Positions 1 through 64,000 of a stretch of 64,000 nt of DNA are shown here, piece by piece. How positions within the stretch are numbered: the stretch's first letter is position 1; each line of letters opens with the position of its first letter. The notes beneath the pieces were generated by a model that had not been told where the DNA came from, ran no database searches, and worked only from the letters and a program-made list of their open reading frames with translations. Origin of the DNA: Thainema sp. (GTDB lineage: Bacteria; Cyanobacteriota; Cyanobacteriia; Phormidesmidales; Phormidesmidaceae). The stretch covers positions 19,536-83,535 of the forward strand of contig JBQLZK010000027.1 in assembly GCA_052168235.1 (NCBI GenBank), in the 5' to 3' direction. The position numbers and the translations under genes were made by a program.

Positions 1-32
1 CCGCTTTTTAAGCCCACTTAAAAAATATCGGT

Positions 33-569
33 TTATTTCAAATCAAGTAACCCGTCCTCTTTGAGCTTGGGGTTGAAGCGAAGATCCATTTTGACTCCTC
101 TAGCCTGAAGCTTTTCCAAAACTTTGGCTTCTACGCGACGGGCTGTTTGCTTAAGGAACTTGATTTTTCCCAGGTCGTCGAGCTGTTCAAATTGGGCTTT
201 GTCAGTTGCGGTAAGCGTTTGTTTGGCATCAATAGGCTGATTCCACAAATGTGAGATCGCACCATTGCCATCCGGTAGTTCACCATTTTCCTCTATCCAA
301 GCCGATTGAATTTCTTCGAGTGCTGTGCGGCTAGGGCGTTCAATGCAGCACACCTTAATCCAGTAGCAAGCATCAGGCTGGCGCACAAGATGCTGCTTTA
401 GGCTGAGATAGACATTGCGGGAATAGCCGATATACCGGAGCGTTTTTGCCTCATCAAAGATGGCATAAACTCCCACTTTGCGATCAAAGTCAGTCGGAAT
501 CTGACCATCTTGTAGATAAGGAATAAATTCGAGTTCGCTCAGCACTGGAATAGTCGTTGGAGAAGTCAT
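33..569 (-). CDS. GIY-YIG nuclease family protein
   Basis: GVYAIFD...YIGYSR motif; ATG at 569 preferred over ORF start 611. Confidence 0.8.
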   Translation of the reverse strand: MTSPTTIPVLSELEFIPYLQDGQIPTDFDRKVGVYAIFDEAKTLRYIGYSRNVYLSLKQHLVRQPDACYWIKVCCIERPSRTALEEIQSAWIEENGELPDGNGAISHLWNQPIDAKQTLTATDKAQFEQLDDLGKIKFLKQTARRVEAKVLEKLQARGVKMDLRFNPKLKEDGLLDLK

Positions 570-992
570 AGAAGTCGAAACAGAGCCGGTTGAGAGCAAT
601 AGGGTTAACACAATTACCTCATCAGCCTACCGAGAACCGTAAGCTCTGTCAGGGCGTAGCTACAAACAGATGCATTAGTTCACAAACTGAATTGTGACGC
701 CACTTCTACATGAAAGCTCTGGTATGAAACACAACTGTCACTACTTTTGCTACTGCCGAACGGCAAAAAATGCGCCTTCTGCTTTTGGGGACAGGTTGTG
801 AGTGATGTTACAGTGAGCAATATTATGCAATAACCGATAGTTTTAATCGCGAAAAGGACTGCAACTCATGCTGGAATCGTTGAAAAAGACCCTGAGCATC
901 GTGATTAGTTTGCTGCTGCTAACATTTATTGTCGCGAATTTAATCCGCTTAGTGATTTTTAGCTTGCAGTCTGCACAGATTATTTAGAGTCA

Positions 993-1085
993 TATAGTGA
1001 TTCCAGTTAGGAGTGAGAAAACGAGAGAGGAGAGTGCCTCATCCTGAGGCACTCTCCTCTCTCGTTCTTATCTAGAACCGCTATA
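993..1085. repeat. Small palindromic element family A, copy 1
   Basis: TATAG...CTATA ends around a long inverted repeat; inverted homologous copy at 18850-18942. Confidence 0.85.
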
Positions 1086-1124
1086 ATACGCTGATAGTAG
1101 TGCCTTTAGGAATTTTGATGCTTG

Positions 1125-2186
1125 CTAGAGATTAACGACCACTGACTGCGGTGTCTCAATCGATTGATTGGGCTGATTCCAGACTTGACCATCCAGCGCC
1201 ATTTCTTCAATTAAGCTAGCTAGCCGCAGTGCTTTCAGAGCCTGCTCACCACCAACGGAGGGCTGAACGCCGCCGCGTACACAGTTCACAAAGTGCTCTA
1301 GTTCGGCGTGAAGGGGTTCAATATTGCTGGTGTAGACCTTTTCGATCAGGCCGTCTTGGCGATAGAGGACTTGGCCGTAGTCTGTCCGATAATTGGCTGT
1401 TGTTTGCCGATTGATCAAAATTTCGTTGTTGAGGAAATCTGCTTCCGTCAGTGAATTTTTGCAGTGGGCGGCAATGCTGCGAATTTTGCGGTGGGTGACT
1501 TTGCTGGCGGTTAGCGTCGCGACGATGCCGTTGGCAAAACCCAACGTGGCTGTCACGTAGTCTAAATAGCCAGAATCTGAGGCCCGACTGCCGCTGGCCG
1601 TGAGCCGCACAACAGGACTGCCTGCCAATTCCAGCAGCAGGTCAATATCGTGAATCATCAAATCCAGCACAACCGAGACATCATTGGCTCGCTGAGAGTA
1701 GGGACTCATGCGGTGTGCTTCCAGGGCCAGCAGCTCCTCGGTCTTTAGCACTTTGCTGAGTTCCTGAAAGGCGGGGTTAAAGCGCTCAATGTGACCGACT
1801 TGAAGGATGCACTGCGACTCAGCCGCGAGATTGACTAGCGATTCGGCCTCGGCAATGCTGGCGGCAATGGGCTTCTCAATCAAAACATGCTTGCCCGCTT
1901 GCAGACAGGTCATGCCGACGGAGTGGTGTAGACGAGTCGGAACCGCAATACACACCGCATCGACATGCTCCAGCAGATCGTGGTAATCCTCAAAGAAGCG
2001 AACTCGGTATTTGCTAGCCGTATCCAAGCCCCGTTCGACGTTGATATCCGAAACCCCAATCAGTTCAACATCTTTGAGCAAACTCAAGACGCGAGTATGG
2101 TGCTGGCCCATATTGCCCACCCCAATCACGCCAATGCGGATGGGTTCTGGTGAATTGCGATAGGTCTGAGTCTCTGAGGCAGACAT
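1125..2186 (-). CDS. Gfo/Idh/MocA family oxidoreductase
   Basis: GVIGVGNMG Rossmann motif, HVLIEKP, DLMIHDID. Confidence 0.92.
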   Translation of the reverse strand: MSASETQTYRNSPEPIRIGVIGVGNMGQHHTRVLSLLKDVELIGVSDINVERGLDTASKYRVRFFEDYHDLLEHVDAVCIAVPTRLHHSVGMTCLQAGKHVLIEKPIAASIAEAESLVNLAAESQCILQVGHIERFNPAFQELSKVLKTEELLALEAHRMSPYSQRANDVSVVLDLMIHDIDLLLELAGSPVVRLTASGSRASDSGYLDYVTATLGFANGIVATLTASKVTHRKIRSIAAHCKNSLTEADFLNNEILINRQTTANYRTDYGQVLYRQDGLIEKVYTSNIEPLHAELEHFVNCVRGGVQPSVGGEQALKALRLASLIEEMALDGQVWNQPNQSIETPQSVVVNL

Positions 2187-2301
2187 ACTTGCACTCCTAG
2201 TTGCGTCTTGTGATGACTAATTCGGTAGGGACAGTAAGTAGTGAAATATACTTATACTGGACGGCAAATCCAACCAGATAGTATCACAACAGTTAGATAT
2301 A

Positions 2302-2331
2302 TAAAGAATCTCAAAGAATCTCAAAGAATCT
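2302..2331. repeat. Short tandem repeat (AAAGAATCTC)x3
   Basis: Direct reading. Confidence 0.8.
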
Positions 2332-2492
2332 TCGACCTGAGCCGAACAGGTTGTTACTCAGGCTTATGAGTAAGCTGATTTGGTTTTGAGCGCGATCGCA
2401 CTTAGCCCGCCAGCCTATCCACCCCGATCTATTGAGTATTGTGAAGGACGATCTGCTTGTCGAACTCGTTCGTGTGGCACTTCAACAGCCGT

Positions 2493-3848
2493 CTACTGGG
2501 CTGAGTTCGCTGGGCTTAAACCCAAAAAATATCCCACCAAGTACAGAGAGCCACACAGTACCGTTAGATGTTGATCGGCATTAGGAGTTTCAATTGCGGC
2601 GTCCAAGGCAGATTGTAAATCCGCATAGGTTTGGCAACAGGCCAAGGTAGGACAAATTGAGTTAGCCAGTTCTGCCAGATGTGCGGGATCAGCCGACTGG
2701 TGGTCAGGCACGGGAACCAGGTACAGCCGATCACCGGATTGCAGCCACTCTTTGAGCATGTCTGCGTGATCTTTTGTGTCTAAAATACCGACAACCCAGG
2801 TGACAGACGGGGCGGCACGGCGCTCGCGATCGCACTTCACATACTGTCCCAAAACCTTGGCAGCGGCGGGATTGTGGGCACCGTCTACCAAAATTGGCTG
2901 GTTGCGCCAGTGGGCAATTTGGAGTCGCCCCGGCCAGCGAGCCTGCGCCATGCCCTGTTCAATGGCGTGAGCTGGAATTTGCCATCCCTGTAGCTGCAGC
3001 AGTTGTAGAGCCGCAACTGCGATCGCAGAATTGGTGCGCTGATGTTCACCCAGGAGCGACAGCGAATACTGGACGGGTGGGCAGGAGGCTAACGATATGT
3101 GATGGGTTTTAGCTCGATCGGGTACATATTGCAGCAGTCCCGGCTCAATTTCCTCAGCAGGCTCGATCCAAACGTTTGGGCAATTCAGCTCAGCCAACCG
3201 CCGTTCCACCACCTGCTTGGCTTCATCCGGTAACGGGCCAATCACGGCTGGACGGCTCGATTTCAAAATTCCGGCTTTTTCCCGCGCAATGTCCGCCAGG
3301 GTTGGCCCCAGTCGCTGCCAGTGTTCACGGCTGAGCGAGGTGATTACGCTGACCAAAGGGCGATCGCAAACGTTGGTCGCGTCCAGTCGTCCCCCCAGTC
3401 CCACTTCGATCACCGCAATATCCACCTGCATCTCGGCAAAGTAGAGCCAAGCGGCGGCTGTAAAGACCTCGAACTGCGTCGGAGTGGGTTGATCTGGATC
3501 AATAGCGGCTTCAACTTGGAGGAGATGCGATCGCAACTGGTCGGTTAAAATTGGCTGTTCATTCAGACAAATACGCTCATTCCAGTTGATCAAATGCGGC
3601 GATGTGTAGCGACCAACGCGATAGCCCGCTTGAGTTAAGACCGATGACAAGTAGGCACAAACGGAACCTTTTCCATTGGTTCCCGCCACATGCACAATCG
3701 GCACCTGGTGGTGCGGATTGCCTAAATCGGCCAAAAGTCGTTCAATCCGCTCTAAGCCCAGGTGAACTCCAAAGCGGCCATACTGCTGGAGTATTTCGGC
3801 AGGCGTTAACGGAACCGACTGAGCCGAATCAGACAGCGGACTAGTCAT
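2493..3848 (-). CDS. folC: Folylpolyglutamate synthase/dihydrofolate synthase
   Basis: HVAGTNGKGS, EVGLGGRLDATN, DGAHNP, GSLYLVG motifs. Confidence 0.95.
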   Translation of the reverse strand: MTSPLSDSAQSVPLTPAEILQQYGRFGVHLGLERIERLLADLGNPHHQVPIVHVAGTNGKGSVCAYLSSVLTQAGYRVGRYTSPHLINWNERICLNEQPILTDQLRSHLLQVEAAIDPDQPTPTQFEVFTAAAWLYFAEMQVDIAVIEVGLGGRLDATNVCDRPLVSVITSLSREHWQRLGPTLADIAREKAGILKSSRPAVIGPLPDEAKQVVERRLAELNCPNVWIEPAEEIEPGLLQYVPDRAKTHHISLASCPPVQYSLSLLGEHQRTNSAIAVAALQLLQLQGWQIPAHAIEQGMAQARWPGRLQIAHWRNQPILVDGAHNPAAAKVLGQYVKCDRERRAAPSVTWVVGILDTKDHADMLKEWLQSGDRLYLVPVPDHQSADPAHLAELANSICPTLACCQTYADLQSALDAAIETPNADQHLTVLCGSLYLVGYFLGLSPANSAQ

Positions 3849-3860
3849 AGTAGTAGATTG

Positions 3861-4640
3861 CTATCCTTGACTATTCTTAAACTGCAACTCGTTAATCAGG
3901 ACCATCGCGCGCGGCTCAAACCCTTCCGTATATTCAATCGGATAGTGGCTCAAGATGTAAAAGCCCTGTCCTTCGTGCTCCCCAATCAAGATTTCCCCAG
4001 CACTATTTTCATCTGCGTCACTGCTCAGATAGTGAATATATTCTCGCGCCCAAGGCCACACCACGACATCTGTGCGATCGGTGATCTGCCAGCTTTGGCT
4101 CGCCAGCAAGCCTTCCTCTCCCAGAATCTGTTCCTGCAGTGCTTCTACAGTGGTAGGACGCTTAGGTAAGACCATGCGAATATAGGCATTTTCATTGAGC
4201 GTACCGCCAAAATTGGCATAGTGTGTCACAACCGTGACTTGGTCGGTTTCTTGAATATCCGTGACAAATTCATCAATGGGCACATAGGTTGAGTAGGGCA
4301 ATTCTGGCTCGGTAAACAGCTTCAGCGTCAGTTCAGTTGGCTGCCCCTCAATCTCAATTTGCTCCGATGAAAACTCAGGTCGCTGCGGAGCTGAATTATC
4401 GCCTGAATTATTGTCTGAATTTTCTGAGCCACCACCTGCATCACTAGAGGATGGCTCCTCCGAATTATCCTCTCCAGTATCTGTACTTGAATCCGATTCG
4501 GTCGGTGATGTTGGCAATGCTGAATCAGTGGCTGAATCTCCCGAATTTCGATCCTGTATCCAACCATCACAAGCTGTTAAGCTTACCAAACTAATTGTTA
4601 AACCCAGTGATACCAACCTGGCCATGCGTTCCCTTTTCAT
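3861..4640 (-). CDS. Hypothetical lipoprotein
   Basis: Hydrophobic signal with lipobox LTAC, Ser/Asp-rich linker; start uncertain. Confidence 0.65.
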   Translation of the reverse strand: MKRERMARLVSLGLTISLVSLTACDGWIQDRNSGDSATDSALPTSPTESDSSTDTGEDNSEEPSSSDAGGGSENSDNNSGDNSAPQRPEFSSEQIEIEGQPTELTLKLFTEPELPYSTYVPIDEFVTDIQETDQVTVVTHYANFGGTLNENAYIRMVLPKRPTTVEALQEQILGEEGLLASQSWQITDRTDVVVWPWAREYIHYLSSDADENSAGEILIGEHEGQGFYILSHYPIEYTEGFEPRAMVLINELQFKNSQG

Positions 4641-4967
4641 TCCTCGTACCCCAGTTTGGAGCCGTGTTCTATGCTGTAACTCTGTACAACAAGAATCCAT
4701 CCCGGCTGCAATCGTTCCCGATACTGACAAATAAAATCATGGTGTTGGCTCACGTCTTGCACAAAACTCAGGAACTTATTCGGCTGCCTGATTGCAGCGA
4801 CGAAATACCGATACTGGATGCTAGTTTGGCAATGTGCAAACTGTATGAAACACAACTTTACATGAGAGCATTTGTTCAGATCATGATTATGACAGACGCC
4901 ATGATCGTTTGGGGCGCTTGCGGTCTGGACTCTTGTATCTTTTGTATCTTTCGATGTAGGACTCGTT

Positions 4968-5234
4968 ATGACTAAACCGACTCAAGCCCATCTACCTAAA
5001 ACCGTCAGTGCTAACCAGTCTGAGTTTTTTAAGCAGCGCACTAAAACTCAGATGGAATACTACATGCGGGCAAAATTGGTTGAGGTGGGTGTTGATCCCA
5101 ATGTTGCGGTTTACCGCTGGAAGGTTGAACCCAAGGGCAGCCAAGAAGTATGGACCTATAGCGCTTATTGGGATGATTCCAAAGACAAACTGCTGCAAGA
5201 AGAAGCGAAGGATACCTTTGAAGCTGAATCTTGA
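4968..5234 (+). CDS. Hypothetical protein (88 aa)
   Basis: ATG with upstream AGGA; plausible composition. Confidence 0.6.
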   Translation: MTKPTQAHLPKTVSANQSEFFKQRTKTQMEYYMRAKLVEVGVDPNVAVYRWKVEPKGSQEVWTYSAYWDDSKDKLLQEEAKDTFEAES

Positions 5235-5463
5235 TGTGCTGACTACGCTATCTTCATGAACATCTCTGCCCACAGGAGTTAGCATCATCAGTCTAGATAT
5301 CCATACACTAAAGCTTCATATCAGTTTTAATTCTATTGGCGCACTAGTTCAGAGCACGCAGTGAAACTTGGATGAAAGCTGATTGCATTTTGGCAAATCA
5401 CGTTTAGACCAAGCATGGCAGTTTAAGCCTGATTCATAACAATAGATGCAAAAGGAGAAGAAT

Positions 5464-6003
5464 ATGGGTCTTTTTGATCAAGTCGTTAGTGCTTTAAATA
5501 ATCCAAATCAACAAGCAAACCCAGGCCAGTTGAGTGGCATCTTGGACACAGTGCAGCAGGTGATGAATGGACAAGGCATGGATGCTGCAACGTCTCAGAC
5601 CTTGCTTTCAGTGGTTGGCAAGCATGTGCGTTCGGCCTTACAGGAAAAGCGCACCACTCAGGGGGCCAGTCAAGTAGAAGATTTGGTGAATCAATACAGC
5701 GGCACTGGAGCCAATCCATCAGCAGTCCCATCGATCTTTAATCCTGAACAAGAGCAGCGGACGGTAGAAGATTCCGCACGGGCTACCGGCTTAAATGCTC
5801 AAACCATTCAGTCTTTGCTGCCGATGTTGATTCCGATCGTGCTCCAGTTCTTGCAGTCTGGTTCAGCCAAACAGCCCAGTGCCCGAGGAACTGGTGGCTC
5901 AAATTCAGTGCTAAATGCCTTCTTAGACTCCGATCGGGATGGCGATGTGGATATGGGCGATGCGCTCTCTGTTGCAGGTCAATTTCTGCGATCGCAACGC
6001 TAA
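5464..6003 (+). CDS. DUF937-like protein
   Basis: MGLFDQ start after AGGAGA; C-terminal FLDSDRDGDVDMGD. Confidence 0.75.
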   Translation: MGLFDQVVSALNNPNQQANPGQLSGILDTVQQVMNGQGMDAATSQTLLSVVGKHVRSALQEKRTTQGASQVEDLVNQYSGTGANPSAVPSIFNPEQEQRTVEDSARATGLNAQTIQSLLPMLIPIVLQFLQSGSAKQPSARGTGGSNSVLNAFLDSDRDGDVDMGDALSVAGQFLRSQR

Positions 6004-6117
6004 GTTCTCGCTCAATATTTCGCTCAATATTTCGCTCAATTGTTGATTGGTTGCTAAACGCCTGAAAGGGTTATGTTGCTGCATGTCGCACTAACATGAC
6101 CCTTCTTGATTAGGAAA

Positions 6118-6228
6118 TACAGCATTGTAGCTTTACGTTATCAGGTTAAGACAACTGTTTTTTTGAGAAGCTGCGCTCCGCCCGGCTTCTCAAAAAACAG
6201 TTGTCTGCTTCTAAGCGCACAGCGCTAT
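6118..6228. repeat. Small palindromic element (hairpin 6149-6206)
   Basis: Long inverted repeat around GCGCTCCGC; right end GCGCTAT; architecture like the 14558 element. Confidence 0.65.
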
Positions 6229-6351
6229 GTGCAACACGGCAAGATCCAACAAAACTGTAAAACAAGCTAACAGAACGTTTTAATGAATGGGTCTGACAGT
6301 ACAATGTGGCTCTGTGAAAGGTCCTGAAACGGTCAGTGAAAGGTTTGCTCT

Positions 6352-7179
6352 ATGACTTCCACCACTCGTCGGTCGCCCCAAGTTTCTGCTGCTGCGCCCA
6401 CTGCGGAACCGCAGCAGGTTGATGCCTCCACTCCAGCTCAACCATCTTCCTCTCAGACACATTCAACACCCACTAATTCAACGCAGGCTAATTCGCGATC
6501 GCACCAGAAGGGCTTCATTGTCCAGTTTGATCAGGTGAGCAAAACCTATCGCAATCAGACCCAAGCGTTAGAAAACATCAACTTACAGGTTCGACAAGGA
6601 GATTTCTTGTTTATCACTGGGCCATCCGGTTCGGGCAAATCGACGCTACTCAAGCTGATGTATGGTCAAGAGCGAGCCACCAGCGGCGAAATTAAAGTAC
6701 AGAATTACGATCTGAAAAATCTGCGGGGGCATCAACTGGCTCAATTACGTCGTCGGATTGGGATTGTGTTTCAAGATTACAAACTAATTCCGCGCCGCAC
6801 GGTAATGGAAAACGTCGCGTTTGTACTGTGGGCACAGGGATTTACGCGCAAAGAAATTCAGCGCCGCCTAGAGCCAACGCTAAAAATGGTGGGTTTGTAT
6901 CATAAGGCTAAATGTTTCCCAGATGAGCTATCGGGAGGTGAACAGCAGCGGGTTAGTATCGCCAGAGCGGTGGTTGGAACGCCACCTTTACTGCTAGCGG
7001 ATGAGCCGACCGGGAATTTAGATCCCGATAATTCTTGGCAGATTATGAAAATTCTCAAGAAGCTCAATTCAATCGGTATCACGGTGATTGTGACAACCCA
7101 TGATGAACATTTGGTGCGCTTATCGAATCAGCCTGTGATGCAGTTACGACACGGCCATTTGTTACAAGTGCGGTGCTAA
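6352..7179 (+). CDS. ftsE: Cell division ABC ATPase FtsE
   Basis: GPSGSGKS, RRRIGIVFQDYKL, LSGGEQQRV, LLADEPTGNLD. Confidence 0.9.
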   Translation: MTSTTRRSPQVSAAAPTAEPQQVDASTPAQPSSSQTHSTPTNSTQANSRSHQKGFIVQFDQVSKTYRNQTQALENINLQVRQGDFLFITGPSGSGKSTLLKLMYGQERATSGEIKVQNYDLKNLRGHQLAQLRRRIGIVFQDYKLIPRRTVMENVAFVLWAQGFTRKEIQRRLEPTLKMVGLYHKAKCFPDELSGGEQQRVSIARAVVGTPPLLLADEPTGNLDPDNSWQIMKILKKLNSIGITVIVTTHDEHLVRLSNQPVMQLRHGHLLQVRC

Positions 7180-7385
7180 GCGATGGTCAGCGCACCTGAA
7201 CGCACTTAAACAAAGAAGTATCTTTTATTACTAGGGAGTAACAAGTATTTCCTGATTTTTAGTTCATTCATCAAGAAATGATGAGCAAATAGACAAATCA
7301 TTTTGGATTGGTCTAGAGCTAGATTAGTGTGTAGGAATCTCCTGTATATGCGGGTGGTTAGTTCAGGCAACGCGACGGGTTTCGA

Positions 7386-8654
7386 TTGTCTAGCTTCGGT
7401 TTTGTCGTGGCTCATCTTTTTACTCACTCTCTACAGCGAATTCATCTCTTATCTGGTGATACCTTGTTTCAAGAAGGGGAACAGGGTGATTTTGCTTATA
7501 TTTTGGAAGAGGGTGAGATCGACATTATTGCCAATATTCATGGCAAAAAGCACACGTTGAACCGACTCGAAACGGGCGTTTTATTTGGTGAATTAGCGCT
7601 GATTGATGGTCGTCCTCGTTCGGCAACTGCGATCGCACGTACAGATTGTTTGCTGACTGTCATCACGCCGGAGCAGGTTGAACGACGGTTGCTGTCGGCT
7701 GATCCGGTTTTACAAATGCTGTTGCTGAGCGTGACTCGCTATTTCCGCTCGGAAGCAACTCGCCGCATGACGCAGGGCTCGCTGACTGCTGACGCCGTTA
7801 TTCCCAATGTGGCAGATCCGGTCGTTGAGACGATAGAAGCTCGGCTGCTAGCCGCTGTTGATTTGATTCGCTTGGAATGTGAACTGCGATCAGCGATTGA
7901 ACAGCAGCAGTTTCAACTGCATTATCAACCGATTGTGCAACTGGCAACTGGGCAGGTGAGCGGATTTGAAGCCTTGATTCGCTGGCAGAGCCCGACTCGT
8001 GGATTTGTGCGGCCCGATCGGTTTATGCCGCTGGCTGAAGTCACGTCGCTGATTTTGCCGCTTGGGGAATGGGTGATTGCAGAAGGGTGCCGGGTGCTGC
8101 AGGACTTGCAGCGCTGTGTATCCTATCCCCTGTTTATCAGTTTCAATATTGCAAGTCAGCAGATTCAAGACCCCAACTTTATTCCCTTTTTGCGGAAAGT
8201 GGTGGATCGATATCAGCTACAGCCTAAGCAAATCAAGCTGGAGATTCTAGAACGCAGCCTGGTCGATAGTGACGAAGCTATTGCCTGGATTGAGGAGTGT
8301 CAGGCGGATGGATTTGCGATCGCACTTGATGATTTTGGCACGGGGTACTCCAGTCTAGAATATTTGAAGCTTTATCAGTTTAATACGCTCAAAATCGACA
8401 AAACCTTTGTGCAAGACCTGTGCGACAACACGCGAAGTCAGGGACTCTGTCAGGTGATTATTCAGCTCGCTCATACATTAAATATGACGGTTGTTGCCGA
8501 AGGCGTTGAAACCGAAGCTCAGCAACAGTGGCTGACTCAATTGAACTGCACGTATGGTCAAGGTTATCTCTTTTCAAAAGCTTTGCCCCATGAACTGCTT
8601 AAGCCGTATCTACAACAGATGGAACAACCGCTGTCTTTGCAACGACCGCTGTGA
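7386..8654 (+). CDS. Cyclic-nucleotide-binding + EAL domain protein (putative c-di-GMP phosphodiesterase)
   Basis: FGELALIDGRPRSATA cNMP motif; GFEALIRW, DDFGTGYSS, VAEGVE; start uncertain. Confidence 0.88.
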   Translation: MSSFGFVVAHLFTHSLQRIHLLSGDTLFQEGEQGDFAYILEEGEIDIIANIHGKKHTLNRLETGVLFGELALIDGRPRSATAIARTDCLLTVITPEQVERRLLSADPVLQMLLLSVTRYFRSEATRRMTQGSLTADAVIPNVADPVVETIEARLLAAVDLIRLECELRSAIEQQQFQLHYQPIVQLATGQVSGFEALIRWQSPTRGFVRPDRFMPLAEVTSLILPLGEWVIAEGCRVLQDLQRCVSYPLFISFNIASQQIQDPNFIPFLRKVVDRYQLQPKQIKLEILERSLVDSDEAIAWIEECQADGFAIALDDFGTGYSSLEYLKLYQFNTLKIDKTFVQDLCDNTRSQGLCQVIIQLAHTLNMTVVAEGVETEAQQQWLTQLNCTYGQGYLFSKALPHELLKPYLQQMEQPLSLQRPL

Positions 8655-8687
8655 CATCTTTTCTACGTTTTATAGCTCTACTAACAC

Positions 8688-8718
8688 TAAAAAGCCGGGG
8701 TCATGCCCCGGCTTTTTA
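8688..8718. terminator. Bidirectional intrinsic terminator
   Basis: AAAAAGCCGGGG-loop-CCCCGGCTTTTT between convergent genes. Confidence 0.8.
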
Positions 8719-8736
8719 GATCGATGCTGTCTCAAT

Positions 8737-9159
<423 letters not shown>

Positions 9160-10350
9160 TTAGCCGCCCCCCATCAGCACCTGGGCGAGTTCAGTGAACA
9201 GGGGGATTCCCAATGCGATCGCAACTGGCGTGCCGAGAGCTGTGGACGAGCCGATGTAAGCAGAGGGATTTGCTGACGGAATGCCAGCGCGTAACGTAGG
9301 CGGGCCTGAGATGTCTGAGTTGGAGGCAGCAATAACGGCCAAAATTACGACGCCGCCAGGGCTGAATCCTGTGACGTAGTGAGCAACCATGCCGAGCCCA
9401 AAGCCGATGAACCCATGCAACAGCGGTGCCGCGAAGGCATATAGGGCATACCACTGAGCCACCTTACGCAGCTCATTGACCCTTGACCAGGCTTCCATAC
9501 CCATGACCAGCATCAGGATCGACAGTAGACCACGGAAGAGGGGATCGTAGAAGCTCTCAAAGACACTTTCCGGCTGGGTTAGCAGACCTAGCACAATGCC
9601 GAGCAGCAGTGCTGAGAGGGCATAGCCCTGGAGGCTTTCTTTCACAATGGGCCAGATCTTGACCCGTCCGCCTGCGCTACCACTCGACTCGCTGGCAGAC
9701 CTACCTGCGCCACCACCTGGCTCGCCGGAATATCCACCTGCCGTACCGCGTTGGCCACTACCGGGATACCCGCCTGCGGTACCGCCCTGCTCAACAGGAT
9801 ATCCGCCTGCGGTAACGGTCTGCTTGCTAATATAATTCTCATTTTTGAGATACTTTGCGCGCTTCTGCTTACGGGTATAAATGCTAGCTAGGACGATTGC
9901 CGTTACAAGCGCTGGAATATCCATGAAAGGATAGAGTGCAGGAGACCAAGCCTCGTAGAACGTGCCTTGCGCTTCCAGGGTGGATATGGCGGCGGCGAGG
10001 GTAGAGCCACTTACGGCCCCGAACAAGCCCCCAGTCGCCAGGGCATCCACGACTCTGATGCTTGGCAGCCTGGCCAACGTGAAGTTTGCGATAAACACGA
10101 TCAGAATACCAATTCCCACGGAGAACACCGCAGGCAACAGCATCTCCGCCAAATTGGCCTCACGGATCGAAATGCCGCCCTCTAAACCAACTGTAATGAG
10201 CAGCATAAATACGATGAATTTATAGATCGCATCGGGAATTTGCAGTCGGCTACCGAGAGCAGCAATGAACACACCAGCCAGTAGAAAGCCGAGGGTTGGG
10301 GACTGCAACTGCGCCACGAAGCGCTCTAATAAATGGGACAAAAAATCCAC
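9160..10350 (-). CDS. sbtA: Na+-dependent bicarbonate transporter SbtA (downstream copy)
   Basis: MDFLS...QLQSPTL, GAVSGST, DISGPPTLRAGIPSANPSAYIG. Confidence 0.95.
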   Translation of the reverse strand: MDFLSHLLERFVAQLQSPTLGFLLAGVFIAALGSRLQIPDAIYKFIVFMLLITVGLEGGISIREANLAEMLLPAVFSVGIGILIVFIANFTLARLPSIRVVDALATGGLFGAVSGSTLAAAISTLEAQGTFYEAWSPALYPFMDIPALVTAIVLASIYTRKQKRAKYLKNENYISKQTVTAGGYPVEQGGTAGGYPGSGQRGTAGGYSGEPGGGAGRSASESSGSAGGRVKIWPIVKESLQGYALSALLLGIVLGLLTQPESVFESFYDPLFRGLLSILMLVMGMEAWSRVNELRKVAQWYALYAFAAPLLHGFIGFGLGMVAHYVTGFSPGGVVILAVIAASNSDISGPPTLRAGIPSANPSAYIGSSTALGTPVAIALGIPLFTELAQVLMGGG

Positions 10351-10545
10351 GAAAACCTCCTTCCACCTCCTTTAATAAGGGTGATTATTGTGATTCAGTG
10401 AGCTTGAATAAGTTGAACAAAACAAGGGTGAATCAATTCACCTCTACAGCACACCTACCCATAAGAACCTGTTGATAGGGTTTGTTCAGAAATGACTACT
10501 CTCTGAACGGTCTTACAAGGCGATCGCTGTTCTGTATCACCTCAT

Positions 10546-10593
10546 ATAGATTAAAATCTATCAAGGTTTAAATCTTCATGTGTTTAAGTCTAT
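10546..10593. promoter_or_regulatory. NdhR/CcmR-type LysR operator pair
   Basis: ATAG-N8-CTAT at 10546-10561 and ATGT-N8-CTAT at 10578-10593, upstream of sbtA. Confidence 0.75.
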
Positions 10594-10811
10594 CATTTGA
10601 AGCAATGTTTTTTGCGCCTCGGTAGCACAGATTTGAAATAAAATGTCAAATCTAAATCATAAGTTTTTCTTTTGATCTTTGATTTTCAGCATATTTTTGG
10701 CTGATGTGAGATGTGAGTTTGCGATCGCAGATCCACACTCCTGTCTGATATTGTTCATGAGGTTCCTTGTGCTATCTGTGTCAATGTCTCGTGGACAAGA
10801 AATATGGCCAC

Positions 10812-10843
10812 TAAAAAGCCGGGGGCATGCCCCCGGCTTTTTA
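10812..10843 (-). terminator. Intrinsic terminator after upstream sbtB
   Basis: Near-identical to the 8688 hairpin. Confidence 0.8.
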
Positions 10844-10864
10844 AGTCTGTGTCGTCTCGATTTA

Positions 10865-11281
<417 letters not shown>

Positions 11282-12496
11282 TTAGCCACCCGTCATCGCC
11301 TGGGCTAGCCCAACGAAGAGCGGTATGCACAGGGCAATAGCAACTGGTGTGCCGACAGCTGTGGATGCGCCGATATAGGCGGAGGGATTGGCGGAGGGGA
11401 TACCAGCCCGTAACGTGGGCGGCCCTGAGATGTCTGAACTGGAGGCGGCAATGATGGCCAGGAGCGCGACGCCGCCAGGGGTGAACCCCGTAGCGTAGTG
11501 GGCAATCATGCCGAGACCGAAAGCGATAAACCCATGCAGAAAGGGTGCGAAAAAGGCATACAGAGCGTACCACTGGGCCACCTTGCGCAACTCATTGAGT
11601 CGTGCCCAGGCTTCCATTCCCATAACCAACATCAGAATTGAAAGCAGACCGCGAAAGAGAGGCTCGTAGAAGCTTTCAAAAACGCTTTCAGGCCGGGTGA
11701 GGATGCCCAGGGCAAGACCGAGCAGCAGTGCCGATAAAGCAGATCCCTGAAGGCTTTCCTGAACGATGGGCCAGATCTTGACTCGCCCACCTGCGGAACC
11801 GCCTGGTTCGCTGGAATATCCGCCTGAGCTACCGCCGCCGCCGGAATATCCACCTACAGTACCACCCTGGTCAATGGAATATGCGCCTGTGGGAACTGCG
11901 GGAACGGGCTGGTCGATGGGAGTCCCGACTGCAGGAACTGCGGGAACGGGCTGCTTGCCGAGATACTCATCCTTGCTGATATAGGCATCATTTTTATATT
12001 TGTTGCGCTTCTGCTTGCTGGTATAAATGCTGGCCAAGACAATCGCAGTCACGAGTGCTGGAATGTCCATGAAGGGATAAAGTGCGCCAGCCCAGGCCTC
12101 GTATTGAACGCCTTGCCCTTCCAGTACTGTGATGCCAGCGGCGAGGGTAGAGCCACTAACGGCTCCGAACAGGCCCCCGGTCGCCAGGGCATCTACGGTT
12201 CTAATACCCCGTAGCTTAGCTAGCGTGTAGCTGGCAACGAATACAATCAGGATCCCCGTTATCACAGCGAACAGCGCGGGCAGCAACATTTCCGCCAGGT
12301 TGGCATTGCGAATCGCAATGCCGCCGCTCAGGCCAACTTTGATGAGCAGCATGAAGACAATAAACTTATAGATTGCATCGGGAATGGCCAGTTGGCTACC
12401 GAGGGCGGCAATAATGATACCGCCCATCAGAAAACCAAGCGTTGGGGACTGCAACTGCGCCCCGAATTTTGTTAAGAAATCTGACAAGAAATCCAC
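11282..12496 (-). CDS. sbtA: Na+-dependent bicarbonate transporter SbtA (upstream copy)
   Basis: Same motifs as the other copy; GTG start after AAGGAGG. Confidence 0.95.
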   Translation of the reverse strand: MDFLSDFLTKFGAQLQSPTLGFLMGGIIIAALGSQLAIPDAIYKFIVFMLLIKVGLSGGIAIRNANLAEMLLPALFAVITGILIVFVASYTLAKLRGIRTVDALATGGLFGAVSGSTLAAGITVLEGQGVQYEAWAGALYPFMDIPALVTAIVLASIYTSKQKRNKYKNDAYISKDEYLGKQPVPAVPAVGTPIDQPVPAVPTGAYSIDQGGTVGGYSGGGGSSGGYSSEPGGSAGGRVKIWPIVQESLQGSALSALLLGLALGILTRPESVFESFYEPLFRGLLSILMLVMGMEAWARLNELRKVAQWYALYAFFAPFLHGFIAFGLGMIAHYATGFTPGGVALLAIIAASSSDISGPPTLRAGIPSANPSAYIGASTAVGTPVAIALCIPLFVGLAQAMTGG

Positions 12497-12634
12497 TTTG
12501 TAATTCCTCCTTAATTTGGATGTTAGGGGTCAGGACGGCAGCTAAGTATGGCCTCGAATCCTGAGTGGCGGCTCTGCGCATCCGGGTGAGCAGCGAGTTA
12601 AACCGCCACTCTATTGCATCTGCATTCCGGTGCG

Positions 12635-12846
12635 TCATGGGTTGAATGGACGACCCGAAGTATCCAGCACCGAGCGATTAACGTTGAAGCCATTCAGGTT
12701 AAACGCCATCGCATTCACTCCCAGAGCTGCAAACCAGATGCAGACTGCGGGAAACACGGCCAACGAGAGACGAAGATGGGGCTGACTGCGAAAGCCCCTG
12801 CAATGTACAGAAAGTTCCGACAAGTTATGCAAGAGAAATTTGCCAT
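12635..12846 (-). pseudogene. D1 (PsbA)-like fragment or frameshifted small gene in the sbtA leader
   Basis: [30 protein letters not shown] matches D1 helix E and the following lumenal stretch; the ATG with a strong SD (12846) is in another frame. Confidence 0.65.
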
Positions 12847-13065
12847 AAGTACCTCCTTCCGACCCCCAATCAAGAGGAACGGTCAACTTATTTTTGTAGG
12901 TGAACAAACTTTTATGAGCCAGTAAAAACCAGTGAAAAAAGCAGGGGTGAATGAATCACCCCCACAAAACACAGGTTTTGAGAGAGCTCTTAACCAATAG
13001 GCTGTTCGGAGTATCCGCTTCCGAACAGAAGGATCTGCGATCGCATTTGATCCATGTACGAGTCC

Positions 13066-13113
13066 ATAGATTTGACTCTATGTAGAACCGTTTCTACATG
13101 TGCTTAAGTCTAT
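13066..13113. promoter_or_regulatory. NdhR/CcmR-type LysR operator pair
   Basis: ATAG-N8-CTAT at 13066-13081 and ATGT-N8-CTAT at 13098-13113; same spacing as 10546-10593. Confidence 0.75.
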
Positions 13114-13460
13114 CTTAAAAAATCCTGGAATTGAACCCTTTGTAGGGCAAAGTACGAATGGATTGTTAAATTCCAGATATAAGTAAAACTTGTAAATTTG
13201 TAGTTTTGTTATTTTTAGGGCTAATGATCAATTGTGACCAAAGATTTCACTCAATGTTTTGTGCAGCTAAGTCAGTGGAATGAAATTCATCATTTCGACT
13301 AAAAACCTCGCGATGTAAGGCTTTCAGTCTGAAGGATGAAGGCTAGCACTTAAGCGGATCGCTTCAGTTATGGAAGCCCAATATCTGCCCAATAGCTCAA
13401 GAAATACGCTCTTTTATATTTCATTGGATATTTCACCTCGTTCACCTCGTAGATGGCATT

Positions 13461-13654
13461 AGACTTTATCGGAAATTGTTTTGTAGCGCGGCGGAGCCGC
13501 GCTACAAAACAATTTCCAACCCCAAAAACTTTATTTCTCACATCTTGCACCTTGCAAACCAAAGACCCAGAAGGGTGATTTTGCCGCCGCGTCGCGGCGG
13601 CAAAATCACCTCTTCGGGTTTGAGTGCAAGATGTGAGTATTTCCAATAAAGTCT
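13461..13654. mobile_element. MITE-like element family B carrying a nested insertion
   Basis: Ends AGACTTTATCGG/CCAATAAAGTCT; uninterrupted copy at 59138-59225. Confidence 0.8.
13537..13637. mobile_element. Nested MITE-like element
   Basis: 14-bp TIR CTCACATCTTGCAC/GTGCAAGATGTGAG flanked by TATTT direct repeats. Confidence 0.8.
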
Positions 13655-13674
13655 ATTGATTGGGAGGATTAGAC

Positions 13675-14562
13675 ATGGCTGTATTAACCCGATGGATATG
13701 GGTTCTGGCCTCGTTAATGGGCAGTTTGAGCGTATTGGGTGCGTTAGCATTCGAGAATGGGCGCTCAAGTCCTCCGTTTCAAACCTTTGCTGCACCGTGT
13801 GGGCCGCATCAAGAGCAGATTTCTCCTGATGCGGCCCACACGGTGCAGCAGTTGCTGTCTGTAGCGGGTACGAGCGACTGTACTGAAGCCGAGGCGTTGC
13901 TGAATCAGGAGACAGCTCTCGTGCTAGAACGACTACAGCTCAAAGATATTAGCCCTCTAGCTACGCTGGATCAACTGCAGTGGCTTTCGCTTAGCGTTAA
14001 TCAAATTGAAGATGTGTCGCCGCTGCGATCGCTAGCTAACCTGGAGCATTTATTTCTCGATACCAACCAAATTTTTAATCTGCGCCCACTGTTACGATTA
14101 AGTAATACGATTAAGTAACTTGAAAACTTTATCGCTCTATGATGATGAGATTAGCGATATTACGCCCTTAGCTCGGCTGTCTAATCTCCAGCAGCTCTCC
14201 CTCTTCGACAATCAGATTGAGGATATATCGCCGCTAGCCAGCCTTAACTAGCTCGTCAACCTATCGCTGTTTGACAATCAAATTCAGGATCTATCACCGC
14301 TGAGCGGATTGGAACAGCTCCAGTACCTAGCTTTGGGCCGCTCACAACCGTTGCGCCTCTCCAGCAGCTGACTCAGCTATCCTGGCTAGACTTATATCAA
14401 GCTCCGGTAACGGACGCCGAGAAGCTCTCGACGTTGCCGCAACTGGTGCGATTAGATTTGCGCGGCACCGAAATCCGCGATCGCACTTGTCCGGTGCAGC
14501 CTGCAACAGTTTGTCTGTTTTCTCCGCTCGATTCAACGAATTTAGAACCCGCAAAAATATAG
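13675..14562 (+). pseudogene. Internalin-like leucine-rich-repeat protein pseudogene
   Basis: LxxLxLxxNQIxDxSPL repeats continue past a 13-bp duplication (14093-14118), an in-frame TAG (14249-14251) and a frameshift near 14340. Confidence 0.85.
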
Positions 14563-14662
14563 CGCTTCTTGCGCTGATAAAGGGGAGGTTATTTTTTGAA
14601 AGCCGCGCGGAGCGCGGCTTTCAAAAAATAACTTGCACCTCAGTAGATCAGGAAAGGCCATA
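14558..14662. repeat. Small palindromic element family C, copy 1
   Basis: Inverted near-identical copy at 23969-24075; central GCGCGGAGCGC hairpin. Confidence 0.85.
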
Positions 14663-14722
14663 ATATAGCTAGAGCTAACGTTCACAAAAGATAATTCGGG
14701 CTCTTTCTAGTCGGAGTCGCGA

Positions 14723-14956
14723 TTAATCGACTCCTAACAAAGGAGTTTCAGTGGTTGGAGTTGAGCGAATCTGGTGCTCAGTAGATGAGGGCGGAAACAG
14801 ATTGAATAAAGCAATGGCTAAAATTAACCCAAACCCACAGCCCAGCAAGAAACTCCAGCCATGAGAGGGTTCCAAGGCACACAGCAATCGACGATTGCGC
14901 CCATAAACATGCACAATCCAACCTTCATCGACGATGGGCTCTGCTTGTTTTTTCAT
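14723..14956 (-). CDS. Small hypothetical membrane protein downstream of flv2
   Basis: AAGGAG SD, one hydrophobic helix, 63 bp after flv2. Confidence 0.7.
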   Translation of the reverse strand: MKKQAEPIVDEGWIVHVYGRNRRLLCALEPSHGWSFLLGCGFGLILAIALFNLFPPSSTEHQIRSTPTTETPLLGVD

Positions 14957-15019
14957 GATTCATACTCCTTTAGGCGTTAGCGAAAACTATAAGCATCACC
15001 GTTAGTAACGACCTCAAAA

Positions 15020-16780
15020 TCAATACTGGCTGCCGGACTTGCGATGTTGAATGGCAGTTACACCTGAGGGATCAAGCACATTGCCATCGTTGACTGCGGT
15101 ATAAATCAGCCAGTGATCGCCACACTGCATCCAGTTTTGCACCGTACATTCAAGATAGGCAAGCGCCTCTTCGATAATCAGACAGCCGTTTTCAGCCTCT
15201 CGATGGGCAACGTGAGCAAAGGGCTGATCGCCCGGCTGGGGTTGATAGGAAAAATGCCGCCGGATGGTGCGCCCTTCCTTGAGCAGATTGAGCACAAACG
15301 TTGCATTCGGATGCAGCAAATGGCTGGCTGCCGAATCAGCTGCGATCGCAATCATCAGTCCAGGTGGGCTAAATGAAGCTTGGGAAACCCATGAGGTTAG
15401 TGTGCCGCTATGGTGATCGCCTTGCCGAGTCGTGATCACACCGATAGAGCCAATGATCCGGCCAACCGCTTGTTCCGTTCGGTCAGTGTGAGTTTCAGTC
15501 GCAGCTTGACGCGGTAAGCGACGCTTCTTTTGTTTTCTCAACTGCTGGGCAAAGATGGCACCAGCCTGTTGACACATTGCCAACTTGGCTTGGTCAGGAC
15601 TAAACTGAACTCGAATTGTGTCAAACCCAAGCCGATAGTTGTTGATCCGCAGCTTGTCCTCAATTAAATCAATTGCTTCTCCGCTCCAGCCATAGGAGCC
15701 AAATACGCCTGCCAGCTTTGTTTGGATCGCTGAGGAGAGCACAATTCCAAGCGCGGTCTGAATTTGAACGGGCGCATGGCCGCCCAAGGTCGGGGAACCA
15801 ATGATGAAGCCATCGCTGGCCACCACAGCCTCTGCCAGTTCTTCTGGCTCGGTTAGCTCGCAGTTCAGGGCATCAACTGCAATACCAGATTGAATTAACC
15901 CCTGTGCGATCGCATTCGCTAGAGTGGCTGTATTTCCATAAGCCGAGGTATAGATCAGCGCCACTCGTAAGGTCTGCTGTGCCTGCTGCTGGCACCACTG
16001 GCGATAGTCCTTCTGAAAGCGGCTGAGGCTGTAACGGACAAGGGGGCCATGTCCCGGAGCGAGACATTTCACGGGTAAAGGTGCAATCTGATCTAGTGCC
16101 GCTTCGACTTGCTTGGTTTGCGAGGCGTGTAAACAGTCGAAATAGTAGCGGCGATCCACCTCTAATCGTCGCCATTCTTCATCAAACACGGCATCGCCAC
16201 AGACATGTGCCCCGAACAGCTTATCGCTAAAGAGAATTTGGCTGACTGGGTCGTAGGTGCAAAGCCCATCGGGCCAGCGGGGAGTCGGGACGGGCAGCAA
16301 CTGGAGCTGGCGGCCCTGTCCCAGATCCAAATAGCCTTGGGGCGGGCAGATGATATATAGCCGATCGCTCCAGTCTGGAAAAGCCGCTTTTAGAGCTTGA
16401 GCCGCTGGTCGGGAACAGACAATCGCAACTGTCGGTACTCGTTCCACTAAGGCCGCCAATGTCGCCATCCGGTTGGGGTTGACGTGGCTAACAACCACAT
16501 AATCAAGCGTTGTTTCTGCTAAATAGGGCTGTAGGGCTTCTAGGTAAATCTGAGTAAATGATTCGCCCGGTGGATCGATCAGCGCCGTGCGATCGCACCG
16601 AATCAGATACGAGTTTGCTGTCGTTCCTTGGCGGCGGTTGTACTCAACTTCAAACTTGAGCCGCTCCCACGTGCGCGATCGCAAAACAGTGATGTTTGAT
16701 CCAAGCTCTGCAATCTGCACATCGCGAGGACGAGATTCAGCGAGTGGTAGTTGATTTGGAGGAGAGTAGCTTTGGGTCAT
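15020..16780 (-). CDS. flv2: Flavodiiron protein, Flv2 type
   Basis: Non-canonical SHVNPNR metal motif, flavodoxin and flavin reductase domains; follows flv4. Confidence 0.8.
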   Translation of the reverse strand: MTQSYSPPNQLPLAESRPRDVQIAELGSNITVLRSRTWERLKFEVEYNRRQGTTANSYLIRCDRTALIDPPGESFTQIYLEALQPYLAETTLDYVVVSHVNPNRMATLAALVERVPTVAIVCSRPAAQALKAAFPDWSDRLYIICPPQGYLDLGQGRQLQLLPVPTPRWPDGLCTYDPVSQILFSDKLFGAHVCGDAVFDEEWRRLEVDRRYYFDCLHASQTKQVEAALDQIAPLPVKCLAPGHGPLVRYSLSRFQKDYRQWCQQQAQQTLRVALIYTSAYGNTATLANAIAQGLIQSGIAVDALNCELTEPEELAEAVVASDGFIIGSPTLGGHAPVQIQTALGIVLSSAIQTKLAGVFGSYGWSGEAIDLIEDKLRINNYRLGFDTIRVQFSPDQAKLAMCQQAGAIFAQQLRKQKKRRLPRQAATETHTDRTEQAVGRIIGSIGVITTRQGDHHSGTLTSWVSQASFSPPGLMIAIAADSAASHLLHPNATFVLNLLKEGRTIRRHFSYQPQPGDQPFAHVAHREAENGCLIIEEALAYLECTVQNWMQCGDHWLIYTAVNDGNVLDPSGVTAIQHRKSGSQY

Positions 16781-16935
16781 GATCTGTGACTGTAATTGGG
16801 TTTGCTGGGTTGGGTGGGAGGGTAAGAGGTAGGAGGGTGGGAGAGTAGGAGAGTAGGGGCGATATAGAACCGAAATGAGATTGGCACGATTGCAGTGAAT
16901 TGCTCCTACGCCATGATGAACTTGGAGATTTGTAG

Positions 16936-18672
16936 CTAATAATGATTACCAACCTTGCGGTGGTGGACGGCGGTGAGGCCGTCGCGTTTGGCGACGCGTC
17001 CGGTTTGGACAGTGGCGTAGATGACCCAGTGATCGCCGCAGTCGAGCCGACTGGTGATGTGGCATTCCATATAGGCTAGGGCCTGAGCGAGAATTGGCGA
17101 TCCGTTTTGCGCGGCATAGGTGGCAACGCCGTCGAACCGATTGGCTCCGGGTGGAAATCGCTTGAGGAAATGCTTCATCAGCGGCTGATAGTTGCTTTCT
17201 TCCAGCACGTTCAGCACGAAGCTGTCGCCGATGTGCAGCAGGGATTCAATAGCTCGATCTTTGGAAACTGCGATCGCAACTCCGAGCGGTTCAAAGCTGG
17301 CTTGAATCACCCAGGAGGCCAGCATGGCGCTCGACACATCGCCCTTTTTAGCCGTAATCAGATATAAGCCGCTGCTGATTCGGCCCAAGGCGCGGTCGAG
17401 ATTGGAAGCCAGCGATTTGCTTTGCTTAATCGTTTGATCGCGGTTTAGGTACTGCCCTAAATCGATTCCGGCTTCATCACAGAGCTGATCGGTGACTTCG
17501 TTAGGGACTGACTTAATTAGAATCGGCGGAAAGGCTTCCCGCAAGCCCAACTCCTGAAGCTGTGCCCGCAGCGGATAGATCGGTTCATCCTGGCCACCCC
17601 CTGTTTCAAATAGGCCGAATGTCTGTTTATTCGACACGGTGGCTAGTATAGTTCCCAAACCCGCATGGGTAGAGGTTTGTGAGGTTTGGGGCGGCATCCC
17701 CATCACAATGCCCGCCGCGCAGTTGACAAGTTCGCGAATTTCGTGCGGATCGGCCACGGATAAATCCACCAGTTCAACTGCAATCCCTGTTTTAGCAATG
17801 CCGTCCGCTACCGCCCGCACAATGCGATCGCTATAGCCATACTCATCGGTGTAGAACAGCGCCACAAAGGTTTCGGCCTGTGCCTGGTTTTGGCTCCAGG
17901 TGCGGTAGCGCTCCACCCAGTCAGTGCGATGATGCTGCAAAAGCGGCCCGTGCCCAGTGGCAATCAAATCTACGGTAAACGGGTCAATCCGCTTCAGCGC
18001 CATCAGCACCGAGCGGGCGTTTGGCCCCATCAGGCAGTCATAGTAATACTGAAAGTCCGTCTCTAGCAGATGCGGCATTTCATCAAACAGACAATCATCG
18101 CAGTAGTGCATACCAAACACATCGCAGGTAAATAGCACCTGCGTCCCGGTGTCGTAGGTGAAAATTGTGTCTGGCCAGTGCAAATTGGGGGCAGAAACAA
18201 ACTCTAGCTTGTGCCCATTGCCCAAATCGAGCGACATGCCGCTCTTCACCACTAACGAGGTAAAGGGCTGATGCACCATGTTTTCTAAAAACTGAATGGC
18301 GACTTTCGAGCCAACCACCGTAATTTGGGGAGCTTGTTCTAAAATCTCTCGCACTAACCCGCTGTGATCCGGCTCCGTGTGATTCACAATCAGGTAATCC
18401 AGCTCGGCCAAATTGACTTGTTCGGTCAAACAACTGAGATAGAGATCCTGAAACTTGCGGTGGGACGTGTCTACCAGCGCCGTTTTCTCACCGCGAATCA
18501 GAAATGAGTTATAGGTCGTGCCATTCTGTAGCTCAAATTCAATATCAAAGCGATCGCGATCCCAATCGAGACAGCGAATGGCCAAAGTATCAGATGCGAT
18601 CGCAGCGGTTTGCAGCGTCAGGCGTCCGGTTGGACGCGGTGATTGAGTGGGGGAATCAACCAGTACAACCAT
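16936..18672 (-). CDS. flv4: Flavodiiron protein, Flv4 type
   Basis: IRCLDWDRDRFDIEFEL, canonical NHTEPDH diiron motif, C-terminal HHRKVGNHY. Confidence 0.82.
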   Translation of the reverse strand: MVVLVDSPTQSPRPTGRLTLQTAAIASDTLAIRCLDWDRDRFDIEFELQNGTTYNSFLIRGEKTALVDTSHRKFQDLYLSCLTEQVNLAELDYLIVNHTEPDHSGLVREILEQAPQITVVGSKVAIQFLENMVHQPFTSLVVKSGMSLDLGNGHKLEFVSAPNLHWPDTIFTYDTGTQVLFTCDVFGMHYCDDCLFDEMPHLLETDFQYYYDCLMGPNARSVLMALKRIDPFTVDLIATGHGPLLQHHRTDWVERYRTWSQNQAQAETFVALFYTDEYGYSDRIVRAVADGIAKTGIAVELVDLSVADPHEIRELVNCAAGIVMGMPPQTSQTSTHAGLGTILATVSNKQTFGLFETGGGQDEPIYPLRAQLQELGLREAFPPILIKSVPNEVTDQLCDEAGIDLGQYLNRDQTIKQSKSLASNLDRALGRISSGLYLITAKKGDVSSAMLASWVIQASFEPLGVAIAVSKDRAIESLLHIGDSFVLNVLEESNYQPLMKHFLKRFPPGANRFDGVATYAAQNGSPILAQALAYMECHITSRLDCGDHWVIYATVQTGRVAKRDGLTAVHHRKVGNHY

Positions 18673-18849
18673 GAAAACAGCCTCACTAAACAACGGAATC
18701 GTTAATTGAATCTGTTTTTATGGTGAACTGCATACCAACCAAAGTAAAATGTCAATTCTGAAATTGATTTATAAACTATTGATATATTTAGTTGTTTTTT
18801 GATTAGTCCAGATTATTCTCAATGGATGGTGTTGAATAATTCACGTAAA

Positions 18850-18942
18850 TATAGCGGTTCTAGATAAGAACGAGAGAGGAGAGTACCTCAAGATGAGGTA
18901 CTCTCCTCTCTCGTTCTCTCACTCTTAAATGGAGTCAGTCTA
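18850..18942. repeat. Small palindromic element family A, copy 2
   Basis: Reverse-complement homologue of 993-1085. Confidence 0.85.
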
Positions 18943-18987
18943 AAACCGCAGAAGAGAGTGTCGGTTGGCTACTCTCTTCTGCGGTTT
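18943..18987 (-). terminator. Hairpin downstream of the MlaD gene
   Basis: AAACCGCAGAAGAGAGT...ACTCTCTTCTGCGGTTT. Confidence 0.6.
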
Positions 18988-19004
18988 GGAAATGGTGTAT
19001 CAGG

Positions 19005-20351
19005 CTATTCGATCCGTGAAGTAGCTGAGCTTTCTTCGGCTGGACGAATCAGCGGAAAAGCAACCTGTACCCGCTCACCAATTGAATTGGTAATGGGCAT
19101 TGAGTGAAAGGTCATTGAGGAATCCGCATCATCGAGAATAGACAGATTCAGTTTCTCGATCTCGCTTTTATCCGATGAGCTGGATGGTTGCGTGAATGAG
19201 ACTGGAGACTCGGTGGGAGAGCCGTCCATTTCCTGCTGAGCGAGCTGCATCTGCTGCTCAAGCTGTTCAGTGGACGATACTAAATTGCTAAATCCGTAGA
19301 TTAAGTCGCGGATGTTATCCCGCAGTTCCGGATCACCCGTTAGTTCGTCCAGATCTGCCGTGATTTTTTGCATATTCTGGAAAGTGGCGCGAGCCGAATC
19401 GAGCGTCTGCTGCAGCATGAGGATTGTCGTGGGATCGCTGAGGGCACTGGTCAGGTCTTCCAGGTTTTCAGCTGTAGCTGCCGCATTGGCCGTTAGCACT
19501 TCTAAGTTCTGCACAAGCTCTCCTTGACTGGTTGCTAGCGGTTCAAATCCCTCTAGCAGAATTCGGACTTGGGTGCTGGTGGCGCTGATATTGTTCAGCG
19601 TGCTAGTTAATGCTGCTTCATTGGCATCCAGTAGCGCATTAGTGCGATTGGCGGTCGTGCTGATTTCGTCGGCAGCACGGCTCACCGAGTTGGCAACCGT
19701 GATGGCCGAGTTAGACAATGGGCCGAGTTCGGCCTGAAACAATTTGACCAGGGTGGTGACTTCTTCGGTCAGTTGGGCGACTTCTTCGGCGGCGTTGGAG
19801 GAGTTGCGGGTGAGATCCTGGATGTTAGCAAACAGTTCTGGATCGGTAAACTGATTAGATAGCGCAATCGTGGAGCGAATCAGCTCATTGAAGTTGACGC
19901 CCGGATCGCCCGGTTGAACATCGCCTGCACAAACCAGCACGTTGCTATTGCAGTCTTCATCCAGCGGATTATTTAGCGCAATCTCCGTGTCGGTCAGCGA
20001 TGCCCCCATGCGCGGATAGATGTCGATAGAGGTTTCACCCAGAAAACCAGCCTGATTGGCCTGAATGGACACATCATCAGGGATGTGGAGCTGAGGATCT
20101 TCGATTTCGATTTGAACTTCCACTCGGTTGGACTGGGGCTGGATGGCGGTTACTTTTCCAACGGGAACGCCACGATAGCGAACCGGCGCACCTTCTTGCA
20201 TGCCAACGGTATCTTCAAACAGCACCCAAAACCGATAGCTACGGTCGTTAAAGTCTATTCCTTGAATCCACATAATCAGGAATCCAATGAGTCCTAAACC
20301 AAATAGGATAAGTAACCCAACCGATCCCTCTCGAATGGTGCGTGCTCGCAT
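19005..20351 (-). CDS. MlaD/MCE family protein
   Basis: MRARTIREGSVGL N-terminal anchor, GAPVRYRGVPVGKV, long helical region. Confidence 0.88.
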   Translation of the reverse strand: MRARTIREGSVGLLILFGLGLIGFLIMWIQGIDFNDRSYRFWVLFEDTVGMQEGAPVRYRGVPVGKVTAIQPQSNRVEVQIEIEDPQLHIPDDVSIQANQAGFLGETSIDIYPRMGASLTDTEIALNNPLDEDCNSNVLVCAGDVQPGDPGVNFNELIRSTIALSNQFTDPELFANIQDLTRNSSNAAEEVAQLTEEVTTLVKLFQAELGPLSNSAITVANSVSRAADEISTTANRTNALLDANEAALTSTLNNISATSTQVRILLEGFEPLATSQGELVQNLEVLTANAAATAENLEDLTSALSDPTTILMLQQTLDSARATFQNMQKITADLDELTGDPELRDNIRDLIYGFSNLVSSTEQLEQQMQLAQQEMDGSPTESPVSFTQPSSSSDKSEIEKLNLSILDDADSSMTFHSMPITNSIGERVQVAFPLIRPAEESSATSRIE

Positions 20352-20400
20352 AACCGCTGTTCTCCACTGGCGTTCCTAATGCTGATGATATACAGGTTCA

Positions 20401-20484
20401 TGTATAAGAACCCAATCTATTTTTGTGAAATGCTTGCGCCACAAGCATTTCACAAAAAAGAATCATGGGTTTTCAACCGGACTA
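20401..20484. repeat. Small palindromic element family D, copy 1
   Basis: TGTATAAGAACCC...ATGGGTTTTCAACC shared in inverted orientation with 43620-43722. Confidence 0.75.
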
Positions 20485-20629
20485 GTAATAAGCTGGGCTG
20501 AAGCCAACGTTGATGATCTTACCCAGGATAGCCTTGTTTCGCGATCGCAAATTTAGATTCCTCTATGCTGCTAGTCCAACCAGCATCAATCTTGCAAGAC
20601 GGTGTTCAAATCGGCCATTTGTGACCACC

Positions 20630-22264
20630 TCAGCTTTGCTCGATTTTGCTTAATTCCGCATCTTGTCGGTAAAAGTGGCTGATATCGTCAAGTTGGCGAG
20701 TTTTAATGTAGTTCGCCTCCAGTTCGGGCTGCAGCGCTGGTCGAACTGTCTCAAATCGGCCTAGAACCACCTGCTCAGGCGCATAATCGCTCAAAATGGT
20801 TTGCAGTTGAGACGGCGTGAGGCTACCGGACAGAAAGCGCTTCGTCGAAAAGACCGCAATCTCCGGCGGAATTTTTAGATCGCTATAGAACCCAAAAATC
20901 AGGGTGTCGGTAAACAGCCATTCCGTTTGACTATTGTAGGGCTGCATATGTTCCAGCATGGCAAACGGAGCCTGAGATTTATCCAGAAAGCGCTGTGTCG
21001 TATGGTTGAGCAGCGCTAGCTTGATGGGGAGTCCGACGAGGAGGGAGAGGGCAAGGAGGCTGGCTGTGGCGATGGTGAGGAGTGAGGAGTGGGGGGTAGA
21101 TGGGTGGATGGGTGGATGGGTGGATGAGTAGGAGGGTGGATGGGTGGATGAGTGGGAGGGTAGATGGGTGGGGGATGAGGGGAGGAAGCGGTGCAGTTGT
21201 TGGTGCCAAACGGTGAGTGCTGGCTGCGCACCATAGGCGGCGAGCCAGGTGAGGGGAAGTGAAATCAGCAGGTAGTAGTGATACCAGATGGGGCGGTGCC
21301 AGGCGAGTACCGTTAAGCTGGCTAGCAGCCAGAGGAGGGGAATGCTGAGTCCTGATCGGAGGGTGTTGAGAAAGTGCGATCGCACGTTGCCAGCCCATAA
21401 TCCCCATAGGCCCAAGCCTGCCAAAATCCAGTAGTCTGGGTCTTTCACCAAAAAGTTGAGGTAGCCGCCCCAGCTATTTTGCCACTCGACGGCGGCGCGG
21501 ATGTTGGTGTCAAAGTGGCTGAGGGTGGACTGTTCAAGGCTTTGGGAAGGAAGGAGAAAAAGTGCGATCGCGGTTGCGATGCCGAAACCGAGTGACCAAA
21601 CTGCGCCGCGTTGGAGCGCTGGCTGAAGTTTCCCGGTAGCGGCCCTGTCGCTGGTTGGTAGAAGCAGTAGCCCCAGCAGCAGCACGGGCAGCAGAAACAG
21701 CGTGTAGGCTTTGATTTGCACCGACAGCGCTAGCCAGATGCCGGAGAGCAAGAGCCAGCCAATTTGAGCCGTGCGCTGGTAAACCAGCAGGGTATACATT
21801 GCCAGCACGGCCAGAGACAGCGAGGGAATTCCCATCATCACTGCCGCACTAAACTGCACAAAATGGCTCGATATCACAAGCAATACGACGCCAATCAGCG
21901 CCGCAGGCGCACCGACGGTGAGCCACATGCAGTGCCCCAGTGCCCAGACCAGAACCGTGGCAAAGCCGAGCGTTAATAACCGTGCAGCCAAGACAGAATG
22001 TCCAAACAGCTGTAGCCACGCTGCCCACAGCACCGTCGGCAGCGGTGGCTGGTCGCTCCAAATTTCGCTGTAGAGCTGAAAGCCGCGCAGATACAAATCC
22101 GCCTTGGTCAGCTCAATCCCCTCATCCGGATCAAACTGAAACACATCTGCGATCGCAGTCCAGCGATAGGCCAGCACCACAAACGCCAGCGGCACAATCA
22201 GGTTAAACACCCAACCCCAATACCGCCCCTGTCGCTCCCACTCATCCACCCATCCACCCCCCAC
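20630..22264 (-). CDS. Membrane glycosyltransferase (ArnT/PMT, GT39-like)
   Basis: DPDEG and WSDQPPL motifs, many TM helices; start uncertain. Confidence 0.75.
   Translation of the reverse strand: MGGGWVDEWERQGRYWGWVFNLIVPLAFVVLAYRWTAIADVFQFDPDEGIELTKADLYLRGFQLYSEIWSDQPPLPTVLWAAWLQLFGHSVLAARLLTLGFATVLVWALGHCMWLTVGAPAALIGVVLLVISSHFVQFSAAVMMGIPSLSLAVLAMYTLLVYQRTAQIGWLLLSGIWLALSVQIKAYTLFLLPVLLLGLLLLPTSDRAATGKLQPALQRGAVWSLGFGIATAIALFLLPSQSLEQSTLSHFDTNIRAAVEWQNSWGGYLNFLVKDPDYWILAGLGLWGLWAGNVRSHFLNTLRSGLSIPLLWLLASLTVLAWHRPIWYHYYLLISLPLTWLAAYGAQPALTVWHQQLHRFLPSSPTHLPSHSSTHPPSYSSTHPPIHPSTPHSSLLTIATASLLALSLLVGLPIKLALLNHTTQRFLDKSQAPFAMLEHMQPYNSQTEWLFTDTLIFGFYSDLKIPPEIAVFSTKRFLSGSLTPSQLQTILSDYAPEQVVLGRFETVRPALQPELEANYIKTRQLDDISHFYRQDAELSKIEQS
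21076..21187. repeat. Tandem GGGTGGAT-type repeats inside the glycosyltransferase
   Basis: Encodes a PSHSSTHPP-like low-complexity loop in frame. Confidence 0.8.
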
Positions 22265-22304
22265 TCCTCACTCTTCACTCCTCTCGCCTCTCGCCTCACT
22301 TTCC

Positions 22305-22997
22305 TCACTCCCCCACCGTCACACCTGCCCGCAGCAGCATCACCTGACGGCTATCGACAATCATGGCGGCAAAGTTGCGATCGCTGAGAATTTTGAGCAG
22401 GGCGCTGGCGGATTGAATATCGGGCGTATAGAGGGCGAGTAAGTAGGGATCTTGCCGATAAGCGGCTACGCCAACTTCACGGGAGATGGCTTGCTGTACG
22501 TCTAGAGCCACTTCAGGTCGATTTTCGTAGTCCACTAGGACGGCATAGCCGACGCCGAGCGGTCGCGGCTGATAGGTGCTGGGGTTCGTGGCAGGCAGAA
22601 CAGCCGTAGGTGGACGGGCAACGAAGGTTTGAATGTCGTTGACCTCACCACCCAAGTACTGGGCCCAAGCACTGGCGGTTTCCAGATTGGTAAAACCACC
22701 AATGCGGACGACTGGATCGCCAAAGTAATCACAAACTGCGATGGTTGTGCCGTCAGGTACAAGGGTTTGCACCTGCTGCCGCTGCTCTGGCGTTTCGCCA
22801 ATTACCAGCAGTAGATATTCATTGGTATTGGGCGGCTGGCAGGGCGGAAATTCTTGGGCTTGAGCCGAGTAGCCAAGGCAGACTGTGCCAACCAGACTCA
22901 GTCCACCTAGCAGGAAGCGCAGTCCCCGATGCCGCACATACCGCCGCACAGATCGACGAGATGGCGTGATTTGACTCTGACTCTGCCGCTGTTCCAT
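22305..22997 (-). CDS. Hypothetical secreted protein
   Basis: Signal peptide ending AQA, then CQPPNTNEYLLLV; start uncertain. Confidence 0.65.
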   Translation of the reverse strand: MEQRQSQSQITPSRRSVRRYVRHRGLRFLLGGLSLVGTVCLGYSAQAQEFPPCQPPNTNEYLLLVIGETPEQRQQVQTLVPDGTTIAVCDYFGDPVVRIGGFTNLETASAWAQYLGGEVNDIQTFVARPPTAVLPATNPSTYQPRPLGVGYAVLVDYENRPEVALDVQQAISREVGVAAYRQDPYLLALYTPDIQSASALLKILSDRNFAAMIVDSRQVMLLRAGVTVGE

Positions 22998-23082
22998 TCG
23001 ATTCGCCCTCACAGAAACACCGAACATTTTGCCACGAGTCTTGCCGAAGTGGCCAAAACGATGAAGTTCTTTAAGGCTTGAA

Positions 23083-23715
23083 CTAGCGATCGCGCAACTG
23101 CGCCTCCAAACCCGCCACATCTTCCGGCAGCAAAACGATCATCCGTCCGCTGTAGTTGACGCCAGCCGGATTGCGCGCAACTTCGACCCAGTAGGCGTAG
23201 CGATCGCCCTGACGCAGTTCACCTTCTAGGAACGTTAATAGCGGTGAATTGCGGGACTGGCGAAAGGTATCGGCATTGGGATAGGTATAGACGGGTTCGG
23301 CTTCCATATAGTCGCGATAGAGATCAGCGCCATAAATCACCCGCAGCGTTTCTTCGAGGCGTTCACGGGTGACGCCGTTGATGATGTCGAATAGCTCAAT
23401 TTTTTCGGAGCGGATTTCGCCGACGACTCCGGGTTCTAGGGGACGTCCAGGCGACAGGCGCGAGGCTTCAAACAGGAATCGCTGAGCAGCGGTGTCGGTA
23501 CGCTGTACGCGCAGGCGTTCGCCGAGTTCAGGCTGCAAGGTGGGGTGGGCTTGAATCCAGGCGGCAACATCGTCGGCTTTTTGTCCGGGTAGGGCTGCGG
23601 CTGGCTGGCTGGTTAGCGTTTCAGTCGCGGTGTAACCCAGGAGTAAAAGTGCGATCGCACCTCCGATTTTTCTCCCTTGCCGCCCCAATCGTTGATTGTT
23701 CCTGTGCTGACCCAT
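23083..23715 (-). CDS. Hypothetical secreted protein
   Basis: Signal peptide followed by ALPGQ...WIQAHPTL. Confidence 0.7.
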   Translation of the reverse strand: MGQHRNNQRLGRQGRKIGGAIALLLLGYTATETLTSQPAAALPGQKADDVAAWIQAHPTLQPELGERLRVQRTDTAAQRFLFEASRLSPGRPLEPGVVGEIRSEKIELFDIINGVTRERLEETLRVIYGADLYRDYMEAEPVYTYPNADTFRQSRNSPLLTFLEGELRQGDRYAYWVEVARNPAGVNYSGRMIVLLPEDVAGLEAQLRDR

Positions 23716-23968
23716 ATTCCTTTCCTCCAACTCCGCTCCTCATTATGACCATCTCAACGATAAAACGAACATCTTCAACAATTTGTTAACTCACAGCTTG
23801 TACCCAAATTCAAAGAAGTAATTTTGTCGCCGCATTGCGACAGCAAAATTACTTCTTTAGGTTCAGTTTTGAATAGGGCAGGCTGTGTCTTGACTCAGGT
23901 TGAACGGGGCTGCAATGGCGTTAATATCGCTGAGTAGATGGAACAGAACGTCATCCCAATCAACTGTT

Positions 23969-24075
23969 TATAGCCTTTCCTGATCTACTGAGGTATAAGT
24001 TATTTTTTGGAAAGCCGCGCGGAGCGCGGCTTTCCAAAAAATAACCTCCCCTTTATCAGCGCAATAAGCGCTATA
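23969..24075. repeat. Small palindromic element family C, copy 2
   Basis: TATAGC...GCTATA ends; homologous to 14558-14662. Confidence 0.85.
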
Positions 24076-24212
24076 AACCTCAGTGGTGATGTGTTGCTGA
24101 TTCGCTCAATTTTTGTTCAAACTCGGCTGAATTTCGCTGCGCTAAGCTTAAGTTAGGCTTAAACAACCGAAGCCTAATCATCGAATACGTATCTATCTCG
24201 CACTAAACGCCA

Positions 24213-25313
24213 ATGAAGACTGCTAGCCAATCGACTCCTGAACAGGACTCCACCCCTAAAAACGGAACCTCAAAACAGACCTCGACGGGCAAGACATCGT
24301 CACTCACACCGCTGCATCAGTATGCCCATGAGGCGATTCGCAAGCACTTCAAGAAATCGACCAAGTATTTGGATGATGTACTGTGCGATCGCGATCCAGA
24401 AGATGTGCATCAGATGCGGGTTGGCATGCGGCGGCTACGGACGGCGCTACAGGTCTTCGAAGGAGTCGTTGTGCTGCCGTCTGGGCTGAGTATTAAGAAA
24501 ATTGGCAAGCTGGCTAAAGCACTGGGCAACGTGCGGGATTTAGACGTGATGCTGGAGTGGTTGCAGTCTTATTTGGAAAAAGCTGATCCTAAAGTGATTG
24601 GGGCGCTGGCACCGGTGATGGAGCGGGTGCAGAAGAAGCGCAAGAAGTGCCGCAAGCGGCTGCGGAAGGTACTGAAAGGGAAGCAGTATGCCGCGTTTGA
24701 GCAGGGTTTTCAAACTTGGCTAGAGCAGCCAAAGTATACGCCAGTGGCCGAATTGCCGCTGGAGCAGGTTTTACCCGACTTGCTGCTGCCGCTGATTAGC
24801 GAACTACTGCTGCATCCGGGTTGGTTGGTGGCGACTAGCAGCACAAAACAGAAGGGGATTCAGCCGACCAAGCGACTGAACCAAACACAAATTCATCAGG
24901 TGCTAAAGCAAGATAGCGACGATCTACATGACCTGCGTAAACAAATGAAGCGGGTACGCTATCAGACTGAGTTTTTTACCGAGTTTTATGGCGATAGCTA
25001 CCAGGCTCAAACGGAGGAGTTTCGAGTGATTCAGGATTTGCTCGGTCAGCTCCAGGATGGGGCGATTTTGAGCGAGTTTTTAGCGGATGAACTCGATGCC
25101 GATTGGCCCAAGCAGCTACCGGATTTACACCAGCAGCTCCAGCAGGAGCAAATTGACATTTGGCGACAGTGGCAGCCAATTCAAGCGAAGTATCTGACCG
25201 CTGAATTCCGGCAGCAGTTGCGCCAGTTGGTGTTGACGCCTGGTGCTGCACCTACAGCCAGCCCCGCAGCCGATAAATCACCAGCCCCAGATACTCCTTC
25301 AGAATCCGAGTAG
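24213..25313 (+). CDS. CHAD domain protein
   Basis: DPEDVHQMRVGMRRLR, LHDLRKQMKRVRYQTE. Confidence 0.9.
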   Translation: MKTASQSTPEQDSTPKNGTSKQTSTGKTSSLTPLHQYAHEAIRKHFKKSTKYLDDVLCDRDPEDVHQMRVGMRRLRTALQVFEGVVVLPSGLSIKKIGKLAKALGNVRDLDVMLEWLQSYLEKADPKVIGALAPVMERVQKKRKKCRKRLRKVLKGKQYAAFEQGFQTWLEQPKYTPVAELPLEQVLPDLLLPLISELLLHPGWLVATSSTKQKGIQPTKRLNQTQIHQVLKQDSDDLHDLRKQMKRVRYQTEFFTEFYGDSYQAQTEEFRVIQDLLGQLQDGAILSEFLADELDADWPKQLPDLHQQLQQEQIDIWRQWQPIQAKYLTAEFRQQLRQLVLTPGAAPTASPAADKSPAPDTPSESE

Positions 25314-26043
25314 TCTGCGCTAGATTTTCGGCGCTGGGCAAAATACCCAAGATGCGACCTTCCAGGCTGCTGGTTAATTCGGCGTAGCTCTGTTCCGACA
25401 CCATAAAATCGGTCGGAGCTGCGATCGCAGTTATCCCCTGTTTCTTGAAGATCGCCAGAGCGCGCGGCATGTGTAGCGCAGAGGTCACAAGCAGCACCTG
25501 ATCGAGATCCCGCTGCTCTAGAATCTGCTTGACGTTGATGGCGTTCTGGTAGGTATTTAAGGACTCTGGATCTTGCAGAATCGCGTTGGGGGCAACGCCC
25601 ATCTCAACGGCAATTTGAGCCATATCTGCCGACTCAGATGCACCGCCATCTTTCCAGTCAATTCGGCCACCGCTGAGGATCAGCCAGGGCGCTTTGCCTG
25701 CGTTATACAGACGGGCACCGTGCAGAATGCGATCGCCCGCTTCCATTACGTCTACCCAGGGTCGGGGCGCAATCTGGGAGCGCGTGGCACCACCGAGTAC
25801 AACAATGGCGTCAGCGTTCGGTAAATTGGCAGGCGGTAGGTTTTGCCATTCCAAGGACTGCGTCAACCCAGTGGCGACCCAAGCGTTGCTGCCCAGCCAT
25901 AAAACTGCGATCGCACCTAACAGCAAACTCGCCGCCGCACGGGGTCGTTTCCAAAGCAGGAACCAGGCCAGCGCAATCAACAAGCAGCCCAGTCCTAGCG
26001 GATAGACGAATAGGGGCAACAGTTTGGACAGGAATAAAAACAT
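25252..26043 (-). CDS. YdcF/DUF218 family protein
   Basis: DAIVVLGG, ILSGG, SLNTYQNA, LVTSALHMPRA. Confidence 0.9.
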   Translation of the reverse strand: MFLFLSKLLPLFVYPLGLGCLLIALAWFLLWKRPRAAASLLLGAIAVLWLGSNAWVATGLTQSLEWQNLPPANLPNADAIVVLGGATRSQIAPRPWVDVMEAGDRILHGARLYNAGKAPWLILSGGRIDWKDGGASESADMAQIAVEMGVAPNAILQDPESLNTYQNAINVKQILEQRDLDQVLLVTSALHMPRALAIFKKQGITAIAAPTDFMVSEQSYAELTSSLEGRILGILPSAENLAQTTRILKEYLGLVIYRLRGWL

Positions 26044-26066
26044 GGTGGTTGGCAGGCTGCTTTTGA

Positions 26067-26399
26067 TTACTCATTGCGCGAGTCAATCCGAGACTCACCC
26101 CGAGAGCGACGACGCTGATACACCGATGAGCTAGGCCGAAACCAGCGATTGCGATTACCCTGACGGGCGCTGCGCCAGAGCGAGATCCGACTGCGTAGGC
26201 GACTGATGGCTGTTTCAGGTATGGCTTCAGCTTGATTGGGCGAAGTTGGCGCTTGCCACCAGGTAATAATCAGACTGGCCGCAATCCCTGCGGCTGCTCC
26301 TAGGCATAGGCTGAGGGGAATCGGATAATCCAGCAAAACAAAGCAGACGAGAAAAAACAGCCAGAGCTGTAAGCCAATCGTAATCCCTTGGTCGCTCAT
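26067..26399 (-). CDS. Hypothetical membrane protein
   Basis: Two TM helices and a basic tail; co-oriented with the YdcF gene. Confidence 0.6.
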   Translation of the reverse strand: MSDQGITIGLQLWLFFLVCFVLLDYPIPLSLCLGAAAGIAASLIITWWQAPTSPNQAEAIPETAISRLRSRISLWRSARQGNRNRWFRPSSSVYQRRRSRGESRIDSRNE

Positions 26400-26608
26400 A
26401 ATCTTGTTCAGGTATACCTCCAGAACTCAAGCATTTCTGTTATACAGCAATCGGGGTGAGGAGTGAGCGTGAGGCGTGAGGCGTGAGGTCTGTAAAAAAA
26501 TACTAACAGTGGTTGACTTTTTGATCGAAATTGGGAGCGCTGTGCTAACTTTATCAGCCAGTTTAAGTCTTAAGCAGTGTTTTTCGGTGTGCTTGGAGTA
26601 AGTGAGTT

Positions 26609-26953
26609 ATGACTATTCGATTGAAGACGTTAAGGAATGTCTTGGGGTTTGGTGCGATCGCAACTTTAACTCTTATGAGTAGCTTGATGATTACCGCATC
26701 GCCTATGTTGGCGGATCGTCCCGGTACGTCGCGTCCGCCTGCGGCCAGTAACGCAACGGCTCGCGCTACGACTAATGCGACTGTCTATGCTTCACCCAAT
26801 TTGAGTTCTGCAAACATTGTCGGTTCAATTCCCAGCGGCACGGCTGTACAGGTGTTTGATGCGATTGGCGTTTCGAGCACGATGACGATGTATTACGTCG
26901 ATAGTGGTGTGGTGCGGGGCTGGGTGCGGCAGTCTGATCTTGTTTTTCTCTAA
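26609..26953 (+). CDS. Secreted SH3-like domain protein
   Basis: Signal peptide, VYASPNLSS...GWVRQSDL. Confidence 0.6.
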   Translation: MTIRLKTLRNVLGFGAIATLTLMSSLMITASPMLADRPGTSRPPAASNATARATTNATVYASPNLSSANIVGSIPSGTAVQVFDAIGVSSTMTMYYVDSGVVRGWVRQSDLVFL

Positions 26954-27062
26954 TTTTCGCCAGTTCTCTCCAAATCGATATTGGACAGATCCCCCAACGG
27001 TGTCATGTCAAGCCCCTAGAATAAGAAGTAATATTTTGTAACAGGATGAGTTGGAGGTCGGC

Positions 27063-27332
27063 ATGGCGGCAAATATTGAAATCTATACCTGGAGTAGCTG
27101 CCCGTTTTGCATTCGGGCGAAGGCGCTGTTAGATAAAAAAGGTGTTGACTACACTGAACACCAAATTGATGGTGATGAAGCAGCTCGGTCAAAAATGGCA
27201 AAGCGGACGGGTGGGCCACGTTCGGTGCCCCAGATTTTTGTGAATGATCACTACGTTGGGGATTGCCAGGGCATTCATCAGCTTGATGCCCAGGGCAAGC
27301 TTGACCAAATTTTACAGGGCGGCGCAGCCTAG
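27063..27332 (+). CDS. grxC: Glutaredoxin 3
   Basis: CPFC active site, RSVPQIF. Confidence 0.92.
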   Translation: MAANIEIYTWSSCPFCIRAKALLDKKGVDYTEHQIDGDEAARSKMAKRTGGPRSVPQIFVNDHYVGDCQGIHQLDAQGKLDQILQGGAA

Positions 27333-27338
27333 TTGTTT

Positions 27339-27383
27339 AAACGAGAATCCCCCTGCCGCATCGCGGCAGGGGGATTCTCGTTT
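27339..27383. terminator. Hairpin between convergent grxC and dps
   Basis: Long perfect inverted repeat with a 3-nt loop. Confidence 0.7.
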
Positions 27384-27395
27384 AGCAAGTATTAA

Positions 27396-27929
27396 CTACT
27401 TCGCGTCGCCTTTCTTGACCAGGTGCGCTTCGAGGAACCAGAGGCGCTTGTCAACGGTGCGAGATACTTCCGTGTAGAGGTCAGCCGTATCGGCATCGCC
27501 CAGATCATCGGTGGTATCAATTGCTTCCCGGACGTGCTTAGCATAAGCGGCAAAGCGCTCAGCCAGGGCTGTGACGTGCTCTTCACCCGTGACGGCTTCT
27601 AGGTCGTACTCGGGCAGAATCGATTCAGCCGCAGCGAGGCGGGCGGTGCCCATAGCAGTGCCACCCAGGGCAGTGACGCGCTCGGCCACCATGTCAACGT
27701 ACTCTTCTAGTTCACCTGCCATTTCATCAAACAGCTCATGCAGTTGATAAAAGTCCATGCCTTTGACGTTCCAGTGAGCCTGCTTGGTCTGGGTTTTGAG
27801 ATCTAACGTGGCGGCTAGGGTTTGGTTGAGGATTTCGGTAACCTGCGATCGCACATCCTGCGGCAAATCGATCCGAGTGGGATAGAAGCGGCGATTTGAT
27901 TTGGATGGACGAGATGTTGTGGCTGTCAT
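27396..27929 (-). CDS. dps: DNA starvation/stationary-phase protection protein Dps
   Basis: KQAHWNVKG, LHELFDE, DMVAER, DKRLWFLEAH. Confidence 0.95.
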   Translation of the reverse strand: MTATTSRPSKSNRRFYPTRIDLPQDVRSQVTEILNQTLAATLDLKTQTKQAHWNVKGMDFYQLHELFDEMAGELEEYVDMVAERVTALGGTAMGTARLAAAESILPEYDLEAVTGEEHVTALAERFAAYAKHVREAIDTTDDLGDADTADLYTEVSRTVDKRLWFLEAHLVKKGDAK

Positions 27930-28334
27930 AAATTTAAGACTCTCCTAGTGTGAGTAATGCGAAAAACTTAGGCTAGTTGGAAAAACGGTAAATAAGGGGA
28001 AGCTGCAATTCAAGCAGTTGACTTTTCGGTGATAGCGCAAGTTTTCCAGTCTGCAATCAAGATTAACTTCAATCATCGATTCCAACTGAGCGATCAGCCG
28101 AAAGGAATTCAACTGTAGACTACCGCAACTGTGAAGACGCATCGTACCTCTGCATACCGTTGAATCGGATTGTTAAACCTAAATTACATCAGTCTCACGA
28201 TTGCTACTCCTAAAGTGTACTCATAATGACTTCGACTTGACAACCCCTTCTTTAAAATTCCGCAAAAAAATTAGTAGAAGATCCTAAGGTACATGACTCG
28301 TTTGAGTTTGGATTCTGCCAATGGGCTAAGATTA

Positions 28335-28432
28335 CAGAGCGCCAATCGGCCAAGTTTGTCGGCAAGGTAGGGAAAATCCGGTGTAAGTCCGGTGCTGTGC
28401 CGCAGCTGTGAAAGCCAGAATGCCTACTAGCT
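28335..28432 (+). ncRNA. Cobalamin riboswitch (compact)
   Basis: GGGAAAATCCGGTGTAAGTCCGGTGCTGTGCCGCAGCTGT...AAGCCAGA B12 box upstream of cbiX. Confidence 0.85.
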
Positions 28433-28477
28433 GATGCTGATGTTTATTCTCCTGCGTTGCACAGGAAACTGATTGTC

Positions 28478-29584
28478 ATGTCTACTACACCGCTCAATTC
28501 GAGTCGTTTAACTGTTGCGTCGATTGAGGCGTTTCAGACTGAATTGCTGGCTCAAGAGGCAACTGCGATCGCGCAGCTAGAGCTACCTCCGCTTCCCATC
28601 AAGCGACCTCTCCTGATGGTGGGGCACGGTAGCCGTGATGCCGATGGTCGTCAGCGCTTGCTAGATTTCGCCCATATTTACCAATCTTTAGATCCGTCCC
28701 GACCCGTTTTGCCCTGCTTTCTCGAGCTGACAGAACCGTCGATTCAAGACGGCGTTGATCAGTGTGTGGAGCAAGGCTATACGGATCTGTCGGTGCTGCC
28801 GATTTTGCTATTTGCGGCGCGCCACAATAAGTTTGACGTGACAAACGAGCTGGATCGCGCCCGTCAGCGTCACCCCCAGCTCAAGTTTCACTACGGTCGC
28901 CACTTTGGGATTACGCCTGAAATTTTAGATCTATGGCGCGATCGCTTGGCGCTACTGGATACGCCGGAGCATAATCCCTATGGGATTGAGCGCAGCGAGA
29001 CAGTTTTACTCTTTGTGGGACGCGGATCGAGCGATCCAGATGCCAATGGTGATGTTGCTAAACTGGCGCGTATGGTGTGGGAAGGCAGCGGCTATCACAC
29101 GGTTGAAACTTGCTTCATTGGGATTACGCATCCCCGGTTGGAGGAGGGTTTTGAGCGGGCAAGGCTTTATCGACCTAAGCGGATTGTAGTGCTGCCCTAC
29201 TTCATGTTTACAGGGGTGCTGGTCAAGAAAATTTTTGATATCACCGCGCAGCAGCAGGCTCAGTTCCCCCACATTCACCTGTCTTGCCTGCCGGAGATGA
29301 ACATTCATCCCCAACTGTTAGCAATTCTGCGCCGTCGTGAGCTAGAAACGCAGATGGGCGAAGTGCAAATGAACTGTGAAATGTGTAAGTTCCGGTTAGC
29401 GGCCAAGTCGGGTGATACTCATGGCCACTCCCACGGTCATGATCATGGGCATTCACATCATGATCATAGTCATGGCCACAATCATGGTCACAGCCACGGG
29501 CATGGGCATGATCACAGCCATGAAGCTGTCGATCCTTATGCCAAACCTGCCGATTATCACGACCGAGTTTGGCAAGTTCCCTAG
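28478..29584 (+). CDS. cbiX: Sirohydrochlorin cobaltochelatase CbiX with His-rich tail
   Basis: [27 protein letters not shown], poly-His tail. Confidence 0.92.
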
Positions 29585-29760
29585 CTTTACCAACCTCAAA
29601 CGAGCAGTGGCTGCCGCGATGCGGCAGCCACTGCTCATTTTGGGATCTTTTGCAAATCTTGAAGTGGAAGGAGTCAAATTTAGTTGCTAAATCGGTAACT
29701 GCAATATTCAGCATCATCAACCAGCGATAGAGTTAAAACGTTGGTGAAGAGTGAAAGAAC

Positions 29761-31089
29761 ATGAAAACAATCGTTGCGTTAGCCCTCGGCGCTGGATTGG
29801 GTTGGTCAGGATTGAGCCATTTGGCAGTGGCGCAAACGTCGCTCGATGAATCTCTAGATCAAAACTCAGATAAAGCTCCAACTACTCAAATTGCTGCACC
29901 AGACGACGAGCCAACTTGGTATAACTGCCTGACTCGTGAAGTCTGGAGTCCTGAGAAGCAGGCATGGTGCGATCTGCTCCGCACGATGCAGGGCTTGGAG
30001 TACACCGTTCCCTACTATGGCGCTGTTGTACTGAACAATGGCTTCTATGAAAATACAGAGCAGCGCTGGCAAGTTAGCTTAATTAATCAGGCCGGACTGA
30101 TTGACTTTGGTGATTTGGATGGGGATGGAACAGCGGATGATGCGATCGCACTTTTATTAGTGAATTCAGGTGGTTCGGGGCAGTTTGTTTATCTTGCGCC
30201 AGTTCTGGATGTTGCAACTGATCCTCAGCCATTGGGTACGGTATTTCTGGGCGATCGCGTTCGGGTCAATGCCGTGGGTATCGATGACGGACAGGTCACA
30301 CTGAATATGGTGACGCAGGATGCAGATGATCCGCTTTGCTGTCCGACGTTAGAAGTCACGCAGGTGTATCAGGTGCAGCCGGCGCTGGTGCAGGTAAGCG
30401 GTGATTTGCTGGCACCCATGACGCTGCCGGGGCCGCTGCCGGATCGGTCGGAAACCGATGAGTTTCCAGACAAAGTAGAGGGCGAAATCCTGATTCAGCT
30501 AGACACAAATGACTACATCGTTCGCGTGTATCAGGAAGACGAACAAACTAAGATTGACTTGTATAACAAGGCTAGTCAGGGGTTAGACCTGAACGGTGTG
30601 CCCGTAACGGTGGAGGAAACGCCGGAGGGAACGAGTTATCTATACGAAGGCGAGCTAACGGTGCGGGTATTTGATTCAGCGTATGGCAAGGATAGTTTGG
30701 TGATTAATGGCGATGTTCAGCCGGATGATCAGACCAGCAGCGATTTAGCCACCATCACGGGCACGGTCGCCTATCGGCAGCGGATTGCGCTACCTCCCAC
30801 TGCGATTATTGAGGTTCAGCTTCAGGATGTGAGTTTGCAGGATGCCGCGGCTGTTATCTTGGCCAGCGAAACGATTGAATCTGACGGTCGCCAAGTGCCG
30901 ATTCCGTTTTCCCTCTCCTATGATGCCGATGAGATTAATCCCCGTCATACCTATGCGGTGCGGGCCAGCATCTACGTGGATGATCAGCTCCGGTTTACCA
31001 GTACCACTAGCTACCCAGTGATTACCAACGGCAATCCCCATCAAGTAGATATTATCGTTGAGCCAGTGACGAGTGCCGGGAATCGATAG
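29761..31089 (+). CDS. Secreted multidomain protein with C-terminal YbaY domain
   Basis: Signal peptide; ITGTVAYRQRIALPP...LQDVSLQDA...QVPIPF. Confidence 0.75.
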   Translation: MKTIVALALGAGLGWSGLSHLAVAQTSLDESLDQNSDKAPTTQIAAPDDEPTWYNCLTREVWSPEKQAWCDLLRTMQGLEYTVPYYGAVVLNNGFYENTEQRWQVSLINQAGLIDFGDLDGDGTADDAIALLLVNSGGSGQFVYLAPVLDVATDPQPLGTVFLGDRVRVNAVGIDDGQVTLNMVTQDADDPLCCPTLEVTQVYQVQPALVQVSGDLLAPMTLPGPLPDRSETDEFPDKVEGEILIQLDTNDYIVRVYQEDEQTKIDLYNKASQGLDLNGVPVTVEETPEGTSYLYEGELTVRVFDSAYGKDSLVINGDVQPDDQTSSDLATITGTVAYRQRIALPPTAIIEVQLQDVSLQDAAAVILASETIESDGRQVPIPFSLSYDADEINPRHTYAVRASIYVDDQLRFTSTTSYPVITNGNPHQVDIIVEPVTSAGNR

Positions 31090-31111
31090 CTATTCCTAAA
31101 ATTGCGAGATT

Positions 31112-31936
31112 TTATTGATACCGCTCTAAGAAGTCCAATGCCTCATTGCGCAGTTCGTAGTACTCTCTAGACTCGCGCAGCTCATGACTATTACGGGGAC
31201 GGGGCAGAGGAATATCGAGTATCTGGCCGATTTTAGCGCCAGGGCCGTTAGTCATCATCACCACGCGATCGGACATAAAGATAGCCTCGTCTACATCATG
31301 GGTAATCATCATGACGGCCTGGGGATGCTGTCCCCAAATCTCCAGAACGTCTTGCTGAAGCTTGGGCCGAGTCAAGGCATCCAGTGCGCCAAAGGGTTCA
31401 TCTAGCAGCAGCATCTTGGGCCGAGTCGCCAAAGCCCGTGCGACTCCCACCCGCTGCTTCATGCCGCCTGATAGCTCATGGGGATATTTGTCGGCGGCAG
31501 CAGTGAGCTTCACCATCTCAATATGCTCATTCACAATTGAAACTTTGTCAGCTCGACTGGTAGTCTTGAACACTTCATCGACGGCCATGCGAATATTTTC
31601 TCGCACCGTCAGCCAGGGCAAGAGAGCATAGCCCTGAAATACCATCATCCGCTCTGAGCCCGGTTTACGAATGGTTCTGCCTTCCAGAATTGCTGCGCCA
31701 GCGGTTGGTTTTTCTAGGCCAGCCACAATTCGCATCAGAGTTGATTTGCCACAGCCAGAGTGCCCAATCACAGAGACATATTCCTGTGCGCCAATAGTCA
31801 GGTTGATGCCGTCCAGGACAACAAACTGGCTGCCATCTGGCTTACGAAAAGACTTGACTACGTTTTCAATGGCGAGAAAGGGTTCGGTTTGGGTAGGGTA
31901 AGCGCCGTTTGGCGTGACTGATCGCATAAAGGACAT
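31112..31936 (-). CDS. NrtD/CmpD/CynD-type ABC ATPase
   Basis: IGHSGCGKST, LSGGMKQRV, DEPFGALDALT, MMTNGP. Confidence 0.9.
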   Translation of the reverse strand: MSFMRSVTPNGAYPTQTEPFLAIENVVKSFRKPDGSQFVVLDGINLTIGAQEYVSVIGHSGCGKSTLMRIVAGLEKPTAGAAILEGRTIRKPGSERMMVFQGYALLPWLTVRENIRMAVDEVFKTTSRADKVSIVNEHIEMVKLTAAADKYPHELSGGMKQRVGVARALATRPKMLLLDEPFGALDALTRPKLQQDVLEIWGQHPQAVMMITHDVDEAIFMSDRVVMMTNGPGAKIGQILDIPLPRPRNSHELRESREYYELRNEALDFLERYQ

Positions 31937-32085
31937 GACAAATTCTCCCAGGTGTAAGGGTTAAGTCGTTTCGCTTCGGGGTGGTATTGCGGTAAGGCAG
32001 GTTGGTTAGGACATTGGGGAACGTCGGAACGTTGGAACGTTTAAACGTCTGAACGTGGAATCTCGTGGCTGTCTCGACAGAGTCC

Positions 32086-33516
32086 TTAGCTCATGATTTT
32101 TGGGACTACTTGCGTTTGGCTCAGGAAAAAGGTTTGGGGTGCGTTGGCGCGAATGTCAAAACTCTTGAGGTAGCCCGCTGGATCGCTTGGATCAAAGGAT
32201 TTGCCATCGATAAATGCTTCCCCTGGTTCCACTTTGTAATCCTCTGCTGGACAGGCAATGTCCATTTCGGCTGCAATTTCGCGATAGAGGTCTGTCTTCC
32301 AGGCTTGCCGAGCAATCTGATCGGCATTTTTCGGCAGGTCTGGAATTTGTCCCCAGCGGGCCGCTTGGGTCATCAGCCACAGGCTTTCGGACTGCCAGAG
32401 GAATGTGGAATGGTCGTTAGCCACAGTGGAGACGGAATCCGGCATGTCGAAAAACAGGGTTGTGTCTGGACTGTTTTTGATCCGAGATTTCCCGTCAAAG
32501 CCGCCGTAGCTGTAATTGCCGACGATGCCGGGTTGGGTATATTTGACGGCAGCTCCGGTAAATGAGCGTTGTGAGATGATGATGGCGACTTCTTTGCGGT
32601 TGGCTGGATCGCTACAGTACTGGCAGGCTTCGATCATGGCTTTAACCAGTGACCGATAGGTTTTGGGATAGTCCTGGATGAACGATTCGCGGACTGCAAG
32701 CAGGCGATCGGGGTGGCCGCGCCAAATTTCTCGTCCCTGTACAAAGGTAAAGCCAATGCCTTCGTTGCCGGAGATGGCGCGGGTGTTCCAGGGTTCTGCC
32801 ACCATGTAGGCTTGCATCGCTCCAATGCGGGTGTTGCTCACCATCTGGGGCGACGGGGTAATAATCAGCCGCAGGTCGCTCATGGGGTTGATACCCACAG
32901 CGGCGATTAGGTAGCGGACAAAGTATTCATAAATGGAGGAACTCAGGACGACAGCCCACACTCGGCTATCTAGAGGAGTGCTTTCCCAGTAGGTGCGCAG
33001 GTCGCGACCAAATGCCTCTAGGTCTCCGGCGTAGGTGTGCCAGGGTCTAACGCCGCCCTCCCAGAGTTGCCGATTCATGGTGAGGGCATTGCCGTGACGG
33101 TGGATCGTCATAGCGGCGCAGAGGGGAAACTGCCGTGCTCCTTCGGCTCCGGTACGCGCATTGGTGACGGCTCCAGAAACGACAGGTGAGGCATCCAAAC
33201 GGCCAAAGATGATGCCGTCGCGGGAGTTGCCCCAACTGGCTTCGCGGCTGAGGGTGACGTTGAGGCCGTATTTGCGGAAGAAGCCTTTTTCCCAGGCAAC
33301 GGCAAAGGGGGCACAGTCGTTAACCGGAACAAAACCGACGGTGATATTGGGTTTTTCTAAACTCGCCGGATCGATTACAGGCTCCATTGCTAGAGCGGCT
33401 TGGGGTAGACCGATTGGATTGTGAGTTTGGGTTTTACCACAGGCTGAAAATGCGATCGCAGTCGTCGTTGCGCCCATTCCTTGCAGGAAGGAACGCCGAG
33501 TCCATAGCGTATTCAT
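32086..33516 (-). CDS. NrtA/CmpA/CynA-family substrate-binding Tat lipoprotein
   Basis: TRRSFL twin-arginine motif plus FSAC lipobox; VAEPWN, WRGHPD. Confidence 0.88.
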   Translation of the reverse strand: MNTLWTRRSFLQGMGATTTAIAFSACGKTQTHNPIGLPQAALAMEPVIDPASLEKPNITVGFVPVNDCAPFAVAWEKGFFRKYGLNVTLSREASWGNSRDGIIFGRLDASPVVSGAVTNARTGAEGARQFPLCAAMTIHRHGNALTMNRQLWEGGVRPWHTYAGDLEAFGRDLRTYWESTPLDSRVWAVVLSSSIYEYFVRYLIAAVGINPMSDLRLIITPSPQMVSNTRIGAMQAYMVAEPWNTRAISGNEGIGFTFVQGREIWRGHPDRLLAVRESFIQDYPKTYRSLVKAMIEACQYCSDPANRKEVAIIISQRSFTGAAVKYTQPGIVGNYSYGGFDGKSRIKNSPDTTLFFDMPDSVSTVANDHSTFLWQSESLWLMTQAARWGQIPDLPKNADQIARQAWKTDLYREIAAEMDIACPAEDYKVEPGEAFIDGKSFDPSDPAGYLKSFDIRANAPQTFFLSQTQVVPKIMS

Positions 33517-33530
33517 GGTTTCCTCCAAGC

Positions 33531-34376
33531 CTAAGAGCGGGATGGACGGTGAGTAACTGCGGTCTGCAAACTAGCAAGGGCATAGTCCAGAATCAGTCCA
33601 GTAATGCCAATGACAAAGACCGCTAAAAATACAGAACTCACGTTTAAACGGTTCCATTCGTCCCAGACGAAAAAGCCAATGCCAATGCCGCCTGTGAGCA
33701 TTTCAACGGCCACAATGACGAGCCAAGCAATGCCCAAACTAATGCGTAATCCAGTAAAGATATACGGCAAACTAGCAGGCAAGATCACCTTGACAAGCTG
33801 CTTCCAGCGCGGCATTTCTAGCACCTGGGCGACTTCTAGATAGTCTTTCGGCACATTGCTGACGCCTTCAGCGGTATTGATAATGGTTGACCAGAGGGAG
33901 GTGATAAAAATGACGAAAATAGCCGACGGTTCCGCTGAGTTGAAGATGGCCAGCGCAATGGGCAACCAAACGAGCGGGGAAACGGGCTTGAATACTTGAA
34001 TAATTGGGTTGAGAGCTAACCAAGCATTGTGAGATAAGCCAATCCAGACGCCGACGGGAATCGCGACGACTGCGCCCAGCAAAAAGCCAATGCAGACGCG
34101 ACGTAAACTGGCCAGTAGCAACCAGCCCAAGCCCAAGTCGCCAGGGCCGCGATGGTAGAACGGGTGCAGGATAAAGTCTAAGTTTTTCGCCAGTGCCTCG
34201 GGTGGGGTGGGCATCATTTCGTGCCGGAACAACGCAATAATCCACCAGACGACGATTACGCCGACAAACCCGACGGTTGGTAGCAGAACTTCTGGCTTTA
34301 AGAAGCCACGAAACAGCCGCATGACAGAGCGGTTGGCGTTCATCGCCAAACTCATCAAAATCATGATTGGTTGCAC
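33531..34376 (-). CDS. NrtB/CmpB/CynB-type ABC permease
   Basis: PVSPLVWLP, IFTGLRISLGIAWLVIVAVEML, GFFVWDEWN. Confidence 0.9.
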   Translation of the reverse strand: MQPIMILMSLAMNANRSVMRLFRGFLKPEVLLPTVGFVGVIVVWWIIALFRHEMMPTPPEALAKNLDFILHPFYHRGPGDLGLGWLLLASLRRVCIGFLLGAVVAIPVGVWIGLSHNAWLALNPIIQVFKPVSPLVWLPIALAIFNSAEPSAIFVIFITSLWSTIINTAEGVSNVPKDYLEVAQVLEMPRWKQLVKVILPASLPYIFTGLRISLGIAWLVIVAVEMLTGGIGIGFFVWDEWNRLNVSSVFLAVFVIGITGLILDYALASLQTAVTHRPSRS

Positions 34377-34484
34377 CTTATTTTGAGTTGGACTTTATAC
34401 CTGAGAGTCCAAATAAGAATCCTGCTTAATCGGCATAATCTGCCCAAATCGTTCGGCGATTTGCCCGACAGATTGCCGTATCAC

Positions 34485-34632
34485 AGTCTTCTCCCAATGC
34501 CGACGAGGTTAGCTGACGGGCTAGGGCTGAGAGATGCCCTTTTTCAGAATGTCACGCTGAAAATACGCCCCGGTGCTCCTAAGAGCTTGGTTCCCCCGCT
34601 TTTCGCTGCTGCTGTATCCGATAGGATTAGAC
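34485..34632 (-). ncRNA. ydaO/c-di-AMP-type riboswitch upstream of the ABC transporter
   Basis: Minus strand GCGGGGGAACC...GGGGCGTAT...CCCGTCAGCTAACCTCGTCGGC. Confidence 0.82.
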
Positions 34633-34916
34633 AAACACAGCGAAAACTAGGCTGACTTACTCGGTATTCCAAAATTTGTAGCACTACTTTTCTAAAACTG
34701 TCAACAAAGATCCTGCCGTGTTGCTTGGGATGAGATTAGGTATGAGAACTAACGTTTAAACGTTCGAACGTTTTTAGCGTTTCTCAATGTCATAAAAAAT
34801 TAAAACCGTTTACTTTTGGAATTTGCATCAATCAAACGGTAGATTTATGTAAGTATTTGCTGACTCAAAATAGGCCAAATTAATTATGCAAAACTACAGA
34901 TTGAAATAGTAATTAA

Positions 34917-34964
34917 TGTAGCGTAAATTACATATTGACACTTTTATTTATTTAAATCTAAGCT
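34917..34964 (+). promoter_or_regulatory. NtcA box with adjacent sigma70-type promoter
   Basis: TGTA-N8-TACA at 34917-34932; TTGACA (34935)-18 nt-TAAGCT (34959). Confidence 0.7.
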
Positions 34965-34984
34965 TTAGATATCGAACAAGTCAG

Positions 34985-35142
34985 CCTAATCTAACTGCAC
35001 GGCCTTGTGCATTGCTGTTAGAACGGGGGAACCATTGAAGGGGCGTATTTCTGATTTCTTGATACCCAAATGAGGGTAATCAGAAAGGGACATCTCTCAG
35101 TCCTAGCCCGTCAGCTAACCTCGTCGGCATTGGGAGGAGATT
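34985..35142 (+). ncRNA. ydaO/c-di-AMP-type riboswitch upstream of the USP genes
   Basis: GAACGGGGGAACC...GGGGCGTAT...CCCGTCAGCTAACCTCGTCGGC. Confidence 0.85.
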
Positions 35143-35235
35143 GAATCGTCAGCATTTTTGCATGACTGTTTCAGTGTCCTAAGTCGTGTCACCACGACTC
35201 GTTCGCTGTTCATGTCTGGGCTCTAGGAGGGTCTC

Positions 35236-35826
35236 ATGCAGCTTAAATCACATGCTCATATTCCTGCCCAAAAGGGGCAGGCTATTTCTGTAGCCAATAT
35301 TCCGTCAACTGGCGACGGCCAATCTTCGCTAAAACCGATGATTATGCGGTTAGAAACGGCTTTAGGTCGTCGCAATTTGGATGAAAGTCTAATTTTATTG
35401 TCCGGGCCACCCAAAGCACCTGTTGAGCTTTTTTCAAAAACTAAAGTTACAAACTTGGTGGTGGGTTACAGCGGTTCCGCTCATAGCCAAGCAGCGCTTG
35501 ATTTGGCGCTGTGCATCGCGCACCAGACTCGTCTGGTCAAGCCCGATCCAGTGGTGGTGCATGTGGTGTACGTGGTTGATCAAACGCGTCCGAAAACGAT
35601 TGCGAATGCCGATCGCATTCTTTGGCAGGCTCGCTGTTTGGCTAGCGAATGGCGCGGTTCGTTACATGCCCATTTGCGGGTGGGGCATGTGGCAACGGAA
35701 CTCAGCCTCGTTGCGGAGGAAATGGAGGCGGATGTGTTGCTATTGGGCTGTTACACCTCGAACCATGCTTTGGTGAAGAAGTTGGCCGCTCAAACCCCCT
35801 GCTCTGTGCTGGGCTTGCCGCATTAG
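35236..35826 (+). CDS. Universal stress protein
   Basis: LVVGYSGSAHSQAALDLA, HLRVG, LLLGC. Confidence 0.8.
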   Translation: MQLKSHAHIPAQKGQAISVANIPSTGDGQSSLKPMIMRLETALGRRNLDESLILLSGPPKAPVELFSKTKVTNLVVGYSGSAHSQAALDLALCIAHQTRLVKPDPVVVHVVYVVDQTRPKTIANADRILWQARCLASEWRGSLHAHLRVGHVATELSLVAEEMEADVLLLGCYTSNHALVKKLAAQTPCSVLGLPH

Positions 35827-35832
35827 GAGGGG

Positions 35833-36354
35833 ATGATGAAATTCCAAAAAATTCTGGTTGCTCTCAATGATCCGGAGCAGGATCAGGTGGTATTTAACCA
35901 TGCCCTGAGCTTAGTGCAACCCGGCGAAAGTCATCTGAAGCTGGTGCACTGCTTAAGCTTGGATATTTACAAAAACCTGGGGTCGATGATGGATGCTGGA
36001 GCGGGATTGCGATCGCGCTCTGAGGTGCTGGAGGAAAATGAGGCAGATCAGCTAGAACAGGTTCAGGCGGCCCAGCCGTGGCTGGAAGACCTGCGCGATA
36101 GAGCTGTGAATCAGGATATTGCGGCAGATTTTGTCTGCGAAGTTGATGATCCAGGTCGATTGATTTGTCGCTTGGCACAAGACTGGAACGCTGATGTGAT
36201 GGTCGTTGGCAATAGCGGCAAGAAAGGCTTAAAGCGGCTCATGCTGGGCAGCGTTAGCAACCACGTGGTCAAACATGCCCCCTGCTTGACTATCGTGGTG
36301 CCTTGGGATGGCAGTTCACCGATTGAGTATTCGCCTGGAGAGGCGACGGAGTAA
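35833..36354 (+). CDS. Universal stress protein
   Basis: FQKILVAL, GNSGKKGLKRLMLGSVSNHVVKHAPC. Confidence 0.92.
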   Translation: MMKFQKILVALNDPEQDQVVFNHALSLVQPGESHLKLVHCLSLDIYKNLGSMMDAGAGLRSRSEVLEENEADQLEQVQAAQPWLEDLRDRAVNQDIAADFVCEVDDPGRLICRLAQDWNADVMVVGNSGKKGLKRLMLGSVSNHVVKHAPCLTIVVPWDGSSPIEYSPGEATE

Positions 36355-36407
36355 TTTGGCGTTAGACCCGGAGTAGTGAGTTGTTCGTTGTGTAGCAGCG
36401 GATGTGT

Positions 36408-36616
36408 TTAGGATCGTGAATTAAATAGCCTGTCAATCATTCCATCTGTAGGGACACGGCATTGCCGTGTCCCTACCCCAAAGATTTCACCTTATTAAAT
36501 TCATGTTCCTTAGCGTTAGGCGTATGATGCCCTCATCCCCCAACCCCTTCTCCCACAGGAGAAGAGGAGCCGGATCGGTAATCCTTCTCCTGCGGGAGAG
36601 GGATTTAGGGTGAGGG
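36408..36616. repeat. REP-like palindrome cluster
   Basis: GTAGGGACACGGCA..TGCCGTGTCCCTAC (36448-36476) inside an imperfect TIR, then CCCTCA...TGAGGG (36530-36616). Confidence 0.7.
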
Positions 36617-36626
36617 CAAGACACAC

Positions 36627-37340
36627 TTACGGATTGGCTAGTTGCGTGAGTCCTTTGCGATCGCACACTTTAACTGTTGTTCCTTCAACTTCAATCAGGC
36701 CCGCCTGACTGAGTTTGTAAAACGTGCGGGACAGGGTTTCGGGAATGGTGCCCAGAAGGGCGGCCAGTTGGCCTTTGGGTAAATCAAGCTGAATGGTGTC
36801 TACCGGAGTTGAAAATCCGTTGGCGTCATCTGTGTGATCGCATAAATCAAGCAGATACTGCGCTAAGCGCTGGGGCACTTCGGTAAACGAAAGGGTATCG
36901 ACTAAACTCGCCAGTCGTCGCAGGTGACGGGCGAAGTTGCTTAACAGTGAGATCGCAAGTTTAGGCTGCTGTTCTAAGACCATCAAAAATGCGGCGCGGG
37001 GTAGAAATAGCACCTGTGTCGGTTCCAGTGCCGCAGCCGAAGCAGGAAAGCAGCCGCCATCAAGGGCGGGCACCTCGGCAAAATATTCGTTTTCGCTAAA
37101 GATATGCAGAATTTGCTCTTTGCCGTTGGGCGCGAGTTTAAAGACTTTTACCCGTCCCGATTGGATGACAAATAGACCCGTTCCTTCATCTCCTTGCCAA
37201 AACAGCGTGTCGCCTTTGCCGTAGGTTTGGGGAATGATGATATTGGCTAAAGAGAGCAACTGTTCAGGCTCAATTCCTTGAAACAGCGGCGTTTGCTGGA
37301 GGAATGCTTGGACGGCTTGAATGCGATCGCTGACGCTCAT
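36627..37340 (-). CDS. Crp/Fnr family transcriptional regulator
   Basis: cNMP-type domain; HTH LAALLGTIPETLSR. Confidence 0.9.
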   Translation of the reverse strand: MSVSDRIQAVQAFLQQTPLFQGIEPEQLLSLANIIIPQTYGKGDTLFWQGDEGTGLFVIQSGRVKVFKLAPNGKEQILHIFSENEYFAEVPALDGGCFPASAAALEPTQVLFLPRAAFLMVLEQQPKLAISLLSNFARHLRRLASLVDTLSFTEVPQRLAQYLLDLCDHTDDANGFSTPVDTIQLDLPKGQLAALLGTIPETLSRTFYKLSQAGLIEVEGTTVKVCDRKGLTQLANP

Positions 37341-37353
37341 GAAAATCTGTACT

Positions 37354-37935
37354 CTAACCTGCACCCGCTTCTTTTAACATATCTACCACCGCATCGTGAT
37401 TCACCTCTGGATCAGATGCTGCGTTTAAGCTGCGGCATTCTTCGTCCTGCGCCTCGCTCAAGGCCGTGGCTCCATCTTGCGTCGTTGAGTTCACATCTGC
37501 CCCAGCCGTGATCAGGAGTTGAGTATAGTCGGGTAGCCCATAGCAGGCTGTAACCACCAGCGCCTCATTGAGCGTCGCAACGTCCGCCTTGCCCATTAGA
37601 TATGTCGCTATTTCTTGATGCCCCAGCGTAATGGCAGTGACGAGCATACTGTCATTAAAAACCGGATCAAAGACCTGATTGGGATTAACCCCTTTCTGCT
37701 CAACTAAATTCTGTACCTGCTTCAGTTCATTATCAATCACCGCATCATGCAGCATTTGATCCGGACTCGCAGCTCGGGAACCACTATCCGACTCCGGCAA
37801 TGATTTATTGGCCGCTGATACAGGTATCTCATCAGCGCTTTCGGTTGTGGGCTGGGATGCGCGATCGCAACCGGACAGGAATGTGACGGAGCTAATAAGT
37901 GCGATCGCAATCAACAGGGATTTTTTGACAGTCAT
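37354..37935 (-). CDS. Ankyrin-repeat lipoprotein
   Basis: Lipobox LSGC; LLITAGADVN...GATAL. Confidence 0.75.
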   Translation of the reverse strand: MTVKKSLLIAIALISSVTFLSGCDRASQPTTESADEIPVSAANKSLPESDSGSRAASPDQMLHDAVIDNELKQVQNLVEQKGVNPNQVFDPVFNDSMLVTAITLGHQEIATYLMGKADVATLNEALVVTACYGLPDYTQLLITAGADVNSTTQDGATALSEAQDEECRSLNAASDPEVNHDAVVDMLKEAGAG

Positions 37936-38273
37936 AGGATTTTGGTCAGGTGAGGGTAGGGAACGGGTACTGTTTGTTGTTAATGTACCGATCTGAGGGG
38001 GAGGGGAGTAGGGACTAGGGATCTTTACCTGTAGCCACGATTAGAGGTTGGGTATCAGGAGCAGGGGGGCAAGGGGGGCAGGGGAGCTTTTTTACTCATA
38101 GTCTCGACCGAGAGATCAGTGTTACCCCAGTTGACGCAGCAACCCTCTTCCATGTTTCAACAACACTGATTCAATTTCCCCTTTCTCCCCTGCTCCCCTT
38201 ACTCCCTCTACAGCCCTTTACAGCCTCAAAACCCTTTACATCCCTTCACTCCTCACTCCTCTCGCCTCACTCT

Positions 38274-39761
38274 CTACCGATGCCACTCCGTCACTCCACC
38301 AGGTTTATCAATCAGCGTAATTCCCTGAGCTTGTAGTTCGTCTCGAATGCGATCGCTTTCGGCAAAGTTCTTCGCCTTGCGTGCTTCCGTGCGCTGTTGA
38401 ATGAGCGAGTCAATATCGGCATCACTGAGATCGGAGGTGGATGTAGATTGCGATCGCGTATTGGGGTCAGCCTTTAATCCAAGTACCTCTGCTAAACAAA
38501 CTAACGTTTGCCAGTGTTGCCGCAGGGTATCCGGATCACCATCGGTTTGGCCTTGGTGGGTAATCACGTTGCCTTGACGACGCAGTTCTTTAGCCAGTTC
38601 AAACAGAACGGCTAAGCCTCCCGGCGTGTTGAAGTCGCTGTCCATTGCAGATTGGAACCGCTGTACATAGTCGCTGTCGCGGTCAATCCGCATCGCTGCC
38701 GGATCACCAAAGGCGGTATCCTGCACGTCCGGCCAGCCCAGCTTCTCGCCGAACTCGTAGCCAAACAGCAGTCCGTCTTGCAGGGTTTCCCAACTATTGT
38801 GGGCAGAGGTCATTGACTCTTCGGTAAAGTCAATTGGCTTGCGGTAGTTGCCTTGCAAGACAAATAGGCGCACGGCCATTGGATCAGGGCCGTTGGGCGC
38901 ATCCAGTAAATCCCGGATCGTGGTGAAATTGCCCAAAGATTTGGACATCTTTTCGCCGCCGACGTTGACCATGCCGTTGTGCATCCAGTAGGTCGCGAGG
39001 GAATGCCCGGTTGCCGCCTCTGACTGAGCGATTTCGTTTTCGTGGTGAGGAAAGACTAAATCGCCGCCGCCCATGTGAATGTCTACGGTGTCGCCAATGC
39101 GATCGCGGATCATGGCGGAGCATTCAATGTGCCAACCAGGACGACCCGCACCCCAAGGCGATTCCCAGGAAGGCTCGCCGGGTTTTGCGCCTTTCCAGAG
39201 GGCAAAGTCAAACGGGTCTTGTTTTTTGGGCGCATCTGGATCATCTGACACCCGACCACTGGCTCCGGCCTGCATGTCATCCAGCTTGCGACCTGAAAGC
39301 TTCCCGTAAGGGTCAAACTTACGCACGGAATAGTAAACATCTCCGGCTGAAGCGTAGGCATAGCCTTTTTGCTCTAGCTCGTGAATGAGCCGCTGAATGC
39401 CATTGAGCGTATGAGTGGCGCGGGGATATTCGTCCGCTTCGAGGACGTTGAGTCGCGCCATATCTTCTAGATAGGCTGCGGTGTAGCGCTCCGCCACCTC
39501 TTGCATAGTGGAGCCTTCCTGCTGTGCCCGATTGAGAATTTTGTCGTCGATATCGGTGAAGTTCTGCACATAATGCACATCGTAGCCGCGCCACATCAGA
39601 TAGCGCCGCACGGTGTCCCACACGATGTAGCAACGGGCATGACCCAAGTGTGAATAGTCATACACGGTGACGCCGCAGCAGTAGATCTGCACTTTGCCCG
39701 GTTCCAGGGTTTCAAAGGGTTCTTCGCGACGGGTAAGCGTGTTGTATATCGTCAGAGCCAT
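38274..39761 (-). CDS. cysS: Cysteine-tRNA ligase
   Basis: CGVTVYDYSHLGHAR, GRPGWHIECSAM, KMSKS. Confidence 0.98.
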   Translation of the reverse strand: MALTIYNTLTRREEPFETLEPGKVQIYCCGVTVYDYSHLGHARCYIVWDTVRRYLMWRGYDVHYVQNFTDIDDKILNRAQQEGSTMQEVAERYTAAYLEDMARLNVLEADEYPRATHTLNGIQRLIHELEQKGYAYASAGDVYYSVRKFDPYGKLSGRKLDDMQAGASGRVSDDPDAPKKQDPFDFALWKGAKPGEPSWESPWGAGRPGWHIECSAMIRDRIGDTVDIHMGGGDLVFPHHENEIAQSEAATGHSLATYWMHNGMVNVGGEKMSKSLGNFTTIRDLLDAPNGPDPMAVRLFVLQGNYRKPIDFTEESMTSAHNSWETLQDGLLFGYEFGEKLGWPDVQDTAFGDPAAMRIDRDSDYVQRFQSAMDSDFNTPGGLAVLFELAKELRRQGNVITHQGQTDGDPDTLRQHWQTLVCLAEVLGLKADPNTRSQSTSTSDLSDADIDSLIQQRTEARKAKNFAESDRIRDELQAQGITLIDKPGGVTEWHR

Positions 39762-39928
39762 GATGCACAGTCAGGGAGAACGTGTTCTATTTTTACTCAT
39801 ATCTGGCGCGAATACCTAATCGTGGCGTCAAGTCTAATGGCAAGCGCTATTCTGATGATAGTGACTGTTGCGGGCTTAGAGATACTAGACATCGACGGGA
39901 TATCGGCGGCTTTTGAAGGAGGAGGGAC

Positions 39929-40513
39929 ATGCCAGTAAAGGGGGATCTGCAAACGATTCTGAAAGAGAAATATGGCATTAACAAGAACATCAGCCAATCC
40001 TTGTCTACAGAGGATTGCGAAGCCATGCTGCTGCTATTGCAGAATCAGCCGAGCGCCCAAAAGCTAGTTGAATCCTTCATTGCCAAGAATGAAGAACTGA
40101 GCCGCAATAACCGTAACTTTGGTCAACAGCGCAGTCGAGCCGAGCAAAAGCTGAAAGATCTACAGGTTGAACATGAGAAATTGGAAAGTGCGATCGCAGC
40201 TTTAGAAAAGACCAATGCGTCACTGGGCAACCGTCGCGGTGAGTTATCGCAAGAGCAGCAACAACTAGAAGCCCAAATTCAGCAGTTAACCTCGCAAAAT
40301 CGAGCATTGTCGGGCAGGGTACAAAATCTTACGACGCAAAATGATGAGCTGATTGATGCCAACGAAAAGCTGAAGAAAGATAATAAAGACTTGAAAAATA
40401 TTGTTGACCAAATTCGCTTGCGGTTGGCGAGAGACACCAAAATGCTGCTGGAATATGAAGACAGCGAAATTCGCAAAGCGTTGATTCGGCTCTTCCGCTG
40501 GACTCTAGGATAG
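39929..40513 (+). CDS. Coiled-coil hypothetical protein
   Basis: Strong SD GGAGG; heptad-rich E/Q/K/L central region. Confidence 0.8.
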   Translation: MPVKGDLQTILKEKYGINKNISQSLSTEDCEAMLLLLQNQPSAQKLVESFIAKNEELSRNNRNFGQQRSRAEQKLKDLQVEHEKLESAIAALEKTNASLGNRRGELSQEQQQLEAQIQQLTSQNRALSGRVQNLTTQNDELIDANEKLKKDNKDLKNIVDQIRLRLARDTKMLLEYEDSEIRKALIRLFRWTLG

Positions 40514-40525
40514 AGAGCAACTGCT

Positions 40526-40951
40526 ATGGCTAGTCAAAAACGCCAACGCCGCACATTCAGCGGCATGAGCTATCGCGAAGTGCAGCGTTCCAATTCAGTC
40601 CGTCGCGATCAGCTGCCCAAGGCTGATCAGGCTTGGCTCAAAGCGCATGATTTTAAGAATGTCGGCTGGGATAATGTTATTCGGCTCTACCAAAAAATCA
40701 ATGAGCTATTTGCTCAATCGAACGACGACGATTTGAGTTTAGAAGAACTATTTCTGAAAGCCGATCAGATTGGTCAAACGTATCAAACATCTGCAGAAAT
40801 TGCCGCCTTTAATCAGCAAATGCAAACTGAGGTCAGCGCCATATCGGATTTAATCGATCAACAGTTTCCGGAAACAGAAATTGAGATAGTAGATTACAGT
40901 AAATCTGCCCGTTCTCCCATCAAGAATCAGCGGAAGAAGAACCGCCGGTAA
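40526..40951 (+). CDS. Hypothetical protein
   Basis: 12 bp after the previous gene; basic N- and C-termini. Confidence 0.75.
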   Translation: MASQKRQRRTFSGMSYREVQRSNSVRRDQLPKADQAWLKAHDFKNVGWDNVIRLYQKINELFAQSNDDDLSLEELFLKADQIGQTYQTSAEIAAFNQQMQTEVSAISDLIDQQFPETEIEIVDYSKSARSPIKNQRKKNRR

Positions 40952-40955
40952 GCTT

Positions 40956-41411
40956 ATGACGCGACCCGACAAAGATCTAGAAGACCTATTTAAGCTAGCG
41001 GACAAGATCGGCAACAAGCGATATAACCGACTCACTCGCCAGGACTTGGCGGACTATCGCAAGTTTGACCATTGGCGCTACGTCAATGGCGATATGGAGT
41101 GTGGCACGACGCAGGAAAGCAAAGATTGGGCCAGAGATAATTCAGACTGGCACTGTCCAATTTGCGCTGCACGATTTAGCGATGTGGGTGGTCGAACAAT
41201 TGATCATAAGCTGTCGCGTTCCCAATACCCGTGGCTTTCGCTAGACTTCAGAAATTTGTGGGTGATTTGTCGGGCCTGCAATCGAGAAAAGGGCGAGATG
41301 CACTGGTACGAGTATGAGCATTATGTTTTTGTTAACTACCCTGAGCGCTATCGAGATATTTGCCTTTATCGGCCAACTCACTTAATTAAAGAACTGAGAT
41401 CTAAGAAATAG
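40956..41411 (+). CDS. HNH endonuclease
   Basis: CPIC...TIDHK...YPWLSLDFRNLWVICRACNREKG. Confidence 0.88.
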   Translation: MTRPDKDLEDLFKLADKIGNKRYNRLTRQDLADYRKFDHWRYVNGDMECGTTQESKDWARDNSDWHCPICAARFSDVGGRTIDHKLSRSQYPWLSLDFRNLWVICRACNREKGEMHWYEYEHYVFVNYPERYRDICLYRPTHLIKELRSKK

Positions 41412-41493
41412 AAAGCGCGATCGCACCACCTGCATCGTAAATAAAATGGCACAATAAAGGACTGCGGTTTATTGAGAAGAGGCAGATTTCCCC

Positions 41494-42129
41494 TTGGCAC
41501 CTGTTCGAGTTCGTCAGCATGTTAATCCCCTGAGCGCCGCCTATCAGCGACCGATTGAGTTGCCGGATTGGTCAGTTTTGTATGAGAAACCGGATCGTCC
41601 GCTGCACGTCGATATTGGCTGTGCGCGGGGCCAGTTTTTGCTGGACATCGCTCAGCAGCAGCCGGACTGGAACTTTTTGGGGCTGGAAATTCGGGAGCCG
41701 CTGGTGCATCAGGCCAATGAGTTTCGGCAGTCGCTGGGGCTGACAAATCTGTATTTTCTGTTTTGCAATGCCAATGTGTCGCTGGGGCAGATTGCTCAAA
41801 CTTGGCCGACGCAGCGGGTGGATCGGGTGTCGATTCAGTTTCCCGATCCGTGGTTTAAGAAACGCCACCAGAAGCGGCGAGTGGTGCAGCCGGAACTGGT
41901 GGCGGATTTAGCGGAGTATTTGGTGCCTGACGGCATTGTGTTCTTACAGTCCGACGTTGAGGAAGTGGCGCAAGAAATGTGCGATCGCTTTTCGGAGCAT
42001 CCGGCATTTCAGCGCTCATCTGAGGACTGGTTGCCGGACAATCCCCTGGGTGTTTCAACGGAGCGGGAAGATTTGACCCTGTCGCGGGGAGATGCGGTGT
42101 ATCGGGCCATTTTTACAAAGGTTGCCTAG
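41494..42129 (+). CDS. trmB: tRNA (guanine-N7)-methyltransferase
   Basis: VRVRQHVNPL, DIGCARG, FPDPWFKKRH. Confidence 0.96.
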   Translation: MAPVRVRQHVNPLSAAYQRPIELPDWSVLYEKPDRPLHVDIGCARGQFLLDIAQQQPDWNFLGLEIREPLVHQANEFRQSLGLTNLYFLFCNANVSLGQIAQTWPTQRVDRVSIQFPDPWFKKRHQKRRVVQPELVADLAEYLVPDGIVFLQSDVEEVAQEMCDRFSEHPAFQRSSEDWLPDNPLGVSTEREDLTLSRGDAVYRAIFTKVA

Positions 42130-42932
42130 TGAGACGGTCGCTTACTGCGATCGCGGAATAGAGCCACAGCCCAGATGATTAATAATATGGCGGCCAGCAC
42201 ATAGGCAGTAATGCTGACGCTTGCGGTCGCTGCACTTTGGGCAACGGCGATGGCAATTAGTGCCCAGATGATGACGCCTGTAAATACGGTGTCGAGATAT
42301 TGAACGGCCAGGATCGCACCAATAACTGTGGCAATTGCCATCATGATAATCGTCCAGGTTTCCGGTGCGAGTCCCCAGCCGTTCCAGTTGATGGTAAAAA
42401 GTGCGATCGCAACATTGACGATGGTGGCGACGGAAATCCAGCCCAGGTAGAGGCTGAAGGGTCGCTGGACGCACCATTTCTCGGTGCGGGTGAAGCGCCG
42501 CTGATTAGGTCGAATTTGCAGGTAAGCCACAATCAGCGGCACTAGGATTGCCAGCATGGCGATCACCGACAGCCAAAACTGCTCGTAAAGGAAGAGGAAA
42601 ATCCAGGCAATTTGAGCAATGCAGGCCACAATTAAGCTGTAGTCAACCGTTCGAAGAATCGGTCGATCTCGCTGCGTGACGCGGAGCTGGTAGATGCCGT
42701 AGGCGACTAGTCCGAGGTAGATGAGTCCCCAAATGGCAAAGGCGTAGTTGGCGGGAATAATCAGCACATCGCGAAAAACGGTGTTAGCTAGGTCTCCTAC
42801 CGTTCGGCCTTGGGGTGGGGCGAGGTTCGACCAGGTATTGACGATGAGGGTGCCGACAATGGCTGCTAGGGTACCCCATTGCAGAGCTGGGGATAGATCA
42901 GAAGTCGAAGAATGAGAAGAATCAGAGGTCAT
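42126..42932 (-). CDS. Tryptophan-rich sensory (TspO-like) membrane protein
   Basis: PANYAFAIWGLIY, SLYLGWISVATIVN. Confidence 0.75.
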   Translation of the reverse strand: MTSDSSHSSTSDLSPALQWGTLAAIVGTLIVNTWSNLAPPQGRTVGDLANTVFRDVLIIPANYAFAIWGLIYLGLVAYGIYQLRVTQRDRPILRTVDYSLIVACIAQIAWIFLFLYEQFWLSVIAMLAILVPLIVAYLQIRPNQRRFTRTEKWCVQRPFSLYLGWISVATIVNVAIALFTINWNGWGLAPETWTIIMMAIATVIGAILAVQYLDTVFTGVIIWALIAIAVAQSAATASVSITAYVLAAILLIIWAVALFRDRSKRPSH

Positions 42933-43247
42933 CGTTTGAATAGGAATGAGTATAGAGAGTGGGCTTTATGTTCAGAGCTTTTTGAAGAGATGAGTGAGGG
43001 GGAAAAGAGTGGGAGGGTGGGAGAAAGGGAGCCTTTTCATTTTGAGGTTTAGTTTTGAGTGTTTAGTTTTGAATTCACTCATGACTTTACTTACGTCTGA
43101 ATTTTATCGTTCTCCTTTGACTGATTTCCTATTCCGTAGGCACGAAAATTTAGGCGGCAATCTGATCGTCTTGGGGTTCAGTGGAGTCATCGAGATGGGT
43201 GACTATGCGCGATCGCAGTTTCCGTTTCATCGGTTGGCACAATCTGC

Positions 43248-43590
43248 TTGCTGGCCGGACGTGCGATCGCAGCCGACGTAACCGAGTGTACGACGATGGC
43301 GGCTGAACCCCAAGAGCATTACTTACCTGTGAATGCCGCTAATGTTCACTGGGGGTATTTCAGCCAGTCCCTAGAGCCACGCTTGGTGATTAATTCCGGT
43401 GACGTGATGACTGTGGAAACCCTAACCCACCATGCCAATGACGACGCATCGCTGCACGGTTGAGCAGAACTATGATGTGTTGGAAGGGGTGCAGGTACCG
43501 ATTCGACCTCACTTTGGCGTGATTGGCTTGGCTCCAGCGGAAGCGGATTTTGTCGATTCTGTTCCTCCCAGCTATTTCGGTGGCAATTAG
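43248..43590 (+). pseudogene. Acetamidase/formamidase family remnant
   Basis: VHWGYFS...VETLTHHA joined out of frame to PIRPHFGVIGLAP...PPSYFGGN, then a stop. Confidence 0.78.
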
Positions 43591-43619
43591 CGGCTGAATC
43601 AATCGACGAAAACTAGTTT

Positions 43620-43722
43620 TATATCAAGTCGGGTTGAAAACCCATAATTTATTGTTTGTGAAACGTTTGCGGAGCAAACGTTTCACAAACAATAAATCGG
43701 GTTCTTATACACAGATTTGATA
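43620..43722. repeat. Small palindromic element family D, copy 2
   Basis: Long perfect hairpin with GCGGAGC apex. Confidence 0.8.
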
Positions 43723-43806
43723 TTAGTGCTTGGGCAGCATGTAATACCTGCTGTTCAAGCATTATTCTGGGGTATTGATCCCTCAATTTGCCAAAGGGCG
43801 GAATAC

Positions 43807-44151
43807 ATGTTGAAGCCCATTATCCTGCTGACGATTTCCAATGTCTTTATGACGTTTGCCTGGTATGGGCATTTGAAAAACATGAGCAGTGCGCCGCTGC
43901 TAGTTGCGATCGCATCGAGCTGGTTGATTGCGTTCTTTGAATATTGCTTTCAAGTGCCAGCCAATCGGCTCGGGGCCGAGTTTTTCAGTTTGCCGCAGCT
44001 CAAGGTGATGCAGGAAATTATTACGATGCTGATCTTTGCCGGGTTCAGCGTGTCCTACATGAAAGTGCCGCTGACGCGCAATTACTTTTTGGCCGCCATG
44101 CTGCTGGCCGGAGCTGCCTACCTGATTTTCAGTGAAAAAGCCCCATCGTGA
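43807..44151 (+). CDS. DMT family (DUF486-like) small membrane protein
   Basis: SNVFMTFAWYGHLK, FFEYCFQVPANR, QLKVMQE. Confidence 0.88.
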   Translation: MLKPIILLTISNVFMTFAWYGHLKNMSSAPLLVAIASSWLIAFFEYCFQVPANRLGAEFFSLPQLKVMQEIITMLIFAGFSVSYMKVPLTRNYFLAAMLLAGAAYLIFSEKAPS

Positions 44152-44212
44152 GCTGTGCGACTGATTCAGAAACCGAGCTTCTTGGGCTATTTCTCGGGCT
44201 AGGTGTTTACGA

Positions 44213-45346
44213 TTAGCTACCCTGCTTGAGAAACCCGGTTTCTATTCGGCGGACAAGTGGTAGTCCAACATAACTAATCAAATCTAGTGCCAGTAACCAG
44301 CCCACCAGCGTGAGCAACGCCGTGAGGATGAAGGCCGTTCTGCTCGTGGCAGATTGGGCAGCTTCTAGCGTTGACCAGGATGGCCAACTCGGTAAGTAGT
44401 AGACCGTGACGGTGTCGCCTTCTTGGATGCTGGCGTAGTACCTGGCCTTAACCGAGGCTCGTTTCGTATACGTTTTGCCCGTTGGCGCTTGATAGCGATA
44501 GCGCAGGTAATAGTTCGTGTTCACGATGCCGCTTTCGGACTCATAGCTCAGACTGGTGAATTTGTCTTGCACTGTGGCTGGGGTTGGTTCACCCCACTGC
44601 GCCATACCTGCCTCGACGGTAAAGGGAATGACCCAGAGACAGATCATGACGTACAGAATACCGATGCCGACTAAAAGCAACGACACAGGACGAGAGAAGA
44701 AACTCTTTTGCCGCACGACCAGCCACTCGAAAAAGACGGACATTCCCCACAGAAGCGGAACCAGACCCGTGAGTAACAGCAGGAGTACCATCAGAGATCT
44801 GAAATCCTGCATGTCAGCCTGAGCCAGGGTTTGAATCGCAGCCATACGGGACAGGATGATAACTGCGATCGCAACTAGGATACTGCCAGTTATTTTTGCG
44901 ATCGCAAGCCAGCGGGGTTCCGGTGGCGTCAGCGGTTTGCGATCTTTCGTTGGTTGAGCAATAGCTTGCAGTGCCTGATAAATGGCATCAAAGCGCTCAT
45001 CTTTCACTCCGGCCCATTTGGCAACGCTGTGGGTTTGTCCAGACGCATTTTTCAGAGTAATGACGGGTTGACTCTCGTCCGGCAGACCGGCTCGCTCATC
45101 GGGCTGAATTGTCAAAAAATCATGGTCAATGAGCAGTTGTTTCAGTTCGTTGGTTTCATCAGAGTTGAGTGAAACCCAATACTTCTGCTGTCGCTGCTTT
45201 GGCTCAATTCGCGTCACCGTTGCCCAGCCGCTACCTTTTACTTCTAGTTTGACGCCACCATGCAGCGCCTGCACATCCTCTAATGAGACGACAGTGTTGT
45301 ACCATCTGTAGTCCGCGCCCAAAAACTCACTGGTTGCGTTTGACAT
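44213..45346 (-). CDS. Membrane protein with C-terminal DUF3592-like domain
   Basis: Soluble N-terminal domain, TM helices, YYLRYRY...GDTVTVYYLP. Confidence 0.65.
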   Translation of the reverse strand: MSNATSEFLGADYRWYNTVVSLEDVQALHGGVKLEVKGSGWATVTRIEPKQRQQKYWVSLNSDETNELKQLLIDHDFLTIQPDERAGLPDESQPVITLKNASGQTHSVAKWAGVKDERFDAIYQALQAIAQPTKDRKPLTPPEPRWLAIAKITGSILVAIAVIILSRMAAIQTLAQADMQDFRSLMVLLLLLTGLVPLLWGMSVFFEWLVVRQKSFFSRPVSLLLVGIGILYVMICLWVIPFTVEAGMAQWGEPTPATVQDKFTSLSYESESGIVNTNYYLRYRYQAPTGKTYTKRASVKARYYASIQEGDTVTVYYLPSWPSWSTLEAAQSATSRTAFILTALLTLVGWLLALDLISYVGLPLVRRIETGFLKQGS

Positions 45347-45352
45347 CTAGCC

Positions 45353-46894
45353 TCACCACTCCTCGTCCGCATCGATTGGATCACAGAGCCACTGAGTCGC
45401 AAAATGGGTGCGAAACACAGGTTCCGCTAGGAGCAGCAGCAGTCGCTGATCCGGTTCTGCCAGACTGACTGTATCACCATCCCACACCAGCCGATCTTTT
45501 TGGTCTAAGTACATGGCTGCTGTTGCATCCAGCACCCGTTTCTCCGCTTCTCCGTCAACTAAAATGCGCTGATGCTCAATCAGTTCCGCCACAAAGGTCA
45601 GCGCTACATTCAGCGTTTCCAAACTCAGGGCAGGCGATGCCTCTGTGATTTGCCACATGCCGTCTTGCACTTGGCCGCTATACAGCGCCCGCCCCACAGC
45701 CGGATTAACATCATCGTCATCTAAGTCTGGTGTCATGGCCAGAATTAGCATTGAACCATCCGGGATATGGGTTAAACCGGACGCAGCGATTTGGGCTGCA
45801 TTCCAGGTGAACCAGCCGCCCGTATTCGGAGGTGGCCCGAGTGCCCAGGTCACTGATCCTTGATTTACACCTTTGTGAACAACGGCACATTCTGGTGAAG
45901 GTTTGGGTGGAGCCCAGGACTCATCGGCTGTTATCCACAGCTCAAAGCGAGGGGGGGAATCCGCGCAGAGTGCCGTCATCCAGTAGATATAAGATGCACT
46001 CGTCGGTGCGAGTTGCCGCTGGCCTCCAATTAGCGGCTGTAACAGGTCTCCGCTCCAGGTTTCGATAATCTCAATTAGCTCCGTCGCAACGGGCGGTTCC
46101 ACGATAGGTTGAGGCCGCGACAGGATGCGATCTAGAAACGATTCCAGCTCTGGATCTGGCACGGTTGCAGTCAGCCCCAGCGGAAACAGATCAGGCATTC
46201 GCTGCCCTGCATCATAGTCAAACCAGCCCTCTGGCGGCGATTCAGGGACAGCTCCAGAAAACGGCGTGATGTGAATCAAGAAGCCAATCGCGCTGGCCGC
46301 ATTGAGATCAAGACTGAGGCGACCTTCTCGAACGCTAGCCGCAACGTTGTGCCACAGATCTTCATGCCCTGGATCGTCTTCTCCGGAGTATTCCAGCATT
46401 TTGGCCAGCCAGACGGGGAAGGCTCGTTCTGGGTAGCAGCGCCGAAAGAATGCGCCCGGTTTATCGCTGGCTCGACTAAGAATCTGGCGACCGTTCATAG
46501 AGCCAACGTGGGCATAAACATCCACCCGCCAACTACCTGGGGAGGCTTGCACCACGGCCACGCTGTCTCCATCCTCATCTGGGGCGTGATCCTCCTGCCA
46601 CCAGGCCAGCACATCCGGATCAAACCCACCCATGACCAGCAACCGCCCATCGGGGGTTTCAATGCGCCCGGATACATGAGCTAGCCACTGGGCTTCTTCT
46701 TCAGGCAGCAGCGGTTCATTCACGACCAAACGCACGGGTATCGAATCATCACCGTACAGCTCCAGCAGAAGCACTTGGTGAGCCATCACGTAGTCCAGCT
46801 CTTCCAAGCGTTCATTGATAATGGCTGAGGCTGCCGAGGCCGCCAGCACACTGAACCCACCCGAATCATTCATAATGAAGACATCGCGCCGCAC
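45353..46894 (-). CDS. Hypothetical protein (acidic, 513 aa)
   Basis: Long ORF after AGGAGG; no motif recognised. Confidence 0.7.
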   Translation of the reverse strand: MRRDVFIMNDSGGFSVLAASAASAIINERLEELDYVMAHQVLLLELYGDDSIPVRLVVNEPLLPEEEAQWLAHVSGRIETPDGRLLVMGGFDPDVLAWWQEDHAPDEDGDSVAVVQASPGSWRVDVYAHVGSMNGRQILSRASDKPGAFFRRCYPERAFPVWLAKMLEYSGEDDPGHEDLWHNVAASVREGRLSLDLNAASAIGFLIHITPFSGAVPESPPEGWFDYDAGQRMPDLFPLGLTATVPDPELESFLDRILSRPQPIVEPPVATELIEIIETWSGDLLQPLIGGQRQLAPTSASYIYWMTALCADSPPRFELWITADESWAPPKPSPECAVVHKGVNQGSVTWALGPPPNTGGWFTWNAAQIAASGLTHIPDGSMLILAMTPDLDDDDVNPAVGRALYSGQVQDGMWQITEASPALSLETLNVALTFVAELIEHQRILVDGEAEKRVLDATAAMYLDQKDRLVWDGDTVSLAEPDQRLLLLLAEPVFRTHFATQWLCDPIDADEEW

Positions 46895-47106
46895 CGTGAG
46901 CCTCCTTTGGCTGGTCTGTTGCTGCTGCTGGGTTGGTACCTCTACACATCGCCCCCTATGAAGAGTCGCAACGATTTAGTGGTGACGATAGAAAATTATT
47001 GTAGCGGCATGTGGTGCAGTGTCATTATGGTCGCACTGATTGACCGCTGGAAAGTTGCGATCGCAGATTTACAATAGTTAGACTTTCCAGTAGGTTTCGC
47101 TCTAAG

Positions 47107-48264
47107 GTGTTTGGATTGAGTAGTCCTTCTGACCAGCGCATTTCCATATCTTTTCAATCACTGCTGCTAATTTTTGCGGCCATTCCGGTGCTGATTATAA
47201 TTTGGCAGATCCGGAGCCTCATTTTGGTCGTGATGATTTCAGTCGTCTTAGCCTGCTCCATTGCCCCCATTGTGGATTGGGCGGCGCGCTGGCGAATCCC
47301 GCGCTGGCTGTCCGTCGTGCTAGTGTACGTTACCCTGATCTCTGGCCTGATTGGGGTGATTTTGCTGATTGGCCCGACCGTCTTCGAGCAAATTGAGCGC
47401 TTGATTCGGCAGCAGCCTGTCTATTTGCGGCGACTGTTTAACGCTGCCGAAGAGTGGGCCATTGGCTTCAGCGATACCAATCCCGAACTGGTCAACCAGG
47501 TTTTTGATCGATTCCTAGACGTGCAGGCGCTGACCAGCTGGGCCTTTCGCTCCAGTCAGCAGCTCTTGGCCCGCTCCTACAGCGTCACCACAGGCATCGT
47601 CGGCGGTGTAGTCAGCTTGGTGTTATCGCTGTTTATTTCCGGTTACATGCTGGCCGATAGCCGTACGCTGACCCGTAATTTAGTTCGCCTGCTCCCCCAG
47701 CCTTGGGAAGATCGGCTGGCCGCTCAGATTGCGCCAATGAGCTATCGAATTGGCAGCTATATTCGTGGCCGAGTACTGGTTTCGGGCATTCTGGGTGTTG
47801 TTATCACAACCACACTGAGCTTTTTAGGGCTATCAGATTTTGCTCTGGGCTTAGGTGCGATCGCAGGTGTTACTAACTTGATTCCCTTTTTGGGACCTGT
47901 GTTAGGCGCGATTCCAGCCTTAATCGTGGCCGTATCCCAAAGCTGGTGGACATTTCTCTGGGTGCTGCTGCTCTATGTGATTATTCAGAATTTAGAAACC
48001 TACGTCCTGGATCCACTATTGGTCGGCTCATCGGTTGGTGTTCACCCGCTTTACCAGCTTCTAGCCGTACTCGGCGGCACCCAGGTACTGGGAATTATTG
48101 GCGCACTAATTGTCCCGCCTTGGGTAGCAGGCGCGGCAGTACTATTAGATAATCTCTATCTTCAGCCTAAGCTCATGGCTGAAAAGCAGGCCAAATCCTT
48201 GGAGGACGGGCTGTCGAAGCGGATGAATGCTCCAGCCAATCCACCTAAATCAACTCCTGTATAG
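47107..48264 (+). CDS. AI-2E family transporter
   Basis: NLIPFLGP, IQNLETYVLDP, VHPL. Confidence 0.9.
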   Translation: MFGLSSPSDQRISISFQSLLLIFAAIPVLIIIWQIRSLILVVMISVVLACSIAPIVDWAARWRIPRWLSVVLVYVTLISGLIGVILLIGPTVFEQIERLIRQQPVYLRRLFNAAEEWAIGFSDTNPELVNQVFDRFLDVQALTSWAFRSSQQLLARSYSVTTGIVGGVVSLVLSLFISGYMLADSRTLTRNLVRLLPQPWEDRLAAQIAPMSYRIGSYIRGRVLVSGILGVVITTTLSFLGLSDFALGLGAIAGVTNLIPFLGPVLGAIPALIVAVSQSWWTFLWVLLLYVIIQNLETYVLDPLLVGSSVGVHPLYQLLAVLGGTQVLGIIGALIVPPWVAGAAVLLDNLYLQPKLMAEKQAKSLEDGLSKRMNAPANPPKSTPV

Positions 48265-48272
48265 CGTCAAAA

Positions 48273-50420
48273 TCAGCTATGCCGCGTAGACGAAAAATGC
48301 GAATAGATATGCTGTTCAAAAATGCGGCGAATATCGGCTGGCTGGCCTTTCAGCATCGGATCGTAATCCGCTTGCACAGAAATACAGTACGCTGCCGTAC
48401 GGGGCTGAATTTGAGGTAACCAAGCTGTATGAATCGTGTAGCCAAAGTCCAAATCGGGGTGGCTGAGGCGGCAGATTGGGCCTTGATGGAGGGCTGCGGC
48501 GTCAAATAGCCAGAGTTCCTTTGCCGTTTGAGACACAACCGTGCAAAGGATATAGCCATCAAGTTGTGGATCGCATTTAGGATTGGGCGGCGTGCGGGGA
48601 ATAAACTGGGGAGAACTGACAATATGGGTATGCCAAACGGAATCATTGGCCATAGACCCATTGGCCATAGAGCCATTGGGTTGCGATCTCAACGGAAACT
48701 CATACACATCCGCAATTTCCATCGTGGCGGTATCCACCCGCAATAGGGATGACGGTCGCTCGATGGTAGTTTCAGACGCTGCCAACACCTGTTCAACCGG
48801 AACCATGCGGTATGGATAGTCGCGATAGCGCTCCAAAATAAATTCCGACAGTAGTTCTGGCCAAAAGCCAAAGGATTGCCAAAATAAATGACGAATTTGC
48901 TGCACAGGTTGGCCATCCGGTTGGCTATCGCGATTAGCATACAGCCCCATCCCCCACAGATGGCGAGCGTCATGCACCACCTTGGATTCAATTAAACGCG
49001 GTTTGATCTGAGACATGTCGATGATGTACCGTCCCAGGCGACCGACATCCATTGCCCCAACGGCAATCATCCCTTCCAGGGCCGCATTGAGCGGCTGGCT
49101 CGGATCATAGGCCGACTGATCGTAGCGGCGCACCCATTCCGATACATCGGTGGCGCATTCATGGGCCATGTGCAGCGTGAGCTGCCCCTTGGCATTATCA
49201 TAATCCGCCAGAAAATGAGCCGTTTCCAGCGGTATCTCTAGCGGATAAGCAACTACCTTAACTTCCGCCTCCTGCCTGGCGGGATGCTGTCCCATCGTGA
49301 GCTGATTGCGATGCACAATGTACAGTTTGGTGTTGGGCGATTGAGGCCGAGTTAATAGCGATCGCAACAGGCGTTCGGTCGGCAGACTATCAGGTAGCGG
49401 ATTATTGAGGATCTGCTCCAAGCCAAACTTGAGACAGGTATCCATAATCACTACATAATCGCGGCTGACAGCGATTTGGTGCATGGTCTGCTCAATCCGC
49501 ACCGGACGACCATCCGGTAATATCAGTCGCCAACGTTCTACATCGCCCTCTCCATCCCAGCGAATCAAATAGACAAAGTCCTCCACCCCCAGTAGCTGTG
49601 CAAAAACAGCTTGTATACCATCAATCACCCATTGCCCCAAAGCCCTCAACGGACTGAACAATATCTGCACAATCCACTGATCGTTGAAAAACGCTGCAAT
49701 TTGCCGCAGCAGTTCCTCTAGCTCATGCGGCAGCACGTCTAGGTCATAGATGGCGGGAATCGTTTCAATAAAATTAGTCAGCGAGCGACCATAATTAACC
49801 GTAAAAAACTGGCCCGTTACACCATCAAACGCTGGATGAGCCGTACTCAACACGGGAGCAAACGGAACGCCCAGTTTAGCGCCTGGTCGCCATTCCTGAT
49901 TAGACCCCACTGGCGTGACAACTGCTAACGAAACCGGATCAATCTCATAGGGACGTCCACCATCAAATGTGATCGCTAATCGCGTTGATTGATTCCCCCC
50001 AAACTGCATTGGCACAAACGCCGTATTCAGCTCGTCCCGCATCCCTAACTTGGGCGAAAACCTGGCCATGCCGTGATCTTGAAACTGGTAATGCTCAAAG
50101 CGGCTACCAGGGCGAGTCGCGACATCGGCATAGTAGCAGGGTGATTTCGCTAATCGTGTCGTTAAATTGACCTGTCCAGGCTGGTCAAAATCTAGTCGGT
50201 AAATCAAGCCGTTGCCATTCCAAATATGGGTACCGCTAGGGTTGGGCAATCCATTTGACGTGACAGAGCCAACGGGCGCAACAATGAATGCGTGACCACT
50301 TATATCGGTAGGCAACGCCCCTGCCACCACGTTCAGTTGCAGATCACTCAGTTCCGCATCACGAGCCTGCATCATTGCAAGCGGAAACGGTGGCCAGTTG
50401 GCAGACATTGATTGGGTCAT
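48273..50420 (-). CDS. Carotenoid oxygenase family protein
   Basis: NGNGLIYRLDF, TAHP, MHQI, TIHTAW His motifs. Confidence 0.85.
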   Translation of the reverse strand: MTQSMSANWPPFPLAMMQARDAELSDLQLNVVAGALPTDISGHAFIVAPVGSVTSNGLPNPSGTHIWNGNGLIYRLDFDQPGQVNLTTRLAKSPCYYADVATRPGSRFEHYQFQDHGMARFSPKLGMRDELNTAFVPMQFGGNQSTRLAITFDGGRPYEIDPVSLAVVTPVGSNQEWRPGAKLGVPFAPVLSTAHPAFDGVTGQFFTVNYGRSLTNFIETIPAIYDLDVLPHELEELLRQIAAFFNDQWIVQILFSPLRALGQWVIDGIQAVFAQLLGVEDFVYLIRWDGEGDVERWRLILPDGRPVRIEQTMHQIAVSRDYVVIMDTCLKFGLEQILNNPLPDSLPTERLLRSLLTRPQSPNTKLYIVHRNQLTMGQHPARQEAEVKVVAYPLEIPLETAHFLADYDNAKGQLTLHMAHECATDVSEWVRRYDQSAYDPSQPLNAALEGMIAVGAMDVGRLGRYIIDMSQIKPRLIESKVVHDARHLWGMGLYANRDSQPDGQPVQQIRHLFWQSFGFWPELLSEFILERYRDYPYRMVPVEQVLAASETTIERPSSLLRVDTATMEIADVYEFPLRSQPNGSMANGSMANDSVWHTHIVSSPQFIPRTPPNPKCDPQLDGYILCTVVSQTAKELWLFDAAALHQGPICRLSHPDLDFGYTIHTAWLPQIQPRTAAYCISVQADYDPMLKGQPADIRRIFEQHIYSHFSSTRHS

Positions 50421-50713
50421 AATTCATCCAGAAGCAGAACCAACACAGATCCTATATTGATGGATTGATGGGCGATCCTCAAAAGATAATGACTTTTTGC
50501 TGTACCGGCTATTGCCACAAAAATCACTATCTGAATAGGATTGCCTACCGATTTAGAATACGCGAGAGGTTAGATGACTATGGTTCTACCTTGACTTGTC
50601 TTTAGCTTCTGGAAAAGACAGACTACCGTCAGGCACAAAACAAAAAAGTGCCGTAAAACGACACTAATCTGTGAATTGCGACATTTAATGTGCGAATGTA
50701 CAGTACAACAGAA

Positions 50714-50786
50714 TGCCAGGAGGCGGACTTGAACCGCCGACACGAGGATTTTCAGTCCTCTGCTCTACCGGCTGAGCTATCCCGGC
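50714..50786 (-). tRNA. tRNA-Phe(GAA)
   Basis: GCCGGGATAGCTCAG...CTGAAAA...GGTTCAAGTCC...CCTGGCA cloverleaf; CCA not encoded. Confidence 0.97.
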
Positions 50787-51014
50787 GCGCGATTGATTAA
50801 CGCTTTATTAAAGTAACAAACTTAACGAAAGGATGCAAGATGTTTTGCAAAAAATCTGAGGCAGTTGGTGAGGCGCGGAGATGTGCGATTTTCTACAAGA
50901 CAGCAACGCCGATCTCACATCTGCCCAAACTGCCAAAATCCGAAACCTCACTCTTCAGGTTTTACGCTAAGCTAGCTAGTACTTCCGCATTACGATGCAA
51001 GTTAGGACAAGATT

Positions 51015-51329
51015 ATGGCTGTTAGTACCCTGGATCAGCAGCATCCCCTTTGGAATCAGGATCGCCAGATTGTTAATACTTTACTGAATGGACAGCCTAC
51101 CGATATGAATTTAGCGGAGGCTGCACGGCTCCGTATTCGTTATCAGGGCTTTCCAGGAGCACGAGACATTCAGCAAGATCTGGATACGGTGCTGCAAAAC
51201 TGGAATTTGACCGAAGACGCTTTATTTGAGAAAACCCGCCAGATTCATGCGGGGACACCTGTGTATGTTTGCCAAGGGCGAAGTGCTTCTCGCCGTGAGG
51301 GCAGTTGGGCGGATATGGCGGAGGAATAG
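51015..51329 (+). CDS. DUF3288-like protein
   Basis: DQQHPLWNQDR, ARLRIRYQGFPGARDIQ. Confidence 0.8.
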   Translation: MAVSTLDQQHPLWNQDRQIVNTLLNGQPTDMNLAEAARLRIRYQGFPGARDIQQDLDTVLQNWNLTEDALFEKTRQIHAGTPVYVCQGRSASRREGSWADMAEE

Positions 51330-51335
51330 AATCAA

Positions 51336-51671
51336 TTAGCTTGATGAATTGAAGGAATAGGCATCGAGTTCGGTATGAAAGCGGGGATGCAATCGCTCCT
51401 TGACGGGATTGCCGTTCTTCAAATGCTGCTCGATGATGCGGGGCACATCGGCTGTGGCGACGCGGCAGTACCACACGTCATCTGGCATCACACGTACGGT
51501 TGGCCCGGAACCACATTGACCCATACAGTCGCTTTCGGCAATCATCACGCCCTTGGGTTTATCGGCTTGGCGAAACGTAGCTAGTACTTCAGCCGATCCG
51601 TTTCGCTGGCAGGAGCGATGTTGACAGACCATGACGCAGCAGCGGCGGGGTTTAATTGGATTAGAAGTCAC
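51336..51671 (-). CDS. Thioredoxin-like [2Fe-2S] ferredoxin
   Basis: VCQHRSC...CMGQCGSGP. Confidence 0.88.
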   Translation of the reverse strand: MTSNPIKPRRCCVMVCQHRSCQRNGSAEVLATFRQADKPKGVMIAESDCMGQCGSGPTVRVMPDDVWYCRVATADVPRIIEQHLKNGNPVKERLHPRFHTELDAYSFNSSS

Positions 51672-51775
51672 AGGCGAACCGGGATGAGACGACCAAAGAG
51701 TGACCTTATCCTAACGATCTGCGGCGCATTTGCCGTCGTCAAAATTACGAGAATATTGGGTACACAAACCTTAAT

Positions 51776-52243
51776 CTATACACCGAGCCAGCGATTGAGG
51801 ACGCGGTTGACCGAGCGGGTAATTTGGCGGCGGCGACGCCAGCGTTGGAAGGCGGCTTCATAGGTGGGGCTTTCGGAGTGGTAGACTTTCCAGGCGTGTA
51901 GAGAGAGGCCTAGTCCCCAAAGGAGGGCAATGAATAAGGCCCCAGAGATATTGTCGAAAGCGGTGATGCCGATAGCGAGCAGAAATCCGTTGACGATGCC
52001 GTATTTGACGGCATGATTTTTGAATTCTCGCCGCTGCTGTATATCAAAGACTTGGCGCTCTTGCAGTTCACCTTTGTGGGTAAACCATTCTTGCTCTGCC
52101 AGTCGGAGATTGGCAGGGGAAATACCCAACTCCTCAGCAATTTCAAGCATTTGCCGCTCAGTCAGCTCGTCTGTTTGAGCTTGTCGTGCGATCGCACGAC
52201 AGAGAATTTCTTGGATGTCGTCGGAATGGTAAAGCTCGGCCAT
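51776..52243 (-). CDS. 2TM domain protein
   Basis: LEIAEELGIS, two TM helices, WGLGLSLHAW. Confidence 0.8.
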   Translation of the reverse strand: MAELYHSDDIQEILCRAIARQAQTDELTERQMLEIAEELGISPANLRLAEQEWFTHKGELQERQVFDIQQRREFKNHAVKYGIVNGFLLAIGITAFDNISGALFIALLWGLGLSLHAWKVYHSESPTYEAAFQRWRRRRQITRSVNRVLNRWLGV

Positions 52244-52381
52244 GATGCATCAACTGGAACCACCTACCCTTTAGTTATAGAAAACAATTGCTGCGGCTAA
52301 CTACTCTCTAGAGGTGTGGATTGCCCACCAAAATCCAGGCGAACAGCAACTGCCGCAACGCGGCAGCTGCTGTTCGCAAAA

Positions 52382-53914
52382 CTACAACGCTTCAATCTGC
52401 CGCACAGCGGTTAGGGCCGAATAGCTGACGCCTGCGGTGCCTTCACCGGGGTGGGTGCAGTCGCCGACCAGCCAGAGGCGGTTGATGGGGGTGCGGTTGG
52501 CGAAGCCGAAAGGGCCAAAGGTGGGGACTCGCTGACCGATGCCGCCGACTTCGCCGCGATCGCGGGCAGTGAAGTCAGCGAAAGTGCGGGGTGTGGCGGC
52601 TTCTTGGTAAAGAATGGTTTCGTCGGTTAGATGGAAATATTGGCTGAGTTTTGCGATCGCACCTTCAGTATATTCCTGCTTCAGCGCTTCATAATCGGCA
52701 TATTTCCACCATTGATCCGGATCGGTAAAGGATGAGGCAATGACGGTGGCTTGACCGGATGGAGCGCGACCGTCACTGGGTTGACTGACGGAGACAAAGA
52801 GAGAGTTGTTTTCGCCGATGGGGCCATCGGCATCGTACAAAAACTGGAGATGGGGCGGGCAGTCGGCGGGAATGGCGGCCTGATCGACACCGAGATAGAT
52901 GACAAAGGCCCCGGAGGCGGGCGGTAGCTTATCGACCCGCTGCCGATAGCCGGAGGGAGCGGCTTCCCCCAACAGCTTGACTAAACTTTGCACGGTGACA
53001 TTGGCAATCACGTGATCGGCAGGTTCCATCCAGGTTTCGTCGGTTCTGGTATTGCGGACAGTGACGCCGCGCACCTGGTCTTGGTCAACGTGGATTTGCT
53101 CAACTGAGTGGTGCATGTGGAGACGACTCCCATCTCGCTTCAGCGCTTTGACGAGGACGGTGCTGAGGGACTGCATACTGCCCTCTAGGTGAAATAAGCC
53201 TTGGGGTTCCTGAGATACACCCAAAGCCGTTGCCGCATAGAGCAGAGCAGTTTCGTCGGCGTCTACTTGGGAATAGAGCTTTAATTGCAAATCCAAAAAG
53301 GTTTTCAGGCGATGGTCATTCTGTAGCCCGCAGCCGCGCAGCACTTGGCCCACAGTTGACAACGTATAGGGCAGTGTTAGCAACGTGTCAGGACGCACGG
53401 CTTTGACCAGTTGCCACAGATCCCAGGGACTGCGGGGCGGCAGAACCGGATCGCGAGACTGAAAGCGCCAGCTATAGCGAAATAGGCGCTCCATCAGTTG
53501 CCAAAAGGGTTCGCTGCCGGGAAACTGCCGCTGTCGTTCGGCTCGCCACTGGTCGGGATTGCGCCAGACGCGAATCGGTTCGGTTTCTCCGGGTAGGTAG
53601 ACGGCACAGGCCGGATCGCAAGGTCGCGCCTCCGGTGGGTCAATCTCTAGTTCTGCAAAAATGCGGTGATGAATGCCGCCGGGTTCTAAACCTGCGACCT
53701 GAGTAGCCCCCACATCAAACGTGAAACCATGCCGTTTGAATGTTGAGGCACAGCCGCCCGGTACGATTGCCTGATCGAATACCGTTACGTCGTAGCCGCG
53801 ATGGGCTAAGAGAGCAGCGGCGGTGAGGCCACCGATTCCGGCACCCACGACAATAATGCGGTTACCCGAAGATAAGGATGGATCAGAAGTTGAAACCGGA
53901 GAAGGAGTCGGCAT
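52382..53914 (-). CDS. crtD: Carotenoid C-3',4' desaturase
   Basis: GAGIGGL FAD motif, FDVGATQVAGLEPGGIH, HPGEGTAGVSYSA. Confidence 0.85.
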   Translation of the reverse strand: MPTPSPVSTSDPSLSSGNRIIVVGAGIGGLTAAALLAHRGYDVTVFDQAIVPGGCASTFKRHGFTFDVGATQVAGLEPGGIHHRIFAELEIDPPEARPCDPACAVYLPGETEPIRVWRNPDQWRAERQRQFPGSEPFWQLMERLFRYSWRFQSRDPVLPPRSPWDLWQLVKAVRPDTLLTLPYTLSTVGQVLRGCGLQNDHRLKTFLDLQLKLYSQVDADETALLYAATALGVSQEPQGLFHLEGSMQSLSTVLVKALKRDGSRLHMHHSVEQIHVDQDQVRGVTVRNTRTDETWMEPADHVIANVTVQSLVKLLGEAAPSGYRQRVDKLPPASGAFVIYLGVDQAAIPADCPPHLQFLYDADGPIGENNSLFVSVSQPSDGRAPSGQATVIASSFTDPDQWWKYADYEALKQEYTEGAIAKLSQYFHLTDETILYQEAATPRTFADFTARDRGEVGGIGQRVPTFGPFGFANRTPINRLWLVGDCTHPGEGTAGVSYSALTAVRQIEAL

Positions 53915-54127
53915 GTGCGATCGCGTTTCACTCGCTTTTTACATTTCTTAACTCTTCTATCATAGAGAATCGGCCTAATTCCCTGCAATTCCGTTGCTTA
54001 ACTGGGTGTGGGCATGGGAACACTCAGAAAGATATAAAGTCCGGTTGAGATTTCTCCGGCTTTCCCGCAGGTCGTGGGGAAAATGGAACATAATTGCTCA
54101 ACAGTCTGTGTCTTGAACTCAAAATCT

Positions 54128-54592
54128 ATGATGAAGTTGGTTTCCAAGTTTGCTACCAAATTTGCTCCATTAACGGTTTTGCCTCTGGCAACGTTAGCAC
54201 TCGGCTTTAACGCAGCCACCGTCAAAGCCCAAAGCACTATGTATGTTCCTATTCCTATCCAGTCCAACCAGCCCGTTGACGATGTGTTGTCGAATAGCGA
54301 TATTCCGACCGGATTCGGCGGATATTCACGCGACTATACGCTAGATCTGACAGAAGGCGATCAGGTCGCGATTGACCTGACGTCAGATGAATTCGATACG
54401 CTGGTGTCGCTGATTGCTCCCGATGGTTCAACATTGGGCGAAAACGATGATGGGCCAGATGGTACAACTAATTCACTCTTGTTTGCTCGCATTACCCAAG
54501 GCGGCAAGTACACTGTGCGTGTACGTTCCTATGCCGGTGACGGCATTGGCCCGTTTACGCTGAAGGTTACGCGTTTACGTCCAGTTGAGTAA
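54128..54592 (+). CDS. Secreted PPC-domain protein
   Basis: Signal peptide; IDLTSDEFDT, ENDDGPDGTTNS. Confidence 0.8.
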   Translation: MMKLVSKFATKFAPLTVLPLATLALGFNAATVKAQSTMYVPIPIQSNQPVDDVLSNSDIPTGFGGYSRDYTLDLTEGDQVAIDLTSDEFDTLVSLIAPDGSTLGENDDGPDGTTNSLLFARITQGGKYTVRVRSYAGDGIGPFTLKVTRLRPVE

Positions 54593-54729
54593 GGGAAAGC
54601 CTGATTGGCTAAAAGGGTGATACCAAATCTGGTTATAAAGTCGCAGAATAAGATTTAATATCTAAATTTCAGAGCCCAAGGCTAGCGCTGCTAACCTTGG
54701 GCTCTGAACTATGGGTAAACCGTTAAGAA

Positions 54730-55905
54730 CTAGCACGATCCGTCATCACAGTTGTCAAACGGCCACCAGTCATTGTTGGAGCCATTGTCACGATTGAGAT
54801 GCTCAAGCTGATGCTTATCCACTTCGACGACGCCTTGCCAGGTGACGTAGAAGCCCGGAATCCAGTCGCGCAAAAAATAATACATTAGCGCCAGATATTC
54901 ATCAGTGGCATGAGTCGAAACCGCTAGAGCTTCTGCACTGGGAATAAACGTCGCTAGCTTTTGTAAGAAGCCGTTAGGATTCGGGACAGCAAATTCGTAA
55001 TATTCAGTCGGACGCGCAACCGCACGAATATTTTTGCGATAGAACGCTAGGCCAACGCGCTGCATCATGTGGGCAGGTGCGATCGCAATTACCCGAGGCC
55101 AATTATTCGCTTTGGGATAGCGGAGCAGCTCCCGCACCCGCAGCACAGATGCCCGCACCTGTAGACCCGTTGACCCCACCTGCACTTGCACCGGATCAAC
55201 CCCATGCCGAGCTAAAAAGTCAACGATGCGATCAGCCTCGTCAATCGTCTGGGGAAATCGCTGATCGATGGGTGGCCCACCAGTGACATAAACCAGGGGA
55301 CGATGGCCTTGGAACGCCACCTGATCCTGATAGAGCTGAGCCGCATAGGCTAGACTGGCAACCTGCGACATCACCAAGAGACCGTTGCTGGACTGGTAAA
55401 TCTGCGCCAAGGGATCAACCCACGTGTCGATATGCTGAATCCCTTCGGTGAAGACCACAATGGCATCAATCGTTTCATGTGCCGGAGCCAACTGCACCGG
55501 ACACAGCTCAGCACAGAGTGCATGTTGTTTCAGCGCCGATTCAAAAACAGCCCGCTCTAGATTACCAATTAAGAATGCACTAATCAGCGGCATGCTGAAT
55601 ACAATCAATAAAGCTGTCGCCCACCAGATTTGCTGGTTTTTTACCTTTTTCCAACCGTCCCGCATGGAATACAGCAGCAAAATAATGACTAAGCCCAGCG
55701 GGCGTAACGGTAGCGATAGAATTTGCCACGCTACAGATGCATCATCATCATTGGGTTCAACAAACACAAAAAACAGCAAAGCCAAGATGACAAAACCGCC
55801 AAACCAGGTCAGGTAGGCTCTGGGAATAAACTTGACCAGAATGTACCAAATGAGCCAGCCGATGAGTGCCCAGAGCAAAATTCGGCTCAACAGTACCAGT
55901 AGCAT
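54730..55905 (-). CDS. Divergent YdcF/DUF218-like membrane protein
   Basis: N-terminal TM helices, DAIVVF, VTGG, APAHMMQR. Confidence 0.65.
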   Translation of the reverse strand: MLLVLLSRILLWALIGWLIWYILVKFIPRAYLTWFGGFVILALLFFVFVEPNDDDASVAWQILSLPLRPLGLVIILLLYSMRDGWKKVKNQQIWWATALLIVFSMPLISAFLIGNLERAVFESALKQHALCAELCPVQLAPAHETIDAIVVFTEGIQHIDTWVDPLAQIYQSSNGLLVMSQVASLAYAAQLYQDQVAFQGHRPLVYVTGGPPIDQRFPQTIDEADRIVDFLARHGVDPVQVQVGSTGLQVRASVLRVRELLRYPKANNWPRVIAIAPAHMMQRVGLAFYRKNIRAVARPTEYYEFAVPNPNGFLQKLATFIPSAEALAVSTHATDEYLALMYYFLRDWIPGFYVTWQGVVEVDKHQLEHLNRDNGSNNDWWPFDNCDDGSC

Positions 55906-56083
55906 GGCGTCTTTCTCGCAGGTTTATTCAATCTGCTGATGCAGATCATCCACACTGTTTTATAGCAAATCCATCCATTTCGCTATCACTTCATGACGGA
56001 ATTTGTGATAAAGCAGACAACACCACACATTTTTCCAGAAGCAAGACATAATCAAAGCACAGAACGACTTAACCCAATCCAAG

Positions 56084-56971
56084 TTGGATTATCAACCCAT
56101 GTATGCTCTTGCTGTATTCGCGCTGGTCATCATTGGCTACATGGTTGCCTCGGTTCGGATTATCAACCAAAGCAACCAAGCTCTTGTTGAGCGTCTCGGT
56201 CGCTATCACCGTAAGTTAGGCCCAGGACTCAACTTCATCGTGCCCTTCCTCGATAACATCGTGCTGGAAGACACGACCCGTGAGCAGGTGTTAGACATCG
56301 ATCCCCAAGCTGCGATCACCCGCGACAACGTTTCGTTGCAGGTCGATGCCGTCGTATTCTGGCGCATCCTCGATCTGGAGCGCATGTATTACGAAATTGA
56401 CGACATTGAAACCGCGATTCGTAATCTCGTTCTCACCACGCTGCGATCGGAAATTGGTCAAATGGCGTTTGAAGATACGTTTTCATCCCGCGCCACCATT
56501 AACCAGGCGCTACTGAATCACCTGGATGAGGTGACGGCACCTTGGGGCGTGAAGGTCACTCGGGTTGAAGTGCAGCGTATTGAACCCTCTAAAGCCGTGC
56601 TGGAATCGATGGAAAAACAGCAGGCGGCTGAGATTAAAAAGCGAGCTGCGATCGCAGAAGCTCAGGGTACTGTGGAATCAATGCAGATGCTTTCTAAGGC
56701 GTTTGAGAGCCACGGTAGCAGCAGCGCTGATATTTTGCGCTATCTCATTGCCCAACGCTATGTGGAAGCGAATCAAAAGCTGGGCGAGAGCGAAAACACC
56801 AAGATCTTGTTTATGGATCCCGGTTCGCTAGACGAAGCGATTACCGATTTGCTGGGCTACGAAAACGGCGATCAGAATGGTGGGCCATCTCCTCGCCGTT
56901 CTCCCAGAACCAATCGTTCTCAATCCGGTTCCTCTGATCCAAATGGTGCCAATGGGGGCAGTTCGGGTTAA
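56084..56971 (+). CDS. SPFH/stomatin family protein
   Basis: VERLGRY, AITRDNVSLQVDAVV, WGVKVTRVE. Confidence 0.92.
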   Translation: MDYQPMYALAVFALVIIGYMVASVRIINQSNQALVERLGRYHRKLGPGLNFIVPFLDNIVLEDTTREQVLDIDPQAAITRDNVSLQVDAVVFWRILDLERMYYEIDDIETAIRNLVLTTLRSEIGQMAFEDTFSSRATINQALLNHLDEVTAPWGVKVTRVEVQRIEPSKAVLESMEKQQAAEIKKRAAIAEAQGTVESMQMLSKAFESHGSSSADILRYLIAQRYVEANQKLGESENTKILFMDPGSLDEAITDLLGYENGDQNGGPSPRRSPRTNRSQSGSSDPNGANGGSSG

Positions 56972-57019
56972 TGTCGTTCGGGCCGATAAATTACAAATCT
57001 GGTAAGTAGCTGCATATAT

Positions 57020-57052
57020 CTAAAAAACCGGGGCGCTCCCCCGGTTTTTTAG
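57020..57052. terminator. Bidirectional intrinsic terminator
   Basis: AAAAAACCGGGG...CCCCGGTTTTTT between convergent genes. Confidence 0.8.
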
Positions 57053-57082
57053 ATGCGATTATTTATGCCGACCTACTATAAG

Positions 57083-58138
57083 TTAACTGAGAATGTCTTG
57101 GAACCACTGCTCAAACCGCTGACTAAATGCGTCCAGCGAGTAGAGCTGTTCCGCCTGCTGCCGACAGTAGTGACGATTGAGCTGGTCAATGTCTCCAATC
57201 GCGTCAATCAGTCCATCAACGCTATCCGGTTCAACCAGCCAGCCGGTTTGACCAGACTGCACAATTTCGGCTGGGCCTCCCCGCTGATAGGCAATCACTG
57301 GTACACCGCAGGCCAGGGCTTCAATGGCGACAATCCCAAACGCCTCAACCCAGCGCGGCGTCATAACTAACGCCCGACACTGACGCAAAATCGCCTGCAG
57401 CTTGTCGGTGCTGAGAAACCCCAGATATTCAATTGGTGCAGACGGATAGGTCGCTTGAATGCGCCGCCAATAGGCTTGATCTTCAACTTTCCCCATGATT
57501 TTTAGGGGTATCTGAGTTGCCTGTGCCGCCGCCACCGCATCTTCTAACCCTTTTTCTGGTGAAATCCGCCCTAGCCAAGCCAATGCCGACTCAGGAGCGG
57601 CATTGAATTCGTACTGGGACAAATCAATCCCACTGCCTAAACAGCGGCACTGGTCGGCAAAGGAAAACGTCTCGGCTTGAGTGCGGGTATAAACGCCAAT
57701 TGTGCCTGGAAAAACTTGAATAACCTGATTGGCAACTTGATCCAGCGCCTCAGACAGCGAACCCATACTGATGAAATGCGCGATCGCAGTTTCGAAAAAC
57801 GGTGTCAGATAAAACGGTAGCCAGTCGTAGGCGAAATTAACCAGCAAATCATAGTCCTGCTGCACGGTTTGCGCATAGCTCCACATGTTGGCTAGCACGG
57901 CATTACCCGGCAGCGTGATTGGCACATCACGAGTCTGAGTTTGGGCGGCGGTTTGAAACTGCCCTGGAATTTCAATTACCTCTATCCCTGTAAGTTCGGA
58001 GGTAGCAGGTGCAACCACTGTAACCTGATGGCCACGCCGGATGAAATCCTGCCCAATCACCCGCAGGGTCAACTCAACTCCGCCGCCTAATCCTGATCCC
58101 AATGGGCCAACGGGGGTTGAAACAAACAGAAGCCGCAT
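57083..58138 (-). CDS. Glycosyltransferase family 4
   Basis: GRISPEKG, EAFGIVAIEALACGVPV. Confidence 0.92.
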   Translation of the reverse strand: MRLLFVSTPVGPLGSGLGGGVELTLRVIGQDFIRRGHQVTVVAPATSELTGIEVIEIPGQFQTAAQTQTRDVPITLPGNAVLANMWSYAQTVQQDYDLLVNFAYDWLPFYLTPFFETAIAHFISMGSLSEALDQVANQVIQVFPGTIGVYTRTQAETFSFADQCRCLGSGIDLSQYEFNAAPESALAWLGRISPEKGLEDAVAAAQATQIPLKIMGKVEDQAYWRRIQATYPSAPIEYLGFLSTDKLQAILRQCRALVMTPRWVEAFGIVAIEALACGVPVIAYQRGGPAEIVQSGQTGWLVEPDSVDGLIDAIGDIDQLNRHYCRQQAEQLYSLDAFSQRFEQWFQDILS

Positions 58139-58490
58139 ACTGCAATGATTAATTTAAGTGGGATGCCTGAATTCGAACCAGCAGCTTTCTCATTCTGAGT
58201 CAAATTTAGAAAGCTCTAATTCCGTTCGACGCCTGATTATAGCAACTCGTCGCAGTATTTCTTGTATCCTCAACGGGTTGATCATTCGGTAGTCCTCCAA
58301 AAAGCGGTGAATTTGGGCTGTATGAGCGGTGCCCACACCCCAAAATTCATTACCTGAAAACCGCGATCATTCAACGATTAAGCACCAGTTGCGAACCATG
58401 CTCAGGTTGCAGGTTGAGCCAATCGGGTAATAGGCAATCCCTCCACCCTCTAGCTAACCTAGAAACGTTCAATCCAAGGTTAATCGCTCC

Positions 58491-59129
58491 ATGTCGCTGA
58501 ACAACTACGAAATCAAGCTGTTGGCAGCGATCACCATGCTGATTGATCACATTGGCGCAGTCTTCTTTCCCGGCATTGCTATTTTGCGCATTATTGGGCG
58601 GATCAGCTTTCCCCTGTTCGTCGTGCTGCTGGTGGATGGCGAAAAACATACTCACAATGCTAAGCATTATGGCCTCCGGCTTTTGCTGCTCGGTCTGGTT
58701 TCACAGCCCATCTATCAACTCTTATTTGAATCGACGCAGCGCAATATTCTCTTCCTGCTGTTGTTAGGGCTATTGTGCTTGCGATTGGTCAGGCTCTTGC
58801 CAAAGTGGCAACTTGTGATTTGGATGGCAGGAGCTGCGATCTCACAATTCCTCGACTTAGAATATGGCGCATATGGCATAGGACTCATTGCGCTGATTCG
58901 CTATTTTCAACCTCGTTCAATCTGGTGGGCTGGCTGGATTGGTCTTCACCTTGGCTATTTGCTAATTGCGCCAGGACTGGCAGCCTTCCAGTTTCCTGCC
59001 ATCTTTGCTCCACTCCTGCTATACGCCGCCAATCACCAGCGTGGCCCCAAAGCGAGATGGTTTTACCTGTTCTACCCGCTGCATCTACTGTTGTTGTGGC
59101 TGCTGTATCGCTGGATCACTAACTTATGA
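58491..59129 (+). CDS. TraX-family membrane protein
   Basis: IKLLAAITMLIDHIG, GRISFPLF, FYLFYPLHL. Confidence 0.85.
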   Translation: MSLNNYEIKLLAAITMLIDHIGAVFFPGIAILRIIGRISFPLFVVLLVDGEKHTHNAKHYGLRLLLLGLVSQPIYQLLFESTQRNILFLLLLGLLCLRLVRLLPKWQLVIWMAGAAISQFLDLEYGAYGIGLIALIRYFQPRSIWWAGWIGLHLGYLLIAPGLAAFQFPAIFAPLLLYAANHQRGPKARWFYLFYPLHLLLLWLLYRWITNL

Positions 59130-59137
59130 TCTCCATA

Positions 59138-59225
59138 AGACTTTATCGGAAATTGTTTTGTAGCGCGGCGGAGCCGCGCTACAAAACAATTTCCAACCCC
59201 AAAAACTTTACTGCCAATAAAGTCC
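59138..59225. mobile_element. MITE-like element family B, uninterrupted copy
   Basis: First ~73 nt match 13461-13533. Confidence 0.82.
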
Positions 59226-59477
59226 ATAACCGATTAACTAGCTTTGGACATCGCTCTATCAGCCGAACAGGTTGAGGATTAAGGGTTGATGACTCAGTAT
59301 TACAAGCAGTTAATAATTCTATAAGTCAAACTGGTATGTATAGCTGTCGCCACTTTGGTCGAGAAACCTACGAAATCCAGCGTTTCAACGTTTGACGTTT
59401 TCAGAGTTTCCCAACATCCCAACCCGTGTGACTACTGCTATACAACCCGTATCATGGACACCCTTAGGACAACTGCC

Positions 59478-60212
59478 GTGGTTCCTCTTAACGACGACAA
59501 CCCGATTAGAATTACTCCCTGGATTACCTATGGACTGATTGCCGCCAATATCTTGGTTTTTGTTTATGAGCTGATGCTGTCGCCAGCACAGCTAGACGCG
59601 CTGCTGCAAGCGTTTGCAGTCGTACCGGAGCAGCTGACGGCTAGTTTGCAGAGCGGTAGCTTGCCCCAAATTGGCGCTGAGTCGCTCCCCCTGATCACCT
59701 CTCAATTTCTGCACGGCGGTTTTCTGCATTTGGGCGGCAACATGCTGTTTCTCTGGGTGTTTGGCAACAATATTGAAGAAAAGCTGGGACATGTGCCCTA
59801 TCTGTTTTTCTACCTCATCTGTGGAGCGTTGGCCGCCTTAGCTCAATGGGGGGTAGCGATGCAGTCGAGCGTTCCATCGGTTGGAGCCAGCGGTGCGATC
59901 GCAGGTATTCTGGGAGCCTACATTCTGCGTTTTCCCAACGCTCGCATCCTGACGCTGGTGCCAATTGGCATTTTCATCACCACCTTTCGCATCCCTGCCG
60001 TATTTTTTCTGGGATTTTGGTTTTTCCAGCAGTTTCTTTACGGCTTTGCTAGCCTACAGACCACCACAAACATCGAAACTGGCGGTATCGCCTACTGGGC
60101 ACATGCTGGCGGTTTTTTAGTCGGGCTTGCTCTCGGCCCGCTGCTAGGGCTATTTCGTGAGGATTCCGCTAGCTCTAATCGAGATCGATATCGAGACCGA
60201 CTAAGACGCTAA
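59478..60212 (+). CDS. Rhomboid intramembrane serine protease
   Basis: FLHGGFLHLGGNM, GASG, AHAGG; GTG start inferred. Confidence 0.93.
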   Translation: MVPLNDDNPIRITPWITYGLIAANILVFVYELMLSPAQLDALLQAFAVVPEQLTASLQSGSLPQIGAESLPLITSQFLHGGFLHLGGNMLFLWVFGNNIEEKLGHVPYLFFYLICGALAALAQWGVAMQSSVPSVGASGAIAGILGAYILRFPNARILTLVPIGIFITTFRIPAVFFLGFWFFQQFLYGFASLQTTTNIETGGIAYWAHAGGFLVGLALGPLLGLFREDSASSNRDRYRDRLRR

Positions 60213-60239
60213 ATGCGTGCTCGATAGGGTGATTAATAC

Positions 60240-60281
60240 AAAGTAGCGCCGCAATTGTTGTGAAAATTGCGGCGCTACTTT
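60240..60281. terminator. Hairpin between convergent genes
   Basis: AAAGTAGCGCCGCAATT...AATTGCGGCGCTACTTT. Confidence 0.7.
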
Positions 60282-60325
60282 ATTAACGTTACTGATGTGA
60301 CTACTGCATCAGATCTCTACGCTAT

Positions 60326-61672
<1,347 letters not shown>

Positions 61673-61721
61673 CTAATTTCAAGCTTCAATTTGCCGCTGA
61701 TTGACTGATAAAAGTTCTGAT

Positions 61722-61885
61722 GTAGGTTGGCGTTGAGCAAAGCGAAACCTAACACGAAAAAGGGTTTCGATGGGTTATGCTAACGCTAACCCATCCTACG
61801 GTAGAACAAGGTTTTCACTGTAGGGGCGGGTTTAGTAGAACAATCTGTACCGTGTCATAAATTTGACGGCAAAACCCGCCCCTAC
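61722..61885. repeat. GTAG-type REP-like palindromes
   Basis: GTAGG...CCTAC (61722-61799) and GTAGGGGCGGGTTT...AAACCCGCCCCTAC (61820-61885). Confidence 0.75.
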
Positions 61886-61886
61886 C

Positions 61887-62714
61887 TTAATCCGGAATCT
61901 TTGCAGTTTTGACGTTTGTGGCTAACTTTAACCGTTCTAAAACCTGAATCGTCAGCCACACTAGATCGACTTCCCACCAGCGCCAGCCAAATTGGGCGGA
62001 GGACTGGACGGCATGGTGATTGTTGTGCCATCCTTCGCCAAAGGTCAGCAGCGCCACCCACCAGCAGTTGGTTGAGCGATCGTCTACCTCAGAATTGCGA
62101 TAGCCGAACTTATGGCAGGCACTGTTGACAAAGCAGGTACTGTGAAAGCCGACGAATAAACGCACGAAGATACCCCAGACCACAAAGGGCATTCCCCCCA
62201 GCGCATAGAGCAAAACGGCTAAACCGACCTGTAGAGCAATATAGTGCTGATGGCAAAACCGATAGAACGGATCATCAGCGATGTCCTTGGTAAAGCGGCG
62301 TAATTCCGTCCGGCTGGGCACATCATGCATCAGCCAGCTGATGTGACTCCACCACAATCCCTGCGTGGAATCATGAGGGTCGCCTGCACTGTCGGCATAG
62401 AGATGGTGCATCCGGTGGTAGCCAACCCAGCCTTTGACACCGCCCTGACAGGCGAGCGTGCCGCAGAGGATCAAAAAGTATTCCAGCCACTTGGGAGTCT
62501 TAAAGCTGCGGTGGGTCGCTAACCGATGAAAGCCAAGGGAGATGCCCAGTCCAATGGTTAACCAGTACAGGAACAGAGCAACTCCCACCGCAGCCCAACT
62601 GAAGTTAGCCGGAAAGATGGCGAGCAATACACCGAGATGAAGAGCCAGCGTGAAAATAATCACCGTCCAGCGCGGACGGGGTGAATGATTAAGCGAGAGA
62701 TTGGTATCGATCAT
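61887..62714 (-). CDS. Delta-9-type (DesC-like) fatty acid desaturase
   Basis: His boxes HRLATH, HRMHH, HNNHH. Confidence 0.9.
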   Translation of the reverse strand: MIDTNLSLNHSPRPRWTVIIFTLALHLGVLLAIFPANFSWAAVGVALFLYWLTIGLGISLGFHRLATHRSFKTPKWLEYFLILCGTLACQGGVKGWVGYHRMHHLYADSAGDPHDSTQGLWWSHISWLMHDVPSRTELRRFTKDIADDPFYRFCHQHYIALQVGLAVLLYALGGMPFVVWGIFVRLFVGFHSTCFVNSACHKFGYRNSEVDDRSTNCWWVALLTFGEGWHNNHHAVQSSAQFGWRWWEVDLVWLTIQVLERLKLATNVKTAKIPD

Positions 62715-62944
62715 GCAGCTCCTCGTAATTGCGCCTGGTTTAGTTGCGTATCTAATTGCATATAGGACTGCATAGGGTAATCAAATTGTTTCAACGACAT
62801 TATTGTTGTACGTTTTCGTGATGATGTTGGGTCGCTTCCGATTGAAATTCTGCCCATTCTTTGCAGATTTGCTTATAACACTGCCAAGGGGGAATCGGCA
62901 AATCTTTCAGATAAATTGCCAGGTCAGCATATTGGGTGGTTCAC

Positions 62945-63400
62945 TCATGTTGATCTCCTTTCGATCATCAGGTTGGGCTGGAACTCTGGCCAGCGGTGCT
63001 GTACCTGAGCGTAGCACTCAGCCGGAGACAGCTTTAGCTGTTGCAGTAGATTAATATCAATGGTGCCGTTGCCCGCGACCAAGACAATGACGGCCTGAGT
63101 GGGGTCATAGGTTGCGATCTCAGTTGACAATGCTGCAACTACCTCAGCTTCCAGTTCCAACCTGTACAAATAGGCTGCAACCTGCGTCTGCGGCACAAAC
63201 ACTAGGTCGAAGGCCACGTTATCGATTTGCCAGTCGATCAAGGTCGAGATCGGGTCAAGCACCTGGCAGACGACGATGCCTCTGCCCGCCTCCACGTAAC
63301 CGCGCCAAGCCGCATAGCCAATGGACAACATGTTTTGATGAATAAACTGGTTTTGCCAGTAGCCAGAGCATCCCTGCCAAACTTCATTTTGCGATCGCAT
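62945..63400 (-). CDS. Hypothetical protein
   Basis: ATG at 63400 after GGAGG; IGYAAWRGY...GRGIVVC. Confidence 0.7.
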   Translation of the reverse strand: MRSQNEVWQGCSGYWQNQFIHQNMLSIGYAAWRGYVEAGRGIVVCQVLDPISTLIDWQIDNVAFDLVFVPQTQVAAYLYRLELEAEVVAALSTEIATYDPTQAVIVLVAGNGTIDINLLQQLKLSPAECYAQVQHRWPEFQPNLMIERRST

Positions 63401-64000
63401 TAGCCTCCTCCCGTCATGTCTGTGTCGCTGCCACCGTGTTTTTCCAAAGCTGGAATCACTTCTTCCCAGCGATGTGTTTTCAGTCCGCAGTCGGAATTCA
63501 CTCAAGTTTGCCGCGTTGGTAGATGAATGATTCCCGCTTTTAGCTGTTAAAAAATCAGAGAAATTTGCCGCTGGTTTTTATGTCAGCCATAATCTCCAAG
63601 TACCAGCTAGTGATAGTTGACATCAAACCATTTCGCCATTGATTTTAAAAAATACAAAAAAGCAGCATAATCTAATAGCCCCAACTGACACAATTAGCTG
63701 ATCTGAATTCATCTAGTTCACAATCAAACTCATTAAAGACTTGTAGCGTCGGCTAGCACGATCAACTAAATGGATGACCATAATTCTAGAATTGTAGGTG
63801 TGTGTAGCCTGCTGAAAATGACTCAGATCAAGCATCAGCTGGATTGTCAAAGTCCTGCAAAACGGTGCGTTACGGCTACTATAAGCAAGCCCAAGCTGCG
63901 CTAACACCTAACACGCCTTACGGTGTCATTTGATTTTGACTGCCTACTTAGAGCCTATCCGAAAACCTCAGATGAGCGAAATGTGATGACCGCACTGGCA

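Follow-up and report, generated by a model that had tools for sequence, protein, structure and literature searches.

SbtC, an 80 aa protein with two beta-strands and a central transmembrane helix, has been described as encoded upstream of sbtAB and expressed from its own low-CO2-induced promoter (10.1101/2025.11.25.690420), and psbA is not mentioned in the sections of that preprint on which we draw. The parts of a second report used here describe a "bicarbonate pump associated structure" upstream of sbtA that overlaps the sbtA Shine-Dalgarno (SD) site, and state that CcmR represses sbtA (PMC12873609, NAR 2026). As described there, the structure concerns the last ~40 nt before sbtA and not a psbA-derived stretch such as the one considered below.

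The window, by which we mean the whole stretch of 64,000 nt of Thainema sp. DNA that was analysed (contig JBQLZK010000027.1, positions 19536 to 83535), has an sbtA gene whose long leader contains an open reading frame resembling part of the photosystem II (PSII) protein D1. The first-pass annotation of this DNA had offered two readings of that frame: a frameshifted relic of a chimeric gene, or a D1-derived membrane micro-protein. Based on the homology, synteny, frame decay and missing coding signature that we observed, we put the probability at roughly 80% that the D1-like stretch is a real, non-protein-coding fossil of the 3' third of psbA, lying within a chimeric sbtA leader.

The sbtA locus and its chimeric leader

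Two tandem sbtA-sbtB pairs are located on the minus strand of the window: sbtA1 (12496-11282) with sbtB1 (11197-10865), and sbtA2 (10350-9160) with sbtB2, which ends at 8737. The sbtA genes matched the Pfam family Sbt_1 (E ~1e-90) and the sbtB genes the family P-II (E ~1e-15). The two sbtA copies (9160-12496, minus strand) share 79% identity and belong to separate SbtA subclades, so the pair is not a recent duplication; sbtA1 is closest to that of Nodosilinea nodulosa PCC 7104, and sbtA2 to that of a Phormidesmidales MAG. An extra segment had been claimed for the leader of the upstream copy only, and this is what we found, as the leader of the second copy runs straight from the same ribosome binding site (RBS) into sbtA. 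The features of the sbtA1 region, including a probable sbtC gene discussed below, are as follows.

14723-14956, minus strand: probable sbtC, 77 aa, separate from the relic; largest conserved small-ORF cluster upstream of sbtA, with an AlphaFold model.
12862-13081, minus strand: upstream "B-type" sbtA leader with palindromic box and hairpins (12 sequences, 33 predicted pairs, 7 of them changed on both sides).
12844-12860, minus strand: vestigial sbtA-type SD and start (GGAAGGAGG at 12860-12852, ATG at 12846-12844).
12776-12843, minus strand: ~70-nt piece that separates the vestigial start codon from the D1 relic, conserved at every relic locus.
12641-12775, minus strand: psbA (D1) relic, D1 271-315; the frame is open here and ends at TGA 12637-12635 (phmmer, TIGR01151 and nucleotide similarity).
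12497-12640, minus strand: downstream "A-type" sbtA 5'UTR element (blastn conservation; hairpin and predicted SD-pairing helix).
11282-12496, minus strand: sbtA1, 404 aa, the gene served by the chimeric leader (Pfam Sbt_1, E 2e-90).

The B-type leader includes a palindromic box, ATAG-N8-CTAT, at 13081-13066, with a second box at 13113-13098, and also has three hairpins, the second terminator-like with a T-run (12965-12932) and the third proximal to the RBS. The ATAG-N8-CTAT motif matches the NdhR/CcmR operator and may represent one. In both sbtA copies (12932-13113 and 10360-10600, minus strand) this leader shows family-wide conservation, and it looks like an attenuator or riboswitch-style element.

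The segment 13081-12844 aligned with the leader of sbtA2 (10585-10348) and with that of sbtA in six other genomes. Common to the B-type leaders were the ATAG-N8-CTAT box, the three hairpins in the order given above, the T-run, the sequence GGAAGGAGG and the start codon. The same GGAAGGAGG had been singled out in the first-pass annotation as the best RBS of the region, preceding an ATG at 12846 that opens a 43-aa ORF in a frame other than that of D1, and had been likened to the RBS of the other sbtA. The site and its ORF are as described, and the likeness proved to be positional homology: this RBS and start correspond to those that drive sbtA directly at 10350 in the window and at loci L013, L017-L020 and L026. 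Because the start codon of the same leader opens sbtA itself in the B-type loci, the alignment indicates that the RBS and ATG 12846 are the ancestral, now orphaned, ribosome site and start of an sbtA gene. As the same leader drives sbtA directly elsewhere, the sbtA1 leader is chimeric, and it is made up of an old sbtA leader with its start, ~70 nt, the psbA 3' relic and a widely conserved sbtA 5'UTR. The ~70-nt piece had no nucleotide similarity above shuffles to psbA or to the 5' coding sequence of sbtA, and tblastn searches with its Tat-like peptides identified no donor in this genome.

The A-type element at the downstream end of the leader contains the RBS of sbtA1 itself (12510-12500). Blastn matches to 12640-12497 were found in 43 sbtA loci from many cyanobacterial orders, including an Okeania (84% identity over 142 nt) and a Calothrix (82% over 138 nt). 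Across distant orders (Okeania, Calothrix, Lyngbya PCC 8106, Mastigocoleus) identity was 78-84% over ~140 nt. Despite this high sequence conservation, the predicted consensus structure was sparse; it contained one hairpin, for which one sequence provided support through a triple compensatory change, and a predicted helix that pairs CCGUCCU with the sbtA1 SD site. The A-type element thus likewise has a predicted helix overlapping the SD site, a likeness to the bicarbonate pump associated structure that we draw from the text description in parts of that report (PMC12873609). Two contigs labelled as Chloroflexota MAGs (L082 and L092) also carried a cyanobacterial-type sbtA with a cyanobacterial A-type leader, and these labels probably reflect binning contamination.

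Several further features were present upstream of the sbtA1 leader. The spacer upstream of the sbtA1 promoter contains two long perfect palindromes of ~37 and ~47 nt (13470-13615, minus strand), which look like repetitive extragenic hairpin elements. Between the leader and the probable sbtC lies a leucine-rich-repeat gene (13660-14251, plus strand) that an in-frame stop divides into two ORFs (13660-14118 and 14120-14251). It is probably a pseudogene, and antisense ORFs like these lie upstream of sbtA in other genomes too.

A probable sbtC gene distinct from the D1-like frame

The possibility that the D1-like fragment might be related to SbtC had been raised in the first-pass annotation. When the small ORFs upstream of 80 named sbtA genes were clustered, a single family dominated, with members at 23 of the 80 loci; the one in the window, the ORF 14956-14723, would normally go unannotated. 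An AlphaFold model of this ORF (16 sequences) placed two strands (residues 13-17 and 24-28) ahead of a helix (30-53), in keeping with the published description of SbtC; its mean pLDDT was 66, and values in the core were 87-95. Directly upstream of it are two adjoining flavodiiron-type genes (15020-18693, minus strand) with ODP/metallo-beta-lactamase, flavodoxin and flavin reductase domains, which together with the probable sbtC form a low-CO2-style gene neighbourhood. Based on the published description and the gene neighbourhood, the modelled product of this ORF is probably SbtC. What the relic shares with SbtC is its small size and its place upstream of sbtA in a low-CO2 locus; the sequences are unrelated, with a BLASTP E of 4.3 between the relic and the SbtC-like ORF, and a probability of 0.4% when the SbtC-like family was compared to D1 by hhalign.

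Homology of the D1-like frame

The minus-strand ORF 12907..12635 encodes 90 aa and reads as the first-pass annotation had quoted it. In a phmmer search against PDB chains, 53 of its 56 matches at E<=10 were to PSII D1/PsbA (best E 1.6e-15), and it matched the NCBIfam psbA model TIGR01151 with an E of 3.1e-14, at model positions 240/271-314 only. The score of 52.4 bits, against a curated cut-off of 596, identifies the D1-like stretch as a fragment. A Pfam search with the 90-aa ORF had no match at E<=1.

The two parts of the ORF behaved differently when searched separately. The last 48 aa (12781-12635) alone matched D1 271-315 with an E of 2.3e-14, and all 53 of the matches were D1. The first 42 aa (12907-12782) alone matched no D1, and both of their matches at E<=10 were cellulose synthase. 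HMMER had aligned this first part back to D1 238, an extension that we rejected since it was unsupported when the part was searched alone; the residues GSEGGTY, which HMMER laid on D1 GQEEETY, are the leader RBS read in another frame. At the nucleotide level, 12754-12672 was the sole stretch resembling the psbA genes of this genome (76-79% identity over 59-70 nt), and scores against psbA were 22-40 in all eight relic copies compared to a shuffle maximum of 16.

Together, these searches place the D1 homology at 12775-12641 on the minus strand (D1 residues 271-315), within the stretch 12778-12635 for which it had been claimed. From IWF to GR we counted by hand ~20 of 30 residues identical to the standard D1 of this genome, close to the earlier estimate of about 21. 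The position of His272, which we take to be a non-haem iron ligand of D1, reads Arg in this window as had been reported, and His is retained there in several orthologous relics. An ATG at 12638 does overlap the stop of the D1-like frame.

The relic is homologous to transmembrane helix E of functional D1 and the lumenal stretch that follows, and in orthologous relics the homology extends up to ~350. In contrast to functional D1, a protein of ~344-360 aa, it represents the 3' third only and has no start of its own; it sits within the leader of another gene, and its frames are broken in relatives. The relic was 57-63% identical to each of the three D1 types of this genome (standard, second copy and divergent ChlF-like), so it cannot be assigned to a D1 clade. 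An origin from an atypical D1 clade was considered because the whole ORF ranked far-red D1 chains first, and was dropped as the D1 part alone did not. Other D1 scraps in the genome were short tblastn matches seemingly at or near contig ends, and we took them to be assembly breaks in multi-copy psbA.

A separate observation concerns the psbA genes of this genome. Contig C19 of G000 has two psbA paralogues 6 kb apart (loci L002 and L005), one of which is divergent, with 69% identity to standard D1 and 618 bits on the psbA model. The divergent copy is changed at positions that we take to be Mn-cluster ligands, and its likeness to a chlorophyll f synthase type suggests a far-red light gene cluster.

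Orthologous relics and synteny

The presence of syntenic homologues was one of the checks proposed for this locus, and we scanned 173 genomes of the family with 12870-12630 as the query. Relic-length matches were found in eight genomes from six genera, and two more matched the first ~80 nt only. In all ten, sbtA was directly downstream on the same strand (12 loci were examined). Five further genomes matched an 83-91-nt psbA-like core only; the two of these that were examined had no adjoining sbtA and were taken to be ordinary psbA genes. Among 80 named sbtA loci across cyanobacteria, one had the relic (Lyngbya sp. CCY1209, L062) and two had its 5' part only, and apart from the L062 relic none had a D1-like sequence within 2.5 kb that would place psbA next to sbtA. 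Named neighbours included Nodosilinea, Leptolyngbya, Vasconcelosia, Almyronema and similar filamentous forms. Nine copies are considered below, together with one relative represented by RNA contigs.

The orthologous pieces covered different parts of psbA. On TIGR01151, the relic of G076 matched positions 270-319 (E 1e-15) and that of G066 matched 289-350 (E 7e-19), and the aligned copies, which together span D1 ~270-350, show an ancestral insert reaching from D1 ~270 to the C-terminus, the 3' third of psbA. Loss from the 3' side differs by lineage; the copy in this window extends to about D1 315, and the core has been deleted in G187, G145/L051, G014 and L111. As in bacterial intergenic gene relics, what is present is a truncated and frame-decayed copy of a functional gene that lacks its own start. 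It differs from them in having been retained in at least six genera, always in the same position in a regulated leader and with 71-84% nucleotide identity.

The relic-bearing sbtA genes were scattered on the SbtA tree, where eight rows need eight changes, at least five of them forced by well-supported branches of what was a quick tree. The history of the locus therefore involves recombination, and leader modules have evidently recombined onto different sbtA paralogues. This recombination weakens a single-origin story and makes the neighbouring sbtA an imperfect neutral yardstick, a point that bears on the comparisons below.

The leader in RNA libraries

Three metatranscriptome runs (X14, X15 and X18) from one biofilm study yielded contigs of a relative with ~90% identity. 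The X15 contig (1800 nt) aligns to 12300-12566 and 12653-13136, and the X18 contig (784 nt) to 12346-12566 and 12653-13072; both have 116 different letters in place of the 86 between 12566 and 12653. These contigs extend without a break from within sbtA across the relic, as far as 13136 and 13072, respectively, and the X14 contigs covered 12784-13213. The stretch 12572-12639, which had no cover in the RNA runs, reflects the segment replaced in the relative and is not a gap in transcription. The relic of this relative lacks 1 nt at 12783 and 2 nt at 12756, a total of 3 nt, so that the D1 frame is restored after ~9 codons. Contigs of this kind in RNA libraries are what a long leader co-transcribed with sbtA would give, and as they carry neither strand, transcript ends nor expression level, and RNA libraries may contain DNA, they fall short of proof of co-transcription.

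Conservation of the relic and a possible role as RNA

The relic and its 5' piece (12846-12672, ~175 nt) were 71-84% identical between genomes, with a median of 78%. Identity at four-fold degenerate sites of sbtA from the same loci was 45-72%, with a median of 60%. The relic was the more conserved of the two in 28 of 28 pairs, with a median ratio of Jukes-Cantor (JC) distances of 0.46, and in distant pairs its identity was 0.71-0.84 versus 0.47-0.65 for the rest of the upstream leader. The relic is thus better conserved than a neutral fossil should be, which counts against a plain fossil reading, and its conservation above the sbtA four-fold sites makes a role as leader RNA possible.

Such a role would mean that the relic and the preceding 70 nt have been exapted as a leader RNA with a sequence-specific cis function in the sbtA1 mRNA. 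A pyrimidine-rich stretch (12770-12758) might pair with the vestigial SD and the D1 core might form a long hairpin, and the effect could be to silence the old start or to tune the stability or translation of the mRNA. We consider this proposal less likely than not; it would refine the fossil explanation rather than exclude it. In addition to the conservation in 28 of 28 pairs and in distant pairs, it draws on the RNAalifold consensus of eight copies, which had 60 pairs with 91.4% of cells paired, a level reached by 1 of 500 shuffles, although the pairs were counted on the very alignment that had yielded the structure. Changes on both sides were found at 8 of the 60 pairs, a number reached by 23 of 500 shuffles and likewise counted on the alignment that gave the structure. 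The anti-SD helix (helix 2) was retained in nearly all copies (93.7% of cells paired), and the fold of the G000 leader had a z of -3.7 relative to shuffles.

Other results speak against an RNA function. The covariation term was small (-1.35 kcal/mol), with most of the support coming from G-U wobble changes, and a search of 10200-13400 against Rfam had no relevant match at E<=10. Several lineages have dropped the core yet kept sbtA, and the B-type loci work without a relic. Recombination of leader modules could also make the relic look younger than the sbtA with which it was compared. The stronger claim, that a psbA coding fragment was recruited into the regulatory leader RNA of sbtA and has been under selection at the RNA level in at least six genera, we consider rather doubtful; examples of what it would do are pairing with and silencing the vestigial ribosome site, or shaping the stability of a low-CO2-induced mRNA.

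Coding potential of the leader

If the vestigial RBS and ATG 12846 are still in use, they would drive a leader peptide of 22-45 codons resembling a Tat signal, whose translation would control the downstream leader. The 43-aa ORF had been compared in the first-pass annotation to a decayed Tat signal, an impression that is understandable because the orthologue consensus, ..SRMTRRNFLYTAGA.., does resemble one. In this window the pair is CR and not RR, the ORF has 43 codons, and no donor was found in this genome; CR, HW or RW replaced RR in several copies, this window included. The SD core AAGGAGG was invariant in all eight aligned copies, most copies had an ATG in that frame (the first or an internal one), and G001 and G177 keep an ATG-led ORF by means of a +3 insertion and a compensating shift.

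The frame of ATG 12846 has nevertheless decayed among orthologues. In 4 of 10 relic-type loci ATA takes the place of the first ATG, the frame lacks any ATG in G192, and the position of the stop varies, from 22 to 43 codons. Variable sites in the 5' piece before the core were spread 31/31/31 over the codon phases (eight copies), and pN/pS for this frame was 0.73-0.82, not below that of other frames. Based on these results, we regard a regulatory leader peptide as unlikely.

The D1 frame was examined in the same way. It is open in five of the nine full copies and contains frameshifts or in-frame stops in the other four (G001, G066, G177 and G195). Variable sites at codon positions 1, 2 and 3 of the core numbered 25, 30 and 36 (eight copies). 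A first look at three intact copies gave a dN/dS of 0.29-0.45, a signal that was removed by control frames. With pN/pS summed over all pairs and two out-of-frame readings as controls, the D1 frame had a value of 0.47 versus 0.55 and 0.91 in the other frames for four intact copies, and 0.63 versus 0.75 and 0.78 for nine copies. By these measures the D1 frame is on a par with its out-of-frame controls and has no coding signature. It also had neither a conserved start nor a start codon served by an RBS, the sole RBS being that of ATG 12846 in another frame. In a collection of 5.8 billion proteins, no protein of 49-158 aa shared words with the 90-aa ORF.

These results bear directly on the proposal of a D1-derived membrane micro-protein, in which the 90-aa frame or a shorter one would be translated and a helix-E-like segment would act with SbtA in the membrane. 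In its favor, an open frame is present in G000 and in five of nine copies, the hydrophobic helix-E sequence is retained, and the region is present in RNA-library contigs. Against this stand the broken frame in four of nine copies, the lack of an ATG or GTG with an RBS, the lack of periodicity and of a frame-specific pN/pS signal, the loss of the core in other lineages, the lack of near-length homologues in the protein collection, and Arg in place of the iron-ligand His in this genome. We therefore consider a functional micro-protein very improbable. The other reading of the first-pass annotation, that of a frameshifted relic of a chimeric gene, is supported by what we found, namely the 3' third of psbA behind a duplicated sbtA-type leader, RBS and start, together with frameshifts and stops in the orthologues.

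That a real chimeric gene merely appears broken through an assembly or sequencing artefact, as might be suspected of a 205-contig draft genome, is effectively refuted by independent assemblies, since the same architecture occurs with independent differences in nine other assemblies and in contigs from public runs. In addition, contigs from a public DNA run (X1, possibly the source sample and so not independent) matched 12742-13268 and 12300-12659 without indels, and nothing there suggests an assembly frameshift.

Proposed history of the locus

The reading that we favor, a psbA fossil in a chimeric leader, can be set out as a series of events, although we infer their order, as well as co-transcription and the lack of a protein product. 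In an ancestor within the family, whose named relatives are Nodosilinea/Leptolyngbya-type filamentous cyanobacteria, a rearrangement would have joined three parts: (i) a CcmR/NdhR-type sbtA promoter with its leader, SD site and start codon; (ii) a ~70-nt piece followed by psbA from codon ~270 onward to its end; and (iii) a second sbtA gene, preceded by a short leader of its own. Subsequent deletions and exchanges of leaders would then have trimmed the relic differently in each lineage, such that in this window it stops at D1 ~315 and gives way to the widespread A-type sbtA 5'UTR. Today the relic is most likely transcribed with sbtA as part of a leader RNA of ~600 nt and yields no functional protein. 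SbtA1 would be translated from its own RBS, with which the surrounding A-type element may pair.

Implications

For annotation, these findings mean that the D1-like ORF should not be called a gene or a new type of D1. It should also not be confused with SbtC, whose probable gene is 2 kb upstream. The sbtA leaders of this group are mosaics of at least three conserved modules that have been swapped between paralogues, and this matters for work that relies on these promoters and 5'UTRs for SbtA expression in engineered strains or plants. Should the conservation of the relic above neutral levels reflect function, the locus would offer a clear case of a piece of coding sequence put to new use as regulatory RNA in the carbon-concentrating mechanism.

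What the first reader, a model, noticed from the sequence alone, without database searches (positions are those of the whole stretch)
39929..41411. Three-gene coiled-coil / unknown / HNH cassette: candidate undescribed defence or DNA-targeting system
Seen: three co-oriented genes separated by only 12 and 4 bp, with a strong SD, lying between housekeeping cysS and trmB. They encode a 194-aa long coiled coil, a 141-aa protein with basic termini, and a 151-aa Zn-binding HNH nuclease. Known: HNH nucleases are effectors in systems such as Septu (PtuB) and some retron systems; the DH..S.YP.L..DF.NL..C..CN pattern reminds me of that group. No ATPase, reverse transcriptase or methylase is present, so it fits no system I recognise. 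Inference: a sensor/scaffold + regulator + nuclease module.
Basis: partly seen in the sequence, partly recalled or inferred. Interest (0 to 1): 0.78.

Follow-up and report, generated by a model that had tools for sequence, protein, structure and literature searches.

The report
Unnamed cyanobacterial coiled-coil/HNH nuclease cassette
Three tightly packed genes encoding a fixed-length coiled-coil protein, a small protein of no known family and an HNH nuclease form an unnamed cassette that travels as a unit through cyanobacterial chromosomes and plasmids and shares a short module with phage portal and anti-restriction proteins, so it is most likely a nuclease-based conflict module, though nobody has tested what it does.

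Summary
Three co-oriented ORFs (194, 141 and 151 aa; gaps of 12 and 4 nt) lie between cysS and trmB.

- **Linkage:** The same gene order recurs in 79 of 80 named cyanobacterial loci. The 80th is cut by its contig end.
- **Selection:** dN/dS is 0.06-0.40 in 35 of 36 gene comparisons.
- **Accessory status:** The cassette was found in 9 of 24 own-family genomes and is missing from the same slot in the congener. Its GC is about 7 points below its flanks, its neighbours differ between genomes, and it also occurs on plasmids.
- **Naming:** No named system fits. There is no ATPase, reverse transcriptase or methylase, and the PtuB, retron-HNH and PDC-M01 models are not reached.

New findings:
- The coiled coil is exactly 194 aa in 96 of 120 relatives, and 114 of 120 differ from 194 by whole heptads.
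- The middle protein has two parts. Its N-terminal domain defines two more distant cassette types, some on plasmids.
- Its C-terminal module recurs at the nuclease's N-terminus, in three phage portal proteins and in a DarB-like anti-restriction giant.

My reading (about 0.35) is a nuclease-based defence or conflict module. A toxin-antitoxin addiction module, a lineage-specific DNA-handling function and a mobile-element weapon remain open. Function is untested.

The parts
39825..39928 (+). Upstream leader and promoter region carried with the cassette. It forms the left part of the indel relative to the congener.
   Evidence: Homology to the congener G001 stops at 39824. The region holds a GATACT -10-like element and GAAGGAGGAGGG just before the ATG. 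Related loci carry a CATACT, CATAAT or TATAGT element at a similar distance. The consensus promoter scan found nothing here.
39929..40513 (+). CC: a 194-aa protein with a small N-terminal helical domain, a coiled coil and a very conserved C-terminal 70 residues.
   Evidence: Only coiled-coil matches, all below cut-offs. The C-terminal 70 aa are 77-97% identical in the 120 listed relatives. Length is exactly 194 aa in 96 of 120, and 114 of 120 differ from 194 by a multiple of 7. Some relatives carry a different N-terminal domain.
40526..40951 (+). MID: a 141-aa protein of no known family with basic tails, an N-terminal domain (about residues 10-60) and a C-terminal module (about residues 65-129).
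   Evidence: No family hit. The model is all-helical with pLDDT 73 and has no structural match. The N-domain is shared with the type-2 and type-3 cassettes. The C-module is shared with the HNH N-terminus and with portal and DarB-like proteins.
40956..41411 (+). HNH: a 151-aa nuclease with an N-terminal two-helix motif (residues 2-22 resemble the MID module), a conserved linker and a Zn-ribbon HNH core.
   Evidence: PF01844 scores 29.2 against a cut-off of 21.4. Catalytic and Zn residues are invariant. The nearest folds are Cas9 HNH domains, retron-IA PtuB and the Gme nickase at Z 5.1-5.5, which is weak.
41417..41424 (.). HIP1 palindrome GCGATCGC at the right breakpoint of the indel, starting 6 nt after the HNH stop codon.
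   Evidence: Homology to G001 resumes at 41417; the sequence is read.
38274..39761 (-). cysS, the left flank. It is not part of the cassette.
   Evidence: PF01406, 1.1e-130. It is 99% identical over its first 99 aa in G001.
41494..42129 (+). trmB, the right flank. It is not part of the cassette.
   Evidence: PF02390, 3.4e-51. It is 94-95% identical in G001.

Best explanation
The cassette is a self-contained, horizontally exchangeable conflict module whose effector is the HNH nuclease.

Inferred mechanism:
- The coiled-coil protein forms a fixed-length scaffold, probably a parallel dimer.
- MID binds the scaffold and, through its C-terminal module, pairs with or competes with the similar two-helix motif at the nuclease's N-terminus. 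This keeps the nuclease inactive or tethered.
- An invading phage or plasmid disturbs the arrangement, and the released nuclease cuts DNA, either the invader's or the cell's own (abortive infection).
- Phage portal proteins and a DarB-like injected anti-restriction protein carry copies of the MID module. The simplest reading is that these copies are injected decoys that neutralise the nuclease. They could instead be the trigger.

Shown here: the obligate linkage, purifying selection, accessory and mobile distribution, an intact HNH active site, and the shared modules.

Inferred only: every protein-protein contact, the trigger, the substrate and the phenotype.
For: - **Obligate unit:** CC-MID-HNH occur in that order in 79 of 80 named loci, in 7 own-family loci and in 13 of 13 strong phylum hits. 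The CC-to-MID gap is 11-13 nt in 46 of 57 loci.
- **Accessory and mobile:**
  - The HNH was found in 9 of 24 own-family genomes and not in the congener G001.
  - In G001 the cysS-trmB slot holds 1,066 unrelated bp, while its flanks are 87-92% identical to the window.
  - GC is 44-48% in the cassette against 52-56% in the flanks.
  - Neighbours differ in all 14 loci examined, except two Nostocaceae genera that share context.
  - Own-family copies do not form one clade (p-AU 4e-104 on a reduced set). The window groups with Coleofasciculales in a clade with 99% support.
- **On plasmids:** Type 1 is on one Acaryochloris plasmid. Type 2 is on five plasmids, once directly after a type I R-M operon and once beside VapBC and conjugation genes. 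Type 2 also sits beside a protelomerase and beside a family-A polymerase with integrase and IS elements.
- **Competent effector:** The DH...N...N and four Cys residues are invariant. The best PADLOC hits are PDC-M01B and PtuB cores at 1e-10. Fold matches are Cas9 HNH, retron PtuB, McrA, Cap5 and BrxU.
- **MID module outside the cassette:** It occurs in three portal proteins and in a 2,420-aa methylase-helicase that matches DarB-like anti-restriction (phrog_10089, 7e-111). hhalign gives probability 98.2 and 99.0. Passages of PMC5512222 argue that domains fused to portal or MuF are packaged and injected.
- **Shared motif:** MID 66-86 aligns with HNH 2-22 at hhalign probability 84.6, E 6.8e-6.
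- **Decay products exist:** There is a solo N-terminally replaced HNH and an HNH fragment beside an IS remnant.
Against: - No phenotype, expression or interaction data exist.
- The neighbours of 14 type-1 loci (109 proteins) include no recognisable defence system. There are only generic-domain hits, one dynamin-like pair, Uma2 and one PtuB-like HNH. Eight of the 14 loci have only housekeeping or unassigned neighbours.
- Conservation is high for a defence gene. Mean column identity in the HNH alignment is 66% across orders. In the one genome where both were measured (G005), the triad proteins (63-73%) are at least as conserved as TrmB (59%). dN/dS shows no sign of diversifying selection.
- There is no NTPase or other obvious sensor.
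- Two Nostocaceae genera share the cassette's context, so it can be stably inherited.
- The portal and DarB-like fusions are single metagenomic clusters of unknown host. Nothing like MID was found in IMG/VR or in GenBank phages.
Confidence: 0.35

Rival explanations
1. It is a three-component toxin-antitoxin (addiction) module with no dedicated antiviral role. HNH would be the toxin, MID the antitoxin encoded just upstream, and CC a third regulatory or stabilising partner. It would persist on plasmids and chromosomes by post-segregational killing.
For: The gene order (small protein, then nuclease), the tight or overlapping junctions and presence on six plasmids all fit. So do TA-type neighbours such as PIN, DUF433 and a BrnT-like ORF (the BrnT label is recalled, not scored) in several loci. 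The patchy distribution and the indel between congeners also fit. MID has basic, possibly disordered tails.
Against: TA modules usually diverge fast and shuffle partners. Here all three proteins are strongly conserved and never separated. A heptad-exact 194-aa coiled coil has no obvious role in a TA pair. This model does not explain why phage portal and DarB-like proteins carry the MID module.
Confidence: 0.2
2. It is a lineage-specific cellular DNA-handling machine, for example for recombination, repair, or chromosome or plasmid processing in polyploid, mostly filamentous cyanobacteria. The coiled coil would position a nuclease on DNA, and the system would be dispensable and often lost.
For: - Conservation is at housekeeping level with purifying selection.
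- Coil length is constrained to whole heptads.
- Taxa cluster on the cassette tree more than chance: 24 changes against 37.1 in shuffles, with 0 of 200 shuffles as low.
- Two genera share context, and 8 of 14 loci have only housekeeping or unassigned neighbours.
- The genome holds a single copy.
- The HNH N-terminus gives a weak Rho_N/HeH-like hit, which hints at DNA binding (E 0.012 on the segment, below cut-off).
Against: It is not found in most relatives (15 of 24 own-family genomes lack it) and is missing in the congener at the same site. GC is lower than the flanks. It is carried on plasmids. Own-family copies are not one clade. Related cassettes sit beside R-M, protelomerase and conjugation genes.
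Confidence: 0.2
3. It is primarily a weapon or establishment module of mobile elements. Plasmids or phages would use the nuclease against host or rival DNA, or to process their own DNA, and the chromosomal copies would be leftovers or domesticated versions.
For: Type-2 cassettes lie on five plasmids, beside a protelomerase, directly after a family-A polymerase, and near a T4 coupling protein and a strawberry-notch giant. The MID module occurs in portal and DarB-like proteins, which are typical packaged or injected proteins (passages of PMC5512222).
Against: Of the 14 type-1 chromosomal loci whose neighbours were scanned, only one has transposase genes and none has integrase, phage or conjugation genes next to it. 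The neighbours of the 80 named loci were not annotated. There is no match in IMG/VR or GenBank phages. Purifying selection persists in chromosomal copies.
Confidence: 0.12
4. It is a selfish homing-endonuclease cassette that spreads by cutting empty sites.
For: It is a free-standing HNH gene with tight cassette boundaries. Homology to the congener resumes 6 nt after the stop codon, at a HIP1 palindrome. There is no integrase and there are no terminal repeats.
Against: The insertion site differs in every lineage examined; cysS and trmB flank it only here. Two additional proteins are conserved under selection, which homing genes do not need. The congener's slot is not empty but holds other DNA.
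Confidence: 0.05

Closest known systems
Septu / retron-Septu effector PtuB (HNH) with the PtuA ATPase
   Same: It is a small Zn-ribbon HNH nuclease of the same broad clade. PADLOC PtuB and PDC-M01B models hit the core at 1e-9 to 1e-10. Foldseek and VIA list the retron IA, Ec78 and Ec83 PtuB chains. It is encoded as the last gene of a small operon.
   Different: There is no PtuA-type ATPase and no reverse transcriptase in or next to any copy. NCBIfam PtuB scores 12.5 bits against a cut-off of 150, and the retron HNH model TIGR02646 scores 14.1 against 52.15. The partners are a coiled-coil protein and MID, which match no PADLOC model.
Cas9/IscB-type HNH domains and McrA
   Same: These are the best fold matches: Nme Cas9 HNH (Foldseek probability 0.95, E 0.04), Geobacillus Cas9 HNH (Z 5.5, rmsd 3.6, 91 aligned) and EcoKMcrA (Z 4.3). 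The DH...N...N catalytic pattern is the same.
   Different: It is a stand-alone 151-aa protein with its own N-terminal two-helix motif and conserved linker. It has no RuvC, guide RNA or modified-base reader domain. The structural scores are weak and the model is of modest confidence (pLDDT 66).
Polyvalent proteins of phages and conjugative elements (Iyer et al. 2017, PMC5512222), including P1 DarB-like anti-restriction proteins and portal/MuF fusions
   Same: The roughly 65-residue C-terminal module of MID occurs inside three portal proteins and inside a 2,420-aa methylase-SNF2 protein that matches DarB-like anti-restriction.
   Different: The window's proteins are small, separate and chromosomal. 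The module is not among the families in Pfam. I read only passages of the paper, and they do not mention this module or cyanobacterial triads.
Three-component toxin-antitoxin operons such as omega-epsilon-zeta or paaR-paaA-parE (recalled from general knowledge, not from a call)
   Same: Three small co-transcribed genes end in the presumed toxic enzyme. They occur on plasmids and chromosomes and are patchily distributed.
   Different: No sequence or fold relationship to any of them was found. The first gene is a long coiled coil rather than a small repressor. Toxicity and neutralisation are untested.
SMC-like coiled-coil defence proteins (JetC, LmuB, PbeC)
   Same: PADLOC and NCBIfam list them for the CC protein.
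   Different: The matches cover only coiled-coil stretches at 13-25 bits, far below any cut-off. The 194-aa protein has no ATPase head.

Membership tests
Pfam HNH (PF01844) nucleases | Score above the gathering threshold and the beta-beta-alpha-metal catalytic residues | tested here: met
   29.2 bits against 21.4, residues 67-113. D83, H84, N100, N109 and C67, C70, C105, C108 are invariant in 23 sequences.
Septu (PtuA + PtuB) | An adjacent PtuA AAA-type ATPase | tested here: not met
   No ATPase lies in the cassette. No conserved fourth gene was found in 14 loci (109 neighbours). CC and MID match no PtuA model, apart from a 23.6-bit hit of the HNH core itself on one PtuA model.
Septu (PtuA + PtuB) | The HNH protein reaches the PtuB equivalog model | tested here: not met
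   NF041761 scores 12.5 bits against a cut-off of 150. PADLOC PtuB models align only to the HNH core at 1e-9 to 1e-5.
Retron-associated HNH (TIGR02646) | The model cut-off is reached and a reverse transcriptase or msr-msd lies nearby | tested here: not met
   14.1 bits against 52.15. No RT was found among the neighbours. Rfam found nothing in 39500-41700.
PADLOC candidate system PDC-M01 | Both components are present (M01A and M01B) with full-length matches | tested here: not met
   M01B models hit only about 68 of 285 positions at 1e-10. Neither CC nor MID hits any M01A model.
Type II toxin-antitoxin module (three-component form) | The toxin is toxic alone and is neutralised by the upstream protein | not testable with these tools
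   Only the arrangement and the plasmid and TA-rich contexts are seen. The complex prediction gave no verdict.
Phage HNH-terminase packaging module | Neighbouring terminase large subunit and portal genes | tested here: not met
   None was found among 109 neighbours of 14 loci or among 64 proteins, cassette members included, at the distant-type loci. There is no hit in GenBank phages or IMG/VR.
Homing endonuclease gene | The same insertion site recurs across genomes | tested here: not met
   cysS and trmB flank the cassette only in the window. Contexts differ in 14 loci.
SMC / JetC / LmuB-type proteins | An ABC-type ATPase head flanking the coiled coil, with the model cut-off reached | tested here: not met
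   SMC_prok_B scores 23.7 bits against 567. The matches are confined to the coiled coil.
HeH / SAP / Rho_N-like DNA-binding motif (N-terminus of HNH, C-module of MID) | A significant match to a curated model | tested here: inconclusive
   Rho_N scores E 0.012 and 16.0 bits against a cut-off of 24.9 on HNH residues 6-31. Nothing was found for the MID or CC segments.

The most novel reading that the evidence does not exclude
The triad is a new kind of antiviral system in which a fixed-length coiled-coil scaffold and a small adaptor hold an HNH nuclease in check through a short two-helix module. Cyanophages and plasmids would have captured that same module and inject it, fused to portal and DarB-like proteins, to disarm the nuclease. 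That would make it a matched defence and counter-defence pair that can be read directly from sequence.
Probability: 0.18. Interest if true: 0.8.

Novelty: new variant of a known kind. Interest (0 to 1): 0.6.

Why it matters
Filamentous cyanobacteria are poorly covered by current defence-system catalogues, which were built mostly from proteobacterial and firmicute genomes.

This is a compact, strictly linked three-gene unit found in at least 117 species representatives. Two of its three protein families are unknown to Pfam, NCBIfam, PADLOC and PHROGs. Two features invite direct experiments:
- The coiled coil's length is fixed to whole heptads.
- A roughly 65-residue module is shared between the host cassette, the nuclease itself, phage portal proteins and a DarB-like anti-restriction protein.

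If the module proves to be the handle by which the nuclease is controlled, the cassette would give a simple, testable example of phage mimicry of a host regulator. If the cassette instead turns out to be a DNA-handling machine, it would be a lineage-specific one worth knowing for cyanobacterial genetics.

Tried and rejected
- **Complex prediction:** CC 100-194 + HNH + MID, with MID as partner, gave no verdict (score 0.09 against a mark of 0.32). This says nothing either way.
- **Fold searches for MID:** Foldseek against PDB gave nothing at E <= 0.001. VIA wide gave a best Z of 3.9, which is noise for helices.
- **Sequence search of solved structures with the HNH profile:** One chance hit only.
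- **Protein atlas for MID:** Only its own unnamed cyanobacterial clusters.
- **RNA evidence:** No RNA holder is listed for the cassette.
- **Earlier scan notes:** None at this place, and one irrelevant match by sequence.
- **Literature:** Four full-text searches found nothing on such a triad. The term sets were HNH endonuclease + coiled-coil + cyanobacteria + operon; HNH + cyanobacteria + toxin-antitoxin + three-component; polyvalent proteins; and cyanobacteria + defense systems + DefenseFinder + HNH. Subscription papers and supplements were not searched.
- **Terminal repeats or integrase around the cassette:** None found.
- **Promoter and terminator scan:** Counts were 2 promoter-like sites against 2.3 expected and 6 terminator-like sites against 2.4 +/- 1.8 expected, none usefully placed on the + strand.
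- **Rfam:** Nothing.
- **Homology of the first gene between cassette types:** Not detectable (hhalign probability 0.3).
- **CC against MID or HNH profiles:** Nothing.
- **Gene fusions as evidence of contact:** Two CC-MID fused proteins exist (P0340, P0321). Each is a single-member or unverified cluster. In the class-sample genomes that matched, the hits to the two halves fall in separate places, and in the two loci I opened they are separate adjacent ORFs. I treat the fusions as weak evidence. Apparent MID-HNH long frames are only overlapping ORFs.
- **AU test on the full 79-row set:** It did not finish in three runs. A reduced 31-row set with the simpler model was used instead.
- **Link to filamentous growth:** Considered and dropped. 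Named hosts are mostly filamentous, but type 1 also occurs in Xenococcaceae, Chroococcidiopsidaceae and Acaryochloris, and types 2 and 3 occur in unicellular genera.
Full report
**1. The observation**

All are on the + strand, separated by 12 and 4 nt, with GAAGGAGGAGGG just ahead of the first ATG.

The flanks are cysS on the minus strand (PF01406, 1.1e-130) and trmB (PF02390, 3.4e-51).
- **Protein 3** passes Pfam HNH (29.2 bits against 21.4).
- **Protein 1 (CC)** gives only coiled-coil matches far below any cut-off.
- **Protein 2 (MID)** matches nothing in Pfam, NCBIfam, PADLOC or PHROGs.

**2. The genes are real and strictly linked**

- **Relatives:** A search of 41 relatives found the HNH in 12, including 9 of 24 own-family genomes, but not in the congener G001. 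In seven of these loci CC and MID precede it in the same order.
- **Phylum sample:** In 401 genomes, 19 had any MID hit. All 13 strong ones carry CC upstream and HNH downstream.
- **Species collection:** A scan of the 185,579-species genome collection found 117 contigs encoding a MID relative, and every record title that names a group names cyanobacteria. Of the 80 loci kept, 79 hold all three genes in order, and the 80th is cut by its contig end.
- **Spacing:** The CC-stop to MID-start gap is 11-13 nt in 46 of 57 loci. In some relatives MID and HNH overlap by 4 nt.
- **Selection:** Nei-Gojobori dN/dS on 12 close pairs is 0.06-0.40 for 35 of 36 gene comparisons. The one value of 0.93 (L113-L119 HNH) has pN 0.49 between otherwise near-identical loci, so I take it for an alignment artefact.
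- **Copy number:** The window's genome has one copy.

**3. It is accessory and moves**

*The congener slot.* In G001, memb268-trmB and cysS are present with 87-92% nucleotide identity to the window. Between them, 1,066 bp of unrelated DNA, including a 96-aa ORF with an N-terminal hydrophobic stretch, replace window 39825-41416. Homology resumes at a HIP1 palindrome (GCGATCGC, 41417-41424), 6 nt after the HNH stop. So the exchanged unit is just leader plus three genes. There are no terminal repeats and no integrase.

*Composition and context.* GC is 44-48% inside the cassette and 52-56% outside. I annotated four ORFs on each side of 14 copies (109 proteins). No conserved fourth gene appears. 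The neighbours are mfd, mdh, putA, cobQ, hemB, carB and the like. In five loci they are small TA-type or endonuclease-type genes (PIN, DUF433, XisI, Uma2, a second HNH). One locus has IS elements. Only two Nostocaceae genera share context. cysS and trmB flank the cassette nowhere else.

*Tree.* A tree of the concatenated proteins (78 named loci plus the window; 2 of the 80 dropped for short hits) clusters taxa more than chance: 24 label changes against 37.1 in shuffles, with 0 of 200 shuffles as low. It does not cluster them cleanly.
- The window sits in a 99%-supported clade with five Coleofasciculales rows and two own-family rows.
- Other own-family rows lie elsewhere.
- On a reduced 31-row set with the simpler model, forcing the six own-family rows together costs 445.9 log-likelihood units (p-AU 4e-104).
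- Two caveats apply. I named the group after seeing the tree, and the full-set test did not finish.

The picture is vertical descent over short distances, plus transfer and frequent loss. Decay products exist: a solo HNH with a replaced N-terminus (L009) and an HNH fragment beside an IS remnant (L010).

**4. Anatomy of the three proteins**

*HNH.* C67, C70, D83, H84, N100, C105, C108 and N109 are invariant in 23 sequences. So are a WRY...G...G.T..S..W linker and a WYEYE.Y stretch after the core. The AlphaFold model is modest (pLDDT 66). The nearest folds are Cas9 HNH domains, retron-IA PtuB, the Gme nicking HNH, McrA, Cap5 and BrxU, all weak (Foldseek E >= 0.04; Z 4.3-5.5).

*CC.*
- The N-terminal roughly 45 residues form a small helical domain that comes in two versions.
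- The middle is coiled coil.
- The last 70 residues are 77-97% identical in the 120 listed relatives, out of 256 hits.
- Of those 120, 96 are exactly 194 aa long, and 114 differ from 194 by a multiple of seven. A coiled coil whose length changes only by whole heptads looks like a spacer whose length and register matter.

*MID.* The model is all-helical (pLDDT 73) and has no structural match. The protein has two parts.
- **N-terminal domain (about residues 10-60).** Y16, Q20, N23, L30, N45 and W48 are invariant. This domain also defines two more distant cassette types.
  - **Type 2** has a 185-192-aa helical protein, a 114-117-aa MID-like protein and a 165-167-aa HNH.
  - **Type 3** has proteins of 147-154, 105 and 162-166 aa. 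Its third protein lacks the zinc cysteines, and in one copy it also lacks the Asp of the DH pair.
  - The HNH cores of types 2 and 3 are homologous to type 1 (hhalign probability 97.7, E 1.4e-12). The first genes are not detectably related.
- **C-terminal module (about residues 65-129).**
  - Its first helix-turn, with consensus L-E-E-L-F-x-x-A-D-x-I-G-x-K, recurs at the N-terminus of the HNH (MID 66-86 against HNH 2-22; hhalign probability 84.6, E 6.8e-6).
  - A profile search of 1.84 billion representatives found only 123 proteins at E <= 0.001. Eleven of them are not MID-like proteins but carry the module inside a different protein, most of them much larger.
  - Among those are three phage portal proteins (Portal_Mu 6.5e-93 and 2.8e-58; Phage_portal_3 3.5e-41).
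  - Another is a 2,420-aa N6-methylase/SNF2 protein. It matches DarB-like anti-restriction (phrog_10089, 7e-111) and a large phage methyltransferase family (2.6e-268).
  - hhalign to MID gives probability 98.2 for a portal protein and 99.0 (51% identity over 65 columns) for the methylase-SNF2 protein.
  - One protein has two modules in tandem.
  - Passages of Iyer et al. 2017 (PMC5512222) argue that domains fused to portal and MuF proteins, and DarB-like polyvalent proteins, are packaged and delivered into the host with the DNA.

**5. Where the distant types live**

- Type 2 sits on five plasmids in PLSDB, from Acaryochloris (two), Geminocystis, Euhalothece and [Synechococcus] NIES-970.
- In Euhalothece pEu2 it directly follows hsdM-hsdS-hsdR and an SprT protease.
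- In Acaryochloris pREC4 it lies among conjugation genes and next to VapBC and a RecB-like nuclease.
- In A. marina S15 it lies near a strawberry-notch giant.
On a 42-kb contig with integrase, IS elements and a split type I R-M it lies immediately after a family-A DNA polymerase.
- Type 1 is on one Acaryochloris plasmid.
- Type 3 sits among housekeeping genes.

**6. What it most likely does**

The facts are these:
- an intact nuclease;
- two obligate partners of no known family;
- accessory distribution with transfer, loss and plasmid carriage;
- distant relatives beside R-M, TA and mobile-element genes;
- a module shared with proteins that invading elements inject.

Together they fit a nuclease-based conflict module best. 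I commit to this model at about 0.35. CC is a fixed-length scaffold. MID is the adaptor or inhibitor, controlling the nuclease through the shared two-helix motif. Infection or plasmid entry releases the nuclease. The phage- and plasmid-borne copies of the module are injected decoys or, alternatively, the trigger.

Everything after 'intact nuclease' is inference. The single complex prediction gave no verdict.

The evidence against is real:
- No defence system is recognisable among the 109 neighbours of 14 chromosomal copies.
- The proteins are conserved like housekeeping genes. In G005 they are 63-73% identical to the window's, against 59% for TrmB.
- Nothing suggests diversifying selection.
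- There is no obvious sensor.
- The fusion proteins are single metagenomic clusters of unknown host.
- MID was not found in GenBank phages or IMG/VR.

The rivals are a plain three-component addiction module (0.20), a dispensable lineage-specific DNA-handling machine (0.20), a mobile-element weapon or establishment module (0.12) and a homing cassette (0.05).

**7. Comparison with what is known**

It works most like the small HNH-effector operons (Septu, retron-Septu, PADLOC's PDC-M01), but it is not a member of any:
- no ATPase, RT or methylase is present;
- PtuB scores 12.5 bits against 150;
- the retron HNH model scores 14.1 against 52.15;
- PDC-M01B aligns only to the core, and M01A is missing.

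It is not a phage packaging HNH, because it has no terminase or portal neighbours. It is not a homing gene, because it has no recurrent site. It is not an SMC relative, because it has no ATPase head.

Four full-text searches found no description of such a triad. Source annotations call the proteins 'hypothetical', 'HNH endonuclease', 'McrA' or, for CC, 'chromosome segregation ATPase'.

**8. Verdict**

This is a real, unnamed, strictly linked cassette with two new protein families and a suggestive link to phage-injected proteins. Its function is unproven, so I file it as a new variant of a known kind (HNH-effector conflict modules). Interest is 0.6.

Noticed in passing
L049:2475-2765 (congener G001, the slot between trmB and cysS): Where the window has the cassette, the congener has 1,066 bp of unrelated DNA. 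It holds a 96-aa ORF with an N-terminal hydrophobic stretch and a G/L-rich C-terminal segment. The cysS-trmB gap is therefore a variable slot.
   Followed up: partly
L135:12243-13304 (18-kb contig of G143): A ResT/TelK-type protelomerase (PF16684, 2.1e-37) lies two genes upstream of a type-2 cassette in a Nostocaceae-family genome. This suggests a linear hairpin-ended plasmid or prophage.
   Followed up: no
L090:4372-5375: In one named Leptolyngbya locus about 1 kb separates MID from HNH, where other loci have 20-180 nt. It is probably an insertion into the operon.
   Followed up: no
L047:5993-6821: A second small gene pair (a 134-aa unknown plus a 144-aa HNH, PF01844 3.9e-12, PtuB-like in PADLOC) sits about 660 nt from the type-1 cassette in G077.
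   Followed up: no
L138, L139, L141 (type-3 cassettes): The third protein keeps the HNH core pattern but has lost all four zinc cysteines. In L139 the Asp of the DH pair is Tyr. The nuclease may be altered or inactive in this type.
   Followed up: partly
proteins P0317, P0316, P0339, P0353, P0357: The roughly 50-residue N-terminal domain of MID also occurs repeated two or three times in one protein, and at the start of 300-385-aa proteins of no known family. It is an independent, unnamed domain.
   Followed up: no
L042:2709-7242: A pair of bacterial dynamin-like proteins (PF21808, 9e-184; weak LeoA/LeoBC hits in PADLOC) lies directly upstream of one type-1 cassette.
   Followed up: no
window 36627-37935: Upstream of cysS on the minus strand are a 245-aa ORF and a 193-aa ORF with a lipoprotein-like N-terminus. 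Neither was analysed.
   Followed up: no
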